In this document: positions 1 through 64,000 of the stretch, in pieces
Layout: each line of letters begins with the position of its first letter
How positions within the stretch are numbered: position 1 is the first letter of the stretch
Assembly: GCA_963555825.3 (NCBI GenBank)
Contig: CAUVXB020000001.1
Coordinates: forward strand, 1,184,001-1,248,000
Direction of reading: 5' to 3'
Source of the DNA: Alphaproteobacteria bacterium
GTDB lineage: Bacteria > Pseudomonadota > Alphaproteobacteria > JAAXGF01
Length of the DNA: 64,000 nucleotides
Made by a program: the position numbers and the translations under genes
The notes under the pieces: model-generated
Told to the model about the DNA's origin: nothing
The model's database searches: none
Seen by the model: only the letters and a program-made list of their open reading frames with translations

Positions 1-18
1 CAAACGGATGGGCTGCCG

Positions 19-453
19 ATGACCGACACCGAGACCGACGTATACGAGGGCGGTTGCCTTTGCGGCACCGTGCGCTACCGCTGTACGGGCGCGCCGCTGT
101 GGGTCGCCCATTGCCACTGCGAAAGCTGCCGACGCGGCGCGGGCTGCGCCATGGTCACCTGGGCCGGTTTCGCCCGCGACGGGGTCGTGTTCACGGCGGG
201 TTGGCCGCAGCGCTACGCTTCCTCGCCCGGCGTGACTCGCAGCTTCTGTGCGAACTGCGGCACGCCGCTGACCTACGAGGCCGAACGCTGCGCCGACGAA
301 GTCCATTTCACCATCGGCACCTTCGACCAGCCCGAGGCATTGCCGCCGACCAAGCACGTCTTCGACGCGGAGCGGATTTCGTGGCTGCTTCTCGGCGACG
401 ACCTGCCCCGGTACGCGACCACCAGTAGCGATGAAGAAGCTTCATCGGGCTGA
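19..453 (+). CDS. GFA (glutathione-dependent formaldehyde-activating/CENP-V) family Zn-binding protein
   Basis: GGCLCGTVRY, AHCHCESCRR and RSFCANCGTPL cysteine motifs. Confidence 0.88.
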   Translation: MTDTETDVYEGGCLCGTVRYRCTGAPLWVAHCHCESCRRGAGCAMVTWAGFARDGVVFTAGWPQRYASSPGVTRSFCANCGTPLTYEAERCADEVHFTIGTFDQPEALPPTKHVFDAERISWLLLGDDLPRYATTSSDEEASSG

Positions 454-1374
454 CGCGCGTTGCCGCCCGGCGCGTTGCTTGGCATCCTCCTGCGCGGCCT
501 CGGCGAGCAGCCAGTCGCGGAACGCCACCATCCTCGGCCGCTCGGCGATCGCCTCTGGACAGACCAGGTAGAACGCCTCGTCGACCTCGAGAACGAAGTC
601 GAACGCGGTGACCAGCCAGCCTTCCGCTATCTCGTCCTCGACATAAGCGTGCGGCGCGAGCGCGACGCCGAGCCCGGCGTGGGCCGCCGAAAGCGCCAAC
701 GCCGTGTTGTCGTACCAACGGCCGCTCGCCGGATCGATCGTATCGACGCCCACGGCATCGAGCCACAGCGCCCAGTCCTCTTCGTCCTCCTCGTTGTGCA
801 GCAGCGTATGGCGCACGAGGTCGGCCGGCGTCTCGAGAGCGACCGGCCCGTCGCGTAACTCGGGGCTGCAGACGGCGACGAGGTCGTAGGCGAACAGACG
901 GTCGGCGCGCAGCCCCGGCCATGTTCCCGATCCCGTGCGGATGCCGAAGTCGACGTCCTCGCGCGACAGATCGACGACCCGGTCGGTGGTCACCAGATGA
1001 ACCTCGATGTTGGGATGCGCGGCGTGGAACGCGGCGAGCCTGGGGATCATCCAGGTCATCGCGAAGGTCGGCATCAGCGTGACCGCGAGGGTGTCGAGGC
1101 CGGCCGCGCCGAACAGGCGCTCTGTGCCCTGCATCAACCGGTCGAAGGCGTCGCGCACGATCGGCAGATAATCCTCGCCAACCTCGGTGAGCTCGATCCG
1201 GCGGCCGATGCGGCGGAACAGCGGGCGGCCAAGCTGCGCTTCGAGACCCTTGATGCGATGGCTGATCGCGCCCTGGGTGAAGTTGAGCTCCTCGGCGGCC
1301 TTGGTGAAGCTCGCATGCCGCGCGGCGGCCTCGAAGGCGCGCAGGGCATTGAGCGAAGGAAGCGGCACAGCCAT
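442..1374 (-). CDS. LysR family transcriptional regulator, GcvA-like
   Basis: N-terminal LPSLNALRAFEAAARHASFTKAAEELNFTQGAISHRIKGLE HTH plus a LysR substrate-binding domain. Confidence 0.92.
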   Translation of the reverse strand: MAVPLPSLNALRAFEAAARHASFTKAAEELNFTQGAISHRIKGLEAQLGRPLFRRIGRRIELTEVGEDYLPIVRDAFDRLMQGTERLFGAAGLDTLAVTLMPTFAMTWMIPRLAAFHAAHPNIEVHLVTTDRVVDLSREDVDFGIRTGSGTWPGLRADRLFAYDLVAVCSPELRDGPVALETPADLVRHTLLHNEEDEEDWALWLDAVGVDTIDPASGRWYDNTALALSAAHAGLGVALAPHAYVEDEIAEGWLVTAFDFVLEVDEAFYLVCPEAIAERPRMVAFRDWLLAEAAQEDAKQRAGRQRASAR

Positions 1375-1385
1375 GACATCAATAC

Positions 1386-1400
1386 ATGAACTTTTTTAAT
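1386..1400. promoter_or_regulatory. Putative LysR binding box (ATGA-N7-TAAT, T-N11-A)
   Basis: ATGAACTTTTTTAAT in an AT-rich divergent intergenic region just upstream of the LysR start. Confidence 0.55.
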
Positions 1401-1510
1401 TGATTAGATGAAGGTAAGTCGTTTGTCAAGCCGGGTTGGCAACCCTATATTTTACACAACATAGCTGTATGCATTGGATGCGTGTAGCCAGTACGAAGGA
1501 GACAACGACA

Positions 1511-1684
1511 ATGTTTATGAAAAATTTTAGTGCAACACTACTCATTCCGACGAGCATTCGCGAGAGCCATCGCGAGGCCGGCCGACGCGCCATGAACCGG
1601 ACCGACACGAGCCGCCGCACGGCCCGGTCTGGTCACGTCATCGACACCATCGTCGCCAGCATTCTGAGGCCCCGCCTCGGTTGA
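1511..1684 (+). CDS. Small hypothetical protein (57 aa) divergent from LysR
   Basis: AAGGAG RBS ahead of ATG 1511; typical position of a LysR target; no recognisable domain. Confidence 0.5.
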   Translation: MFMKNFSATLLIPTSIRESHREAGRRAMNRTDTSRRTARSGHVIDTIVASILRPRLG

Positions 1685-1935
1685 CTGGTCGGCAACGAGC
1701 GGCGCGATAACGCATAAGGAGACGAGCCGTTGCACGAATCAAACACGAGGGCGGCTGTCACCCTGTCGCCAATCACGGCCGGGTGACAGCCCGACTCGCG
1801 CCACCAACCCCCGACGACGATTCCAATACCGACACGCCCGCGCATCTGCTTTGCGCGCCCGCCGCACCTGTCCATGGTGAGAATTCCGAGTTAAGCTGCC
1901 TCCCGACAAGCAAACTGAAAACGGGGAGGAACCAC

Positions 1936-2907
1936 ATGCCCAAGCTGCGCACTCTGATCGGCGGCCTCATTGGCGCCGCGCTGGCGGCCAGCGTCGCCCA
2001 GGCCGAGACCTGGGAAATGCCGACGCCCTATGTCGACGCCGTCTTCCACACCCAGAACATCCGCCAATTCGCCGACGACGTGAAGGCCGCGACCAACGGC
2101 GGCCTGGTCATCAACGTCCACTCGGGCGGCTCGCTGTTCAAGCACCCCGAGATCAAGAAGGCGGTGCGCGGCGGTCAGGTGCCGATCGGCGAGTTCTTCC
2201 TGGCGCGGCTGAGCAACGAGAACCCGATTTTCGGCGTCGACACGCTTCCTTTCCTCGCCGCGAACTACGACCAGGCGGCCAAGCTGTGGGCCGCGTCGCG
2301 CCCGCAGATCGAGGCGCTGCTGGCCCAGCAGGGGCTCCAGGTGCTGTTCGCCGTGCCGTGGCCGCCCCAGGGGCTCTACGCCAAAAAGGAGTTGAAATCG
2401 CTCGACGACCTCAAGGGCGTCAAGTTCCGCGCCTACAACGTCGCGACTGAGACGATCGCGCGCCTGTCGGGCGCGGTGCCGACCCAGATCGAGGCGCCCG
2501 ATCTCTCGCAGGCCTTCGCCACGGGCCGCGTCGAGGCGATGATTACCTCGCCCTCGACCGGCGTCAGCAGCAAGTCGTGGGACGTGCTTTCCCACTTCCA
2601 CCACACCCAGGCCTGGGTGCCCAAGAACGTTACCGTGGTCAATAAGAAGGCCTTTGCACGGCTCGACGCGGCGACCCAAAAGGCCGTGCTCGACGCCGCG
2701 GCCAAGGCCGAGAAGCGCGGCTGGGACGCCAGCATCGCCGAGACCGACGCCAAAATCGCCATCCTCGCCGAGCACGGCATGACGATCATCACGCCGAGCG
2801 AGAAGCTGATGGCGGGCTTCCGCGAGATCGGCGACAAGATGGTCGGCGACTGGAAGGCCGAGGCGGGCGCCGACGGCGAGGCGATCCTCAAGGCATACGG
2901 CATGTAG
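1936..2907 (+). CDS. dctP: TRAP transporter substrate-binding protein
   Basis: Signal peptide, GGAGG RBS, DLKGVKFRAY motif, first gene of a dctPQM arrangement. Confidence 0.92.
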   Translation: MPKLRTLIGGLIGAALAASVAQAETWEMPTPYVDAVFHTQNIRQFADDVKAATNGGLVINVHSGGSLFKHPEIKKAVRGGQVPIGEFFLARLSNENPIFGVDTLPFLAANYDQAAKLWAASRPQIEALLAQQGLQVLFAVPWPPQGLYAKKELKSLDDLKGVKFRAYNVATETIARLSGAVPTQIEAPDLSQAFATGRVEAMITSPSTGVSSKSWDVLSHFHHTQAWVPKNVTVVNKKAFARLDAATQKAVLDAAAKAEKRGWDASIAETDAKIAILAEHGMTIITPSEKLMAGFREIGDKMVGDWKAEAGADGEAILKAYGM

Positions 2908-2913
2908 GGTCGC

Positions 2914-2938
2914 GGCGGGCGCCCATCGCGCGCCCGCC
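2914..2938 (+). terminator. Stem-loop after dctP (mRNA stabiliser or partial terminator)
   Basis: GGCGGGCGC / GCGCCCGCC inverted repeat. Confidence 0.4.
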
Positions 2939-2951
2939 ACCGCCTTTCCCG

Positions 2952-3506
2952 ATGCGCAAATTCCTCGACGGTCTCTACCGCGCCAGCGGCGCCTGCGCGG
3001 CGTTTTTCCTGCTGGCGATCTGCGCCATCGTGCTGGCGCAGGTCGGCGCCAATCTGATCGACGCGGTCGCCGACGCGCTGACCGGCACGCCGATCGGCCT
3101 GGTCATCCCGTCCTATGCCGAGTTCGCTGGCTTCTTCCTCGCCGCCGCGTCGTTTCTGGCGCTCGCCTACACGCTGCGCGCCGGCGGGCATATCCGTGTC
3201 ACGCTGGTCATTCAGCACCTCGGGCCGCGGGCGCGGCGCGCCGTCGAACTGTGGTGCAGTGCATCGGGCGCCGGACTCGCCGGTTACTTCGCCTGGTACG
3301 CCGTCGCGCTGGTCCTCGAATCGATCGAATTCGGCGACGTCTCGACAGGCATTGTGCCGGTTGCGCTCTGGCTGCCGCAATCGGCCATGGCGCTCGGCCT
3401 GATCGTTTTGACGATTGCGCTGATCGACGGCTTCATCGACGTCGTCAGGGGCGACGCGTCGGCGCTCGCGGCCGCCACCGACGAAGCCTCGTTCATCGGG
3501 CGCTGA
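2952..3506 (+). CDS. dctQ: TRAP transporter small permease
   Basis: Four TM segments, GGHIRVTL motif. Confidence 0.92.
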   Translation: MRKFLDGLYRASGACAAFFLLAICAIVLAQVGANLIDAVADALTGTPIGLVIPSYAEFAGFFLAAASFLALAYTLRAGGHIRVTLVIQHLGPRARRAVELWCSASGAGLAGYFAWYAVALVLESIEFGDVSTGIVPVALWLPQSAMALGLIVLTIALIDGFIDVVRGDASALAAATDEASFIGR

Positions 3507-3508
3507 GC

Positions 3509-4810
3509 GTGGAACAGGTCGGCTTCACCATCGTGCTTGTCGTCGTGCTGTTCGCGTTGCTCGGCAGCGGGCTCTGGGTCGCGGTCTCGCTCCTCGGCGT
3601 CGGGCTGGTCGGCATGACGATGTTCACCTCGGCGCCGGCCGGCCTGGTGCTGGCGACCACGGTCTGGGGGGCGAGCAACTCGTGGGCGCTCGCCGCGCTG
3701 CCGCTGTTCATTTGGATGGGCGAAATCCTGTTCCGCTCGCGCCTCTCGGAGGACATGTTCGCCGGCCTCGCGCCTTGGCTCGACCACCTGCCCGGGCGTC
3801 TGTTGCACGTCAACATCCTGGGCTGCGGCGTGTTCGCCGCCGTCTCGGGCTCGTCGGCAGCGACCGCCGCGACGATCGGCAAGATGTCCCTGCCCGAGCT
3901 TGCCAAGCGCGGCTACGACCGCACCATGTCGATCGGCACGCTGGCCGGCTCGGGCACGCTCGGGCTGTTGATCCCGCCCTCGATCATCCTGATCGTCTAT
4001 GGCGTCGCGACCGAGGAATCGATCGCCCGGCTGTTCATCGCCGGCGTGCTTCCCGGCCTGATGTTGGTCATCCTGTTCATGGGCTACGTCGTCGTCTGGG
4101 CGCTGCTCAATCCGGCCAAGGTGCCGGCCGACCGACTCGGCATGGGTCTCGCCGATCGCCTGCGCCAGACGCGGCGGCTGATCCCGGTGCTGCTGGTCAT
4201 CGCCGGGGTGATCGGCTCGATCTACTTCGGCATCGCCTCGCCGACCGACGCCGCGGCGGTCGGCGTACTGCTCTCGCTGGTGCTGTCATGGTTCTCGGGC
4301 ACGCTCACCAAGGCGACCTTCATCGACGGGCTGATGGGCGCGACGCGCACCTCGTGCATGATCGCCTTCATCCTGGCCGGCGCCGCGTTCCTCACCGTCG
4401 CGATGGGCTTCACCGGCATTCCGCGACTGCTCGCCGAATGGATCGGCTCGTTCGACCTCTCGCCCCTCATGCTGCTCGTGGTGCTCACGGTGTTCTTCAT
4501 CGTGCTCGGCTGCTTCCTCGACGGCATCTCGGTCGTCGTGCTGACCACGGCCGTCATACAGCCGATGGTCGAGCAGGCCGGCATCGACCGCATCTGGTTC
4601 GGCATCTTCATCGTGCTGGTCGTCGAGATGGCGCAGATCACGCCGCCGGTCGGCTTCAACCTGTTCGTCATCCAGGGCCTGACCGATCACAACATCCTCG
4701 AGGTCGCGCGCGCCGCCCTGCCCTTCTTCTTCCTCCTGCTGCTCGGCGTCGTGCTGCTCGTCGCCTTCCCCGGCCTCGCCACCTGGCTGCCGTCGCAGAT
4801 GTGGAGCTAG
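3509..4810 (+). CDS. dctM: TRAP transporter large permease
   Basis: GTG start after dctQ; LAALPLFIWMGEIL, GTLGLLIPPS and ITPPVGFNLFV motifs. Confidence 0.93.
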   Translation: MEQVGFTIVLVVVLFALLGSGLWVAVSLLGVGLVGMTMFTSAPAGLVLATTVWGASNSWALAALPLFIWMGEILFRSRLSEDMFAGLAPWLDHLPGRLLHVNILGCGVFAAVSGSSAATAATIGKMSLPELAKRGYDRTMSIGTLAGSGTLGLLIPPSIILIVYGVATEESIARLFIAGVLPGLMLVILFMGYVVVWALLNPAKVPADRLGMGLADRLRQTRRLIPVLLVIAGVIGSIYFGIASPTDAAAVGVLLSLVLSWFSGTLTKATFIDGLMGATRTSCMIAFILAGAAFLTVAMGFTGIPRLLAEWIGSFDLSPLMLLVVLTVFFIVLGCFLDGISVVVLTTAVIQPMVEQAGIDRIWFGIFIVLVVEMAQITPPVGFNLFVIQGLTDHNILEVARAALPFFFLLLLGVVLLVAFPGLATWLPSQMWS

Positions 4811-4877
4811 TTTAGGTTACGGTCATCATTGCTTCGCAACGGTGACCCGCACTCAGCCGCCGCGCATGCCAATCTTA

Positions 4878-6053
4878 TACCAGTGAGCGCCTGAATTGAC
4901 TCTCGGGATATTCATTGATGGCGGATGATGGCGGATTGTGATTCTATGGTCTCCCACCAGATGTGGGGGATGTCATGGGATCAGCACTCAAGATACGGGA
5001 TGATTTGACGCCTTTGGAGCTTCGGCGCTGGGCTCGCGTGGAATCGTACGGTCGAGCGGCGGCGCGGGCCTATGGGATCGCGAATGCTTTGGAGGAGATG
5101 CCCCGGGCTGATGCCGCGCGGCTTGCGGGGATGGATCGCCAAACGCTTCGCGACGCGGTTGTTCGTTACAATGCAAAGGGATTGGAGGGGCTTCACGACC
5201 GTCCAAAGGGCTACTCGCCGCGGCGGCTGACGGCAGACGAGGAAGCGGCGCTGGCGGCGGTCATCATCGCCGGGCCGGAGCCTGAGCGCGACGGGGTTTG
5301 CGCCTGGACCCGGGCCGATCTGTGCCGCTGGCTGGAGGAGCGCTTCGCCAAGACCTACCACCCCTCGAGCATGACCCGGGTTCTACGGCGGATGGGATTT
5401 TCCCGCCAGAAGGCGCGCCCGAGCCACCCGCGAAGGGACGCCGAAGCGCAGGAGCGCTTCAAAAAAGGGGGCTTCGCGACATCCTGAAGGCGACCGCCGC
5501 GGCGCATCCCGACAAGCGCCTACAGCTGTGGTTTCAGGATGAAGCGCGCGTCGGCAACAAGGGCCGGGTGTGTCACCGGTGGTGGCGCAGGGGCGAGCGT
5601 GCCCCCGGGACGCGTCAAATCGGCTACCAGTGGGCCTACATCTTCTCCGCCGTGCGCCCGGACACCGGCGACGACGTCACCCTGGTGATGCCGAGCGTCA
5701 ACGCCAAGGTCATGGACCTGTTTCTCGCACACTTCGCCGATACCCTGGACCAGGATGCGCACGCCGTCATGATGTGCGACGGCGCCGGTTGGCACGACGA
5801 GCGCGCCCTCACCGTCCCCGACAACGTCACCTTGGCGCTGTTGCCGCCTTACAGTCCCGAACTCAACCCCGTCGAGCGGGTTTGGCTCTACCTACGCGAA
5901 CGCTTCCTATCGCTCCGCGTCCTCGACGACACCGAGGCCATCATCGACGCCTGTTGCCAAGCATGGATCGACCTCATCGCAGAACCGGATCGTATGCGAA
6001 CCCTCTGCGCCTATCCATGGATCATGAAGGTGATTTCATAGGCTCACTGGTAT
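4878..6053 (+). mobile_element. IS630 family insertion sequence
   Basis: Terminal IR TACCAGTGAGC / GCTCACTGGTA; TA duplication at 4876-4877 and 6054-6055. Confidence 0.9.
4963..6041 (+). CDS. IS630 transposase (orfA HTH + orfB DDE, joined by -1 frameshift)
   Basis: AAAAAAGGGG slippery site at 5461-5470; WFQDEAR, DGAGWH and PPYSPELNPVERVW motifs. Confidence 0.9.
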
Positions 6054-6151
6054 TAATCCCACAAGGACTGGCCGAACGGTCGGCGGCGCCCCTCTTGTTG
6101 GGATAAGATTGGCGCGCACTGGCATGATCCGATCGTATTAAGTCGGTCGGA

Positions 6152-7642
6152 TTATGAATTGGGCGTGCGCCTGACGCCTTCGCGCAAGTTCTTGTAGGGC
6201 AGCTTGGCCGGGTCGGCGGTGTTCGGGCCGGGCGCCTCGACGACCAGGACCTCGGAAGCGAGCGGCTCGAAATCGGCGCGGAAGTGGACCGAGCTCTTGA
6301 GCGCGAGAGTCCGCTGGGCGGCCGGCTCGACACCGAGGTGCCGGAAGATCGCCTGATCGCCCGCCTGCAGCTTGCGGCTCGCGACAATGACCCGCACACC
6401 CCTGCCCGGCGCATCGGCGACGCGCAACAGCGCCATGCGGCCGAGCCGCATGCGGCTGCCGAGCCACATCGGCCCGGTCGCCGTGAAGGCGCCGTCGCCG
6501 AGCGCCTCGACGACCATCGGCCGCGTGAACGGCGCGTGGCCGGGCAGTCCCGACCAGGCGCCGAGCCTGGGCTCGATTCGCGCACCCTCGCCCGCTTCGT
6601 GGGCCTGCTCGGCGGTCGCCGGGTCGAACATCATGGCGACCACCGTGTCGGGCGCATCGGCCGCCGCCAACGCCTCCAACAGCCAGACCGTGTCGGCATT
6701 GCCGCCGGCGCCCGGATTGTCCTGGGTGTCGGCGAGGATGACCGGTCGGTCGCTCGTGTTGGCGAGCGCCCTGGCGACCGCCTCATCGACCGAATAGGTG
6801 TCGAGCTTGAAGCCGGCCTCGCGCGCCATGACCTCGTCGTAGAGCGCATCGGCCGCATGCTCGGCCGAAGCCGCGTCCCAAGCGTAGGCCGTGACCGCCG
6901 GGCCGCATTCGAGAATGTCGGCGGGCGGAAAGCCGGGCGCGAACGACAGGCTCGCGACGCCACCCGCCTCGAGCGCGCCGAGCCGCGCGTAGAGCGACTT
7001 CGACGGCTCGTACATGGTGCACTGGGCGGTCAGCGGAATCAGGTAGGGCAGCTTGCGGAACGCGGCGGCCGGCGCGCGGTCGCGCGCGAACATGTCGACG
7101 AGCAGCCGCGCCGCACGCTCGCCGGTCTCGGCCATGTCGATATGCGGGTATGTGCGGTAGGCGATCAGGGCGGAAGCGCGCGCCACCATCGCCTCGGTGA
7201 TGTTGGTGTGCAGATCGAGACTCGCGATCACCGGAACACGCTCGCCAACCACCGTGCGCACGCGGCGCAGCGTCTCGCCCTCGCCGTCCTGATAATCGTC
7301 GGTCACCATCGCGCCGTGCAGGTCGAGATAGACCGCGTCGAACGGGCCGCCGTTCGCCAGGTCGGCACAGATCATCGCCGTGATGCGCTCGAAAGCGTCG
7401 GTCGTGACTTGCGCCGACGGCGGCGCCGAGCACCACAGCAAGGGCGCGACACCGTGGCCGGCGCCACGGATCGCCTCGACGAAGCCGGCGATCGGCAGGT
7501 TGATGCCGGCGACCGCGTCGAACATGTCGGCGCCGCGCGTCAGCCCCGGCCAGCCGTCGGCCTGCACGAAGTTGGCGTAGGTCGCGGGCGACGGCGCGAA
7601 GGTGTTGGTCTCGTGCTGGAAGCCGCCGGCGGCGATTCTCAT
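6152..7642 (-). CDS. M81 family metallopeptidase (MlrC-like)
   Basis: HETNTF, LDLHGAM, SLDLH, YRTYPHID, DNPGAG and KSSVHFRADF motifs. Confidence 0.92.
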   Translation of the reverse strand: MRIAAGGFQHETNTFAPSPATYANFVQADGWPGLTRGADMFDAVAGINLPIAGFVEAIRGAGHGVAPLLWCSAPPSAQVTTDAFERITAMICADLANGGPFDAVYLDLHGAMVTDDYQDGEGETLRRVRTVVGERVPVIASLDLHTNITEAMVARASALIAYRTYPHIDMAETGERAARLLVDMFARDRAPAAAFRKLPYLIPLTAQCTMYEPSKSLYARLGALEAGGVASLSFAPGFPPADILECGPAVTAYAWDAASAEHAADALYDEVMAREAGFKLDTYSVDEAVARALANTSDRPVILADTQDNPGAGGNADTVWLLEALAAADAPDTVVAMMFDPATAEQAHEAGEGARIEPRLGAWSGLPGHAPFTRPMVVEALGDGAFTATGPMWLGSRMRLGRMALLRVADAPGRGVRVIVASRKLQAGDQAIFRHLGVEPAAQRTLALKSSVHFRADFEPLASEVLVVEAPGPNTADPAKLPYKNLREGVRRTPNS

Positions 7643-7732
7643 GACTGCCCGGCCCGTCTCACCGTCAACGGTTGAAGGCGGCGGCCGGATCGCCCATCAT
7701 GGGGCCGAGGCGCGACGGCAACGAGCAGACAG

Positions 7733-8134
7733 ATGACAGACCGCTTCGTCAGGGATTTGATCAAGCGACCGACGGCGATCGAAATCGGTCCGGACGCCAT
7801 GGTGCGCGAGGCCTGCAAGCTGATGGCCGAGCACGGCATCGGCGCGGTCCTGGTCATGCGCGACGCGGCGATCGAAGGTATCTTCACCGAACGCGACGCG
7901 CTCAACCGCGTGCTCGCCGAGGGGCGCGACCCCGACGAAACGCGCGTCGGCGCGGTGATGACGCCCGAGCCGGTCACCCTCGGTCCCGAGGCCACCGCGG
8001 TCGACGCACTCAGGCTGATGACCCAGATCGGCTTCCGCCACCTGCCCATCGTCGAGCAAGGCCGCGTGTACGGCATCATCTCGATGCGCGACTTCGTCGG
8101 CGCCGAGCTGCAGCAGGCGGGCGAGGACGGCTGA
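7733..8134 (+). CDS. CBS domain pair protein
   Basis: GIFTERD, VMTPEPVT, FRHLPIV and GIISMRD motifs. Confidence 0.9.
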   Translation: MTDRFVRDLIKRPTAIEIGPDAMVREACKLMAEHGIGAVLVMRDAAIEGIFTERDALNRVLAEGRDPDETRVGAVMTPEPVTLGPEATAVDALRLMTQIGFRHLPIVEQGRVYGIISMRDFVGAELQQAGEDG

Positions 8135-8160
8135 GCGCCGATCGAGCGGGCCACGCCGGC

Positions 8161-9882
8161 TCAGATATCCGCATAGACGTGGCGCTCCTCGCGGGCGCCG
8201 GGGTGGGTAACCGCGCCCTTGACCGCCGGGCCGACGGTCTGGGCGTAGCGCCACAGCGCGCCCGAGGCGAAGTCGTTCCGGCGCGGCTGCCAAGCCTTGC
8301 GCCGCGTCTCGAGCTCGTCCTCGGCGACCTCGAGGTCGAACACGCCGTCGATGGCGTCGATGACCACGATGTCGCCATTCTCCAAGAGGCCGATGGGTCC
8401 GCCGACCGCCGCCTCGGGGCCGATATGACCGACGCAGAGGCCACGGGTGCCGCCCGAGAAGCGCCCGTCGGTGATCAGCGCCACGCCCTCGAGGCCGAGC
8501 CCGGTGATGGCCGCGGTGGTCGACAGCATCTCGCGCATGCCGGGCCCACCCACCGGGCCTTCGTAGCGGATGACGATGCAGTCGCCTTCCTTGATGTCGC
8601 CGCCGATCACGGCCGCGAAGGCGTCCTCCTCGCGGTCGAAGCAGCGCGCCGGGCCGCGGAAGCGCTGGGCTGCCTCGGACATGTGGGCGACCTTGACGAT
8701 GGCGCCCTCGGGCGCCAGGCGGTCCTTGAGGCCGACCACCCCGCCGGTCGGCGAGAGCGGCGCGGCGGTGCGGACGACGACGTCCTGGCCCTCGGGGAAG
8801 ACCACGCCCGAGTGGTTCTCGGCGAGCGTCTTGCCGGTCACCGTCAGCGCGTCGCCGTACAGGTAGCCGGAATCCAACAGTTCCTTGATTATCACCTGGA
8901 CGCCGCCGACCTCGTAGAGGTCCTTGGCGACGTATTGGCCGTTGGGCTTGAGGTTGGCGATCAGCGGCGTGCGCTTGAAGCAGGCGGCGACGTCGTGCAG
9001 GTCGAAGTCGATGCCGGCCTCGTTGGCGATCGCCGGCAGGTGCAGCGCCGCGTTGGTCGAGCCGCCGGTCGCCGCCACGACGATGGCGGCATTCTCGAGC
9101 GCCGCGCGGGTGACGATATCGCGCGGCCGAATGCCCATCTCGAGCAGCTTGAGCACCGCCTGGCCCGAGTACTCGGCGTACTGGTCGCGCGATTCGTAGG
9201 GCGCCGGCGCGCCGGCCGAGCCGGGCAGCGCCAAACCGATCGCCTCGGAGACGCAGGCCATGGTGTTGGCGGTGAACTGGCCGCCGCAGGAGCCGCCCGA
9301 GGGACAGGCGGCCATCTCCAGGGTGTGCAAATCCTCGTCGCTCATCGTGCCGGCGGCGTGCCTTCCGACGCCCTCGAAGACGTCGACGATGGTCACGTCC
9401 TTGTTTTGGAAGCGGCCGGGCAGGATCGAGCCGCCGTACATGAACACCGAAGGCACGTTGAGGCGAACCATGACCATCATCATGCCGGGCAGCGACTTGT
9501 CGCAGCCGGCCAGACCGACCAGCGCGTCATAGCAGTGCCCGCGCATGGTGAGCTCGACCGAATCGGCGATGACCTCGCGCGAGACCAGCGAGGACTTCAT
9601 GCCGGCATGGCCCATGGCGATGCCGTCGGTCACGGTGATGGTGGTGAATTCGCGCGGCGTGCCGCCGGCGGCGCGCACGCCCTGCTTGACCATCTGCGCC
9701 TGGCGCGAGAGCGTGATGTTGCACGGCGCGGCCTCGTTCCAGGTCGTCGCGACGCCGACCAGCGGCTGGGCGACCTCCTCCTCGGTGACGCCCATGGCGT
9801 AGAGGAAGGCGCGGTGCGGCGCCCGCTCGGGGCCGACGGTGGTGTGACGGCTCGGCAGCTTCGACTTGTCGAAGGCGGTCAT
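8161..9882 (-). CDS. ilvD: Dihydroxy-acid dehydratase
   Basis: [32 protein letters not shown] and TDGRFSGG motifs. Confidence 0.96.
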
Positions 9883-9947
9883 CGGTGGTGTCCTTTCCCC
9901 TGCAAGCGACAATCTGTCCTGTTGGGCCGCACCATAGGCGGCGCGGT

Positions 9948-10859
9948 CTAGCCGATCAACGCCTTGAGCGCGGCGATGTGCTCGGGTCCGGTGCCGCAGC
10001 AGCCGCCGATCAATCGCGCGCCATGGTCGATCCAGGTTTGCGCGTGCGTGGCATAAGACGTCGGGTCGAGGTCGTCGCGCAGCGGGATCAGGCCGTCGGC
10101 GTGCTTGGCGCCGCCGAGTTCCCAGTCGGGCGGCACCGGCACGAAGCTGTTGGCGTAACCGCCCGCCGGCGGGCCCAGCGCGGCCAGCTCGGGCATCGCC
10201 GTCGTGACGCTTTCGGGCGTGCAGCAGTTGACCAGATAGGCCGAGACCGGCAGATGCGCGATCACGGCGTGGGCCTCGGCGAGCGTCTCGCCGCTGCGCA
10301 GCCGGCCCGAGTTGTCCTCGTGCAGCGTCCAGGAAACCCAGACCGGCTTGCCCGTCGAGGTTGCCGCGGTGGCGGCGCCGAGGCCCTCGGCGGCCGAGGA
10401 CATGGTCTCGCAGATCAGCACATCGACATGGGGCGCGAGGATCTCGGCCTGCTCGCGGTAAAGCGGCTCGATGACCGCGAATGGCTCGACCCGATCGGGC
10501 CGGTAACTGCCGCGCAACGGCGGTAGCGAACCGGCGACCGATACGTCGCGGCCCGACGCGTCGCGCGCTTGCGCCGCGAGCCGGCAGGCCATCAGGTTCA
10601 ATTCCTCGAAACGGTCCTCGATGCCCTCCGTGGCGAGTTTGGCGCGGATCACGCTGTAGGTATTGACGGTGATGACGTCGGCGCCGGCGGCGATGAAGTC
10701 GGCATGCGCCTCGCGCACCACCTCGGGCGCGACGATCAGCGCGTTGGCCGACCAGATCGTGCTCGTAATGTCGACGCCGCGGCGGCGCAGCTCGCGCCCC
10801 ATGCCGCCGTCCATGAGCACCGTGCGTTCGGGCAGCGAAACGGTCGGAATGTCGGTCAT
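9948..10859 (-). CDS. Homocysteine S-methyltransferase family protein
   Basis: MDGGMG, VAGSLPP, VNC and IGGCCG motifs. Confidence 0.9.
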
Positions 10860-10870
10860 CGGATCGGCGC

Positions 10871-11902
10871 CTAGGCGGCCGTATCGAGCAGGCGCGCGGC
10901 GGGCTCGCCGGTGAGGTACCAGCTCAGGCAGCGCACGGCGCCGCCCATGATGGCGACCGATGATGCATCGATCGGCACCAGCGGCTTGGGTGCCAGCTCG
11001 CGAAACGCGGCAAGCGCCGCCTCGTCGGCCGGCACGTCGTAGACCGGCATGTAGAAGCCGCGCTCGATGGTCAGCGCGTTGACGTAAATGCCCGTGGCAT
11101 CGGGCCAGCCGCGCCACTGGCGGTCGGTCGGCGCGTACGGCACCTCGACCGGCTCGACGCCGGGCAGGTCGCGCGCAAGCGCGCCAAGCACCTCGGAGCG
11201 CAGCGGTTCGTCGAACGCCGAGACCGCCAAGAGATCGCGGCGCAGCCAGGTGACCATGCCATCGGCGTGGCCGGTGATATCGCCCGGCACCCGCGGCACC
11301 ACGGCGAGGCGATCGAGCCCGAGGTTGCGCTGGAGGATATTCCGCAGCTCATGCGGCTCGAATTCGGGGTTGTCGACGTAGAGCTGTTCGCTGGTCACCG
11401 CCTGGCCCATGCCGTCGTAGACCAGGTTGCCGCCGTCGAGCTTGACGAGCAGCCGGGTGGTCTCGATGCCGGTCTCGCGCAGCCACAGCATGAACCAGTC
11501 CTCGATCCAGCCGCTGGCGGCCGGCGAGATGTAGTTGGGCCTGTACAGGAACTTGACCAGACGATCGCCCGCCTGGATCGGCGCGACGTCGACCAGCCAG
11601 ATGTCGCCGACCTCGGTCGCGAGCACGCGGCTGGCCGGCACGCGGTCGCCCAGCTCGTCGCGGGTCCATTTGTCGGCCATCAGCAGGACCGGCTCGCGAT
11701 CGCCGACCGCACGCACGAAGCCGACGTCGAAGTCAAGGATCTCGCGGCGCAGTTCCTGGTAGAAACTGTCCGCCGCGCCGGGCGCGGCGAGCAGGATAAC
11801 GCTCGGCTCGCGGGCCTGCGCCGTCCGGCTGGCCAGCGCGCCCGCGACCGGCAGCGCGGCCGCGGCTTCCAGGAATCTCCGCCGCGTGACCATGGCGCTC
11901 AC
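10871..11902 (-). CDS. Agmatine/peptidylarginine deiminase family protein with twin-arginine signal
   Basis: TRRRFL Tat motif; DGGN, GHADG and GGAVRC motifs. Confidence 0.82.
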
Positions 11903-12213
11903 TTGATCGGCGAAAACGACGTCGGCGCCAGGATCTTGTTTTCCTGCGCGGTCAGCATGCCGGCGGATTTTCGCTTGTATTCGTCCCAGGCCGGATCGGC
12001 GTCTCGCGCGGCGCGGCGCGCGTCCATGTCGGCCAGGTTCTCGAACCGCCAGAGGTGAACGACCTGATTGAGCGGCCCGAGGGTCGTCCGGAAATAGCCG
12101 ACCAGATCGCCCAGGTGCCGAAGCTGCACGGGCAGGCCTTCGCGTTCGAACAGCGCGAGATATTCCTTATCGCGCCCGTGCGCCATCGTGTAGGTGCGGT
12201 GGTCGATGATCAT
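11899..12213 (-). CDS. NIPSNAP family protein
   Basis: DHRTY, GPLNQVVHLW and PTSFSP motifs. Confidence 0.9.
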   Translation of the reverse strand: MIIDHRTYTMAHGRDKEYLALFEREGLPVQLRHLGDLVGYFRTTLGPLNQVVHLWRFENLADMDARRAARDADPAWDEYKRKSAGMLTAQENKILAPTSFSPIK

Positions 12214-12266
12214 GGCAGCCCTCCGGACAAGGAGAAACGTTGTCGGCACTATCTGCTACGCCGGGC

Positions 12267-13250
12267 CTACAGATCAAATGCCATGTCCGCGGCGTGCAGC
12301 GCCTGGTCGACCCGGCGGCAGACGTTGAGCGTGTCCCTGGCGGCCTCTGCCGTCGCGACACCGGATATCGGCAGGTCCTCGACGGCGCGGCGAAACGCCT
12401 CGATCATGGCGGCGTTGGGATCGACCGGATCGGTCTCGACCGCCGTCCGTTCGCCGCCCGGCCCGACGGTCTCGAAGCGCCATTCGACCGGCGCGTTCTC
12501 GGGCAGGCTGACGTCGAGCTCGACCACGCCGTCCCGGCAGATTGCGCGCAGCGTCGTCGTGAAGCTGGCGCCGCGCGGCATCAGCGCGCTTGCTTCGGCC
12601 GCGATCACGACATCGCCATAGCGCAGCGCGACCTGGACGTGATCAAAGGCGCCGCCGGTTTTGTGGCCGTGACCCCGGATGTCGTCGGGCTGGCCGAACA
12701 TCCAATTGAAGACGTCGATGTCGAACGGGAGCAGCTCCTTGACAACGTCGCCGTGGTGACCCGACGCGAGCGTCTCGCCCTCGCGCCAGTAGGGCGGCGA
12801 ATACCGCGCGCTCGACACCGCGACGACGTCGCCCAGCTCGCCCGAGGCGACGATCTCGCGGAACCGCGCGACGGTCGCGACGAAGCGCAGGATCTGGCCG
12901 GCCATCAGGACGCGGCCGGCGCGTTGCGCCGCCGCGATCATCGCGTCGGCCTCGGCGACCGTGAGCGCGATCGGCACCTCGGTAAAGACATGCTTGCCGG
13001 CGTCGAACGCAGCCAGCGCATAGGCGTGATGCTGCGCCGTCGGGCAGGCCAGGACGACGGCATCGATAGCGGGGTCTTGGATCAATTCGTCGGGACTGTC
13101 GATCGGTCGCGCGCCGAATTCGCCTGCCACCGCCTCGACATTGGCCGCGGTGCGGCCCGCCACGGTGGCCAACTCGACACCGTCGACGGCTGCCACTGCG
13201 GCCGCATGGATTCGCGCCTGGACGCCCGCCCCGATGATGCCGATGTGCAT
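12267..13250 (-). CDS. Gfo/Idh/MocA family oxidoreductase
   Basis: IGIIGAG Rossmann motif, AGKHVFTEVP. Confidence 0.88.
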   Translation of the reverse strand: MHIGIIGAGVQARIHAAAVAAVDGVELATVAGRTAANVEAVAGEFGARPIDSPDELIQDPAIDAVVLACPTAQHHAYALAAFDAGKHVFTEVPIALTVAEADAMIAAAQRAGRVLMAGQILRFVATVARFREIVASGELGDVVAVSSARYSPPYWREGETLASGHHGDVVKELLPFDIDVFNWMFGQPDDIRGHGHKTGGAFDHVQVALRYGDVVIAAEASALMPRGASFTTTLRAICRDGVVELDVSLPENAPVEWRFETVGPGGERTAVETDPVDPNAAMIEAFRRAVEDLPISGVATAEAARDTLNVCRRVDQALHAADMAFDL

Positions 13251-13254
13251 GGCG

Positions 13255-15918
13255 TTAGGGCTGGGCCGTCTTCTCGAGCCGGCCGAGGGCCGCGACGATG
13301 CGTGCGCGCGTGGCCTCGGTTTCGGCGCGGCGCTCGCGCTGCTCCTCGACGACGTGGACGGGCGCCCGGCTGGTGAACGCCGCGTTGCCGAGCTTCTTGT
13401 CGATGCCGGCGATCTCACCCTCGAGCTTCGAGACATGCTGGTGCAGCCGCGCGACCTCGTTGGCGACATCGATGACGTCGGCCAGCGGCAACACGAAGCT
13501 GGCCTCGTCGACGACGAGCTGCACCGCGCCTTCAGGCAGCGCGCCGTCGAGCGGCGTGATCGTCTCGATGCGGGCGAGCCGCCGAATCGGCTCGGCGTGC
13601 GCCGCGAGGCGCACCACCGTCACATCGCTCGCGCCGTCGTGCAGCAGCGTGACCTTGGCCCCGGCCGGCACGTTAAGCTCGGCGCGCGCCGAGCGGATCT
13701 CGGTGATCAGGCGCACGACCCAGCCGATCTCGGCCTCGGCGTCGGCATCGACGGCGTCGGCGGCGTAAGACGGCCACGGCGTCTCGATGAGCTGGCCGGC
13801 GCGCGCGCCGTCGCCGAAGTGGCCCCACAGCTCTTCGGTGACGAAGGGCGCGATCGGGTGCAGCAGAATGAGGATCTGGTCGAGAGCCCAGGCGGCGGTC
13901 GCCCGCGTCTCGTCCTTGGCCGGGCCGTCGGGGCCACCCAGTATCGGCTTGGCGAGCTCGAGGTACCAGTCGCAGAAGCTGCCCCAGGTGAAGCGGTAGA
14001 TGGCGCCGGCCGCCTCGTTGAACTTATAGGTCTCGATCGCCTCGTCGATCACGCTGGCGGTCTTGGCGACCTCGCCGACGATCCAGCGGTTGAGCTGGAC
14101 ATCGCTGGTCGCGGGATCGAAGCCCGCGACCGGTTTGCAGCCGTTGATCTCGCAAAAGCGCGCCGCGTTCCACAACTTTGTGATGAAGTTGCGGTAGCCC
14201 TCGATGCGTTGCTCGGAGAGCTTGATGTCGCGCCCCTGCGCGGCCATCGCCGCCAAGGTCAGGCGCATGGCGTCACAGCCGAATTTGTCGATCAGGTCCA
14301 AGGGGTCGAGGATGTTGCCCTTGGACTTCGACATCTTCTGGCCCTTTTCGTCGCGCACCAGGGCGTGGATGTAGACCGTGTGGAACGGGATCTCGTCCAT
14401 GTAGTGCAGCCCCATCATCATCATGCGCGCGACCCAGAAGAAGATGATGTCGAAGCCGGTGACCAGCACGTCGGTCGGGTAGAAGCGATCGAGCTCGGTC
14501 GTCTCGTCGGGCCAGCCCAAGGTCGAGAACGGCCACAGCGCCGAGGAGAACCAGGTGTCGAGCACGTCCGGGTCGCGCTCGAGCGCGACCGCTTTGCCGT
14601 AATGCGCGTCGGCCGCGGCCTGCGCTTCGTCCTCGCTCCGCTCGACGAAGATGTGACCGTCGGGGCCGTACCAGGCCGGGATCTGATGGCCCCACCAAAG
14701 CTGGCGCGAGATGCACCAGGGCTGGATGTTGCGCATCCACTCGAAGTAGGTGTTCTCCCACTGCTTGGGCACGAAGCGCGTGCGGCCGTCCTCGACCGCC
14801 GCGATCGCCGGGCCGGCGAGCGTCGCCGCGTCGGCGAACCACTGGTCGGTCAGCCAGGGCTCGATCGCAACGCCCGAGCGGTCGCCGTAGGGCACCGTGT
14901 GCTCATGCGGCTCGATCCGGTCCAACAGCCCCTTCTCTTCCATCTCGGCGACGATGCGCTCGCGCGCCGCGTAGCGATCGAGCCCCTGGAAGCGTTCCGG
15001 AACGTTCTCGTTGAGCGCGGCATTGAGGTCGAAGATGTTGATCATCTCGAGATCGTGGCGCCGGCCGACCTCGAAATCGTTGAAGTCGTGCGCCGGCGTG
15101 ATCTTGACCGCGCCCGAGCCCTGTTCGGGATCGGCGAGGTGATCGCCGACGATAATCAGCCGGCGTCCGGTCGACGGCTGGATGCAGTATTTGCCGATCA
15201 GATCGGCGAACCGCTCGTCCTCGGGATGGACCGCGACGGCGGTATCGCCCAGCATCGTCTCGGGCCGTGTCGTTGCGACGGTTATGTATTTGTTATCAAC
15301 ATCTTCCACAGGATACTTAAAGTACCACAGCGAGCCTTTCAAGGGGCGCTGCTCGATCTCGAGATCGGAGATTGCGGTGTGCAGCTTGCAGTCCCAGTTG
15401 ACCAGCCGCTTGGCGCGGTAGATCAGGCCCTTCTTGTGGAGATCGACGAACACCTTGAGCACCGCCTCCGACAGGCCCTCGTCCATGGTGAAGCGCTCGC
15501 GCGACCAATCCGCCGAGGCGCCCAGGCGGCGTAGCTGCCGGCTGATCGTGGTGCCCGATTCCTCGCGCCATTTCCAGGTCCGCTCGATGAACGCGGCGCG
15601 GCCCAGGTCGTAGCGGGTCTTGCCCTCTTCGGCGAGCTGGCGCTCGAGCACCATATGGGTCGCGATGCTGGCGTGATCGGTGCCGGGCTGCCACAGCACG
15701 TCGAAGCCGCGCATGCGGTGCCAGCGGATCAGGATGTCCTGCAGCGTGTTGTTGAGCGCATGGCCCATGTGCAGGCTGCCGGTGATATTGGGCGGCGGGA
15801 TGACGATGCAATAGGTTTCGGCGTCGGGCCGGCGGCCACAGGCGAACGCGCCGGCGTCTTCCCACGCGGCGTAATGACGAGCCTCGGTCTCGTGGTGCCG
15901 ATAGATCTTTTCGAGCAT
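13255..15918 (-). CDS. valS: Valine--tRNA ligase
   Basis: PPPNITGSLHMGH, WCISRQLWWGH and KMSKS motifs; C-terminal coiled coil. Confidence 0.98.
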   Translation of the reverse strand: MLEKIYRHHETEARHYAAWEDAGAFACGRRPDAETYCIVIPPPNITGSLHMGHALNNTLQDILIRWHRMRGFDVLWQPGTDHASIATHMVLERQLAEEGKTRYDLGRAAFIERTWKWREESGTTISRQLRRLGASADWSRERFTMDEGLSEAVLKVFVDLHKKGLIYRAKRLVNWDCKLHTAISDLEIEQRPLKGSLWYFKYPVEDVDNKYITVATTRPETMLGDTAVAVHPEDERFADLIGKYCIQPSTGRRLIIVGDHLADPEQGSGAVKITPAHDFNDFEVGRRHDLEMINIFDLNAALNENVPERFQGLDRYAARERIVAEMEEKGLLDRIEPHEHTVPYGDRSGVAIEPWLTDQWFADAATLAGPAIAAVEDGRTRFVPKQWENTYFEWMRNIQPWCISRQLWWGHQIPAWYGPDGHIFVERSEDEAQAAADAHYGKAVALERDPDVLDTWFSSALWPFSTLGWPDETTELDRFYPTDVLVTGFDIIFFWVARMMMMGLHYMDEIPFHTVYIHALVRDEKGQKMSKSKGNILDPLDLIDKFGCDAMRLTLAAMAAQGRDIKLSEQRIEGYRNFITKLWNAARFCEINGCKPVAGFDPATSDVQLNRWIVGEVAKTASVIDEAIETYKFNEAAGAIYRFTWGSFCDWYLELAKPILGGPDGPAKDETRATAAWALDQILILLHPIAPFVTEELWGHFGDGARAGQLIETPWPSYAADAVDADAEAEIGWVVRLITEIRSARAELNVPAGAKVTLLHDGASDVTVVRLAAHAEPIRRLARIETITPLDGALPEGAVQLVVDEASFVLPLADVIDVANEVARLHQHVSKLEGEIAGIDKKLGNAAFTSRAPVHVVEEQRERRAETEATRARIVAALGRLEKTAQP

Positions 15919-15973
15919 CACCTAGCCTTGTCTTTGGCTTGTCTTTGGTTGATGGCGGCGGGCGCCCGAGCGG

Positions 15974-16513
15974 TCAATCGGGTTCGGCGCGCCGTACCAG
16001 ACGACGGATTTCCTTCTCCACCAGCTTTTCGACGAGAACCGGCAGGTTGGTGTCGAGCCAATCGCGCAGCATCGGCTTGAGGCTCTCCATCACCATGTCC
16101 TCGATCGTCCGCCCCTGGTCGCCGATCGCCGGCGATTCCAGCTTCGGCTCGGCCGCCTCGGCCGCGCGGTTGAGCTCGGAAAGCGCCTTGACCGAAGCGT
16201 TGGCGGCGTCGCCACCGACCAGCGGACCCTCATCGGCCGGCGGGGATTCCTTGGGTTTGTCTGCGCCCGTCACTTTGGGCGTCGCCTTGTCGTCGTCGGG
16301 TTGCACGGGTTCCTCGCTGATATCGACTGTCGTCCCGTCTTCGCGGACCATCTGGGTGAGTTCGAGCACTTCGCCGTCGGCATCGCTGTCGCCGCCATCG
16401 GCCTGCTTCTCGGTTTCGGGCGCCACGGGCTCGTTGTCCTCTGAAATTATACGCCGTATGGAACTCAGAATCTCCTCCATCGACGGGTCTTGCTGGGTCT
16501 TGTCGTCGCTCAT
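15974..16513 (-). CDS. popZ: Polar organizing protein PopZ (DUF2497)
   Basis: PSMEEILSSIRRIISED N-terminus, acidic linker, LKPMLRDWLDTNLP...VEKEIRR C-terminus; synteny. Confidence 0.92.
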   Translation of the reverse strand: MSDDKTQQDPSMEEILSSIRRIISEDNEPVAPETEKQADGGDSDADGEVLELTQMVREDGTTVDISEEPVQPDDDKATPKVTGADKPKESPPADEGPLVGGDAANASVKALSELNRAAEAAEPKLESPAIGDQGRTIEDMVMESLKPMLRDWLDTNLPVLVEKLVEKEIRRLVRRAEPD

Positions 16514-16595
16514 AATCGTCTCATTCCGCCAGATAAGGAGCCACACTAAGACAAACGGTGAACGATTGCCAGCACTCCATCGGCCGACCGCGCCG

Positions 16596-16861
16596 AATGG
16601 ATAGAATTCAACATATGGCGCCCATACGATCCCATATCCCGGTTTCTCGGCAGGCGAGCGCCCGCCGGCGATGCCTTTGCATCGGCAAGGGTGTTCGACG
16701 CCCCGAGAAGCCGGGATATGGGACCCGAAGGGCGGCGTCCCAAGGCCGCCGGACGCGTTGCCCGATGCTTGTGATGCTCCAGCATCACCGCACATCGCGC
16801 GCCTTTCCGGACGACCTTGGGACGCCGTCGTATGGCTGCCCTATGTTGGGTTCTATCCATT
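16596..16861. repeat. Highly palindromic RIME/MITE-like element (~265 bp)
   Basis: Outer IR 16596-16629/16828-16861; inner hairpins 16630-16650/16703-16723 and 16731-16745/16815-16829. Confidence 0.8.
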
Positions 16862-18227
16862 AATCGTTTGGCATCGTGCCCCAGAGCTGGTTGCGCACCG
16901 CGTCATAGTGCAGCGACGGGTCGTAGATTTGCACGGGCAGGCCAAGCGATTGCGCGGTCAGACGCCCGATCGCCGCGCGCAGGCCAAACACCGCGACGAC
17001 CTCGTCGCGACGTGCCCGCACCAAGTCGACTTTGACGTCGAACAGCTCCTGCTCGGCATCGAGCACGTCGAGCGTCGTGCGTGAGCCGACCTCGGCCTCC
17101 TGCTCCACGCCCTCGAGCGCGATCTCGGCGGCGCGCACCGATTCGCTGTACGCCACAATTCTGGCGCGTGAGGTACGCAGCGCCTCCCACCACTGGGTGA
17201 CGTTCTCGAGCACCGCACGCCGGCTTTCCTCGACCTCGACGCGGCGCTGCGAGACACGCTCGCGCGCCTCGCGAACCTTGGAATAGACCGAGCCCGACTG
17301 ATAGAGCGGCACGGTCACGCGCGCCAGAATCTTAGCCTGCTCGTTGACGCTGCCCCTGCTCGCCTGGTCGTCGGCGCGGCTCAGCTCGGCATCGACGTTG
17401 ACCTCGGGCAGGAGACCGCCGGTGACGACGTCGACCTCCTCTTGCGCGGCCCGTTCGGCTTCGGCGGCGCGCCGGATCGACGGGTGCTCGGCGATCGCGA
17501 TATTGCGCGCGTCGGCCTCGGCGGCCGGCAAGCCACCGACCAGGGGCGGCGGCGCAAGCCGGACCGGCATCGCGCCGATGACGTTCTGGAACGCGGCGCG
17601 GGCGACGATCAGGTTGCCTTGGACGCTGATCCGGTCGGCGGCCGCATTGGAGAGCCGCGATTCGGCCTGGGCAACGTCGGTGCGCGTCACCTCGCCGACC
17701 TCGAAGCGGTCCCGCGCCGCCTCGAGTTGGCGCTCCAGGCGCGCCTCGTTGTTAAGCGCGAGGTCAAGTACCGCGCGGCCGCGCATGACGTCCATATAGG
17801 CGGTGACGGCGTCGAGAAATACCTGCTGTTCGATCTCGGCGAGGCGCGCACGGTCGGCCAGCACGAGATGCTCGGCCTGCGCCGTCGAGGCGACCGTCCG
17901 GCCGCCCCGGTAGACCGGCTGGGTGAGCGTAAGCGAATAGGTTTCGGGCGTCCGCGTCTCGTCGGAGGTGAAGAAGCCCGACGACGAATCGACGCTGTTC
18001 TTGCCGATCGATGCCGACGCCGACAAGACCGGTCGCCACCCCGAGACGGCCTGGGAGACGCCCTCGTCCGTCGCCCGCAACGCGGCCCGCTGCGCGAGCA
18101 GCGTCGGGTTGCCCTGATAGGCGGCGACGAGCGCCTGCTCCATCGTCTGGGCAGTCGCCTCCGGCGCCGGAAGGACGAGCAGCAGGCAGCCGAAAACGCC
18201 GGCGATCAATCTGGAAGTACGGGGCAT
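16860..18227 (-). CDS. tolC: TolC family outer membrane protein
   Basis: AYQGNPTLLAQRA, RFEVGEVTRTDVAQAESRL and GSRTTLDVLDAEQEL motifs. Confidence 0.93.
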   Translation of the reverse strand: MPRTSRLIAGVFGCLLLVLPAPEATAQTMEQALVAAYQGNPTLLAQRAALRATDEGVSQAVSGWRPVLSASASIGKNSVDSSSGFFTSDETRTPETYSLTLTQPVYRGGRTVASTAQAEHLVLADRARLAEIEQQVFLDAVTAYMDVMRGRAVLDLALNNEARLERQLEAARDRFEVGEVTRTDVAQAESRLSNAAADRISVQGNLIVARAAFQNVIGAMPVRLAPPPLVGGLPAAEADARNIAIAEHPSIRRAAEAERAAQEEVDVVTGGLLPEVNVDAELSRADDQASRGSVNEQAKILARVTVPLYQSGSVYSKVREARERVSQRRVEVEESRRAVLENVTQWWEALRTSRARIVAYSESVRAAEIALEGVEQEAEVGSRTTLDVLDAEQELFDVKVDLVRARRDEVVAVFGLRAAIGRLTAQSLGLPVQIYDPSLHYDAVRNQLWGTMPND

Positions 18228-18245
18228 GATTACGTGCCGCGTCGG

Positions 18246-18902
18246 CTAAAAGACGAAACCATGCTCGGCCGCGAAGCCGGGCAGGATCGGCACGGCGGCG
18301 TCGAACAACTGGCGCCGCGACAGCCCGCCGCGCAACCGGTGGATTACTTCGATGTTGCCGACCGTCGGCGCGACGTTGACGACGGCGACCAGGCGACCGC
18401 CCTCGACCAACTGGTCGGCGATCGCGTCGGGCACCGCGTCGACCGAGCCACCGAGCACAATCACGTCGTAGGGCGCCTGGCGCGGATAGCCTTCGTCGAG
18501 CGGCCCTTCGACGACGGCGGCGTTGTCGACGTCGAGTTCGGTGAGCGCCTCGATCGCCTGCTCGGCGAGGGCGGCGTCGCTTTCCAGCGCAACCACCGTG
18601 CCGGCCAGCTTGCCCAGTACCGCGGCCGAATAGCCGGTGCCGCAGCCGATATCGAGCACCACGTCGCCGGGCCCGATCGCGGCCGCCTGCAGCAGGCGCG
18701 CGAAAACCACCGGCTCCATCAGATAGCGCCCGTCGCCCAACGCGAGATCTTGGTCGACGTAGGCGTTTCCTTGCAGCCGCTTGGGCACGAAGCGTTCGCG
18801 CGGCACCTCGGCGATGGCCGCGAGCAGGCGTTCGTCGGTCACCCTGTTCGGGCGAATCTGGTTTTCGACCATGTTGAGCCGGGCGGTGGCGTAATTGGGC
18901 AT
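18246..18902 (-). CDS. pcm: Protein-L-isoaspartate O-methyltransferase
   Basis: ARLNMVENQIR, VPRERFVP, VLDIGCGTGYS and APYDVI motifs. Confidence 0.92.
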   Translation of the reverse strand: MPNYATARLNMVENQIRPNRVTDERLLAAIAEVPRERFVPKRLQGNAYVDQDLALGDGRYLMEPVVFARLLQAAAIGPGDVVLDIGCGTGYSAAVLGKLAGTVVALESDAALAEQAIEALTELDVDNAAVVEGPLDEGYPRQAPYDVIVLGGSVDAVPDAIADQLVEGGRLVAVVNVAPTVGNIEVIHRLRGGLSRRQLFDAAVPILPGFAAEHGFVF

Positions 18903-19027
18903 TCTCGACCGTCGGGTTGGCGTGTCTTGGTGGGACGCCGGAAAACTTCGGAACCCCGCCGATATATACGTTGCCCCGCGACGGATGACAACGACGGAGG
19001 CGATCGGCCGACATCGAGAGACGCCGC

Positions 19028-19056
19028 TTGACCCGCCCGATCCGGCAATCCTATAT
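19028..19056 (+). promoter_or_regulatory. Putative sigma70 promoter of tRNA-Cys
   Basis: TTGACC-N17-CTATAT upstream of the tRNA. Confidence 0.55.
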
Positions 19057-19106
19057 ACGCCGGTCAACCCGCGGCGGCGCGCGCGACGCGTCGCCGCCGG
19101 TTCGGC

Positions 19107-19180
19107 GGCCCGGTGGCTGAGTGGCTAAGCAGCGGACTGCAAATCCGTGCACGCCGGTTCGATTCCGGCCCGGGCCTCCA
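19107..19180 (+). tRNA. tRNA-Cys (GCA)
   Basis: GGCCCGG/CCGGGCC acceptor stem, anticodon loop CTGCAAA, GGTTCGATTCC T arm, encoded CCA. Confidence 0.97.
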
Positions 19181-19210
19181 TTCCACCGCAACACCGGTTC
19201 GCCACTTTCG

Positions 19211-20158
19211 ATGTCACGCCAGGCGACAAAGACGCGATCGGAAACGTCGGTCAAGTTGATCGCGGCCGGCGACATCGCGAACCTGTTCGGCATCGCCGTC
19301 CTTGGCGCGATCTCGTGGATTCTGCCCGAGCAGCGCTGGTTGGGCTTCTGCCGCGCGGTCGGACGCTTCAACCTGCCGATGATGACGTCGGACACCGAGG
19401 CGACACTGGACGCGATCGGCGCGGCGCTCGGTGAGCGCGACATCGGCGCGACGCCTGCGGCGATCGCCGAGCAGGCCGCGGCCGAGGAACTGCTCGGCAC
19501 GCTTCAGCTGTTGCGCGATTACCGTCCCGGCGGCTGGCGGTCCGAGACGCGCGTCGAGGGCGCCGAACACATCGATACCGCGTTGGCCCAAGGCCACGGC
19601 GCAATCCTGTGGGTCGGCCAGTTCGTCCACGGCAAGCTCGGCGCCAAGGTCGCGTTGCACCGCGCCGGCTACGCCGTCAGCCATCTGAGCCACCTGCGCC
19701 ACGGCTTCTCGCCGACGCGTTTCGGTCGCCACGTGCTGAATGCCGTGCGCCGCGCGGTCGAGGACCGCTATCTCGGCGAGCGCGTGCTGCTCTCGGATCA
19801 GGGCGCGGGCCCCGCGCTGGCGGTGCTCAAGCGACGGCTCGCGGAGAACTGCGTGGTGTCGATCACCGTCGGCGCGCAGGCGGCCCGACCGGTGACGGCG
19901 CCGTTCCTGGCGGGCGAAATCGACGTCGCACCGGGCGCGCCGGTGCTCGCCCATGAGACATGCGCCGCGCTGCTCCCGGTCTTTCCGCTGCGCGAGGCAT
20001 CGGGCCTTATCACGGCAGCCGTCGGCCCGCCGATTGTCATCGATGAATCCACCGATCGCGCGTCCGCCGTTGCGAAGGCCGTACACGACTACGCAACCCA
20101 GCTTGAATCCGTGGTTTCCGGCAACCCTGGCCAGTGGCTCGGTTGGTTCGACCTGTGA
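19211..20158 (+). CDS. Lysophospholipid acyltransferase family protein (LpxL/HtrB-like)
   Basis: VEGAEHIDTALAQGHGAIL, FLAGEIDVAPGAPVLA and NPGQWLGW segments. Confidence 0.7.
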   Translation: MSRQATKTRSETSVKLIAAGDIANLFGIAVLGAISWILPEQRWLGFCRAVGRFNLPMMTSDTEATLDAIGAALGERDIGATPAAIAEQAAAEELLGTLQLLRDYRPGGWRSETRVEGAEHIDTALAQGHGAILWVGQFVHGKLGAKVALHRAGYAVSHLSHLRHGFSPTRFGRHVLNAVRRAVEDRYLGERVLLSDQGAGPALAVLKRRLAENCVVSITVGAQAARPVTAPFLAGEIDVAPGAPVLAHETCAALLPVFPLREASGLITAAVGPPIVIDESTDRASAVAKAVHDYATQLESVVSGNPGQWLGWFDL

Positions 20159-20162
20159 TCGT

Positions 20163-21155
20163 TCAACCGGCGTCGTCGGCCGCGGCGCGCTTGCGCCAGA
20201 AGGCGCGGCCCTCGATGTGCTGCCAGGCGAGCATGCCGGGCACGCTGACGATCAGCTCGCGGGCGCGGCTCGCCAGCGAGACGGCGAGCGCGAAGTCGGG
20301 CGGCATCCCGATCACCGCGCCGAGGATGACGTAAGCGCCTTCCTGCACGCCGAAGCCGTTCGGCACAAAGAAGGCGACACCGCGCAGCGAGCCGATCAGG
20401 CTCTTCAGCATGAGCGCTTCCCAGAGCGTCAGCGGGTGGCCCATGAAATAGGCGGCGAGCCAGATCTCGCCGACCAGCGCGATGCGCGAGCCGAGTCGGA
20501 TGAGCGACGACAGCTCGATCCGGCCGCGCCGGCGGTAGATTGCGCGGATGACCTCGTCGACCTCGACCGTATTGTTGACGGCGGCGTTCATCAACGGCGA
20601 GGTGAACCGGGTGGCGGCCGATTTGGCGAGCGAGCCGAGCGCGCCGGCCCGCTGCAGCACGACGAAAATCGCGACGCCCGCGCCGAGCAGCGCCGAGCCG
20701 GCGGCGACGCCGATGACCAGCGCATCGTCGGCCTTGAGCGAGACCAGCAGCGCGACACCGATGAAGCCCATCGCGACCAGCGAGATCGCCTGCACGGTGG
20801 TGTCGACGACGACCGACGCCGAGGCGTCGGCGCCGCGCACGCCGGAATGGGTCAGCACGCGCGCCTTGATGACCTCGCCGCCGAGCGTCGTCACCGGCAC
20901 CACGGTGGTCACCGCGCCGCCGATCCAGGCCGCGTTGAGCATGGCCGGGAAGCCGGGCTCGCGGCCGGCGACGAACAGCATGCGCCACGAAATCACTAGA
21001 ATGATCAAATACGACAGATAAACCAGCGGCAGCAGCAGCACGCCGACGCCCAGCTCGCCGAGCGCGGCGGCCACCGGGCCGACGCCCTGCCACGCGACGA
21101 GCCCGGTGATGCCGGCCAAGCCGAGCAGGAAACCGATGTAGGAAAGTGTCTTCAT
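20163..21155 (-). CDS. Lysylphosphatidylglycerol synthase TM-domain protein (HpnL-like flippase)
   Basis: Multi-TM; GGEVIKARVL, FFVPNGFGVQEG and ALAVSLASRARE motifs. Confidence 0.8.
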   Translation of the reverse strand: MKTLSYIGFLLGLAGITGLVAWQGVGPVAAALGELGVGVLLLPLVYLSYLIILVISWRMLFVAGREPGFPAMLNAAWIGGAVTTVVPVTTLGGEVIKARVLTHSGVRGADASASVVVDTTVQAISLVAMGFIGVALLVSLKADDALVIGVAAGSALLGAGVAIFVVLQRAGALGSLAKSAATRFTSPLMNAAVNNTVEVDEVIRAIYRRRGRIELSSLIRLGSRIALVGEIWLAAYFMGHPLTLWEALMLKSLIGSLRGVAFFVPNGFGVQEGAYVILGAVIGMPPDFALAVSLASRARELIVSVPGMLAWQHIEGRAFWRKRAAADDAG

Positions 21156-21174
21156 CGAAATTCCCGGCGGCTGT

Positions 21175-22002
21175 CTAGGCGGTCTCTGCGGCGACGTAGA
21201 GGTAGCTGTTCTGGGCGGCGTGGGCCTCGTCGTAGAAGGCCAGCGCCTCGGGCGCGAAGTCGGCCGCGGGGGACGGCACCGGGACGAAGTGGCCGTAGCG
21301 GTCGGCGCCGCGCACCAGTGCCGCGTAGTCGCGCGCGCCGACCACCTGGCGAACATGCGGCGCGATATAGCGGACGGCGACGCCGACGCGCCGGCGGTCC
21401 GAAACGTTGGGCCCCGAGGCATGGAACATGCGGCCGTGGTGCAGCGACATCTGCCCCGGCGCCAGCACGACGTCGACCGCCTCGTCCTCGTCGACCTCGA
21501 CGGCGATCTCCTGACCGCGCGTCAGCATATTGTCGGCGTCGAAGGTGTCGCGGTGATCGACGATCTCGCGCCGGTGCGAGCCGGGCACGAAGCGCATCGC
21601 GCCGTTCTCGGTCGTCGCCGGCGTCAGCGCCAGCCAGGCGGTCACCTCGTCGATCGAATCGAGGCCCCAGTAAGTCAAATCCTGATGCCAGCTGATATAG
21701 CTCGCGCTGCCCGGCTCCTTGGTGAACAGGGTGCAGCCCCAGACCAAGAGATCGGGACCGAGGATCGTCTCGACCGCGTCGAGGATCGGCGCGAGACGCA
21801 TCAGCTCGTCAACCGCCGGCAACACGATGTGAACGTTGTTCTTGAGGTAGCGGTCGAGCGGCAAATGGGCGAAGGCGCGTTCGGCCGCCTCGATCCGGTC
21901 GAGATAGCCGGCCGCCGTGTCGGCCGCCAGGATGTCGAGCGGAAAGGCATAGCCATCGCGTTGGTAACCGGCGACGAAGTCGGCAGCGCTAGCCGCGTTC
22001 AT
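21175..22002 (-). CDS. Phytanoyl-CoA dioxygenase (PhyH) family protein
   Basis: WHQDLTYW, NGAMRFVPGSH and HASGPN motifs. Confidence 0.92.
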   Translation of the reverse strand: MNAASAADFVAGYQRDGYAFPLDILAADTAAGYLDRIEAAERAFAHLPLDRYLKNNVHIVLPAVDELMRLAPILDAVETILGPDLLVWGCTLFTKEPGSASYISWHQDLTYWGLDSIDEVTAWLALTPATTENGAMRFVPGSHRREIVDHRDTFDADNMLTRGQEIAVEVDEDEAVDVVLAPGQMSLHHGRMFHASGPNVSDRRRVGVAVRYIAPHVRQVVGARDYAALVRGADRYGHFVPVPSPAADFAPEALAFYDEAHAAQNSYLYVAAETA

Positions 22003-22160
22003 TTCACCCTCCCTCGGGGTCTGACCGTCGATCGCGTTATAGCAAGCTCGGCACGTTCCATTCATCCGAAAACTTCGTTTGACGACAAGGAACGGAGCGA
22101 AAGGAACATGTCGCGCCCGTATCTTCAAGCGGACAACGATGCCAGATAAGGACTTTGCCG

Positions 22161-22640
22161 ATGACCACCCTCCGCTTCGAAGCCATGGCCACCGAAACCG
22201 TTCGCGCCCTGCAGAACGGATCGAACGACGCCAACGGCCAGCCGCCCGAGCGCCATGTCGCGGACCGCCCGGGCATGCCGTGCCGCCACTGCCTGGCCGA
22301 AATCGCCGTCGGCGAGCCGTTCATGATCTTAGCCCATCGCCCCTTTCCCGCGCCGCAGCCCTATGCCGAGGTCGGTCCGATCTTCCTGCACGCCGATGGT
22401 TGCGGCCGCTACGACGGGGCCGCGGGTGTCCCGCCGATGTTCCTGGGCTGGCAGGCGCTGCTGCTGCGCGGCTACGGCGACGACGACCGCATCGTCTATG
22501 GCACCGGCACGGTCGTGCCGGTCGCCGAGATTGCCGACGCATCGGCCGCGATCCTCGAGCGGCCCGACATCGCCTATGTCCACGTCCGCTCGTCGACCAA
22601 CAACTGCTTCCAGTGCCGCATCGAACGGGGTTCAGATTAG
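22161..22640 (+). CDS. DUF1203 family protein
   Basis: DANGQPPE, PCRHCL, PYAEVGPIFLHA and HVRS.TNNCF motifs. Confidence 0.88.
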   Translation: MTTLRFEAMATETVRALQNGSNDANGQPPERHVADRPGMPCRHCLAEIAVGEPFMILAHRPFPAPQPYAEVGPIFLHADGCGRYDGAAGVPPMFLGWQALLLRGYGDDDRIVYGTGTVVPVAEIADASAAILERPDIAYVHVRSSTNNCFQCRIERGSD

Positions 22641-22704
22641 GACTGTCGTGAGATAAGCTCGGCGGCGACTCAACGTTGTATCCGCATCGCCGACGGACGA
22701 TTGA

Positions 22705-24111
22705 ATGCCAGGCAGTTCACGATTTTCGCCATCATCGGTCGACCAGGTAATCAAGACAGCGATTCTCGACGTCGATTTGGCGTCGTTGCCGCGCTGGAAG
22801 GCTTGGGCGTACGGTGCCCTGCGCATCGGCTATGTCGTGGTGCGCGACCTGGGTGATGGCATGCTGACGCTCAGGGCCATGAGCCTGGTCTACACGACGA
22901 TTCTTTCGATGGTGCCGATGCTCGCCATCAGCTTCTCGGTGCTCAAGGGCTTCGGCGTCCACAATCAGATCGAGCCGTTCCTGCGCAACGCGCTGGCGCC
23001 ATTGGGTGACAAGGGCCTCGAGATCAGCGCGCTGATCATCGAGTTCGTCGAGAACGTTCAGGTCGGCGTGCTCGGCCTCGTCGGCTTCATTCTGTTGTTC
23101 TACACCGTCGTCTCGCTGATGCAGAAAATCGAGCGGGCGTTCAACTTCACCTGGCACATCACCCAGTCGCGCAGCTTCGCGCAGCGCTTCCGCGACTATC
23201 TCAGCGTCGTCGTCGTCGGCCCCGTCCTGGTCTTCGCCTCGATCGGCATCACCGGTTCGTTGATGAGCAACTCGGTGGTCGAGGCGCTGTCGGCGATGTT
23301 CCTGGTCGGCAACGCCATCGAGATCGCCGGGCGGCTGGTGCCCTACGCGATGATCATCGGCGCCTTCACGTTCATCTACATCTTCATGCCAAACACCAAG
23401 GTGAAGTTCCGCTCGGCGCTGACCGGTGGCATTGTCGCCGGCGTGTTGTGGAACACCGCGGGCTGGGTCTTCGCCTCGTTCATTGTCGCCTCGACCAAGT
23501 ACACGGCGATATACTCAACCTTCGCGACGCTGATCATGTTCATGATCTGGTTGTATCTCGGCTGGCTCATCCTGCTGGTCGGCGCGTCGATCGCGTTCTA
23601 CGACCAGCACCCCGAGCACATCGGCGCGCAGCGCGGCAAGCTGAACATCTCGGGCCGGGTCAAGGAGAAGGTCGCCTTGATGACCGCCTATCTGATCAGC
23701 AATAGCTTCTACACCGGGCGGGCGGCGTGGACGGCGGAAGCCCTCAGCCAGCGGCTCGAGGCGCCGATGGAAGCGGTCGAGGCGGTGCTCGGCGCCTTCG
23801 AGGTCAGCGGCCTGGTGCGGCGCACCGCCGACGAACCGGCCACCTTCCTGCCCGCCCGGCCGCTCGATACGACGCCGATCAAGGACGTCATCGACGCCGT
23901 GCGCGCGGCCGACGAGAGCAGCTATCTCAACGCCGAGCGCCTGCCCCGCGAGGCGCCGGTCGACGCGTTGATTGAGACGCTCGAGCGCGCCGCCGACGCG
24001 GCGCTCGCGGGTCAAACGCTCAAGGATCTCGCGCTGGCGGCCGACGAGACCGACGTGCCCACCGATAGGGCGAGCCGCCCGGTCCCCTTGCAACACGGCA
24101 GCGGCGACTGA
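22705..24111 (+). CDS. YihY/virulence factor BrkB family membrane protein with C-terminal wHTH extension
   Basis: LRAMSLVYTTILSMVP, IERAFNFTW and WLYLGWLILLVGA motifs. Confidence 0.88.
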   Translation: MPGSSRFSPSSVDQVIKTAILDVDLASLPRWKAWAYGALRIGYVVVRDLGDGMLTLRAMSLVYTTILSMVPMLAISFSVLKGFGVHNQIEPFLRNALAPLGDKGLEISALIIEFVENVQVGVLGLVGFILLFYTVVSLMQKIERAFNFTWHITQSRSFAQRFRDYLSVVVVGPVLVFASIGITGSLMSNSVVEALSAMFLVGNAIEIAGRLVPYAMIIGAFTFIYIFMPNTKVKFRSALTGGIVAGVLWNTAGWVFASFIVASTKYTAIYSTFATLIMFMIWLYLGWLILLVGASIAFYDQHPEHIGAQRGKLNISGRVKEKVALMTAYLISNSFYTGRAAWTAEALSQRLEAPMEAVEAVLGAFEVSGLVRRTADEPATFLPARPLDTTPIKDVIDAVRAADESSYLNAERLPREAPVDALIETLERAADAALAGQTLKDLALAADETDVPTDRASRPVPLQHGSGD

Positions 24112-24249
24112 GCAACGCGCGCCGCGCGGCGCACGCGCGGCTCACGATCATGTCATGGCCTATTGAATTGAACAGACGCGGCGCCGGTCAAATATCGTGC
24201 TACGAGTCGGCGGCGATGTGCCGCGGGCCGACCGGTACAGGAGCATGAC

Positions 24250-24747
24250 ATGCATTTGAGAGACATTGGCACCCGAAGCGCGATGGGCGCCGCGGTGGTC
24301 GGCTTGACGGCGGCGTTCGCCGGCCCCGCGTCATCGGCCAAAGAACCAACCGTCATCGAGCTTACCCAGATCGCCTGCCAGTTCCTCGAATCCGAGAACG
24401 GTGTCGACCACGGCTTCACGACCAGCAAGAAGGCTGACTGCGAGGCGATCAACGGCGAGACCGGCGCCGAGCGCCTCGCCGAGGCCAAGGTGATCGAGCT
24501 CGAGCCCGGTACTTACGTCTTCCGCGTGACCAACCAGGACGTGCCCTACGAGCTCGGCTTCTGGCTGCGCGAGCACGACTACAACTGGAAGAACCCGCTG
24601 CACAAGCTAACCAAGACCAGCGTCTCGGGCGGCGGCCTCGCGCCGGGCACGACCAAGGACTACGAGGTCGTGTTGGAGCCCGGCGAGTATCTCTATTCCT
24701 GCCCGCTCAACACGACGCCCGACTACCGGCTGGTGGTCAAGGGTTAG
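24250..24747 (+). CDS. Secreted cupredoxin-like protein
   Basis: Signal peptide; LEPGEYLYSCPLN C-terminal motif; AGGAG RBS. Confidence 0.65.
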   Translation: MHLRDIGTRSAMGAAVVGLTAAFAGPASSAKEPTVIELTQIACQFLESENGVDHGFTTSKKADCEAINGETGAERLAEAKVIELEPGTYVFRVTNQDVPYELGFWLREHDYNWKNPLHKLTKTSVSGGGLAPGTTKDYEVVLEPGEYLYSCPLNTTPDYRLVVKG

Positions 24748-24825
24748 CCCGGCCGGCGTTGGCCGCGCCGCGAATTCGGTTATCATGGGCGCCGCGCAAC
24801 CAATCGACGGGAGGCGGCGGCCGTG

Positions 24826-26481
24826 ATGCGAAGGCTGGCACTATGGGTAGTCGCGGCGCTGATGGCGCTGACCGTCGAGGCGCGCGCGGCGCGCGACGAG
24901 CTGGTCATCGGCATGACCCAGTTCCCCGCCACCTTCAACCCGATCATCAACGCCATGCTGGCGAAATCCTACGTGCTGGCGATGACGCGCCGGCCCTTGA
25001 CCGTCTACGACCAGAGCTGGCAACTGGTGTGCATGCTGTGCACCGAGCTACCGACCATCGAGAACGGCGGCGCGCGGCGCGAGACGCTCGACGACGGCAC
25101 GGAGGGCATCGCCGTCGACTTCACCCTGCAGGCCGGCGCGACCTGGGGCGACGGCACGCCGGTGACGACCGCCGACGTCGTCTTCGGCTGGCAGGTCGGC
25201 CGCCACCCGCTGAGCGGGGTCGCCGACCGAGACTCCTACGAGCGCATCCGCGCCATCGACGTCCACGACGACAAGCGCTTCACCGTCCACCTCGATCGCG
25301 TGTTCTATGATTACGCGGCGCGCGCCTCGATACCCGTGTTGCCGGCGCATCTGGAACGCGAGGCCTTCGCCGAGCCGCGCGAATACCAGCATCGCACGCT
25401 CTACGACACCGATACCGCCAACCCCGGCCTCTACTACGGCCCCTACCGGGTCACCGCGTCGGTCTCGGGCTCGCATGTCGTGCTCGAGCCCAACCCGACC
25501 TGGTGGGGCGATCCGCCGCACTTCAAGCGCATCGTCGTGCGCGTCATCGAGAACACCGCGGCGCTCGAGGCCAATCTGCTATCGGGCTCGATCGACTACG
25601 TCGCCGGCGAGCTCGGTTTCAACATCGACCAGGCGCTGTCGTTCGAGCGCCGCCACGCGCAAGGCTTCGAGGTGCGCTACAAGCCGGGGCTGATCTACGA
25701 GCATATCGACCTCAACCTCGACAACCCGATCCTGCAGGACAGGCGCGTTCGCCGGGCGCTGCTCTACGCGATCGACCGCGAGCAGCTGGTCGCGCAACTG
25801 TTCGCCGGCAAGCAGCCGGTCGCGGCGTCCAACGTCAACCCGCTCGACCGGGTCTATTCCGACGACGTGCCGACATACCCGTACGAGCCGGCCAAGGCGG
25901 CCGCGCTGCTCGACGCGGCGGGCTGGAACGTGCTGAAGGACGGCGTGCGCCACGATGCGTCGGGCGCGCGGCTCACGCTTCAGCTCATGACGACCGCCGG
26001 CAACAAGACGCGCGAGCTGGTCGAGCAGGTGCTGCAGAGTCAATGGCGCGAGGTCGGCATCGATGTCACCATCAAGAACGAGCCGGCGCGCGTCTTCTTC
26101 GGCCAGACCATCGCGCAACGCAGGTTCCCGGCGCTCGGCATGTACGCCTGGCTGTCTTCGCCCGAGTCGATCCCGCGCACGACGCTGCATTCGGGCTCCA
26201 TCCCGACCGAGGCGAACAACTGGTCGGGGCAGAATTCGCCCGGTTTCGTCAACGCCGAGATGGATGCGTTGATCGACGAGGCCGAGGTCGAGCTCGACCC
26301 CGAGGTGCGCAAGGGGTATTGGCGCCGCATGCAGCAGATCTACGCCGAGGAGCTTCCCGTGTTGCCACTCTACTATCGCGCCACGCCCTATGTCGTGCCG
26401 ACTTGGCTCACCGGTATCGAGCCAACCGGCCATCAGGTGACGACGACGTTGTGGATCGAACACTGGCGCGCGACGCCGTAG
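24826..26481 (+). CDS. Peptide ABC transporter substrate-binding protein (family 5)
   Basis: Signal peptide; WGDGTPVTTADV, GPY and VRRALLYAIDR motifs. Confidence 0.92.
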   Translation: MRRLALWVVAALMALTVEARAARDELVIGMTQFPATFNPIINAMLAKSYVLAMTRRPLTVYDQSWQLVCMLCTELPTIENGGARRETLDDGTEGIAVDFTLQAGATWGDGTPVTTADVVFGWQVGRHPLSGVADRDSYERIRAIDVHDDKRFTVHLDRVFYDYAARASIPVLPAHLEREAFAEPREYQHRTLYDTDTANPGLYYGPYRVTASVSGSHVVLEPNPTWWGDPPHFKRIVVRVIENTAALEANLLSGSIDYVAGELGFNIDQALSFERRHAQGFEVRYKPGLIYEHIDLNLDNPILQDRRVRRALLYAIDREQLVAQLFAGKQPVAASNVNPLDRVYSDDVPTYPYEPAKAAALLDAAGWNVLKDGVRHDASGARLTLQLMTTAGNKTRELVEQVLQSQWREVGIDVTIKNEPARVFFGQTIAQRRFPALGMYAWLSSPESIPRTTLHSGSIPTEANNWSGQNSPGFVNAEMDALIDEAEVELDPEVRKGYWRRMQQIYAEELPVLPLYYRATPYVVPTWLTGIEPTGHQVTTTLWIEHWRATP

Positions 26482-26506
26482 GGGCGGGTTTGAAACCCGC
26501 CCCTAC
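26478..26506. repeat. GTAG-type REP palindrome
   Basis: GTAGGGGCGGGTTT-G-AAACCCGCCCCTAC, perfect 14-bp arms. Confidence 0.85.
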
Positions 26507-26516
26507 CGATCCCGAT

Positions 26517-27485
26517 ATGCTGCTCGCGGTGCGCGACCTCGCGGTCGCGTTCCCGGGCGAGACCGGCGAGCACCGCGCGGTCGACGGTATCTCCTATGCG
26601 ATCGAGACCGGGCGCACACTGGGCGTGGTCGGCGAATCGGGCTGCGGCAAGACCGTCGCAGCGCTCGCGCTGATGCGCCTGGTGCCGCCGCCAGGCCGCA
26701 TCGCCGGCGGCAGCATCGTCTTCGATGGCGCCGAGATCACCGGGCTCGGGACCGGCGCGATCGAGGCGCTGCGCGGCGACCGCATGGCGATGATCTTCCA
26801 GGAACCGATGACCGCGCTCAACCCGGTCTTCCCGGTCGGCGACCAGATCGCCGAGGTGCTTGTCGCCCACCGCGGCATGGACGCGGCGCAAGCGGCCGAA
26901 CGGGCGATCGCGCTGCTCGCCCAAGTCGGCATCGCGGCGCCCGCCCAGCGCGCCAACGACTACCCGCACAATCTGTCGGGCGGCATGCGCCAGCGCGTCA
27001 TGATCGCCATGGCGCTGGCTTGCTCGCCGGCGCTGCTGATCGCCGACGAGCCGACCACCGCGCTCGACGTCACGGTGCAGGCGCAGATCGTTGAGCTGTT
27101 GCTGCGTTTGCAGGACGAGGTCGGCATGGCGATCCAGTTCATCAGCCACAGCCTTGGCGTCATTTCCGAGATCGCCGACGAGGTCGTCGTCATGTACGCC
27201 GGACGCATCGTCGAGCGCGCGCCGGCCGGCGAACTGTTCCGCGCGCCGCTGCATCCCTACACCCGGGGCCTGCTCGAGACCGTGCCGCGCATCGGCGCGC
27301 GCCTGCCGCGCCTGCCGGCCATCCCCGGCGCCGTGCCGAGCCCGGCGAGCCGGCCCCAGGGCTGCGCCTTCCGCAACCGCTGCCCCTGGGCCGAGGCACG
27401 CTGCGCCGAGTCCGAGCCGGTGCTCGAGACGCTCGCTCCGGGCCACCAGGCGGCGTGCTTCGTCGCCGCCGGGGGCGGCCCGTGA
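26517..27485 (+). CDS. Peptide ABC transporter ATP-binding protein (DppD-like)
   Basis: [16 protein letters not shown] and ADEPTTALD motifs; C-terminal Cys motif. Confidence 0.93.
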
Positions 27486-28468
27486 GCGCCGCGCCGCTGA
27501 TCGAGGCGCGCGGCGTCTCGAAGCACTTCGCGTTGCGCGGCGCCGGCCTGTTCGCGCCGCACGCCGGCACGGTCCACGCGGTCGAGGACGTCAGCCTCGC
27601 CGTGCACGCCGGCGAGACCTTCGCGCTGGTCGGCGAATCGGGCTCCGGCAAGACGACGCTGGCCCGCACGCTCGGCCTGCTGCACCGCCCGAGCGCCGGT
27701 TCCCTGCACTATGAAGGTCGAGACGTCGAAGGCATGAATAGACGCGATATCAAAGCGTTACGCCGAAACGTTCAGATTATTTTTCAAGACCCGCAGGGCA
27801 GCCTGAATCCCCGCATGACGGTCGCGGCGATCATCGCCGAGCCGTTGCGCATCCACCACATTGGCGACCGCCGAAGCCGCGCCGAATCGGTGCGCGGACT
27901 AATGGACTCCGTGGGCCTTTCGGCCGATCTCGCCGACCGCTATCCTCATGAGTTTTCGGGCGGCCAGCGCCAGCGCATCGGCATCGCCCGCGCGCTCGCG
28001 CTGGCGCCCAAGTTGGTGATCGCCGACGAGCCGGTATCGGCGCTCGACGTCTCGGTCCAGAGTCAGGTGCTCAACCTGATGCAGGACCTCAAGGAGAGCC
28101 GTGGGCTGACCTATCTGTTCATCGCCCACGACCTGGCGGTGGTCGATCACATCGCCGACCGGGTCGCGGTGATGTACTTCGGCCGTATCGTCGAGCAGGC
28201 GACCCGCGACGAGTTGTTCGCGCGGCCGAGCCACCCCTATACCCAGGCGCTGCTGCGCGCCGCGCCGACGCCCGGCGCCGGCAAGCGAAAGCCCGGTCTC
28301 AGCCTCGGCGGCGAGGTGCCCAACCCGCTCGCGCCGCCGACCGGCTGCCCGTTCCATCCGCGCTGTCCGCGCGCCGCCGACATCTGCCGCGCCACCTTGC
28401 CGCCACTCGAGCCGGTGCCCGGCGGCGACGGCCACCGGGCGGCCTGTCATTTCAAGGACGAGGGCTGA
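27482..28468 (+). CDS. Peptide ABC transporter ATP-binding protein (DppF-like)
   Basis: GESGSGKT, FSGGQRQR and CPFHPRCP motifs. Confidence 0.93.
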   Translation: MSAAPLIEARGVSKHFALRGAGLFAPHAGTVHAVEDVSLAVHAGETFALVGESGSGKTTLARTLGLLHRPSAGSLHYEGRDVEGMNRRDIKALRRNVQIIFQDPQGSLNPRMTVAAIIAEPLRIHHIGDRRSRAESVRGLMDSVGLSADLADRYPHEFSGGQRQRIGIARALALAPKLVIADEPVSALDVSVQSQVLNLMQDLKESRGLTYLFIAHDLAVVDHIADRVAVMYFGRIVEQATRDELFARPSHPYTQALLRAAPTPGAGKRKPGLSLGGEVPNPLAPPTGCPFHPRCPRAADICRATLPPLEPVPGGDGHRAACHFKDEG

Positions 28469-28471
28469 ACG

Positions 28472-29440
28472 ATGTTGCGTTACATCGCCGGCCGCCTGAT
28501 CGAGTCGCTCGTCGTGCTCGCCGTGATGAGCTACCTGATCTATGCGCTGATCGGCCTGATGCCGGGCGACCCGATCGACATCATGGTCCAGGCCGACCCC
28601 AACCTGACGCCCGACGACGCGGCGCGGCTCAAGGCACTCTACGGCCTCGACAAGCCGCTGCACGAGCGCTACCTCAACTGGCTTGCCGCAGCCTTTCAAG
28701 GCGACTTCGGCTACTCGCGCATCAGCAACCAGCCGGTGCTCGCCACGCTCGGGCCCCGGCTGGTCAACACGCTGGTGCTGATGGGCCTTGGCTTCGTCGC
28801 CTCGCTCGCCATCGCGCTGCCGATCGGCATCTATTCGGCGCTCCGCCCCTACAGCGCGCGCGACTACGCCATCAACTTCGCGGCGCTGGCCGGCATTTCG
28901 ATTCCGGTGTTCTGGTTCGCGCTGATGCTGATCTTCCTGTTCGCCGTCGTCTGGGGGGTGCTGCCGGCCGGCGGCATGCACACGATCGGCGTCGATAGCC
29001 TGGCCGACCGGGCGCGGTACCTGGTGCTGCCCGTCCTGACGCTCAGCGCGGCGAGCGCCGGCGGCTTCACCCGCTTCATGCGCGCCTCGATGATGGAGAC
29101 GATGCGCCAGGACTACATCCGCACCGCGCGCGCCAAGGGATTGCCGGCGCGGCGCGTTGTGCTCAAGCACGCGCTGCGCAACGCGCTGATCCCGGTGGTG
29201 ACGATCGCCGCGTTGAGCTTCGGCGCGCTGTTCTCCGGCGCGTTGATCACCGAGACGATGTTCTCGTATCTCGGCATGGGCAAGCTGATCTACGACTCGA
29301 TCCTCGGCAATGACTACAACGTCGCCATGGTCAGCCTGCTGTTCGCCACGCTGCTGACGCTGGCCGCAAATCTGATCGCCGACGTCTGCTATGCCTGGCT
29401 CGACCCGCGCATCTCCTACGGCGGGGAGCGCCCGACATGA
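28472..29440 (+). CDS. Peptide ABC transporter permease (DppB-like)
   Basis: PGDP and DYIRTARAKGL motifs, LDPRI C-terminus. Confidence 0.93.
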   Translation: MLRYIAGRLIESLVVLAVMSYLIYALIGLMPGDPIDIMVQADPNLTPDDAARLKALYGLDKPLHERYLNWLAAAFQGDFGYSRISNQPVLATLGPRLVNTLVLMGLGFVASLAIALPIGIYSALRPYSARDYAINFAALAGISIPVFWFALMLIFLFAVVWGVLPAGGMHTIGVDSLADRARYLVLPVLTLSAASAGGFTRFMRASMMETMRQDYIRTARAKGLPARRVVLKHALRNALIPVVTIAALSFGALFSGALITETMFSYLGMGKLIYDSILGNDYNVAMVSLLFATLLTLAANLIADVCYAWLDPRISYGGERPT

Positions 29441-30360
29441 CCGCGGCGCCGCGTTCGATGACCGCGCTGACGATGCGCCGCTTTTCGCGCCACCGCATGG
29501 CGCTGGCCGGCGCGGTAGTGCTCGGGCTGCTATCGCTCGCCGCGGTGGCCGCGCCGTTGGTCGAGTTGGCGCTCGGCGTCGACGCCACCAAGGTCGACCT
29601 GCTGGCGCGCTTCGCCGCGCCCTCGGCCGACCACCCGCTGGGCGCCGATGCACTGGGCCGCGACGTGCTCGTCCGGCTGCTCTACGGCGGGCGCGTCTCG
29701 CTGCTCGTCGGCCTGATAACGGCCTTCGCCGCCGCGTTGATCGGCACGACGGTCGGCCTCGCCGCCGGTTACTACGGCGGCGCCGCCGACGCCGTGCTGA
29801 TGCGCGTCACCGACGGCGTCATCGCCCTGCCGCTGCTGCCGCTGCTGATCATCCTGGCGGCGGTCGATTTGGCCAAGATACCCGTGCTCGCGCCGATCGC
29901 GGCGAGCGAGGACGCCAGCCTCTATCGCATCATCCTGATCATCACGCTGGTCGGCTGGACGACGGTGGCGCGGCTGGTGCGCGGCGCGGCGCTGAGCTTG
30001 CGCGAACGCGAGTACGTGCTGGCCGCACGCAGCCAGGGCGCCGGCGGCTTGCGCATCATGGCGACGCATATCCTGCCCAACTGCGTCTCGCCAATCATCG
30101 TCGCCACAACGCTCTCGGTCGGCAACATCATCCTGTTCGAATCGGTGTTGAGCTTCCTGGGCCTCGGCATCCAGCCACCGATCGCGAGCTGGGGCAATAT
30201 GCTCAATAACGCCCAGGAGCTGATCTACGAGTCGCCGGCGCTGGCTTTCTACCCCGGCGTGCTAATCTTCCTCACCGTCGTCGCCTTCAACTTTCTGGGT
30301 GACGGCCTGCAGGACGCGCTCGACCCGAAGGCGGTCGACGACCCAGAGCGCTTCGCTTGA
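29437..30360 (+). CDS. Peptide ABC transporter permease (DppC-like)
   Basis: HPLGADALGRD, EYVLAARSQG and LSFLGLG motifs. Confidence 0.93.
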   Translation: MTAAPRSMTALTMRRFSRHRMALAGAVVLGLLSLAAVAAPLVELALGVDATKVDLLARFAAPSADHPLGADALGRDVLVRLLYGGRVSLLVGLITAFAAALIGTTVGLAAGYYGGAADAVLMRVTDGVIALPLLPLLIILAAVDLAKIPVLAPIAASEDASLYRIILIITLVGWTTVARLVRGAALSLREREYVLAARSQGAGGLRIMATHILPNCVSPIIVATTLSVGNIILFESVLSFLGLGIQPPIASWGNMLNNAQELIYESPALAFYPGVLIFLTVVAFNFLGDGLQDALDPKAVDDPERFA

Positions 30361-30573
30361 CGCAGCGTGCCTTTTTCCGGCGCGTAATTTCGTGTTATCG
30401 CGCTAATAGGGGAGCTCACGGCGATCAGCCGCGCCGTCCGCCGCATCGCGGACCACGCGACGCGCGAGGCCGCCTTCGTTCGGCGGTTACGGGAGCAAAA
30501 CACGACAATAATGCAAGCCTGGCCCTGATATCTCTACACGCGCCGAAATTCGGTGGACCCGCGACGTCTGGGT

Positions 30574-30921
30574 TTAGTCGCCCTGCATCATAAAATGGAA
30601 GTGCAGAATTTCAGCGCCTTGCGCGAAGCCGATCGCCGCCTTCGCCCGAGCGATGGCGCGGGCGTGATCGAAGGCACCCTGGGGCTTGTCGTGATTGTGC
30701 TTGGCCGCGGCGAGGGACGCCTTGGCATCGTCGAGCAAGGCGTGGACCAGGGCCGCGTTGTCATCCGACATCTCGCCCTTCATGGCCGCCATGTCGTTGA
30801 CGACGTCGACGATCATGTCCTCCGCCTCGGCGATGTGCCGGGGACATTGGAACGCCCTAGCTTCGGACGACGCGACAACCGCGAGCACCGCCGCCGCGGC
30901 AAGAACTCCCTTAGCTCCCAT
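30574..30921 (-). CDS. Small secreted helical His/Met-rich hypothetical protein
   Basis: Signal peptide ending ARA-FQCP; GAGGAG RBS; typical codon usage. Confidence 0.65.
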   Translation of the reverse strand: MGAKGVLAAAAVLAVVASSEARAFQCPRHIAEAEDMIVDVVNDMAAMKGEMSDDNAALVHALLDDAKASLAAAKHNHDKPQGAFDHARAIARAKAAIGFAQGAEILHFHFMMQGD

Positions 30922-31013
30922 CACGACTCTCCTCACTCGATTCGTCTCGGCTGACCGTATCTCGATGTCCGGTTGGACCGAACGTTAGCACGAATCACGC
31001 CGAAATTGAGTAA

Positions 31014-32657
31014 ACCCGCATTTCCCAAGTATCGTCGATATTCAGTGCGGCGAGAAGGCGATTCTGCTATAAGAATCATGAAGTTGTAGCATACATGGAG
31101 CGGCGGATATGGCACACCCGATGGGTGAATCGAAACCGGGGTGCCTTCGGGTCGTTTTTGACCGTCGATTGAAGCTTGAATTCCACGGTTCCAAGATCAC
31201 CTCTGATGCCGGGTTGCTCGCCTACCGGGAGCTTGACGATGCCCTCGGCCTGACTGAGATGGCCGAGGGTGTTTTCCAGGATAGCCGTACCGGCAAGAAC
31301 GGATGGCACGGCATGACGGGTCAGTTTCGCCAGTCCGTTTTCGGGCGCCTTGGCGGCTATGACGATGTGAACGACGCCGACCGTCTGGGACGCGATCCCG
31401 CCATGCGCTGGATTGTTGGCGGCAAGGCCATCGAAAGACAGGCCGCTTCCACCAGCCAGATGGGACGCTTCGAGACGGAGCTATTGGCCACCGACGAGAA
31501 CGTTGAAGCCTTGGTCGACATGAACGGGGTGTGGATCGACAAGGTTCATGACCGCCATCCGCCGAAGATGATCATTCTCGACATGGACAGCAGCGTCAGC
31601 CCGACCCATGGCGAACAAGAGGGAACAGCGTACAATGGTCACTTCGGCTGTACCTGCTAGCATCCGCTATTCCTGTTCAACCAGTTCGGCGACTTGGAGA
31701 GATGTTCCCTGCGCCCCGGTAATGTTCACAGTGCCGACGGATGGCGGAATGTTCTGGAGCCGGTGGTGATGCGCTATAAGGAAAGGAAGGTGCGGCTGTA
31801 TTTTCGTGGCGATGCCGCCTTCGCCTCACCGGAGATATACGAATATCTCGAAGCCGAGGGATTACTCTACGTCATCCGCCTCAAAGCGAACGCGATTCTC
31901 CAGCGGAACATTGCCCATCTGCTTACGCGACCTGTCGGTCGCCCGCCCGACCATGTTCGCCGTTTCCACGCCAGCTTCAGCTATCAGGCCGGATCGTGGA
32001 ACAAGAAGCGCCGTGTCGTGGCCAAAGTGGAGTGGCACCCCGGCGAGCTGGTTCCTCGCGTCGGTTTCATCGTCACTAATCTGTCGCGCCCTACCAAGCG
32101 GGTGGTGGCGTTCTATAATCACCGTGGCACGGCGGAGCAGCACATCAAGGAAGGCAAGAACGCCATCAACTGGACCCGTCTGTCATGTCGCAAGTTCCGC
32201 AACAATGCCGTTCGGCTCCAGCTTCACGCCCTGGCCTACAATCTGGGCAACTTCATGAGGACACTGGCTTTGCCGAAGGAGGTGGAGCACTGGTCGATGA
32301 CGACGTTGCGCGACAAGCTGGTGAAGATCGGGGCCAAGGTTGTCCGACATGGCCGCTACGTTACGTTCCAATTGGCTGAGGTGGCGGTGCCGAGGGACCT
32401 GTTCCGGAAAATCCTGAGCTTGATTGATGATCTGCGACGAAGACCCGCTCCGGCGTAGGCCGAGGGAATCGACGGCGAGGAGAAAGCGACAGGAGAGGTG
32501 TGTCTGGATGGCGAGAAAAATGACCGAGTGGCCTTCCAAGCGCGGGCCGATTACCAAAATCATGCCATCGGATGGCTGCATAGGGGATACAGTTCCCTTG
32601 GCGGTGGGAAAGTGGTACGATTTCCACGAATTTGGATGGTATATGGGGAATGTCGGA
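31014..32657 (+). mobile_element. IS1380 family insertion sequence
   Basis: Imperfect IR ACCCGCATTTCCCA / TGGGGAATGTCGGA flanked by TAA(A). Confidence 0.85.
31109..32458 (+). pseudogene. IS1380 transposase with in-frame TAG at 31658-31660
   Basis: ITSDAGLL, LDMDSS and YNGHFGCTC*HPLF (Tyr expected), RGDAAF and YNHRGTAEQHIKEGK in the same frame. Confidence 0.88.
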
Positions 32658-32660
32658 TAA

Positions 32661-33000
32661 AGCAATCGGCTGTGCGTCGAGCGCTTTGGAATCAGCCAAA
32701 CAGAATGGTGAAAAGGGCCACGAGGCGTGGGCGCTGTGGACTCTGGGAGAAATCCATACCAACGCAATCGAAGCTCTCGACCCCCTAGCCGAAAGGTGCG
32801 TCCGGGAAGCACAAACAATCGCTGTCGCCCGTCATATGGTCCCGCTGGCCGCCCATTGCCAAATGAGTCTGATTTTCGGACGCCGCGTCGGCTCGAAGCG
32901 AGCTTGACGCCGCGATTTCATGTTACCGCAAGCTCATGGGTTACTGGCTCGGCTTGCGGAAGCCGAGGCGAAGAGAAAAGAGCCGGCCGGGCTACTTAGA
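32661..33000 (+). pseudogene. 3' fragment of a TPR-containing protein (resembles C-termini of adenylate cyclase/AAA-ATPase-TPR proteins)
   Basis: GEKGHEAWALWTLGEI...MVPLAAHCQMSL; frameshifted and lacking its 5' part. Confidence 0.55.
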
Positions 33001-33107
33001 TTGCCGTAAGCAGTAGGCACACCGAGCCAACGCACCATTCTGGATAGTGCTCGCAGGTGGTGGATTTTTTTGACAAAAACGTCTGTGAGCGAGCTATAAC
33101 CGATCTT
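32800..33107 (+). repeat. Direct repeat copy A (~310 bp); copy B at 36077-36410
   Basis: Near-identical sequence differing mostly by short indels; both end in GAGCTATAACCGA(A)TCTT. Confidence 0.9.
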
Positions 33108-36066
33108 GACGGGGCGGTAAAAAGTTGTTGGCCGATGGCGTGCTTGTACAGGTCTTTGCGGTTCGGTGAAGAATATTTGCCTGTCTCCGCGTTGCTGGTG
33201 GATAAAACCTGATATTACCTACCCTTGGCTTCTCCTTGGCTTCGTTTTTTATGGTGCGATTGCCGCGCAGCGTCGGATATTGAGGCCGAGGGCACGCAGA
33301 TTGACCACGTAGCGCATGGCCGGCATGCCGCGAATGCGTAGGTGAGCCAGGTTCATCTGGTACTTTAATCGCGACATGGTCGCTTCTATGCCGGCCCGCC
33401 ATCTGTAGACGTTGCGGAAGGCATCGCTTTGTTCATAAAGCCGGCGCTTTTGGTTGGCAGCCCTGGCCGGGGTATATTGAAAGCGGGAAAATTGGCCGTC
33501 ACGCTTGGCCGCCTGCACGGGACATCGCAGTATATCGGGACATTTTTGGCAGATGGAGAGGTCGAAACGGGCCTGCAGCTTGGCTTTGGCGAGCGAGGCT
33601 GAAACCGGTTCGACGTTATTGGGACAGCGCAAGACCAAGCCTTCTTCGTTGAGAGTGAAATCCTCCAACGTCAACCGTCCCGAGACGGCGCCTTTCGGCG
33701 GTCGTGCGGGCGCCACGAGATTGATGTTCTGTTCGCGCGTCAGAGCCATGTTGTCACTGGAACCGTAATGTGAATCACCCAGCATCACCGCCGGCGTCAG
33801 CGCGCGCTCGCTCAGATCATCCAGCGCATCGGCTAAGCGATGGCCGTCATGCACCGTCATCTTGTGGACCTCCACGTGGGTGATGAGGTCCGGTGTCGCG
33901 GCAACCGCCTCGTTACTGACATCTTCACAATAGGTTTCGACGATCTGCGCCATGTATCCTTGACCCTTGTGCGCGTTGTAGCTCGCGTCCGGGTCGGCCG
34001 GATTGCCGACGGTATCGCACGGCACATCCTTTGGATCTCGAATCGCGGCGCGCGTTGCGTCACGATCGCCATACTCATCATCAACGATCTCGAACTGATC
34101 GCGCAGAACCCTCTCCAGGATCGCAAAACTGAAAAGCTTTGCCGCCGCCGTGTCACGGAATTGCAGCACCAGGGCTAGGAGATACTGACCCGCTTCGCCG
34201 AGGCGCCGTTTTGAAACACTCGGCGCCGGGCGCGCCATTACCCTCGCGATCGACATAGCGGCGGATCACCTCCTTGCTGATCTGCTGTGCAGACCGGGAT
34301 GATATCGCTCAAGCTCACGGGCAAACTTCGAGATGCTCTCAACAACGATACCAAGTCGTGTCAGCGCCCGCATTGCCGAACGAAGGGCCGTCGAATCCAT
34401 GCGTTGCTGGTATCGACAGAGAACCCCTGCACCAGCCGATCCGTCAAACACCGGAACAGCAATTCATCGAGACCTTGTTCTTAAACAGGCGTGCGATAGT
34501 TGCGCACCCGAGCTGTCCGCTTCGCTGCGACGTCCAAGGCATAGTGCCACGCCATATTGAAGGCCAGGGCCTCGACGGTCTCTGCATCGCTCAGATCGTG
34601 CAGCTGGCAAAAGCAGACCCCGATGACAACGTGTAGATCCTTCGATGGTCGGCCCATGCGTTCATCAAGGCGGGTCGATCGTCAACCGGAAGTTCGACAA
34701 GCAGATGGTTCCGAAAAACCCCGGCCCAGGATTGCTCCATCAGGCGCCGACGTTTGTCCCCGAAATCGGACCAGCCAAACAATTCCAAGTCCGTGGCGCG
34801 TAAAGTAAACATGCACAATTATAATCCAGCCGACTCTCATGAGGAATCGACTTTTTACCGCCCCGGAATCTTGGATGGAGAATGAAGGCGGCGTATCCTG
34901 GCGTTGATGAAGACGCCAATTTTCCGAAGAAAGGGGCCATGAAAGACGACAGTTGTTGCGTTGCGCCAGCCAGAGGACGATCCGCTGACGGGATATTGCG
35001 CGCCGGCGCCCGGCAGTTGCTTGGCCAGGCGATTGAAGCGGAAGTTGCCGCCGAAGCCCATGCCGATTTGACCGACGCTTCGGGCCGGCGCCGATTGTGT
35101 CACGGGCACATGCCGGAACCGAGTTCAGACCGGGATCGGAGCTGTGACGGGAAGCCTCAAGAGTCGAGCCGATGGATCCAGCAGGCCACGGGTCGGGGCG
35201 TTTCACGTCATCGATCCTGCCGCCTTATGCTCAGGCGCGCCAAGTCGGTCGAGGCGCTTCTGCCCTGGCTTTATCGTGAAGGGCATCTCCAGCGGCGACT
35301 TTTCGGAGGCCCTGGCCCCGGCGCTCCGCTTGCCTCCAGCAGACCGGACGCGCCATGGCGGCTGACGGCCAGCACCATTGGCCGGCTGACCGCGGTCTGG
35401 TGCCCCGAATACATGGCAAAAGCGCGACCTTTCGGCTCGGCGCTACGTCTATTTTTGGGCCGACGGGGTCTAGTCTCGCGATCGGCAATCATCGGCGCCG
35501 ACGCCATGCTCGCAAGCCGGACATCGTCCACGCCCATGCCGTCGACGGCCAAGCTCGCGGGCGGAACTGCACGCTTGCGCGCCACCGCTTGGCCGGCCCC
35601 AGCTGCGGCGCCTTGGGCTTCTGGAAGCCGCTACGCTCGACGCCAGGGTGCAGCGTTGCTGGGATCTCAAGACCGCCAACGTGTTCAACCAGATGTCCCT
35701 GGCACCAATTTTTTTGGCCATCTGCACGACATCTGGATGGCCGACTCAGGGCCGACGCCGAAGCCGCCTTCGCCGAGGCGCCATTGCACGGCGCAAAATA
35801 CCACAAGGCCGCAGAGCGCCTGGTCAAGGACGGCGCTCGAGCTACGTCCCGGCCGAGCACTGGAAGCCGAGCCATCGACAAGAGCCACGTGCGCCTGAGC
35901 TTGAAGACCAAGGGGTGCCTGAAGGGCCGCAAGACGGCGCATCGCATGGTCAAACTGGATCGAGTGCCAGGCGGAAATGGCGGAATGATCAAATCAACTC
36001 GGAACTCGTAAGCAGTAGGTTCAAACACGCCGGCGATAGCTCCGTCACCAACTTTCAGACATAGCT
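33091..36066 (+). mobile_element. Degraded IS256 family element with IS1182 nested in its left IR
   Basis: GAGCTATAACCG...ATAGCT ends; transposase remnants (LRAGARQLLGQAIEAEV, RRAKSVEALLPWLY, LKTKGCL) at 34939-35990. Confidence 0.75.
33110..34865 (-). mobile_element. IS1182 family insertion sequence (frameshifted transposase)
   Basis: 16-bp perfect IR CGGGGCGGTAAAAAGT / ACTTTTTACCGCCCCG; DPDASY..KGQGY, GDSHYGS and YRWRAGIEATMS.LK in 33249-34256. Confidence 0.82.
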
Positions 36067-36076
36067 GTCCGGTCGC

Positions 36077-36410
36077 GTCCGGGAAGCACAAACAACGTCA
36101 TATGGTCCCGCTGGCCGCCCATTGCCAAATGAGTCTCGGCAAGATTTTCGGACGCCAAGGGGCGTCGAAATCTGCTCGAAGCGAGCTTGACGCCGCGATT
36201 TTGTTACCGCAAGCTCGGCATGGGTTACTGGCTCGAGCTTGCGGAAGCCGAGGCGAAGAGAAAAGAGCCGGCCGGGCTACTTAGATTGCCGTAAGCAGTA
36301 GGCACACCGAGCGACAACGCACCATTCTGGATAGTGCTCGCAGGTGGTTGGATTTTTTTGACAAACCTGTAGCGTTCGGCACGTCTGTGAGCGAGCTATA
36401 ACCGAATCTT
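36077..36410 (+). repeat. Direct repeat copy B of 32800-33107
   Basis: Alignment by eye. Confidence 0.9.
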
Positions 36411-36494
36411 GTGTACGGCGTTGAAATGAAGGCGGCGTATCCTGGTGATTGTTGATGTCACCACTTGAGCTAAGCCAAGGAAGGATACGCCATG
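36393..36494 (+). mobile_element. Left end of a second IS256-like element, cut at its transposase ATG
   Basis: GAGCTATAACCGAATCTTG..AATGAAGGCGGCGTATCCTGG shared with 34866-34900; AAGGATACGCCATG then abrupt change. Confidence 0.65.
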
Positions 36495-37102
36495 TGTCAA
36501 TGGCGGAGCAAAAAGGGACCACCTCGGCGGTGTAAGAAGGGACCGCTTGGCGGCTGCGGGCTTGTCCCCGTAGTCCACGGGAGGGCCCCGCGCGCGACGC
36601 GGCGTGCCCTCAACAGGCTGACGCGGCGGCGCGCGCGGGAGGGACCTGTGGGCCCACGGGGTCAAGCGTGGGCTGGGTGGTCGGTTCAGTTAGCAGTCGG
36701 GGTTTGACGCCTGCGGCTCTGGTTGAGCCTGTAGCTGTCACCGTTCATCTCGAGGATGTTGACGTGGTGGGTGAGGCGATCGAGGAGCGCGCCGGTGAGG
36801 CGCTCGGAGCCGAACACCTCGGTCCATTCGTCGAAGGGCAGATTGGTGGTGACCAGGGTCGAGCCCCGCTCGTAGCGTTGGCTGAACACCTCGAACAACA
36901 GCTCGGCGCCGGTCTTCGACAGCGGCACGAAGCCGAGTTCGTCGACGATCAGAAGCTTGTAGGTGGCGAGCTTCTTCTGGAACCTCAGCAGCTGCTTGTC
37001 ATCGCGGGCCTCGATGAGTTCGTGGACCAGCGCGGCGGCGGTGATGAAGCCGACCGAGAGGCCCTTCTGGCAGGCCGCCAGGCCGAGACCGAGGGCGATG
37101 TG
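36495..37102 (-). mobile_element. istB: IS21 family remnant (right end plus 3' part of istB at 36686-37102)
   Basis: TGTCAATGGCGG terminus; LLIVDELGFVP, TTNLPFDEW and ALLDRLTHH motifs; no istA. Confidence 0.85.
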
Positions 37103-37155
37103 GGGTAAACGCGTGAAGGCTTTCCTTTCGCCGCCGACCGGGCTCTTATAGCCTG

Positions 37156-37587
37156 ATGGAACCATCGCTGTTGGACAAGCTGGTCACGGAAGTCCGGCGC
37201 TATCAGGACAAAGACTTCCTGAAGGCGGCGATGGCGGTCTGCGCGCTCGCCGCCAATGCGGACAACGAGGTCAATCTCTCGGAACGCTACAGCATCGATC
37301 GCGCGATCGAGACCGAACCCGCGCTCAATCTGTTCGACGCGACCAAGGCAGTCCGCATCCTCGACGACTACATCTTCGCGCTACGCGAGGAGGGCGACGC
37401 GGCGAAGGCGGTGCTCGACAACAAGGTGCGGCGCTTCGCCGGCACTCATAAACGCTCGCGCACGTTGATGCGCGTCGCCTATCTGATCATCGCCGCGGAT
37501 CAGGAAATTGTCGCCGCCGAACGCGCGGAGTTCGACCGCCTCTGCGGCCTCCTCGACCTCGACCATACCCAGGTCTGGCCGGGCTAG
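37156..37587 (+). CDS. TerB family tellurite resistance protein
   Basis: FLKAAMAVCALAANAD.V..SE and IIAADQEIVAAE...LCGLLDL repeats. Confidence 0.8.
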   Translation: MEPSLLDKLVTEVRRYQDKDFLKAAMAVCALAANADNEVNLSERYSIDRAIETEPALNLFDATKAVRILDDYIFALREEGDAAKAVLDNKVRRFAGTHKRSRTLMRVAYLIIAADQEIVAAERAEFDRLCGLLDLDHTQVWPG

Positions 37588-37589
37588 AG

Positions 37590-37767
37590 TTAAGTGCGGT
37601 CAATTCGATTCGGTCGGAATTTGCCAGCCTGCGCCAATCTAAATGGGACAAGAGGGGGGCCGCCGACCGTTCGGCCAGTGCTTGTGGGATTAAGAATGGC
37701 CTTGTGGGATAAAGAGTGGCATGCGCGGCGACTGAGCGCAGGTCACCAAAGGTGACCGCACAATAAA
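37590..37767 (+). repeat. Intergenic repeat family copy 2 (intact)
   Basis: Terminal IR GTGCGGTCA/TGACCGCAC, internal 20-bp tandem pair at 37681-37720, homology to copies 1 and 3. Confidence 0.8.
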
Positions 37768-38682
37768 CTACCCCAGCTGGTAGTCGGCGAAGTAGGCCGC
37801 GCAGAAATTGGCGAAGCTGTCGACCAGGCGCGTCGGGCGGGCCTGCGCGAGGCGCGCCAGCGCGATGTGGCCGGGCTCGACCGCGTCGGCGAGCGGTCGG
37901 CAGACGACACCGCGGCCGTCGTAGGTGACGTCGGCCGCGGGCCGCGTGATCAGCAGCGCATAGCCCATGCCGGCGCCGACCATGCCACGCACGGTCTCGA
38001 ACGACGGCGTGCGGAATCGGATGTTCGGCTCGAACCCCGCCTTGAGCATCAACGACGTAAAATATTCGCGGCCCGGCGGCACGTCGAGCAGGATCATCGG
38101 TTCCGCGGCGAGGTCGGCGAGCGATACGGTCTTCCGTCGCGCCAGCGGCTCGTACGCCGGCAGCAGGACATAGGGCGGCAGGTCGATCAACGGCCGCACG
38201 TCGAGATGCGGACCGAGTTCGTAATCGTAAAGCAGCGCGACGGTGAAGCGGCCGCTATCGAGGCCGCGCAGCAATTCGTCCTGATGACCCTCGTCGAGCG
38301 CGATGTCGACCGCCGGATACTCCGCCGTGAAGCCGGTCACGATCGACGGCATGAAGAACGGTGCGATAGTCAGATAGCAGCCGACGTCGAGCCGGCCGCG
38401 CAGCTCCTGCCCAAGGCCCCGCGCCCGTTCGCTCAGCTCGCCGGCGTGGGCGAGCAGGCTGCGCGCCTCGGCGAGCAGCGGTTGCCCCGCCGGAGTCGGT
38501 GTCACGCCATGGGCGTGGTGGCGCAACAGGAGCTGGACGCCGAACAGGTCCTCGAGCTTGGCGATCGCGGTCGAGACCGACGGTTGCGAGACATTGAGCG
38601 CGCGGGCCGCCCCGGCGACGCTGCCGCATTCGGCGGCGGCGACGAAATAGGCGAGCTGGCGGAGCGTGTAGGTTATCGCCAT
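37768..38682 (-). CDS. LysR family transcriptional regulator
   Basis: TLRQLAYFVAAAECGSVAGAARALNVSQPSVS HTH. Confidence 0.93.
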   Translation of the reverse strand: MAITYTLRQLAYFVAAAECGSVAGAARALNVSQPSVSTAIAKLEDLFGVQLLLRHHAHGVTPTPAGQPLLAEARSLLAHAGELSERARGLGQELRGRLDVGCYLTIAPFFMPSIVTGFTAEYPAVDIALDEGHQDELLRGLDSGRFTVALLYDYELGPHLDVRPLIDLPPYVLLPAYEPLARRKTVSLADLAAEPMILLDVPPGREYFTSLMLKAGFEPNIRFRTPSFETVRGMVGAGMGYALLITRPAADVTYDGRGVVCRPLADAVEPGHIALARLAQARPTRLVDSFANFCAAYFADYQLG

Positions 38683-38789
38683 AATCTATATCTCCTCTAG
38701 TTAAATAATATTTTATTTATGTCTAGCCTTCAACCATCTTTGCGCCATCGAGACACGACGGGCCGAGACTCGGACCAAGGAGACAGACG

Positions 38790-38969
38790 ATGCATATCAC
38801 GCTTAAGGACTTCCGCGACGCCACCCGCGCCTATGTCGAGATCCACACGGCCGACGACGCGCCGCGCTACTACCGCTTCGGCGTCGCCTCGAACCTGCGC
38901 CGCCGCATCATCACGACGCTGCCGCAGCCGAAACCGCGCGACGTCGCGGACCTGGCCGCGCGCGCCTGA
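38790..38969 (+). CDS. Small hypothetical protein (59 aa, MHITLKDFRDATRAYVEIH...)
   Basis: AAGGAGA RBS, strong GC3 bias, first ORF of the hpaB-like unit; below the ORF-track cutoff. Confidence 0.6.
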   Translation: MHITLKDFRDATRAYVEIHTADDAPRYYRFGVASNLRRRIITTLPQPKPRDVADLAARA

Positions 38970-39000
38970 CCCCAGACACCCCGTAAGCGAGGACAAGAAA

Positions 39001-40449
39001 ATGTTGAGGACCGGTGACGAATATCGCGACTCGATCCGCGACGACCGCCAGGTTTGGATGAATGGCGAAAAGATCAAGGACGTGACGAGCCACCCGCCGT
39101 TCAAGCCGATCGTCGACGTGCGCGCGCGCATTTACGACATGGCGCATGAGGACAAGTACCGCGAGGTCATGTCCTATATCGACGATCAGTCGAACCAGCC
39201 AAACTGCATCGGCTACAAGCTGCCGAGGACGCAGAACGACTGGCACCAAAAACGCTCATCGATCGACGCCGTGATGCGCGACATCGGCGGCGTCGTCATC
39301 CGCGTCGGCGACGAGACGGCGGGCGAGCTGTGGTCGCTCTACGACGGCCGCGACGTCTTGAACGAGGTCGACCCGCAGTTCTCCGAGAACATCGAGCGAC
39401 ACATCCAGGACGTGCTGACCAGCGACACCTTCCATGTCTCGGCCAACACCGATCCGAAGGGCGACCGTTCGAAGCGACCGCAGGACCAAGACCCCGACAT
39501 GCTGCTGCATATGGTCAAGGAAACCGACGCCGGCATCGTCGTGCGCGGCGCCAAGTACGAGACCGCGGCGGCGTACTCGAACCAGGCCTTCGTCAAGCCG
39601 ACGATCGCCAACTGGGGCGACGACAAGCTGTCGGACTACGCGCTCGGCTTCATCTGCCCGATGAACGCGCCCGGCCTCAAGCACATCTGCCGCACCGGCT
39701 TCGCCGGCCGCGGCCCGATCGAGGACTACCCGCTCTCCAACCGCTTCGACGAGATCGACACGCTGTTGGTCTTCGATGACGTGCTGGTGCCGTGGGAGGA
39801 CGTGCTGTTCTACCGCCACACCCGCGCGGCGAGCTACATCCGCGGCACGCTGCACCGTTACAGCGCGCTCGCCTTCGTGCAGCGCCTGCAATACATCGCC
39901 GACATGATGATCGGCGCCGCGCTGTTCAACGCGCGCCAGACCGGCCTCGACAAGATGCCGGCGGTGCGCGAGAAGCTGGCCCAGCTTGCTTGCTACCGCG
40001 AGACGATCAACGCCCATCTGACGGCCGCGATCGCGACCGCCGAGAAGAGCCCGGGCGACCTGCTGATGCCCAACCAGTCGCTCTTGTACACCGGGCGCGT
40101 GCAGGCGTGTACGCAGCTGCCGGCGATGATGCACATCGCGCGCGAGCTGTGCGGCGGCCAGATCTGCGTCACGCCCGATGCGGCGGCGTTCGACGACCCC
40201 GAGACCAAGCCTTGGCTCGAGAAGTACTACACGGTCAACGACAACTGGCTGCCCGAGGATCGGCGCAAGCTGCTGGCCTTCGCCCGCGACCTGCTGAACT
40301 CGGACTACGCCGGCCATCGGCTGACCTTCCAGCTGTTCGCCCAGTCGCCGCCGTTCGCGCATCTCAACGCGGTCTACAACAACTTCGACTTCGCCGGCCC
40401 GCTCGCCTTCGTCAAGAAGGCGGCCGGCCTCTCGGACCGGGTGCTCTAG
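39001..40449 (+). CDS. 4-hydroxyphenylacetate 3-hydroxylase (HpaB) family flavin-dependent monooxygenase, oxygenase component
   Basis: RTGDEYRDSIRD.RQVW.NGEKI.DVT.HP, GIVVRGAK, SNRFDEID and FDDVLVPWE motifs. Confidence 0.9.
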   Translation: MLRTGDEYRDSIRDDRQVWMNGEKIKDVTSHPPFKPIVDVRARIYDMAHEDKYREVMSYIDDQSNQPNCIGYKLPRTQNDWHQKRSSIDAVMRDIGGVVIRVGDETAGELWSLYDGRDVLNEVDPQFSENIERHIQDVLTSDTFHVSANTDPKGDRSKRPQDQDPDMLLHMVKETDAGIVVRGAKYETAAAYSNQAFVKPTIANWGDDKLSDYALGFICPMNAPGLKHICRTGFAGRGPIEDYPLSNRFDEIDTLLVFDDVLVPWEDVLFYRHTRAASYIRGTLHRYSALAFVQRLQYIADMMIGAALFNARQTGLDKMPAVREKLAQLACYRETINAHLTAAIATAEKSPGDLLMPNQSLLYTGRVQACTQLPAMMHIARELCGGQICVTPDAAAFDDPETKPWLEKYYTVNDNWLPEDRRKLLAFARDLLNSDYAGHRLTFQLFAQSPPFAHLNAVYNNFDFAGPLAFVKKAAGLSDRVL

Positions 40450-40520
40450 CCCGCGACCCCGCCCGCAGTACCGGCCGTCAACACGACCGAGTCAGGTTGA
40501 CCGTCACAGCCCGCGACTGC

Positions 40521-40588
40521 GGGCCGCCGACCGTTCGGCGGAAGCATGCGCGGCGATTGAGCGCAGCAAAGCCACTCGTGGCTTTGCG
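40521..40588 (+). repeat. Intergenic repeat family copy 3 (shortened core)
   Basis: GGCCGCCGACCGTTCGGC and GCATGCGCGGCGATTGAGCGCA shared with copy 2; terminal hairpin GCAAAGCCAC/GTGGCTTTGC. Confidence 0.7.
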
Positions 40589-40608
40589 TAGAAAAAGGAG
40601 ACAAGGCC

Positions 40609-41115
40609 ATGTTGCGCGATCGTTATCTCGAGGCCATGAGCGAGGCCGCCGCGACCGTCTCGGTGGTCACCACCGACGGCCCCGCGGGCCGCGCCGGGGT
40701 CACCGTCAGCGCGATGTGCTCGGTCTCGGCCGATCCGCCGACGATCCTGGTCTGCGTCCACCACCTGAGCCCGGCCTGCGAAGCGATCCGCGAGAACGGC
40801 GCCTTCTGCGTCAACGTCCTTGGCGACGGACAGTCGGCCATCTCGGACACCTTCGCCGGGCGCGCGCCGACGCCGGGCGGCGACAAGTTCGCCTGCGCCG
40901 AATGGCGCGCGCTCGCCACCGGCGCGCCGGCGCTCGACGACCCGCTGGTTGCGCTCGACTGCCGGCTCGTCGAGCACCTGCGCCAGGGATCGCATTACGT
41001 CTTCATCGGCGAGGTCGCCGACATCGCGCTCGGCGACGGCGCGCCGCTGGTCTACGCCAAGCGCGCCTACCGAGGCCTCGGCCTGCCGCTCGAGGCGCTG
41101 CCGCAGGCGGCGTAG
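40609..41115 (+). CDS. Flavin reductase (HpaC-like)
   Basis: VSVVTTDG, SVSADPP, FCVNVL and GSHYVFIGEV motifs. Confidence 0.92.
   Translation: MLRDRYLEAMSEAAATVSVVTTDGPAGRAGVTVSAMCSVSADPPTILVCVHHLSPACEAIRENGAFCVNVLGDGQSAISDTFAGRAPTPGGDKFACAEWRALATGAPALDDPLVALDCRLVEHLRQGSHYVFIGEVADIALGDGAPLVYAKRAYRGLGLPLEALPQAA
40966..41115 (+). repeat. 150-bp direct repeat, left boundary of island (3' end of flavin reductase gene)
   Basis: Matches 48091-48240 with five third-position differences. Confidence 0.95.
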
Positions 41116-41183
41116 GCCGCGGCGTGACGACGTGACGGCGCTCGACTGCGTTCATCCCGTCATGAGGAAACATCCACCCATAA

Positions 41184-42653
41184 CAGCCCGTTGACGAAGT
41201 CTTCCCTGGACGAAGTCGGCATGGTCTGATTCTCTGGTGTCCTGGCCTGAAGGGGGGTTCGCTGATGGCGATGGGACAGCAGAAGGATCGTCAGGGGGAC
41301 TTGATGGTGAGCTGGTCGGAGATGCCGCGCTCGCCAGGTCATGTATTTTACGACCGCCTGCAGTTGGTACTGATCGAGGGCGGCTTCGACGGCTTCGCCG
41401 AGGCGGTCTGCCAGCCCTATTACGCGGCCAGGATGGGGGCGCCTTCGGTGCCACCCGGGCGCTACTTCCGTATGCACCTGGTGGGCTACTTCGAGGGTAT
41501 CGACTCTGAGCGTGGGCTGGAGTGGCGGTGCTCGGATTCCCTGTCGCTACGGGAGTTCCTGCTGTTGGAGAGGCGGGAACGGGTGCCGGACCATTCCTGG
41601 CTGTCACGGACCCGCGCGCGCCTGCCCCATGAAGTCCACACGGCGGTGTTTGACTGGGTCCTGGCGCTGATCGCCGAGGCGGGTCTGGTGAAGGGCGAGC
41701 GCATCGGGGTGGATGCCTCGACCATGGAGGCCAACGCGGCGCTGCGCAACATCGTGCGGAGGGACACGGGCGAGGGTTACCGGGGGATGCTGGAGCGCTT
41801 GGCCCAGGAGAGCGGTATCGAGACACCCACGGCTGAGGACCTGGCGCGTCTGGACCGCAAGCGCAAGGGCAAGAAGCTCTCGAACCAGGACTGGGTTTCC
41901 AGGAGCGACCCCGAGGCCAAGATCGCCAAGATGAAGGACGGCACCACGCACCTGGCCTACAAGCCCGAGCACGCGGTGGATCTGGACACCGGCGCGGTGG
42001 TGGCGGCGGAGCTGCACCCGGCCGACGAGGGCGATACGACAACGCTTCCCAAGACCCTGGCGGCGGCCGAGGCAAACCTCGAGGCGGTGGATGTGGCGCC
42101 GACGGCCGAAGATCCGGCCGAATGTGTGACCGATAAGAGCTACCACTCACGGTTGGTCTTGAAGGCGCTCGACGACGGCCCCTGGAAGAGCCGGATCTCC
42201 GAGCCCAAGCAGAAGGGTTTTGCGCGCTGGCACGGAGATGATGCGGCTCGCCGGGCGGTCACCAACAACCGGACCCGGCTGTTATCGGGGGTGGCCAGGG
42301 AAGCCTTCAAGCTGCGCGCCGAGATCGTCGAGCGCTCCTTTGCCCACAACCTCGATCGCGGCGGTATGCGCCGGACCTGGCTTCGGGGCCGCGAGAACGT
42401 GCACAAGCGATACCTGCTTCACGTCGCCGGCCACAACCTATCGTTGCTGATGCGCCAACTCATCGGCGCCGGCACCCCGAAGGAGGCCGTGGCGGGCGGA
42501 ATTGGCGCCTTGTTCGTGCTTGTTACGCCCGCTGGAGCCGTCCTGGTCGTTCAGATCGTCCTCATCGTCTCGGAGGATGGCGAAACCGCCTTCGCCGCGA
42601 TATGCTTCGCCGTGGCGTGAAACCCGGTCAATGACGCCTTTTTCAACGGGCGG
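41184..42653 (+). mobile_element. IS1182 family insertion sequence, intact transposase 41265-42620
   Basis: IR CAGCCCGTTGA / TCAACGGGCGG; ATAA duplication; VPDHSWLSR, GVDASTMEANA and VERSFAH motifs. Confidence 0.88.
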
Positions 42654-42917
42654 ATAACTCGATCGGCAATTGCCGACGAGCTGCCAAATCAAAAGCCGGA
42701 AGCGCCGATGGCGTGTCGCGGGTTCGGTTACGATGCTCGCTTCTAGTCATCACCGGTTACGTTTCCGTTCATGCACTCGAATGTGCCACCACCGCGAATC
42801 CGATATGCTGCCACAAATTCAAACGCTTGAGCACGTCAGGTGAAAATCCCAGGTAGACGAATTTTGTAGAAATTGGTTGGAAATTATTTTAATGACTTAC
42901 GTTGGCGTTGGTGGGGG

Positions 42918-44339
42918 TGTATCGCACCCGGTTCCTTGGACACAAGTTTGTCTCATGCGGCGGGCCTGAGTGACATCGCGGTGTGCCACGCCTGACGAGC
43001 TTGAGCGGGGCTCAGGTAGCCGTTCTTCTCCACGATCCACTGGGCATTGTACTGTTCGACGAACCCGCGGACGGCGTTCCGCAGCTCCGCGATGTTGCGG
43101 TAGATGCGGCCATGGATGATCTGTTCCTTGAGCGTGCGATTGAACCTCTCGGCGACGCCGTTGGTCTGGGGCTGTTCGACGAAGGCGTAGGACGGCTGGA
43201 TGCCCCAGAACTTGATCTGGTTGGTGAAGTGGTCCGACAGATACTGGGAGCCGTGATCCATCCGCAAGGCCAGCCCCCGCGCCGCACCGGCGGAGGTCGA
43301 GGCATACAGCCTCGCAAGCCCCATGGAGATCGGCTGAAGGGCGGCGAAGCGGTCGCCTCGCTTGCACACATGCCAGCCGACGCACTCGGCGTTCCAATGC
43401 TCGATGGCGGTGAATATCCAGCCCCAGCCGTCGTCCACCGTGAACACCCGAACGCCGTCCGTGCCCCACATGAGGTTGGGGGCATGGGTGATGATCTCAC
43501 CGACATGGGGATTTCCGCCACGGCGGCGGCAGCGATGGGGCGAGAGCAGGTTGTTCTCGCGCATCACCCGGAGCCCCCGCTTGCGGGAAACACGGATGCC
43601 ACGACAGACCCGAAGCCGAGCCCAGACCTTGCGGTGTGTCCCTCGCCCTCCCAGGGGGATGCCTCCAGGTCGGCCTCGATGGCCACCAGCAGAGCCTCGT
43701 CCGAGATCGAGGGCTTCGGTCCCCGGCGCTTTGCTGGTGGGCGCTCAGCGGTGGCCTGCTGCCGGGATTTCATGGCGTAGAACGAGGAACGGGCAAAACC
43801 CCAGGCCGCACAGACCCGCTGGAGGCCGTAGGCCAAACCCGTGCCGGGAGAGGTGGCGGCACTCATCGCCGCGACCTCCGCCGCCCCAAAGGGCCGGACG
43901 TCTCCGTCTTGGCCTCCAGCAGTTCCACCTGCATGATCAACTCCCCGATCCGCTTCATGGCGATGTCCAGTTCCGCCTTCACCGGATCGCCCTTGCGTTC
44001 CTTGAGCGAGGCATCGATCCCGGCGATCGCCTTCTCACGCCACTGCTCGAGCCGGAAAATCTCCACGCCCAACTGCCGCGACAAAAGTTCCACCGGCTCG
44101 CCACGCAAAAGCCGCAGGGCAACCTCACGCTTGCGCGTCACCGTCCACCGCTGGCCAAGTCCCAGAGGGCCTGCCGGCGAAACCTGGCCCGGGGAAAACG
44201 TGGACGAGCCAAGCTCGCCCTCGTTTACCACAGGCCCATCAACAGCAACTTTGTTCTCAAAATTGTCGGTCATGTTCCGGTCCTCCTTGGACACTTCGAT
44301 TAAGCCAATTCTGTGTCCAAGGAAATCGGGTCCGACTCA
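42918..44339 (-). mobile_element. IS3/IS481-like insertion sequence (orfA 43863-44273; frameshifted orfB 42953-43866)
   Basis: TG...CA ends with ~28-bp IR; WGTD, DHGSQY and NGVAERFNRTLKEQ motifs; 14-bp flanking duplication. Confidence 0.88.
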
Positions 44340-44386
44340 GGCGTTGGTGGGGGAACAGGAATTTCACAATTCCTGGGTGCAGCATT

Positions 44387-45301
44387 ATGAGCAAGACGAT
44401 CGTAGCTTCCGACCTCAATCGAGTCGATCCTGTCTACAACGGTCTAGATCTATTTTGGCAGGCAATTTCGTCGAAAGAATCGGTGTTTTGTGTCTGCACT
44501 GCGGCGCGCGATTTTCACGTTGGCTGGAAGGATGCTCTCGAAGTTCTTACCCGCGCGTCACATCGCGACGGAACACACGTAATAAAAAAGACAGACGACA
44601 ATGAAGAAAAAACGCTTTTTATCCCAAAAGACATCAAAAATCACCGACGTTTTACTTTGAAAGTACAAGAACTATATAAAAATACACTTGATGATGTTTA
44701 TTTACTTTTTCACTCTTTTAATCCGCATTATGTAAGGGGGATGCGGCTGAGCGATCTTCCTGGTGGGCCCCATAGACGGTTCATATTTGGGTTTCAAAAA
44801 TTGAGGCACACGGGTATCTTACCTTCAACTACAGGCAATTCTGTATTTAATCACCAAGGGATGATGTTGCTAATGAGAAGATGCTTCCCGACCGATGACA
44901 TGCTCCTGAACTACATTGCGGATCCACATTCATAGAGAGTTGAAGCGACCGAATCCGATGATCTTGACCAAATTTCAGAGTCAATCTTTAGATTAGCCGC
45001 GAAGAAGAGAGCTGCTACAGAAGCAATCATTTTGGATGGATGCCTCGGTTACAAGATACTAACCGCTATCTCCGAATTGGAAGTGCCTACACGCAAAGAT
45101 ATCCTTAAGAAATTGAGCTATCCCAATACCGAGATGCCGCGCTTGAATGACGCGATCGATCGGCTCGAGAGTGTAGGATTTTCACGTCAACGCCGTGGTA
45201 GTCATTTCGCTACAAATAACGGTCGAGACGTTGTCGAGAAAATTCAGCATTATGTAGATAACTGGCCAGACAAAACGGACATGATTGGGGGAGAAGAATG
45301 A
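44387..45301 (+). pseudogene. Low-GC hypothetical protein with C-terminal winged-helix domain; one in-frame TAG at 44933-44935
   Basis: 44387-44935 and 45032-45301 share one frame with no other stop; KILTAI...TRKDILKKL...LNDAIDRLESVGF...FATNNGRDVV resembles a wHTH. Confidence 0.7.
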
Positions 45302-45324
45302 GATGTCGATGGACAATCGGATAG

Positions 45325-46660
45325 CACTAGTGTCCGGTTAAAAATCGAATAAATTCAATTGGTTGGTTATTTGCGAAGCGTTGCATCTGTTTTCGTCTCC
45401 CGCAAGTGCTTGATGTATGGGCATTTTCTCGAAGAGGGTCACCGAGAGGATCTGTAACAAAGTGTAGAGCGAGGCGTCCAGGTCGAGGCGCTTCTTGACG
45501 ATGGCGACGAGGACGTAGACCGAGACGGCAATCCAGATCTGCGTCTTCACCGCGTTCTCCGACGTGCCGTAGAACTGCTTGATCCGAAGATGCTGCTTGA
45601 TCCACTTGAAGAAGAGTTCCACCTGCCAGCGGCTTTTGTAGAGCGCGCAGATGGTGGCGGCCGGAAGCGAGAAGTTGTTGGTGATGAAGACCAGCGAATC
45701 TGTCGAAGACCCGCGCGAACCTTGCCGGACTCGGGGTCCTTGAAGCGGATGCGCCGCAGAAGTTCGGGGTAATCCTGACGGGTGTAGAAGCCGTCCAGGG
45801 AGATGGTCTGGTCGCAAATGATGCCGGTCGAGCGATCCGTCGGCGCCGAATAGACGCGATGAGCATCGATGTTCGACTTGGCACGCGTGACGAAGAAGGC
45901 CCCGGCTTGGTGCAACACATAAAGGCGGGCAAAGTCGACGTAGCCACGATCCACGACGTAGATGGCTCCGGCTTCCGGCAAGAGCATATCGAGGGCATGA
46001 ACGTCGTGCAGCTTGCCATCCGAGATGTGGATAAAACTCGGAATGTTGCCCCGCAGGTCGAGCAGCGTGTGCATCTTCACCGCCGCCTTGGTGGTGCGGA
46101 AGTGCGCCCACGGAAAGACCGACAGGCACAGAGCGATGGTCGTCGAGTCCAGGGCGTAGACGGTATTGGTCAGGTCCAACCCCAGTTCTTCGTCGACGTA
46201 CAGCGTCCTCGCCTGGGTGATGAGCCGCTGGGCCAACGCCGCATGGATACGCCAGTCGCGCCTTTCGTTGGCATCGGCCAGCGTCGAGCGCCGGACCGGC
46301 TGGCGGAAGTCCATGTGATAGAGTTTCGATGCGTGGACCGAGAGGCAGGTCTCGATGTCGCGCAGGCTTTCCCGGTAGGTCAGCTGGGCGAAGGCCATGG
46401 ACCGGTATTGCTCGGCGCAGGAAAGCGTCCGGACCCGGTGATCGCCGCCATACCGGTCGACGATCCGCGTGAAAGTAGTCCATGGCAGGAAGTCCATGAG
46501 CTGAGCGAACAGGGTCTTGCCGGTGTTCATGAGCATCTCCTCGGAGAAACTCCGAAAAGTGCTCCATCCAATTCAAATCGACACCATGCATTTTCGCTTC
46601 AAACCCCGCAGAAATCCTGGCTCTCAAAGCCAGCACCGCTCAGTTAACCGGACAGCAGTG
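45325..46660 (-). mobile_element. IS4 family insertion sequence (transposase 45338-46530, frameshifted near 45700)
   Basis: IR CACTAGTGTCCGGTTAA / TTAACCGGACAGCAGTG; 9-bp TSD ATCGGATAG; LDSTTI, DRGY and YKSRWQVELFFKWIKQ motifs. Confidence 0.92.
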
Positions 46661-46789
46661 ATCGGATAGATAAATTAAATCAAATTGTATATTCACAACC
46701 AGTTATTGTGCTAGTTTATGGAAGCTCCAGTGACGATAAAAAACATTATTTGAAGAGAGAAAAAATTAAAGGAGAGTTGAAGAATAGAT

Positions 46790-47544
46790 CTTGCCTATCC
46801 GGTTATCACCCACACCCACTATATGTAGTGTGTCTCCTTGGACTGCAGGCAAGGGCCGGCGCAGGCGCATTGAGGAGGCGATCCGGCTAATTCTTGATTG
46901 TTCTGAAAACCGAACCGGAGTTTAATTCACGTCACGTACTTAACATCGGGGGACGGAACGGTGGCGACCAAGGGAAAAACGAAGAAACCCACGGCCAGAC
47001 GGGAAGCTGCTGATGAAACGACATCGTCTGAGCGATTGACGGCACTAGTCGAAGAAAGCGACGCGCTGGCACGAATCGTTGCGAAGAACCCGTCCGCGCC
47101 TGTTAGTCTCCTGCGCGTTTTGAGTCGCAGCGAAGACGAAGCGACACGCAAGAACGTGATCCTCAATCCGTTTACTCCATATGACGTATTGAGCGAACTT
47201 GAAAACCAGTTCACAGAGCTATTTGTGAATAATCCGGCACTCGAATCCTACAATTCAATGAAGCTCTGATTTCCTGGAATATTCCATCGGTGTCGTTCAC
47301 CTCCGATTTCAGATAAATTTCAATGAAGTGACGGTCCTTTATGCAACGTGGCGTTTTGCCAAATCCGACTCAATGATTAGGATTTCCACCACGCTAAAGT
47401 GTCGCCTAAAAGCCGCTACAATGCCGTCCGAGTCCCTGCTCGGCATCGCCGGAGATATCTCCGCTTCGACCTGCACCGAGCTTTACTCAGGAAAATGGGT
47501 GCACACTACATATAGTGGGTGTGGGTGATAACCGGATAGGCAAG
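46790..47544. mobile_element. 755-bp non-autonomous element with 43-bp perfect TIRs and a passenger gene (probably IS1595-derived)
   Basis: CTTGCCTATCCGGTTATCACCCACACCCACTATATGTAGTGTG at 46790-46832 and its reverse complement at 47502-47544; 8-bp TSD GAATAGAT. Confidence 0.88.
46961..47269 (+). CDS. Leucine-rich-variant/HEAT-like repeat protein (passenger; possibly truncated)
   Basis: VAKNPSAPVSLLRVL and VILNPFTPYDVLSEL repeats; GGGGA RBS before GTG. Confidence 0.6.
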   Translation: MATKGKTKKPTARREAADETTSSERLTALVEESDALARIVAKNPSAPVSLLRVLSRSEDEATRKNVILNPFTPYDVLSELENQFTELFVNNPALESYNSMKL

Positions 47545-48090
47545 GAATAGATATCCAAATGGGAAAATTTATTTTAGCGAAGACTCCGAACTGGACGAGT
47601 ATTGTAAGTATAAAATACAAGGATTCGAGCATTTCTCTATCCCTGACAAAGAAGTCGTTCATTTAATGTTGTGTCATTTGTGTATTGTGCTTGATGTTTC
47701 TAAGGGACCAGGCGAAGAAATTATTTTGATGTTCGCCAAGCAACTTGGACACAAGCTGTTCGTGTTGACACATGAGAAGTTTATAGACGAGAATACATTT
47801 CCAGGATCGGTGCGGAAGAATCTCGATCAAGAATTTTTTACTGACGCAGAATCTGACAGTTGCAGTCTTGTGGATCGGGCCCTAGCCCGGGTCTACAAAA
47901 TCGCGGCTGATCAGGCAGGCATTTCGTAGGTTTGCGGAAAATTCCTGGCACAGTTGAATTCCGGGCGGTTGAATCGGTTCGTCGAATGCCCATACCCGGC
48001 ATCAGAATGGGTGAGTCGTCAACCCATGCAAGTACAACTTCGATAGCCAGGCCTGAGATTGGCAAGTCGCCCAACGTGCAGGATGGCGAA

Positions 48091-48240
48091 CTCGTCGAGC
48101 ACCTGCGCCAGGGCTCGCATTACGTCTTCATCGGCGAGGTCGCCGACATCGCGCTCGGCGACGGCGCACCGCTGGTCTACGCCAAGCGCGCCTACCGAGG
48201 CCTCGGCCTGCCGCTGGAGGCGCTGCCACAGGCGGCGTAA
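48091..48240 (+). repeat. 150-bp direct repeat, right boundary of island
   Basis: Second copy of the flavin reductase 3' end. Confidence 0.95.
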
Positions 48241-48459
48241 CGCGGCGCGCACGCCAAATCGAGTTGATTGCTCGAGCGCGCCGAGGCAAAGCGCCCGCCA
48301 TAAATTGGTTGGCCAGGGCCGCCAAACGCCGTATCAAAGGTGACGAGCGCGGACGGCGCCGGTGGCGCCTATCGCGCTCGCGCGCTTTTTCACGCCGATC
48401 CTAGGGGCAGTCCGGGCTTCGCTTGATGGACGCAACGATTCTCCCCATGCAACGCCACC

Positions 48460-49182
48460 GTGTTCGTCGCGTCGCTGTTGCAGGCGGCGACGGGCATCGG
48501 ATTCGGCGTGATTGCCGGGCCGATCATCCTGTTGGCGATGAACTCGGGATCGGTGGTGCAGGTCACCATTATTTTGAGCCTGATGATCGCCGTCGTCCTC
48601 GTGCCTTCGATCCACCGCGCGGTCGACAAGGCGCTGCTCAAGCGCTTCCTCGTCGGCTCCGTCGTCGGCTTGCCGATCGGCATCGCCGTCTTCATGGCGA
48701 TCAGCGTCGATTTTCTTAAGCTGTTCGCCGGACTCGCGGTGCTGTTCATGGCCTATTCGGCGTCGCGCCGCGTCGGCCGCGCCGTCTACCACCTCGCCGA
48801 CCGGGGCCAGCGCAATCAGGACATCGGCATCGGCGTGCTGTCGGGCGCGATGAGCGCGAGCCTCGCCATGCCCGGGCCGGTCGTCGCGGCGCGCATGTCG
48901 GCGCTCGCCTGCCCCAAGGACGCGGTGCGCGCGACGGTCCTCATGCTGTTCGTCTATTCCTATATCGCGGCGTTCGGTTTCCAGTCGGCGCTGGTCGGTG
49001 TCGCGGCCGACACGCTGTGGCTTACCGCGACGCTGGTGCCGGCGACGCTGGTCGGTATACTCCTCGGCCGGTTGTCGGTCGCGTGGATCAGCGAACGCGT
49101 GTTCCGCTGGCTGATCATCACGGTGCTCATCGCCACCTCGCTCGGCCTCCTGGTCAACGCGACCGTGAGTCTGGCCGGGTGA
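48460..49182 (+). CDS. Sulfite exporter TauE/SafE family membrane protein
   Basis: LQAATGIGFG and GVLSGAM...PGP motifs, multi-TM; true start may be ATG 48426 with a 1-nt indel. Confidence 0.82.
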   Translation: MFVASLLQAATGIGFGVIAGPIILLAMNSGSVVQVTIILSLMIAVVLVPSIHRAVDKALLKRFLVGSVVGLPIGIAVFMAISVDFLKLFAGLAVLFMAYSASRRVGRAVYHLADRGQRNQDIGIGVLSGAMSASLAMPGPVVAARMSALACPKDAVRATVLMLFVYSYIAAFGFQSALVGVAADTLWLTATLVPATLVGILLGRLSVAWISERVFRWLIITVLIATSLGLLVNATVSLAG

Positions 49183-49205
49183 TCGCTACAGAGGAGACGT
49201 CAAAT

Positions 49206-50246
49206 ATGTCTGGCAACTTGGGGCGACTGGACGATCTGCCCAGGGCGCGGCTCTGCCGCACGCCGACGCCAATCGAGGCGATGCCCAACCTGGCGGCGCG
49301 CTTCCGCGGGGTCGAGCTCTACGTCAAGCGCGATGACCTGACCGGACTCGCGTTTGGCGGCAACAAGGTTCGCCAGCTCGAGTTCTACATGGGCGAGGCG
49401 CAGGATCAGAATGCCGACACCATCCTGATCACCGGCGCGATCCAGTCGAACTTCGTCCGTCTCGCCGCGGCGGCAGCGCGAAAGCTCGGCATGGACTGCC
49501 ACGTCCAGCTCGAGGAACGCGTGCCGACGACCGATCCGCTGTACCGCAACTCCGGCAACGTTCTCTTGAACCGTCTGCTCGGCGCAACGCTTTATACATA
49601 CTCCGAGGGCGAGGACGAGGAAGGCGCCGACCGCCGCATCGGCGAAATCGCCGCCGGGCTCGAGGCCGAAGGCCGCCGCCCCTACGTCATTCACCTGGCG
49701 CCGGGTCACGCGCCGCTCGGCGCGCTCGGCTACGTCGTCGTCGGCCGCGAGATCGCCGAGCAGATTGCCGCCGAAGGCCTCGACATCGACGAGGTCGTGC
49801 TCGCCTCGGGCAGTGGCAACACCCATGCCGGCACGCTGTTCGGCCTGCGCGCGATGGGCTGCGACCTACCGGTGACCGGCATCTGCGTGCGCCGCGGCGC
49901 CGACCTGCAGCACGGCCGCATCACCGCGCGCTGCCGCGAGATTGCCGATTACCTGGGCATCGCCCCGGTCGTCGACGAGGCCGACGTCCGCCTGATCGAC
50001 GACTTCCTCGCGCCCGGCTACGGCCAGCTCAATCCACCGACAGTCGACGCGATCAGGATGGCCGCCGAGTGCGAGGCGCTGATCCTCGACCCGGTGTACA
50101 CCGGTAAGACCATGGCCGGCTTTATCCAGCGCGCGCGCGAAGGCGACGCCGGTCGCAAGCTCCTGTTCATCCACACCGGCGGCACGCCCGCGGTGTTCGC
50201 CTACGGCAGGATGCTAATCGAGGCGCTGGCGGAGACCAGCGGTTGA
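49206..50246 (+). CDS. D-cysteine desulfhydrase/ACC deaminase family PLP enzyme
   Basis: KRDDLTGLAFGGNKVR, SGSGNT, LDPVYTGK and FIHTGG motifs. Confidence 0.92.
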   Translation: MSGNLGRLDDLPRARLCRTPTPIEAMPNLAARFRGVELYVKRDDLTGLAFGGNKVRQLEFYMGEAQDQNADTILITGAIQSNFVRLAAAAARKLGMDCHVQLEERVPTTDPLYRNSGNVLLNRLLGATLYTYSEGEDEEGADRRIGEIAAGLEAEGRRPYVIHLAPGHAPLGALGYVVVGREIAEQIAAEGLDIDEVVLASGSGNTHAGTLFGLRAMGCDLPVTGICVRRGADLQHGRITARCREIADYLGIAPVVDEADVRLIDDFLAPGYGQLNPPTVDAIRMAAECEALILDPVYTGKTMAGFIQRAREGDAGRKLLFIHTGGTPAVFAYGRMLIEALAETSG

Positions 50247-52255
50247 TACGCGTCGTTGGCCAATATCCGCGCACCGTCGAGGTCATCGAGAACGATTGGA
50301 TCACGCTGGCCGACGGCTGCCGGCTCGCCGCGCGCATCTGGCGACCGGTCGACGCCGCGACGGATCCGGTGCCGGCGATCCTCGAGTATTTGCCCTACCG
50401 CAAGCGCGACGGCACGGCCACGCGCGACGAGCTGACGCATCCCTATATCGCCGGCCACGGTTATGCCTGCGTGCGCGTCGACATGCGTGGCAACGGCGAG
50501 TCCGACGGTTTGATGTTCGACGAGTATCTCAAACAGGAGCAGGACGACGGGCTCGAGGTCATCGAATGGCTCGCGGACCAGCCCTGGTGCAGCGGCGCGG
50601 TCGGCATGATCGGTATTTCCTGGGGCGGCTTCAACGGCCTGCAGGTCGCTGCGCGCCGGCCACCGGCACTCAAGGCGGTCATCACGCTGTGCTCGACCGA
50701 CGACCGCTACACAGACGACATCCACTATATTGGCGGCGCGTTGTTGAACGAGAACCTCGGCTGGGCATCGACCATGCTGTCGTTTTCGTCGCGGCCGCCC
50801 GATTCGGCGCTGGTCGGCGAGCGCTGGCGCGCGATGTGGCTCGACCGTCTCGAGAACATGCCGCTGCTGGTCGCCAACTGGCTCGAGCACCCGCACCGCG
50901 ACGCCTTTTGGAAGCACGGTTCGGTGTGCGAGGACTACGCCGCCATCGAGGCCGCGGTCTATGCGGTCGGCGGCTGGGCCGACGCCTACTCGAACGCGAT
51001 TCCCAGGCTGATCGAGGGGCTGCCCGGCCCGGTCAAGGGGCTGACCGGACCGTGGATGCATAAGTACCCGCACTTCGCCGCGCCGGCGCCGCGCATCGGC
51101 TTCCTGCAAGAATGCCTGCGCTGGTGGGACCACTGGCTCAAGGGCCTCGACACGGGCATCATGGACGAGCCGATCTACCGCGCCTTCATGCAAGAAAGCG
51201 TGCCGCCCAAGGCGATGTACGAAGCGCGCGACGGCCGTTGGATCGCCGAGCCAGAATGGCCGTCGCCCAACATCGAGACCAGCGCCTTCGCGCTGTCCGC
51301 CGCCGGCCTGACGCAGGGCCCCGCGCCGGCCCAGACGCTGATGCTGCGTTCGCCCGAGAACACGGGCACGGCGGGCGGCGAGTTCTGCGCCATGTGGCTC
51401 GGCCCCGACATGCCGGTCGACCAACGCGTCGACGACGCCGGTTCACTCGTCTTCGACACCCCGCCGCTCGACCAGCGGGTCGAGATCTTCGGCGCGCCCG
51501 AGGTCGTGCTCGACCTCGCGGCCGACCGGCCGCAGGCCAACATCGCGGTCCGCCTGTGCGACGTCGATCCGACCGGTGCCTCGACGCGCGTGACCATCGG
51601 CATCCTCAACCTGAGCCATCGCGAGAGTCACCAAATGCCCTCGCTGCTGACCCCGGGCGAGCGCTATCGCGTGCGCGTCAAGCTCAACGACATCGCCCAC
51701 GCCTTCCCGCCGGGCAACCGCATCCGCCTCGCCGTCTCGACCGCCTATTGGCCGTTGATCTGGCCATCGCCCGAACCCGTCACCTTGACGCTTCATACCG
51801 GGGAGAGCCGGCTTGATCTTCCGATACGGCCGCCACGCGACGAGGCGTTGACGCCCTTCGAGGAATCGGAGACGGCACCGCCTCAGCGCTATGAGGAGCT
51901 GCGACCGGAGGCAAAGTCGCGCACCGTCGAGCGCGACCTCGCGACCGGCGAGACCGTGGTGCGCATCGTCAACGATTTCGGCGAGCAGCGTATCCTCGAC
52001 CACGACCTCGCGACCGGCGAGATTAGCCGCGTCACGCATCGAATTCTGGCCGACGATCCGACGAGCGCCCGGGCCGAGACCCATTGGACCGAAACGCTCG
52101 GCCGAGGCGATTGGCGCGTGCGCTGCGAGAGCCGGACGACGATGTGGTCTGATCGCGAAAATTTTCACATTGAGGCGAAGCTCGAGGCCTTCGAAGGCGA
52201 CGAAAGGGTATTCGAACGGGATTGGACGCACAGCGTCCGCCGGAACATGGTCTGA
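50243..52255 (+). CDS. CocE/NonD family hydrolase
   Basis: EYLPYRKRD, VDMRGNGESDG and GISWGG nucleophile motif. Confidence 0.92.
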   Translation: MIRVVGQYPRTVEVIENDWITLADGCRLAARIWRPVDAATDPVPAILEYLPYRKRDGTATRDELTHPYIAGHGYACVRVDMRGNGESDGLMFDEYLKQEQDDGLEVIEWLADQPWCSGAVGMIGISWGGFNGLQVAARRPPALKAVITLCSTDDRYTDDIHYIGGALLNENLGWASTMLSFSSRPPDSALVGERWRAMWLDRLENMPLLVANWLEHPHRDAFWKHGSVCEDYAAIEAAVYAVGGWADAYSNAIPRLIEGLPGPVKGLTGPWMHKYPHFAAPAPRIGFLQECLRWWDHWLKGLDTGIMDEPIYRAFMQESVPPKAMYEARDGRWIAEPEWPSPNIETSAFALSAAGLTQGPAPAQTLMLRSPENTGTAGGEFCAMWLGPDMPVDQRVDDAGSLVFDTPPLDQRVEIFGAPEVVLDLAADRPQANIAVRLCDVDPTGASTRVTIGILNLSHRESHQMPSLLTPGERYRVRVKLNDIAHAFPPGNRIRLAVSTAYWPLIWPSPEPVTLTLHTGESRLDLPIRPPRDEALTPFEESETAPPQRYEELRPEAKSRTVERDLATGETVVRIVNDFGEQRILDHDLATGEISRVTHRILADDPTSARAETHWTETLGRGDWRVRCESRTTMWSDRENFHIEAKLEAFEGDERVFERDWTHSVRRNMV

Positions 52256-52488
52256 TCCGTCGCTTCTGCGATCGACAAGTGAACGCTTGACACAATAGCA
52301 CCGCTGATAGCAAAGTTATCACAGCGAGTGATCGGGAGGATCTCTGCCGCGCGAAAATTAAGCGGCCAATCGGCGCAAAATCGGACCCACGGCGCGAATC
52401 ACCAGGGGGCACGTAGGTACCGACCGAGGCCTATGGACCGTTCGCCGGCAATCTCCCGACCGAAACAAACCAATTGGGAGATCACGTC

Positions 52489-54075
52489 ATGAAACAACTC
52501 GATTTCTATGCCAAGCTCCTCGAGCACGGCAATATCTCGCGGCGCGAATTCATGGGCCGCGCGGCGGCCCTGGGCGTCACCGTCGGGCTTGCCTCGACGA
52601 TGGCCGGCAAGGCCATCGCGGCGACGCCCAAGAAGGGTGGCCACGTAAGGGCCGGTATCGGGCACGGCTCGACGACCGACTCGCTCGATCCGGGGACCTA
52701 TGAGAACAACTTCATGGGGCAGGTCAACTTCGCCACCAACAACGTGCTGGCGGAAATCGGCACATCCGGCCAACTCGAGCCGAACCTGGCGGAAAGCTGG
52801 GAGGCCTCGGACGACGCCGCTGTCTGGCGCTTCAAGATTCGCCAGGGCGTCGAGTTCCACAACGGCAAGACGCTCACCGTTGAAGACGTGTTGGCGTCGG
52901 TCAACCACCACCGCGGCGAGGATACCACATCGGCCGCCAAACCGCTTCTCGAGACGATCACTGACATCTCGATCGACGGCAAGGATACGCTGGTCGTATC
53001 GCTGGAGGGCGGCAACGCCGACTTCCCCTTCACCATTAGCGATTATCATATCGCCATCATGCCGTCCAAGGACGGCGTGATGCAGTGGAGCGAGGGCATC
53101 GGCACCGGCGGCTACAAGCTTGCGAACTTCGATCCCGGCGTGCGCGCCGATCTCACCCGGAACCCCAACTACTGGAAGGAAGGCGCCGCGCATTTCGACA
53201 GTTTGGAAATCCTCTCGATCATCGACGTGACGGCTCGCACCAATGCGCTGACCACCGGCGAGATCGACGTCATGGACCGGGTCGACATCAAGACCCTGCA
53301 CCTGCTCGAGCGCAACGAGAACATCAAAGTGGAGGAGACGACGGGCACGGCGCATTACACCGCACCGATGCGCACCGACACGCCGCCCTTCGACGACAAC
53401 AACGTCCGCATGGCGCTCAAGCTCGCCTTCGACCGCGACGCCATGCTGCGCACCGTGCTGCGCGGCCACGGCTCGGTCGGCAACGACCACCCGATCAGCA
53501 CCGCCAACCGCTATCACGCCGCGGCGCTGCCGCAACGCACCTACGACCCGGAGAAGGCCAAGTGGCACCTCAAGGAGGCCGGGCTTTCGAGCCTGAAGGT
53601 CGACCTCAGCGCCGCCGACGCCGCCTTCGCCGGTGCCGTCGATGCCGCTGTTCTCTATAAGGAGCACGCCGCCAAGGCCGGCATCGACATCAACGTCGTC
53701 CGCGAGCCCAACGACGGCTACTGGTCGGCGGTGTGGATGGCAAAGCCCTGGTGCATGTGCTACTGGGGCGGCCGGCCGACCGAGGACGGCATGTTCTCGA
53801 CGGCCTACGCGGCGGACGCGGACTGGAACGACACGTTCTGGGACCACGAGAAGTTCAACAAGCTGCTCGTCGAGGCCCGCGCCGAGCTCAACGACGCCAA
53901 GCGCCGCGAGATGTACTTCGAGATGCAACAGATTTGCAGCGACGAGGGTGGCGTGGTCGTGCCCATGTTCAACAACTACGTATTCGCCATTTCGACGAAG
54001 ATCGAGCACGGGCCGATGCAGGGCAACTGGGATCTCGACGGCAGTCTGTGGATGGAGCGCTGGTGGTTCGCCTAA
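52489..54075 (+). CDS. ABC transporter substrate-binding protein (family 5), copy 1
   Basis: SRREF twin-arginine-like leader, GVEFHNGK and WGGRPT motifs. Confidence 0.92.
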   Translation: MKQLDFYAKLLEHGNISRREFMGRAAALGVTVGLASTMAGKAIAATPKKGGHVRAGIGHGSTTDSLDPGTYENNFMGQVNFATNNVLAEIGTSGQLEPNLAESWEASDDAAVWRFKIRQGVEFHNGKTLTVEDVLASVNHHRGEDTTSAAKPLLETITDISIDGKDTLVVSLEGGNADFPFTISDYHIAIMPSKDGVMQWSEGIGTGGYKLANFDPGVRADLTRNPNYWKEGAAHFDSLEILSIIDVTARTNALTTGEIDVMDRVDIKTLHLLERNENIKVEETTGTAHYTAPMRTDTPPFDDNNVRMALKLAFDRDAMLRTVLRGHGSVGNDHPISTANRYHAAALPQRTYDPEKAKWHLKEAGLSSLKVDLSAADAAFAGAVDAAVLYKEHAAKAGIDINVVREPNDGYWSAVWMAKPWCMCYWGGRPTEDGMFSTAYAADADWNDTFWDHEKFNKLLVEARAELNDAKRREMYFEMQQICSDEGGVVVPMFNNYVFAISTKIEHGPMQGNWDLDGSLWMERWWFA

Positions 54076-54111
54076 ACACCGGTATCCGACGATAGAAGAC
54101 GAGGGGGGCCA

Positions 54112-54262
54112 ATGGGCAAGTTCGTCGCCGTGATCGGCGCTGGGCTTGCTCACCCTCCCCGTCGTCTCGGCAATCACCTGGTTGAGCGTCGGTTCCATCC
54201 CTGTAACGTAAGCTATGGCAATTCTGGGATGGGTGGCGACGTCCGAAACTGCCGCCGGCCCG
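54112..54262 (+). pseudogene. Eroded 5' remnant of the permease gene at 56262
   Basis: ATGGGCAAGTTCGTCGCC...GCTGGGCTTGCTCACCCTC...GGCAATTCTGGG...GGCGACGTCCGAAAC aligns with 56262-56420. Confidence 0.7.
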
Positions 54263-54607
54263 ACGCCGCGCGACGTGCCGGTGCTAGCGCTACGCTCGCC
54301 CGATAACTCATTCCAAGGATCAGGCATCCGGGCGGCGAGTTCTGCGCCATTTGGCTGGCCCCCGACATCCCGCCCGACAACCTCTCGTGATTGCCGAGAA
54401 CGGACACTTGACAGACGCATGCAATTGCGCCCAGAGTCGATCCAGCAACATCTGGGAAACCAACGCCGCATAATGGCTGCCGGATGATCGGCTGGGGGGC
54501 TCATCCCGAGGAGCGTGACAGCAATGTCCGCGGATCAGGGCCGGCGCTCGAACCGGAAGAGGCTTGGTTCGAACCTCTGTGCGGCATAATCTGATGGGAG
54601 GAACGTC

Positions 54608-56209
54608 ATGAAAGAACTCGATTTCTACGCCAAGCTCCTCGAGCATGGCAAAATTTCGCGGCGTGAATTCATGGGCCGCGCGGCGGCCCTGGGCGTCACC
54701 GTCGGCCTCGCCTCGACCCTGGCCGGCAAGGCCATCGCGGCGACGCCGAAGAAGGGCGGACGCCTGCGCTTGGGAATCACCGGCGGCGGATCGGGCGACA
54801 CCCTCGATCCGGCGCAGATTCTCGACACCTACATGACAATGGTGAGTTTCGGGCAGTTGCGCAATTGCCTGACCGAAATTGCGCCGGACGGCAGCCTGAT
54901 CGGCGAACTGGCGGAAAGCTGGGAAGCCACGGATGATGCCGTCACTTGGACCTTCAAGATCAGGCAGGGCGTCGAGTTCCACAACGGCAAGACGCTGGAC
55001 GCTAACGATGTTGTGGAATCGATCAATCACCATCGCGGTGAAGATACCAAGTCGGCGGCCAAGGGCATCATTTCCCCGATCCAGGACATCAAGGCGGACG
55101 GTAAGAGCGTGGTGGTCATCACCCTGAGTGGTGGCAGCGCTGATTTCCCCTTCCTGATGAGCGATTACCACCTGGGCATCTGCCCCGCGAAGTCGGGCGG
55201 CGGAATAGATTGGGAATCGGGTGTCGGCACCGGCGGATACGTGCTCCAGTCATTCGACCCGGGCGTACGGACCCTGACCACAAGAAGTCCGAACTATTGG
55301 AAGACGGGCTACGGCCATTTCGACGAGATTGAATCGCTCTTTATTGCGGACGCGTCCGCACGGACCAGCGCCCTGCAAACGGGCGAGATCGATGTGATGA
55401 CCAACGTCGAACTGAAAACGGTAAAACTGTTAAGCAAGGCGCCAGGGGTTGTTGTGTTCAAGACAACCGGCAACAAGCACGTTACCTTGCCCATGCATAC
55501 GAATAAGGCGCCTTTCGACAACAACGATGTGCGTCTAGCGCTCAAGTACGCGATCGACCGCGAACAGTGGCTCAGGGTCATCGTGAAGGGGTACGGGGAA
55601 GTTGGAAACGACATCCCACTCGGACCGGCGAACGTTTACCGCGCGACCACGGATGAAATTCCGCAACGGAACTACGATCCGGACAAGGCCAAGTTCCATC
55701 TTAAAAAGGCCGGCTACGATAGCATCGACCTGCAATTCCACGCTAGCGACACGGCATTTGGAGGGGCCGTCGATGCCGGGCAGCTCTATGCAGAATCGGC
55801 TAGGCCGGCGGGCATCAATCTCGAGGTGGTGCGCGCACCGGCGGATGGTTATTGGTCGAGTGTCTGGCTTAAGGAACCCTTCATGGCCAGCTATTGGGGC
55901 GGTCGGCCGACCGAGGACTGGATGTTCTCGCAGGTCTACTCCTCTGGCGCGGACTGGAACGAGACCTTCTGGGACCACGAGCGCTTCAACGAGCTACTCG
56001 TCGCAGCCCGGGGGGAACTCGACGCGGCAAAGCGCCGCGAGCAATACGTCGAGATGCAGCGCATCGTCCACGACGATGGCGGCGTGATTGTTCCTCTCTT
56101 CATGTCTTACGTCCAGGCCGCTAGCGACAAACTCCACCTGCCAGAGCAGATGGCGAGCAACTGGGAACTTGATGGCAACAAATGCACCGAGCGCTGGTGG
56201 TTCGCCTAA
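54608..56209 (+). CDS. ABC transporter substrate-binding protein (family 5), copy 2
   Basis: Paralog of 52489-54075; TTGACA upstream at ~54408. Confidence 0.92.
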   Translation: MKELDFYAKLLEHGKISRREFMGRAAALGVTVGLASTLAGKAIAATPKKGGRLRLGITGGGSGDTLDPAQILDTYMTMVSFGQLRNCLTEIAPDGSLIGELAESWEATDDAVTWTFKIRQGVEFHNGKTLDANDVVESINHHRGEDTKSAAKGIISPIQDIKADGKSVVVITLSGGSADFPFLMSDYHLGICPAKSGGGIDWESGVGTGGYVLQSFDPGVRTLTTRSPNYWKTGYGHFDEIESLFIADASARTSALQTGEIDVMTNVELKTVKLLSKAPGVVVFKTTGNKHVTLPMHTNKAPFDNNDVRLALKYAIDREQWLRVIVKGYGEVGNDIPLGPANVYRATTDEIPQRNYDPDKAKFHLKKAGYDSIDLQFHASDTAFGGAVDAGQLYAESARPAGINLEVVRAPADGYWSSVWLKEPFMASYWGGRPTEDWMFSQVYSSGADWNETFWDHERFNELLVAARGELDAAKRREQYVEMQRIVHDDGGVIVPLFMSYVQAASDKLHLPEQMASNWELDGNKCTERWWFA

Positions 56210-56261
56210 TCACCAGCATCCGATAATAGAGGTCCGATGATAGAGGGGGTGGGGAAGCTCG

Positions 56262-57218
56262 ATGGGTAAGCTTGTTGCCATGATCGCCCGTCGGCTGGGG
56301 CTGGGCTTGCTCACCCTCTTCATCGTCTCGGTGTTCATTTCGCTGGGGGTCGAGTTCCTTCCCGGCGACTTGGCCTTGGCAATCCTGGGGCAGGCGGCGA
56401 CGCCCGAAACCGTCGCCGCCATGCGCGAGCAGCTTGGCCTCGACCTACCCCTGCACGAGCGCTACTTCACTTGGCTGTGGGGCATGTTGCAGGGCGACAT
56501 GGGCGTGTCGCTGGCCAATCAGCGCGAGATCTCCGAGCTGATCGGCGTGCGCCTCGGGAACACCCTGTTCCTGGCCATGATCGCTGCCATCGTTTCGGTG
56601 CCGCTGGCGGTGACGCTCGGAATTCTCGCGGCGCTTTACCGCTACAGCTTTTACGACCGCTTCGTTAACATCTTGACGCTGAGTTCGATTTCCTTCCCCG
56701 AATTCTTCGTCGCTTACATCCTGGTGCTGTTCCTGGCGGTCAACCTCGGCTGGTTCCCGAGCATCTCGAACGTCAGCCCAGGTCTGGGCTTCTGGGAACA
56801 GGCCTACCGGGTTTCGCTGCCGGCGCTGACCCTGACGCTCGTGGTCATCGCCCATATGATGCGCATGACCCGCGCGGCGATCATCAATCTGCTGGCCAGC
56901 CCTTACATCGAAATGGCCGGCCTCAAGGGCATGCCCCGCGGGCGCATCATCGTCAAGCACGCCCTGCCCAATGCGCTCGCGCCGATCATCAACGTGATCG
57001 TCATTAACCTCGCCTATCTGGTGGTCGGCGTGGTCATCGTCGAGGTGGTGTTCGTCTATCCCGGTCTCGGCCAACTGCTGGTCGATTCGGTTTCCAAGCG
57101 CGACATTCCGGTGGTGCAGGCAAGCGCCCTGATCTTCGCGGGCACTTATATCCTGCTCAATCTAACGGCCGACGTGCTGTCGATCGCCACCAACCCGCGC
57201 CTGATGCATCCGCGGTGA
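56262..57218 (+). CDS. Peptide-type ABC transporter permease
   Basis: LPGD, PYIEMAGLKG and HALPNAL motifs. Confidence 0.92.
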   Translation: MGKLVAMIARRLGLGLLTLFIVSVFISLGVEFLPGDLALAILGQAATPETVAAMREQLGLDLPLHERYFTWLWGMLQGDMGVSLANQREISELIGVRLGNTLFLAMIAAIVSVPLAVTLGILAALYRYSFYDRFVNILTLSSISFPEFFVAYILVLFLAVNLGWFPSISNVSPGLGFWEQAYRVSLPALTLTLVVIAHMMRMTRAAIINLLASPYIEMAGLKGMPRGRIIVKHALPNALAPIINVIVINLAYLVVGVVIVEVVFVYPGLGQLLVDSVSKRDIPVVQASALIFAGTYILLNLTADVLSIATNPRLMHPR

Positions 57219-57235
57219 TCAGGGGAGCGTGAACG

Positions 57236-58405
57236 ATGGTGTCAATCTCGATGGAAGGCGCGCTGCCCGCTAAGCCCTCGCCCTGGGCCTGCCGGCTTTC
57301 GGTGACGGCGGTGCATTTCTTCGTCCTCGTCCTGTTCCTGCAGAACATGAACGCGGACACTTGGCTGGCAATCCTCGGCGTCATCGTGGTGCATGTGTAC
57401 AGCGCGATTGCGCTCTACCTCTGGAGCAATCTCGAGAGAAGCACGGCGGGCGACACCGTCATCGTCGCGGTAACGCTCGAATTTATCTTGATCGCTGTGC
57501 TTTTCTGGGACCGCTTCAGCGACTGGCCCTGGTCGACCTTCTTCGGCCTCTTCGTCATGCAATCTTGCGCGTACCTTGGGGTCCGCTTTTGGCAGGGCCT
57601 GAGCAAGGCGCCGCTGGCGGCCTGGTTCGGGCTCGTCGTCATCCTGCTTTACGTGTTGATGGCCGCCGCCGCGCCGGTGATCGCGCCATTCGGCGAGTCC
57701 GAAATAGTCGGCTACGAGTACGAACCCTGGGGCGGTGAGTACCTGCTGGGTACCGACAATCTCGGCCGCGACATGCTGACACGGCTGATCTATGGCGGCC
57801 GCAACACCATCGGCATCGCCTTCGCCACCACCTGCCTGGCCTTCGTGTTGGGTGCGATGGGTGGCTTCATGGCGGCAACGCTCGGCGGCTGGGTCGATCA
57901 GGCCCTCGGCCGGCTCTGCGACATCATGATGGCGATCCCGGGACTGATCTTCATTCTCATGATCCTGTCGGTCACCGGCACCTCGATCCCGACGCTGATC
58001 GTGGTCATCGGGGTCCTCGATTCGACGCGCGTCTTCCGCCTGTCCCGCGCCGTCGCCATGAACATCGTGGTGATGGATTACGTCGAGGCGGCGCGGCTGC
58101 GCGGCGAGGGACTGTGGTGGATCATGCGACGCGAGGTGCTGCCCAACGCCATGGCGCCGCTGGTCGCCGAGTTCGGCCTGCGTTTCTGCTTCGTCTTCCT
58201 GACCCTCAGCGCCCTTAGCTTCCTCGGCCTCGGTATTCAACCGCCGCTCGCCGACTGGGGCAGTATGGTGCGCGACAACGCTACCCTGATCACCTTCGGC
58301 GACATCACGCCGTTGCTGCCGGCGGCCGCGATCGCGCTGTTGACGGTGGGCGTCAATTTCGTCGTCGATTGGTTCCTGCACATAACCAGCGGATTGCGCG
58401 AATGA
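57236..58405 (+). CDS. Peptide-type ABC transporter permease with extra N-terminal TM region
   Basis: LGTDNLGRD, DYVEAARLRGE and LSFLGLG motifs. Confidence 0.9.
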   Translation: MVSISMEGALPAKPSPWACRLSVTAVHFFVLVLFLQNMNADTWLAILGVIVVHVYSAIALYLWSNLERSTAGDTVIVAVTLEFILIAVLFWDRFSDWPWSTFFGLFVMQSCAYLGVRFWQGLSKAPLAAWFGLVVILLYVLMAAAAPVIAPFGESEIVGYEYEPWGGEYLLGTDNLGRDMLTRLIYGGRNTIGIAFATTCLAFVLGAMGGFMAATLGGWVDQALGRLCDIMMAIPGLIFILMILSVTGTSIPTLIVVIGVLDSTRVFRLSRAVAMNIVVMDYVEAARLRGEGLWWIMRREVLPNAMAPLVAEFGLRFCFVFLTLSALSFLGLGIQPPLADWGSMVRDNATLITFGDITPLLPAAAIALLTVGVNFVVDWFLHITSGLRE

Positions 58406-60063
58406 GCACTGATGGCGAAAATGGCGAGGCCCGCGGCGCCAAGGGCGACATACTGCTCGAAATGCGCGGGCTCAAGCTCGAGGGCCAGGCCGACGATCAG
58501 TGGCATGGTATCGTCCACGGCGTCGACGTTACGCTGCGCCGCGGCGAGGTGCTGGGGCTGATCGGCGAATCGGGCGCCGGCAAGTCGACCATCGGCATCG
58601 CCGCCATGGGCTTCGCCCGGCCCGGCTGCCGCATCAGCGGCGGCACCATCGTGTTCGACGGCATCGATCTCCTGGGCATCAGCGAGGAGGCGAGGCGCAA
58701 GATACGCGGTGCGCGCATCGCCTATGTGGCGCAAAGCGCGGCGGCCGCCTTCAACCCGGCCCACAAGCTGATCGACCAGTGCACCGAAATGCCGGTGCAG
58801 CACGGCGTCATGCCGCTCGCCGAGGCCGAGACCGACGCCATCGACATCTTCACCCGTTTGCAGCTACCCGACCCGGATACCATCGGCTTCCGTTATCCCC
58901 ATCAGGTGTCCGGCGGCCAGTTGCAGCGCGCCATGACCGCCATGGCCATGTCGTGCCGGCCCGACCTGATCATCTTCGACGAGCCGACGACGGCGCTCGA
59001 CGTGACCACCCAGATCGAGGTGTTGGCGGCGATCAGGAGGATCGTCAAACAGTTCGACACCGCGGCCATCTACATCACGCACGACCTCGCCGTGGTGGCC
59101 CAGATGGCCGACAGAATCATGGTCTTGCAGTACGGCCATTTGGTCGAGGAGGGCTTCGCCCGCGACATGATCGCCAATCCCAAGGAAGAGTACACCGCCA
59201 AGCTTCTCGCGGTGCGCAGCTTCCGCAAGGAAGGGGCCCTCGAAACCGACCACGACATTCCGCTGCTCAAGGTCGAGAACGTCACCGCGAGCTACGGCGG
59301 CGAGATTACCGTGCTCAAGAACGTCAGCGTGGAAATTCACCACGCCCGCACGGTGGCGGTGGTCGGCGAATCGGGCAGCGGCAAGTCGACCCTGGCCCGC
59401 GCCATCACCGGCCTGCTGCCGCCGAGCGAGGGCCAAGTCAGCTATGGCGGCGAAATCCTGCCTCCTGCCCTGGCCGACCGTAGCCGAGACCAGCTCCGCC
59501 GGATGCAGATGATCTATCAGATGCCCGACACGGCGGTGAACCCGAAACATCGCATCCGCGAGATCATCGGCCGCCCGCTCGAGTTCTATCTCGGCCTCAA
59601 GGGCGACGACAAGGAAGTCCGGCTCAGGGAGCTGCTCGAGATGATCGAGCTCGATCCCGACGAGTTCATCGACCGCTTCCCAGGTGAGCTTTCGGGCGGC
59701 CAGAAGCAGCGCGTCTGCATCGCCCGCGCGCTCGCTGCCGAGCCCGAGTTGATCATCTGCGACGAGGTCACCTCGGCGCTCGACCAGCTGGTTGCCGAGG
59801 AAATCCTAAAGCTCCTGCAGCGCCTACAGGACGACCTTCAAGTGTCCTACATGTTCATCACCCACGACCTCGCCACGGTGCGGGCGATCGCCGACGAAGT
59901 CGTCGTCATGCTGCAGGGCGAAATCGTCGAGCAGGGCCCGAAGGAAGAAATCTTCACCCCGCCGCACCACGAATACACCGAGCTGCTGCTCTCGTCGGTA
60001 CCCGAGATGGACACCGAGTGGCTCGACAATCTGCTCGCCAAACGCGCGGCCGCAGCAGGTTAG
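58402..60063 (+). CDS. ABC transporter ATP-binding protein (two fused ATPase domains)
   Basis: GESGAGKST and GESGSGKST Walker A; SGGQLQR and SGGQKQR signatures. Confidence 0.94.
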
Positions 60064-60073
60064 TCCTTCGTCC

Positions 60074-60787
60074 ATGGCTCATCCGAGCCAGTCACTGACT
60101 AGAGCCGCGGTCTGTTTCGGCGCCACCTTAATCTGTCTCACATTCTGTACGGCCGGCGTCCAGGCGCAGGCCGACCGCTGGACCATGCTCATGGACGCCG
60201 CCGCCGCCGCCCACCAACGCGGCGACATCGACGAGGCCCAACGGCGTCTCGGGCTGGCGCTCGGCGCGGCCGAAGAGATCGCCGCCGACGACCCGCGCGT
60301 CGCCGAGACGCTCGCCGCGCTCGGTTCGCTGTACTACGAGCGGAACCGACTCGCCGAAGCGGCCACGCTGCTCGATCGCGCGCTGGCAATCGACCACAAG
60401 TCATTGCCACCGAACGACACCAAAACCGCCGTCCATCTCACCGCGCAGGGTCTCGTGCGCGCACAACTCGGTGATTTCGACGCCGCCGCGGCGCACCACG
60501 GCCGCGCGCTTACCATCTATCAGGCAGCTCTCGGCGCCGATCATCCACGGGTCACGACCGCCATGGAGAGCCTGGCTGGCGTCTATCTCATGGCCGGTCG
60601 CTACGCCAAGGCAGCGCCCCACTACGCCCGTTTTCTCGAACGCATGGAAGCCAAGCTTGGCGCGGTACACCCGGATCTCGTTCCGATCCTCAATTCCTAT
60701 GCACTCGCGTTGCGCAACCTCGATCGTGACGACGAGGCGTCGAAACTCGAAGCACGCGCCGACGCGATCCGCGCGAGAAGCGACTAA
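60074..60787 (+). CDS. Secreted tetratricopeptide repeat protein
   Basis: Signal peptide; kinesin-light-chain-type repeats (LGADHPRV, LGAVHPDL). Confidence 0.85.
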   Translation: MAHPSQSLTRAAVCFGATLICLTFCTAGVQAQADRWTMLMDAAAAAHQRGDIDEAQRRLGLALGAAEEIAADDPRVAETLAALGSLYYERNRLAEAATLLDRALAIDHKSLPPNDTKTAVHLTAQGLVRAQLGDFDAAAAHHGRALTIYQAALGADHPRVTTAMESLAGVYLMAGRYAKAAPHYARFLERMEAKLGAVHPDLVPILNSYALALRNLDRDDEASKLEARADAIRARSD

Positions 60788-60820
60788 TTCCCTACCCCGG
60801 AATTCGGCGCAACAGCCGTG

Positions 60821-61372
60821 TTATCCGGCCGCTTGGACTGGCTCGCGCACGCCGCCCCGCGGCGCGCCCGCCTCGATGTTGCCCCACAGCACCTCGTGGC
60901 CTTCGGGCAGCGCCCGGCTGTTCGGCATCGATAGCCAGAGGCGCATGAGCAAGCGATCGCTGTTCGCCGCATCGTCGTCTTCATAGGCGGTGCGCGCGTG
61001 ATAGACGACGTGGTTGTTGATGAAGTTGATGTCGCCCGCTTCGAGCGCGACGTGGTGGCACAGCTCCTCGGCGATCGCGGCGTGCAGATCGAGCGCCTCG
61101 TCTTGATCCGCCGTCATCTTGGGCACGCCGGGCAGATTCTGCGCCGCTTCGACGAAGGTGCGCGAGTAGTGACTGGTGAAGCGGCCATCCCGCAGTCCCC
61201 AGACCGGCAAGGCATAATAGGCGTTCTCGCCGCCCAGCTCCTCGCCCAGCCGACTGCGGTAGTAGTCGCCGTAGAGCAGCGCGCATAGCTCGGGCCGGCG
61301 CGCGAGCATCGCGTTGTGGACGGCGACCGAGCTGGCCAGCTTGCTGACGCCGCCCGCCTTGGCCGGGCGCAC
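60821..61372 (-). pseudogene. 3' part of a TauD/TfdA family dioxygenase, cut by IS256
   Basis: GGVSKLASSVAVHN, LEAGDINFINN.VVYHARTAYED and RLLMRLWL motifs; 5' part absent. Confidence 0.85.
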
Positions 61373-62824
61373 GGGGATGTCCCGGGCTCTGTTGAAAAGC
61401 TGAAGTAGGCGTCGTCCGCCTGGAGCCGCTAGGCTCTGGGTGCTGATTCCATCAAGGAGAACGACGCCATGACCAAGACTACACGCAACGACCGTTCCTC
61501 GGAACCATCCTGTCGGCTCTTGCCATCGATGCCGGAGGCCTTCGACGATCTGCGCATGAGCGTCGATCGCTTCTGCCTTTTGGCGGGCCTCGAGTCTTTG
61601 AACGAGATGATGTCGGCGGACGCGGAAGCCTTGTGCGGTTCGCGCCACGCCCGCTCGGGCGAGCGCAAGGGCCATCGATGGGGCACGACCCGGAGCGAGA
61701 TCGCCTACCACGGCGGCAAAGTGAAGGTCGAGCGCCCTCGGGTGCGGGACTTCGCGGGTCGGGAGATGAGCCTGCCGAGTTGGGAGCTGCTGTCGGAACC
61801 CGAACTCTTGCAAGCCTGGGCGATGAATCTGATGGTGATCAACGTCTCGACCCGCAAGTATGCCCGCGCGGTGCGCCTGCCGGACGATGCGGGCGGCGAT
61901 CTGCCGGCGGCATCGGGTGACGCAACCTCGAAGTCGGCGGTCTCGCGCCGTTTCGTGGCGTTGACGCGAAGCAAGCTGAAGGCCTGGCTGGCGAGCCCGC
62001 TCGACGATCTCGATCTCGTGGTGCTCCAGATCGACGGGCTCCATGTCGGCGATCACCTGATGGTGGCGGCGATCGGCATCGACACCGGCGGCGCGAAGCA
62101 CGTGCTGGGCCTGGCCGAGGGCGCGACGGAGAACGCAGCCACGGTGCAAGCCATGCTCGACAACCTGATCGAGCGCGGTCTCGATCCCGAACGGCCTCGG
62201 CTCTACATCGTCGACGGCGCCAAGGCGCTCTCGAAGGCGATCCGGCGGACCTTCGGGCGGGCGGCGGCCCTCCAGCGCTGCCAGGTGCACAAGGGGGCGC
62301 AACATCACGGACCGGCTGGACGAGAGCCTCCATGCCGGCGTCAGGAAGGTCTTGCGGCAGGCCTGGCAGCAGGACGACGCGGCCAAGGCCGAACGGCTCT
62401 TGCGCAACCTCGCCCGCCGTCTGGAGCATGACGCACCCGGCGTCTCGGGCTCGATCCTGGAGGGCCTGGACGATATCCTGACCGTGATCCGGCTCGGCCT
62501 CCCGCCGCAACTTCGACACTCGCTGGCTTGCACCAACGCCATCGAGAACGCGATCGGCACCGTCCGGACGGTGCAGCGGAACGTCAAGCGCTGGCGCAAC
62601 GCCGAGATGGCGCTGCGTTGGACCGCCGCCGGCCTCTTGGAGGCGCAAAAGACCTTCCGCCGCCTCAAGGCCTACCGCCAGCTCCCCGTCCTTGACGCCG
62701 CCCTGCGGGAGGCGGTGAGAAAGGCCGGAGCAAAGTCCGTCATTGAAGACATCGAGGTGGCCGCGTAGCCTCTCGATCAGACGATGCCTATCTCGCACTT
62801 TTCAACATTGGGCGGGACATCGCC
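61373..62824 (+). mobile_element. IS256 family insertion sequence (transposase 61469-62768, frameshift at G-run ~62293)
   Basis: IR GGGGATGTCCCG..TGTTGAAAAG / CTTTTCAACA..CGGGACATCGCC; LQIDG, VDGAKAL, QRCQVHK and TNAIEN motifs. Confidence 0.92.
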
Positions 62825-62908
62825 AGCTATATTCCGGCGAGTGGAAGCATCCTACATGTAGTGGGTGTCTGCATTAACCGGATAGGCACGGGTCCTACTA
62901 TCTCTGTC

Positions 62909-63472
62909 TCAGGCCGATTCGCCCTGACACTCATGCGGCACATCGCCGTCGATCCGGCCAGCAGCCCGAAGTTCCTCTATGAAGCCGAAACTCTCCCGGT
63001 CCTCGATGCGGTCGAGATAGAGGATGCCGTCGAGGTGATCGCATTCGTGTTGGACGACGCGCGCATGAAACCCCTGCGCCTCTCGATCGATCTCCTTGCC
63101 GTCCGCATCCAGTCCACGATAGCGGATACGCGTATAGCGGGGAACCAGGCCGCGCATGCCGGGCACGCTCAGGCACCCCTCCCAATCCGAATTCATTTCT
63201 TCCCCGGCGGGCGAGATTCCCGGGTTGATCAGGATCGTCAGCGGAACAGGCGGGGCATCGGGATAGCGGGGGTTCTTGTCGACCCCGAAGATCACGACGC
63301 GAAGTGCCACACCGATCTGAGGCGCGGCCAAACCTGCCCCGTCGAAGGCCTTCATGGTGTCCAGCATATCGTTGATCAGGTTAGCGAGCTTGTCGTCACC
63401 AAACCAGTCTACGACACTCGCCTTCAGTCTTAGTCGCGGATCGCCCATCCGCAGGACTTCACGTACCGACAT
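62909..63472 (-). CDS. def: Peptide deformylase
   Basis: GAGLAAPQIG, EGCLS and QHECDHLDG motifs. Confidence 0.95.
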   Translation of the reverse strand: MSVREVLRMGDPRLRLKASVVDWFGDDKLANLINDMLDTMKAFDGAGLAAPQIGVALRVVIFGVDKNPRYPDAPPVPLTILINPGISPAGEEMNSDWEGCLSVPGMRGLVPRYTRIRYRGLDADGKEIDREAQGFHARVVQHECDHLDGILYLDRIEDRESFGFIEELRAAGRIDGDVPHECQGESA

Positions 63473-63563
63473 TCAGTTTTCTCCTACTCACTCCGAGAGC
63501 CCATCCTCGCTACGATCCTCGCTTCCAGACACGCCCGCCACTGTCAACGGCCGCGGGAATATG

Positions 63564-64000
63564 GGGGATGTCCCGGGCTCTGTTGAAAAGCTGAAGTAGG
63601 CGTCGTCCGCCTGGAGCCGCTAGGCTCTGGGTGCTGATTCCATCAAGGAGAACGACGCCATGACCAAGACTACACGCAACGACCGTTCCTCGGAACCATC
63701 CTGTCGGCTCTTGCCATCGATGCCGGAGGCCTTCGACGATCTGCGCATGAGCGTCGATCGCTTCTGCCTTTTGGCGGGCCTCGAGTCTTTGAACGAGATG
63801 ATGTCGGCGGACGCGGAAGCCTTGTGCGGTTCGCGCCACGCCCGCTCGGGCGAGCGCAAGGGCCATCGATGGGGCACGACCCGGAGCGAGATCGCCTACC
63901 ACGGCGGCAAAGTGAAGGTCGAGCGCCCTCGGGTGCGGGACTTCGCGGGTCGGGAGATGAGCCTGCCGAGTTGGGAGCTGCTGTCGGAACCCGAACTCTT
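63564..64000 (+). mobile_element. Second copy of the same IS256 (runs off the window)
   Basis: Sequence appears identical to 61373-61809, same orientation. Confidence 0.93.

Follow-up and report, generated by a model that had tools for sequence, protein, structure and literature searches.

A dead two-gene cassette encoding a winged-helix protein and a homolog of the type II retron effector enzyme

Type II retrons have been described as the most abundant retron family, and the target of their effector RcaT, which pairs an NDT-like domain with a DNA-binding domain, is presented as unsettled in the same preprint (bioRxiv 10.64898/2026.10.13.758329). That account assigns the Sen2 form of RcaT a catalytic triad, F28/E85/E107, and reports that the E107Q substitution abolishes toxicity and that the protein auto-ADP-ribosylates. 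In the type II-A2 retrons, as classified by Mestre et al. 2020 (PMC7736814), the NDT-like domain is split from the winged-helix DNA-binding domain, and the latter is fused to the reverse transcriptase.

We analysed a cassette of two genes, A and B, in a stretch of DNA of 64,000 nucleotides (the window). The identity and anatomy of the cassette are, in our judgement, highly probable: gene B encodes a stand-alone NDT-like enzyme, and gene A its winged-helix partner. The best explanation as a whole, i.e. that this is a dead, horizontally acquired, mobile module amounting to a type II retron effector in two pieces without a retron, is on balance probable. A natural two-protein relative of RcaT that lacks a reverse transcriptase is a simpler system in which to study the function of the catalytic domain and its restraint by a winged helix, and the family may show how retrons acquired their effectors.

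Anatomy and decay of the window copy

The cassette lies in an island of ~7.1 kb flanked by two 149-nt direct repeats (97% alike, spacing 7125), with the following features.

40966-41114, + strand: left copy of the 149-nt repeat, at the 3' end of a complete flavin-reductase gene; left edge of the island
42953-44339, - strand: IS3-type insertion sequence with rve integrase-core frames (rve, rve_3, rve_2)
44356-44375, no strand: perfect 8+8 palindrome CAGGAATT-TCAC-AATTCCTG, 12 nt before the gene A ATG
44387-45301, + strand: gene A, a pseudogene of 304 codons; aa 1-183 form an orphan N-terminal part, aa 184-292 the winged-helix domain
44669-44677, + strand: two small A-run deletions in gene A, of 2 bases and 1 base, relative to other strains
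44936-45262, + strand: part of gene A for the winged-helix domain, whose homologs are proteins encoded upstream of the enzyme relatives
45041-45043, + strand: TGC (Cys) in gene A at the family-invariant Trp of the DWLG motif
45303-45324, + strand: first piece of gene B, from the start codon to the IS4 insertion site
45325-46660, - strand: IS4-type insertion sequence with a frame-split transposase
46670-46789, + strand: middle piece of gene B, with the first strand and its Gly and the KR..KI helix
46790-47544, + strand: 755-bp non-autonomous element with perfect 43-nt terminal inverted repeats
46961-47269: 102-aa LRV_2 frame within the 755-bp element
47553-47929, + strand: last piece of gene B, with the FSED motif, catalytic segment, C-terminal helix and stop
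47717-47719, + strand: GAA, codon of the family-invariant second Glu in SKGPGEE (residue 103 after reconstruction)
48091-48239, + strand: right copy of the 149-nt repeat, within a 5'-truncated flavin-reductase fragment; right edge of the island

The ATG of gene B at 45303 lies 1 nt past the TGA of gene A (45299-45301). When the IS4-type and 755-bp elements were removed in silico, each with one target duplication, the three pieces of gene B joined into 519 nt without a stop, encoding 172 aa. Against a 170-position family profile built without the window's own rows, this protein scored as one domain over positions 1-163 (192.5 bits, E 2.4e-61), and the best of 200 shuffled controls reached 7.1 bits. 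The first-pass annotation had described just such a 172-aa frame after two excisions, beginning 1 nt after a 304-codon gene with one TAG, and all of this was confirmed. It had also placed two low-GC genes within the island, which agrees with GC contents of 0.44 for gene A and 0.39 for gene B against 0.65 for the window. Searches of Pfam, NCBIfam and PADLOC returned no match above the curated threshold for either gene. The palindrome upstream of gene A is a candidate operator for the winged-helix protein, and one of its arms recurs as AAATTCCTG at 47939-47947, past gene B.

The cassette stretch was present in 20 run rows from 8 studies, and comparison with other strains revealed how the window copy came to be dead. 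Where gene A has its single in-frame TAG (44933-44935, codon 183), runs X8, X10 and X13 have TTG for Leu, as does the gene for a 97%-identical protein, P0004 (44934 A>T), and the Cys codon at 45041-45043 is TGG in the same four (45043 C>G). The two A-run deletions jointly keep the frame and rewrite four codons (P0004 compared with P0005); run X5 has only the 2-base loss. The IS4-type element carries 17-nt terminal inverted repeats (88% complementary), lies between 9-bp target duplications ATCGGATAG at 45316-45324 and 46661-46669, and encodes a DUF4372 plus DDE_Tnp_1 transposase split into two frames. Three other public runs join 45315 to 46661, skipping 1345 bases (1336 + 9), i.e. the exact empty site, and the element is not at this site in X5, X8 or X13. 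The 755-bp element lies between 8-bp duplications GAATAGAT at 46782-46789 and 47545-47552; it is present in X5, and a low-depth contig of X10 bridges the site without it. On the left, the IS3-type element (for which 42953 is the low-coordinate limit of the transposase frame rather than a mapped element end) adjoins the cassette, ending 47 nt ahead of gene A. In X5, X10 and X13 the contigs align to the window from 44340 onward, and to the left of that point they have another 282-369 letters. The lesions accumulated stepwise and in a visible order: X5 has the TAG, the Cys and the 755-bp element in common with the window and lacks the IS4 and IS3 insertions.

The annotation had read these several hits as fitting the inactivation of a costly module. 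That reading is dispensable, since active insertion sequences abound in the genome and neutral decay fits equally well; we give selection and neutral decay even weight. Counting the one in the cassette, the genome has seven copies of the 755-bp element that are complete or nearly so, with an eighth split in two; together with elements sharing its ends it accounts for 85 genome matches. The IS4-type element has three copies (the other two are 98% alike and 1313 bp long, compared with 1336 bp here), of which the one in the cassette is itself broken, and the window holds five transposase frames (31109-32458, 33249-34256, 41265-42620, 42953-44294 and 45338-46536). The stepwise build-up seen through X5 also suits neutral decay. 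Against it stands the apparently high density of the damage: six or more separate lesions fall within or next to 1.4 kb of coding sequence, and both genes were struck, one lesion altering an invariant residue of the predicted interface described below.

The enzyme family and its retron relative

An all-against-all HMMER search with the 127-aa C-terminal piece of gene B identified 41 representatives with E<=1e-3, and for 22 the value was 1e-10 or lower. Most of these relatives (29 of 41) are 163-186 aa long, and the query begins at about their residue 47. Both of the window's aligned pieces are in register with the family, with all eight of its eight near-invariant columns kept.

When the family profile was searched against PDB sequences, four sequences appeared at E<=10, and the two best both belong to the Ec86/Eco1 effector: one matched over residues 27-135 at E 3e-7, and the other, the E106A form, at 1.4e-5 (its entry, 8qbl, is titled as the inactive effector). 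In this alignment the second Glu of the family GxxEE motif falls on the catalytic E106 of Eco1. The Glu of SKGPGEE thus occupies the catalytic position, where the first-pass annotation had expected it, and it is invariant in the family, as are E57 and R131. The window's protein further has a Tyr at Eco1 F33 and a Glu at Eco1 E84, the latter less than 90% conserved in the 44-row alignment; these two Eco1 positions would presumably correspond to F28 and E85 of Sen2.

The AlphaFold model of a homolog, P0006 (pLDDT 94.4, a single domain), pointed the same way. Among nine Foldseek matches at E<=1e-3 the Eco1 effector ranked 1, 2 and 8, and VIA likewise put it first, superposing the model on 8qbk_E with Z 12.4 and an rmsd of 3.7 A over 146 aligned residues. 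The TIR domain of MAL scored 12.3 in VIA; structure alone does not separate NDT from TIR, and the NDT-like assignment therefore rests on the sequence profile. DNPH1, NDT and CMP N-glycosidase structures followed at Z 10-11 (Foldseek E 3e-4 to 4e-3) and CheY-like receiver domains at Z about 10. Neither TIR NADases nor DNPH1/NDT N-glycosidases gave a significant sequence match to the family. With the PADLOC model NDT_II-A there were weak matches (E<=0.1) to 7 of 12 homologs, the strongest at 1.4e-6, and Pfam Nuc_deoxyrib_tr (PF05014) matched none of the window pieces and one of 32 alignment rows (E 0.041). Taken together, these results support the gene B product as a homolog of the NDT-like domain of type II retron effectors (RcaT, Ec86/Eco1), as the annotation had proposed.

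The winged-helix partner and the setting of the relatives

Gene A residues 184-292 matched the profile of the proteins encoded upstream of the enzyme in relatives (hhalign probability 94%, E 1.3e-7), and phmmer found 13 of 23 such proteins at E<0.01 and nothing below 0.2 among 17 sigma-type proteins. The model of gene A exceeds pLDDT 90 over about residues 200-290, and its best matches there are of MarR/ArsR type (E 2.7e-3 and weaker), in line with the C-terminal wHTH-like region of the annotation; by sequence, the partner winged helix is of a generic MarR/ArsR type only. For aa 1-183 no relative was found and no confident fold was predicted. The characteristic feature of the partners, a conserved helix with a DWLG motif followed by the winged helix, is present in gene A except for the Cys at the invariant Trp.

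The pairing itself is conserved. In 32 of 34 related metagenome loci the partner domain is encoded directly upstream of the enzyme on the same strand, and the co-occurrence of intact homologous pairs that the annotation had looked to is thereby observed. The spacer is 15-30 nt in relatives and 1 nt in the window. We modelled the complex for the pair of one relative, L028, rather than for gene A and gene B themselves; its predict_complex score was 0.81, and the best control gave 0.02. Of 157 solved complexes, 116 attain the level of 0.81, as do 2 of the 215 mismatched pairs. Separate runs had at least 48% of contacts in common, with a partner pLDDT of at least 73, and the predicted interface includes the invariant residues R143, L149 and W154, the last of which is the equivalent of the gene A Cys. 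This model supports binding of the enzyme by its winged-helix partner.

No reverse transcriptase was found near the pair. There was none among 24 window frames scanned with Pfam (6 + 18) or 77 such frames from related loci, all four RVT_1 matches of the genome lie on a contig other than the window's, PADLOC reverse-transcriptase models matched none of 123 flanking frames of at least 170 aa in related loci (E<=1e-5), and an Rfam scan of 41000-48400 returned nothing relevant to msr/msd RNA. The searches agree with the annotation in this respect, and the intact relatives form an undescribed family that apparently works without a reverse transcriptase.

What most relatives carry instead is a sigma factor gene. 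Among the 25 loci with at least 1400 nt upstream, 20 have a sigma-type gene there, and 13 of 16 of the encoded proteins match TIGR02937 (sigma70-ECF) at E<=1e-3; the sigma gene comes first, followed by the one for an anti-sigma-like protein and by a third gene. In two loci, L031 and L042, a single protein joins the sigma factor to the winged-helix domain (Sigma70_ECF E 4e-49 and 5e-44). Many related loci sit between housekeeping genes (TsaD, RsmD-like, RNA methyltransferase, ComEC, pantothenate kinase, RecG), and PADLOC recognised no system beside them or for the cassette. The sigma genes, the housekeeping flanks and the lack of a PADLOC system argue for regulation rather than conflict. Of the annotation's proposal of a defence or TA module, the gene pairing is supported and the role itself is not, and a toxin-neutraliser or defence role for the cassette is, to our mind, somewhat doubtful.

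The whole family could instead be an accessory of ECF sigma signalling, the enzyme-like protein being a flavodoxin-fold sensor or anti-anti-sigma factor that binds the winged-helix tail of the anti-sigma-like protein or sigma factor and lets a nucleotide or NAD-derived ligand modulate transcription, with the window copy a stray, decayed derivative. The setting just described favours this, as do the match of CheY-like receivers to the enzyme model and the zf-HC2 anti-sigma matches, which are weak (3 of 21 partners, best E 0.0036) and leave the anti-sigma assignment itself weak. However, the invariant Glu at the retron catalytic position, with E57 and R131, suggests chemistry and not binding alone, the window cassette is mobile and low-GC, and both it and five relatives (L018, L022, L032, L035 and L036) are without a sigma gene. 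Gene A has an hhalign probability of 0.06% against the sigma profile, and the island contains no sigma frame; as the IS3-type element cuts 47 nt upstream, there may ancestrally have been a further gene before gene A. We consider the ECF-accessory interpretation unlikely, if still a serious contender.

It is very improbable that gene B is an ordinary nucleotide-salvage enzyme (a nucleoside 2-deoxyribosyltransferase or DNPH1-like hydrolase) regulated transcriptionally by gene A, as the DNPH1, NDT and CMP N-glycosidase structural matches and the MarR/ArsR type of the partner domain might suggest, given the near-absence of Pfam Nuc_deoxyrib_tr matches, a sole significant sequence link that leads to a retron effector, a partner predicted to bind the enzyme itself and the tight coupling of the pair.

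Proposed working and comparison with known systems

In the reading that we prefer, gene B encoded a 172-aa stand-alone NDT-like enzyme with its catalytic Glu kept, from a small family distantly related to the catalytic domain of RcaT (Ec86/Eco1), and the C-terminal helix and winged helix of gene A would be a family-specific docking module. The terminal helices of the enzyme would dock on the DWLG helix of the partner and on the last helix of its winged-helix domain, and the partner may thereby hold or direct the enzyme. By analogy with its retron homologs, the enzyme would cleave the N-glycosidic bond of NAD+ or a nucleotide, and so may deplete it, or would ADP-ribosylate a target; its substrate, toxicity, neutralisation and any part in phage defence are likewise putative. 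The variable N-terminal part of the partner would determine the coupling of the pair. Most relatives have an anti-sigma-like segment there, next to a gene for an ECF sigma factor, two have the fused sigma factor itself, and the window has an orphan domain of 183 aa. A toxin-neutraliser or defence-like pair would be the likeliest role for the mobile version seen here, which has no sigma factor.

More speculatively, and we regard this as rather less than probable, a winged-helix adaptor and a stand-alone RcaT-like enzyme could be the core of an undescribed system independent of reverse transcriptase, in which the module that msDNA checks in retrons is restrained or aimed by an adaptor protein whose N-terminal head can be exchanged (an anti-sigma-like, an ECF sigma or an orphan one). 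In its commonest form an enzyme that cleaves NAD+ or a nucleotide would be linked to an alternative sigma factor, and the system is possibly a free-living ancestor or descendant of the type II retron effector. The ECF sigma link, if real, would be a new wiring of a nucleotide- or NAD-directed enzyme to transcription, and the value of the dead window copy lies in leading to the family and in recording a dated succession of inactivating steps.

TIR NADases and DNPH1/NDT N-glycosidases share with the enzyme a flavodoxin-like fold and a catalytic Glu after the fourth strand (Z 10-12), but differ in lacking a significant sequence match and in partner and operon. ECF sigma/anti-sigma pairs share the gene order of the relatives, and ECF sigma factors with regulatory C-terminal extensions resemble the two relatives whose sigma factor ends in a winged-helix tail; the window, in contrast, has no sigma gene and the anti-sigma assignment is weak. 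In the main text of the ECF re-classification paper (PMC7826278) the terms winged, MarR, deoxyribosyl and TIR do not occur. The type II-A2 retrons, as described, offer a natural precedent for parting the NDT-like from the winged-helix domain; they remain retrons, however, whereas in the cassette a free-standing protein carries the domain behind different N-terminal parts, and the searches turned up no reverse transcriptase. The closest system is RcaT of retrons Ec86/Eco1 and St85/Sen2, with which the cassette shares a homologous NDT-like catalytic domain, the catalytic Glu at Eco1 E106, in the window's protein also an aromatic residue at F33 and a Glu at E84, and association with a winged-helix module. 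Unlike RcaT, the window's enzyme is only 172 aa long and has no fused C-terminal DNA-binding domain, the winged helix being on a separate upstream protein and of generic MarR/ArsR type; and where a type II retron has its reverse transcriptase and msr/msd RNA, neither of which was found at the cassette, most of the cassette's relatives carry an ECF sigma factor gene instead.

Reconstruction of the two genes and their decay

The cassette comprises a decayed upstream gene (gene A) and an interrupted enzyme gene (gene B), arranged in the window as follows:

44387-45301, + strand: gene A, 304 codons with a single in-frame TAG at 44933-44935
45303, + strand: start of gene B, 1 base past the gene A stop; the first piece is 22 bases long
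45325-46660: IS4-type element in gene B, 1336 bp, with terminal inverted repeats of 17 nt and a 9-bp duplication, ATCGGATAG
46790-47544: 755-bp element in gene B, 120 bases past the first element, with perfect 43-nt terminal repeats and an 8-bp duplication, GAATAGAT

These coordinates agree with the first-pass annotation, which had placed a 304-codon gene with one TAG 1 nt ahead of gene B and reported that excision of both elements leaves an open frame of 172 aa. Scripted excision by coordinate gave exactly this, i.e. 519 nt and 172 codons with no stops. Scored against a family profile made without rows from the window, the rebuilt product reached 192.5 bits as one domain, while the best of 200 shuffles reached 7.1 bits, which indicates that the reconstruction is correct. 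Judging from the rebuilt frame, gene B was probably functional before the insertions.

Both insertions are real elements, and each is present in multiple copies in the genome. The transposase of the 1336-bp element contains DUF4372 and DDE_Tnp_1, and we take the element to be of IS4 type; two further genome copies, 98% alike, are each 1313 bp long as against 1336 bp in gene B. In the gene B copy the transposase is broken into two frames, so the inserted element has itself decayed. The 755-bp element has seven full-length or nearly full-length copies including that in gene B, most of them identical, plus one copy split by an insertion. It is non-autonomous; a 102-aa frame within it encodes a Leucine-Rich-Repeat-Variant domain (LRV_2, E 1.6e-8). 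Its ends (32-43 nt; 125 nt at one end, 77%) are common to about a dozen elements of ~1.1 kb, which are probably its autonomous partner.

The cassette lies, together with three insertion sequences (the IS4-type element included), in a 7.1-kb island between 149-nt direct repeats that are 97% alike (40966-41114 and 48091-48239). The repeated sequence is a flavin-reductase 3' end. On the left it belongs to an intact gene, which adjoins an HpaB-type oxygenase gene, and on the right to a fragment truncated at its 5' end. The arrangement resembles a scar left where an element inserted into the 3' end of the flavin-reductase gene, but no integrase is left. Besides the IS4-type and 755-bp elements, a 15-kb stretch contains at least four others with transposase frames (31109-32458, 33249-34256, 41265-42620 and 42953-44294), one of which (DDE_Tnp_1_4) is in two frames; a TerB-domain frame is present in the window too, at 37156-37587.

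The stretch is present in 20 run rows from 8 studies, sponge metagenomes among them, with no RNA datasets listed among these runs. We aligned to the window the contigs of four other public sequencing runs that cover the cassette (X5, X8, X10 and X13). In X5, X8 and X13, position 45315 is joined to 46661, which shows that there is no IS4 element at that site. The X5 contig continues into the 755-bp element, and a low-depth X10 contig bridges the site of that element without it. At 44933-44935, X8, X10 and X13 have TTG where the window has TAG, and at 45041-45043 they have TGG (Trp) where the window has TGC (Cys); this Trp is an invariant interface residue of the family. Two extra A follow 44669 in X8 and X13, and one extra A follows 44677 in X5, X8, X10 and one of the two contig forms of X13. 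The listed contigs of X5, X10 and X13 match the window only from 44340 and continue beyond it on that side, i.e. the IS3-type element is absent there.

These alignments give the order of the lesions. The loss of 2 bases, the Cys, the TAG and the 755-bp element, which X5 has as well, came first; the IS4 and IS3 insertions and the frame-restoring 1-base loss, present in the window's strain only, came later. Both genes are dead in the window. The lesions may reflect the cost of the module or plain decay in an insertion-sequence-rich genome.

Family and fold of the gene B enzyme

Pfam, PADLOC and NCBIfam gave no matches to the window pieces or to gene A, and no model from these collections matched the enzyme at its curated threshold. 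The word-index protein search found no relatives of gene B, and a scan of viral contigs found no relative. The sole genome-contig match, in Haemophilus paracuniculus, was rejected as a chance short-peptide match within a CoaBC-type frame. With the query used, gene B was not found in the 12 other members of the window's taxonomic family, several of whose genomes are incomplete.

Run exhaustively with the C-terminal 127-aa piece as query, HMMER recovered 41 cluster representatives at E<=1e-3, 22 of them at E<=1e-10. Most (29/41) have lengths of 163-186 aa, and the query aligns from about residue 47 of these onwards, as a piece lacking 45 residues should. The family alignment was made from 30 of the 41 representatives and two window pieces, 11 short or odd-length rows being left out. 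The 42-aa middle piece of gene B aligns on the N-terminal strand and helix of the family, and all eight near-invariant family columns are present in the window's gene B pieces.

When the family profile was compared with all PDB sequences, four matched at E<=10, the top two being the retron Ec86/Eco1 effector (E 3e-7 over residues 27-135; E 1.4e-5 for the E106A form). By title, the PDB entry 8qbl is a filament with the inactive effector (E106A) and 8qbk is the ADP-ribosylated effector; retron Eco1 reportedly forms NAD+-hydrolysing filaments. In the profile alignment the catalytic Glu of the Eco1 effector, E106, falls on the second Glu of the family GxxEE motif, which bears out the earlier proposal that the Glu of SKGPGEE occupies the catalytic position. 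E84 of the Eco1 effector aligns with the Glu of the family ExxHL, and F33 aligns with a family Trp that is Tyr in the window. Five residues are invariant in a 44-row alignment (G25, E57, G95, E99 and R131), of which E99 is the Glu at the catalytic position, encoded at 47717-47719 in the window. A preprint on RcaT, the effectors of type II retrons, describes an NDT-like domain joined to a DNA-binding domain, auto-ADP-ribosylation with NAD+, and a catalytic triad of F28/E85/E107 in Sen2, toxicity being abolished by E107Q and reportedly dependent on oligomers (bioRxiv 10.64898/2026.10.13.758329).

Structural comparison used a model of P0006, a homolog of the gene B product (32-row alignment, pLDDT 94.4). 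Of nine Foldseek matches at E<=1e-3, the first, second and eighth were the Eco1 effector, and VIA matched the model to 8qbk_E with Z 12.4 (rmsd 3.7 A, 146 residues), so that the first-pass annotation was right to expect a retron-effector-like enzyme of NDT fold. The same model matched a TIR domain with Z 12.3, and DNPH1, NDT and CMP N-glycosidases with Z 10-11. The near-equal Z values for the retron effector and TIR indicate that the predicted fold is NDT/TIR flavodoxin-like in general, and that the specific kinship of the gene B family with the retron effector, for which the profile match argues, rests on sequence. Weak matches of the PADLOC model NDT_II-A to 7 of 12 homologs (best 1.4e-6) were also found, and the ESM Atlas gave weak leads from gene B to NDT and TIR (0.82-0.86).

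The winged-helix partner and its variable head

The word-index search returned as relatives of gene A only the window's own piece and P0004, a 321-aa protein that is 97% identical and has Leu at the position of the gene A TAG. Residues 1-185 searched alone gave nothing beyond these two, i.e. by this search the head of gene A has no counterpart elsewhere, P0004 apart. The P0004 record reads through the gene A stop, stays with the window sequence as far as the sixth codon of gene B and then diverges; behind P0004, too, gene B may be broken or absent, at nearly the IS4 insertion spot. In the structure model of P0004, pLDDT was <50 over residues 1-78 and 80-189, so the N-terminal half of gene A has no assignable fold. 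The model was confident only over ~190-295, a winged helix of MarR/ArsR type, and the ESM Atlas gave weak leads from gene A to winged-helix regulators (0.87-0.88). A SAMD9 match to gene A residues 13-60 was not significant (E 0.63).

We retrieved 34 metagenome loci encoding relatives of the enzyme. In almost all of them a same-strand gene ends 15-30 nt ahead of the enzyme gene, and the proteins so encoded are one family with a common C-terminal module, a helix with an EA..NR.L....DWLG motif and, after it, a winged helix. The profile of this module matched gene A over residues 184-292 with an hhalign probability of 94% (E 1.3e-7), confirming the wHTH-like region suspected at the C-terminus of gene A, and in phmmer gene A matched 13 of 23 upstream proteins at E<0.01. 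A match to the module profile lies directly upstream of the enzyme in 32/34 loci, so homologs of the two genes do co-occur, as a two-gene module had led one to expect, although the count is partly circular in that some loci gave profile rows (those without rows are L017, L018, L022, L023, L032, L033, L038 and L044) and L024/L025 and L039/L040 are near-duplicate pairs. The exceptions are L021, whose upstream sequence is just 52 nt long, and L041, where a truncated enzyme gene directly follows a sigma-type frame. Searched against PDB sequences, the module profile gave generic MarR/ArsR-type matches only and no specific link to the DNA-binding domain of the retron effector.

A complex prediction for the upstream protein and enzyme of one locus, L028, scored 0.81 (best of three controls, 0.02), a value that 116 of 157 solved complexes but only 2 of 215 mismatched pairs attain, in rough counts, our own alignments having been used. 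At least 48% of contacts were common to the runs, with a partner pLDDT of 73 or more. The predicted interface involves residues 131-161 and 214-224 of the partner, including the invariant R143, L149 and W154, and, on the enzyme side, both terminal helices together with residues 105-110 and 129-135. The model supports binding of the enzyme by its partner in this relative, a pair other than the window's own.

Further upstream, a second gene of ~190 aa encodes an ECF-type sigma factor (13/16 such proteins match TIGR02937 at E<=1e-3). Of the 34 loci 21 have it, as do 20 of the 25 whose upstream sequence reaches 1400 nt or more. L031 and L042 encode the sigma factor as a fusion with the winged-helix module (300 and 313 aa), L018, L022 and L032 have a minimal winged-helix frame only, and L035 and L036 have a different upstream gene, of unknown type. 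The N-terminal part of the usual partner gave weak matches to the zf-HC2 anti-sigma family in 3/21 (best E 0.0036). These varied arrangements indicate that the constant core is the winged-helix module plus the enzyme, and that the partner head varies. Gene A has no match to the sigma profile.

A perfect 8+8 palindrome at 44356-44375 (CAGGAATT, a 4-nt spacer and AATTCCTG) lies 12 nt ahead of the gene A start, and one of its arms recurs at 47939-47947, just past the gene B stop. Either the palindrome could serve the winged-helix protein as an operator, or these sequences could mark the ends of the original cassette.

Neighbourhoods and comparison with known systems

The absence of a reverse transcriptase, noted at first pass, holds for the scanned frames of the window and of the relatives' loci. 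No RVT frame was present among the scanned window frames, and the four RVT_1 matches in the genome are all on the other contig. Rfam over 41000-48400 gave nothing relevant, only a chance microRNA match. None of 77 frames from the relatives' loci scanned with Pfam was a reverse transcriptase, and the PADLOC reverse-transcriptase models matched 0/123 flanking frames (>=170 aa, 32 loci, not counting the operon's own three genes or the duplicate loci L025 and L040) at E<=1e-5. Other PADLOC matches in the flanks were generic (RecG-type helicase, methyltransferases, radical SAM, sigma-54 activator, TPR/HEAT repeats and one E2-like frame), and the flanks are often housekeeping genes (TsaD, RsmD-like, RNA methyltransferase, ComEC, pantothenate kinase and GcpE). 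Conflict-type neighbours of operon relatives occur in a few loci:

L015, 1298-2296: Mrr-type nuclease frame
L039 and L040, 6628-9877: CHAT-domain protease and an unknown 314-aa neighbour
L032, 5130-9536: RHS-repeat protein
L041, 4878-5417: E2-like frame

We infer that the cassette is a new form of the retron type II effector, split in two, free of a reverse transcriptase and paired with its own winged-helix adaptor. The two proteins may form a toxin-neutraliser or defence pair, or the cassette may be an accessory of ECF sigma signalling. No description of the architecture was found in the literature searched, supplementary files of the ECF and retron classifications aside. No deoxyribosyltransferase appeared among the papers listed for ECF sigma, anti-sigma and winged-helix proteins; works on RcaT, sigma factors and retrons were, by title, general only; and titles and abstracts on standalone NDT-like proteins do not describe the architecture. 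Within retrons themselves there is a precedent for splitting the NDT-like and winged-helix domains, since the two are also separate in type II-A2 retrons (PMC7736814).
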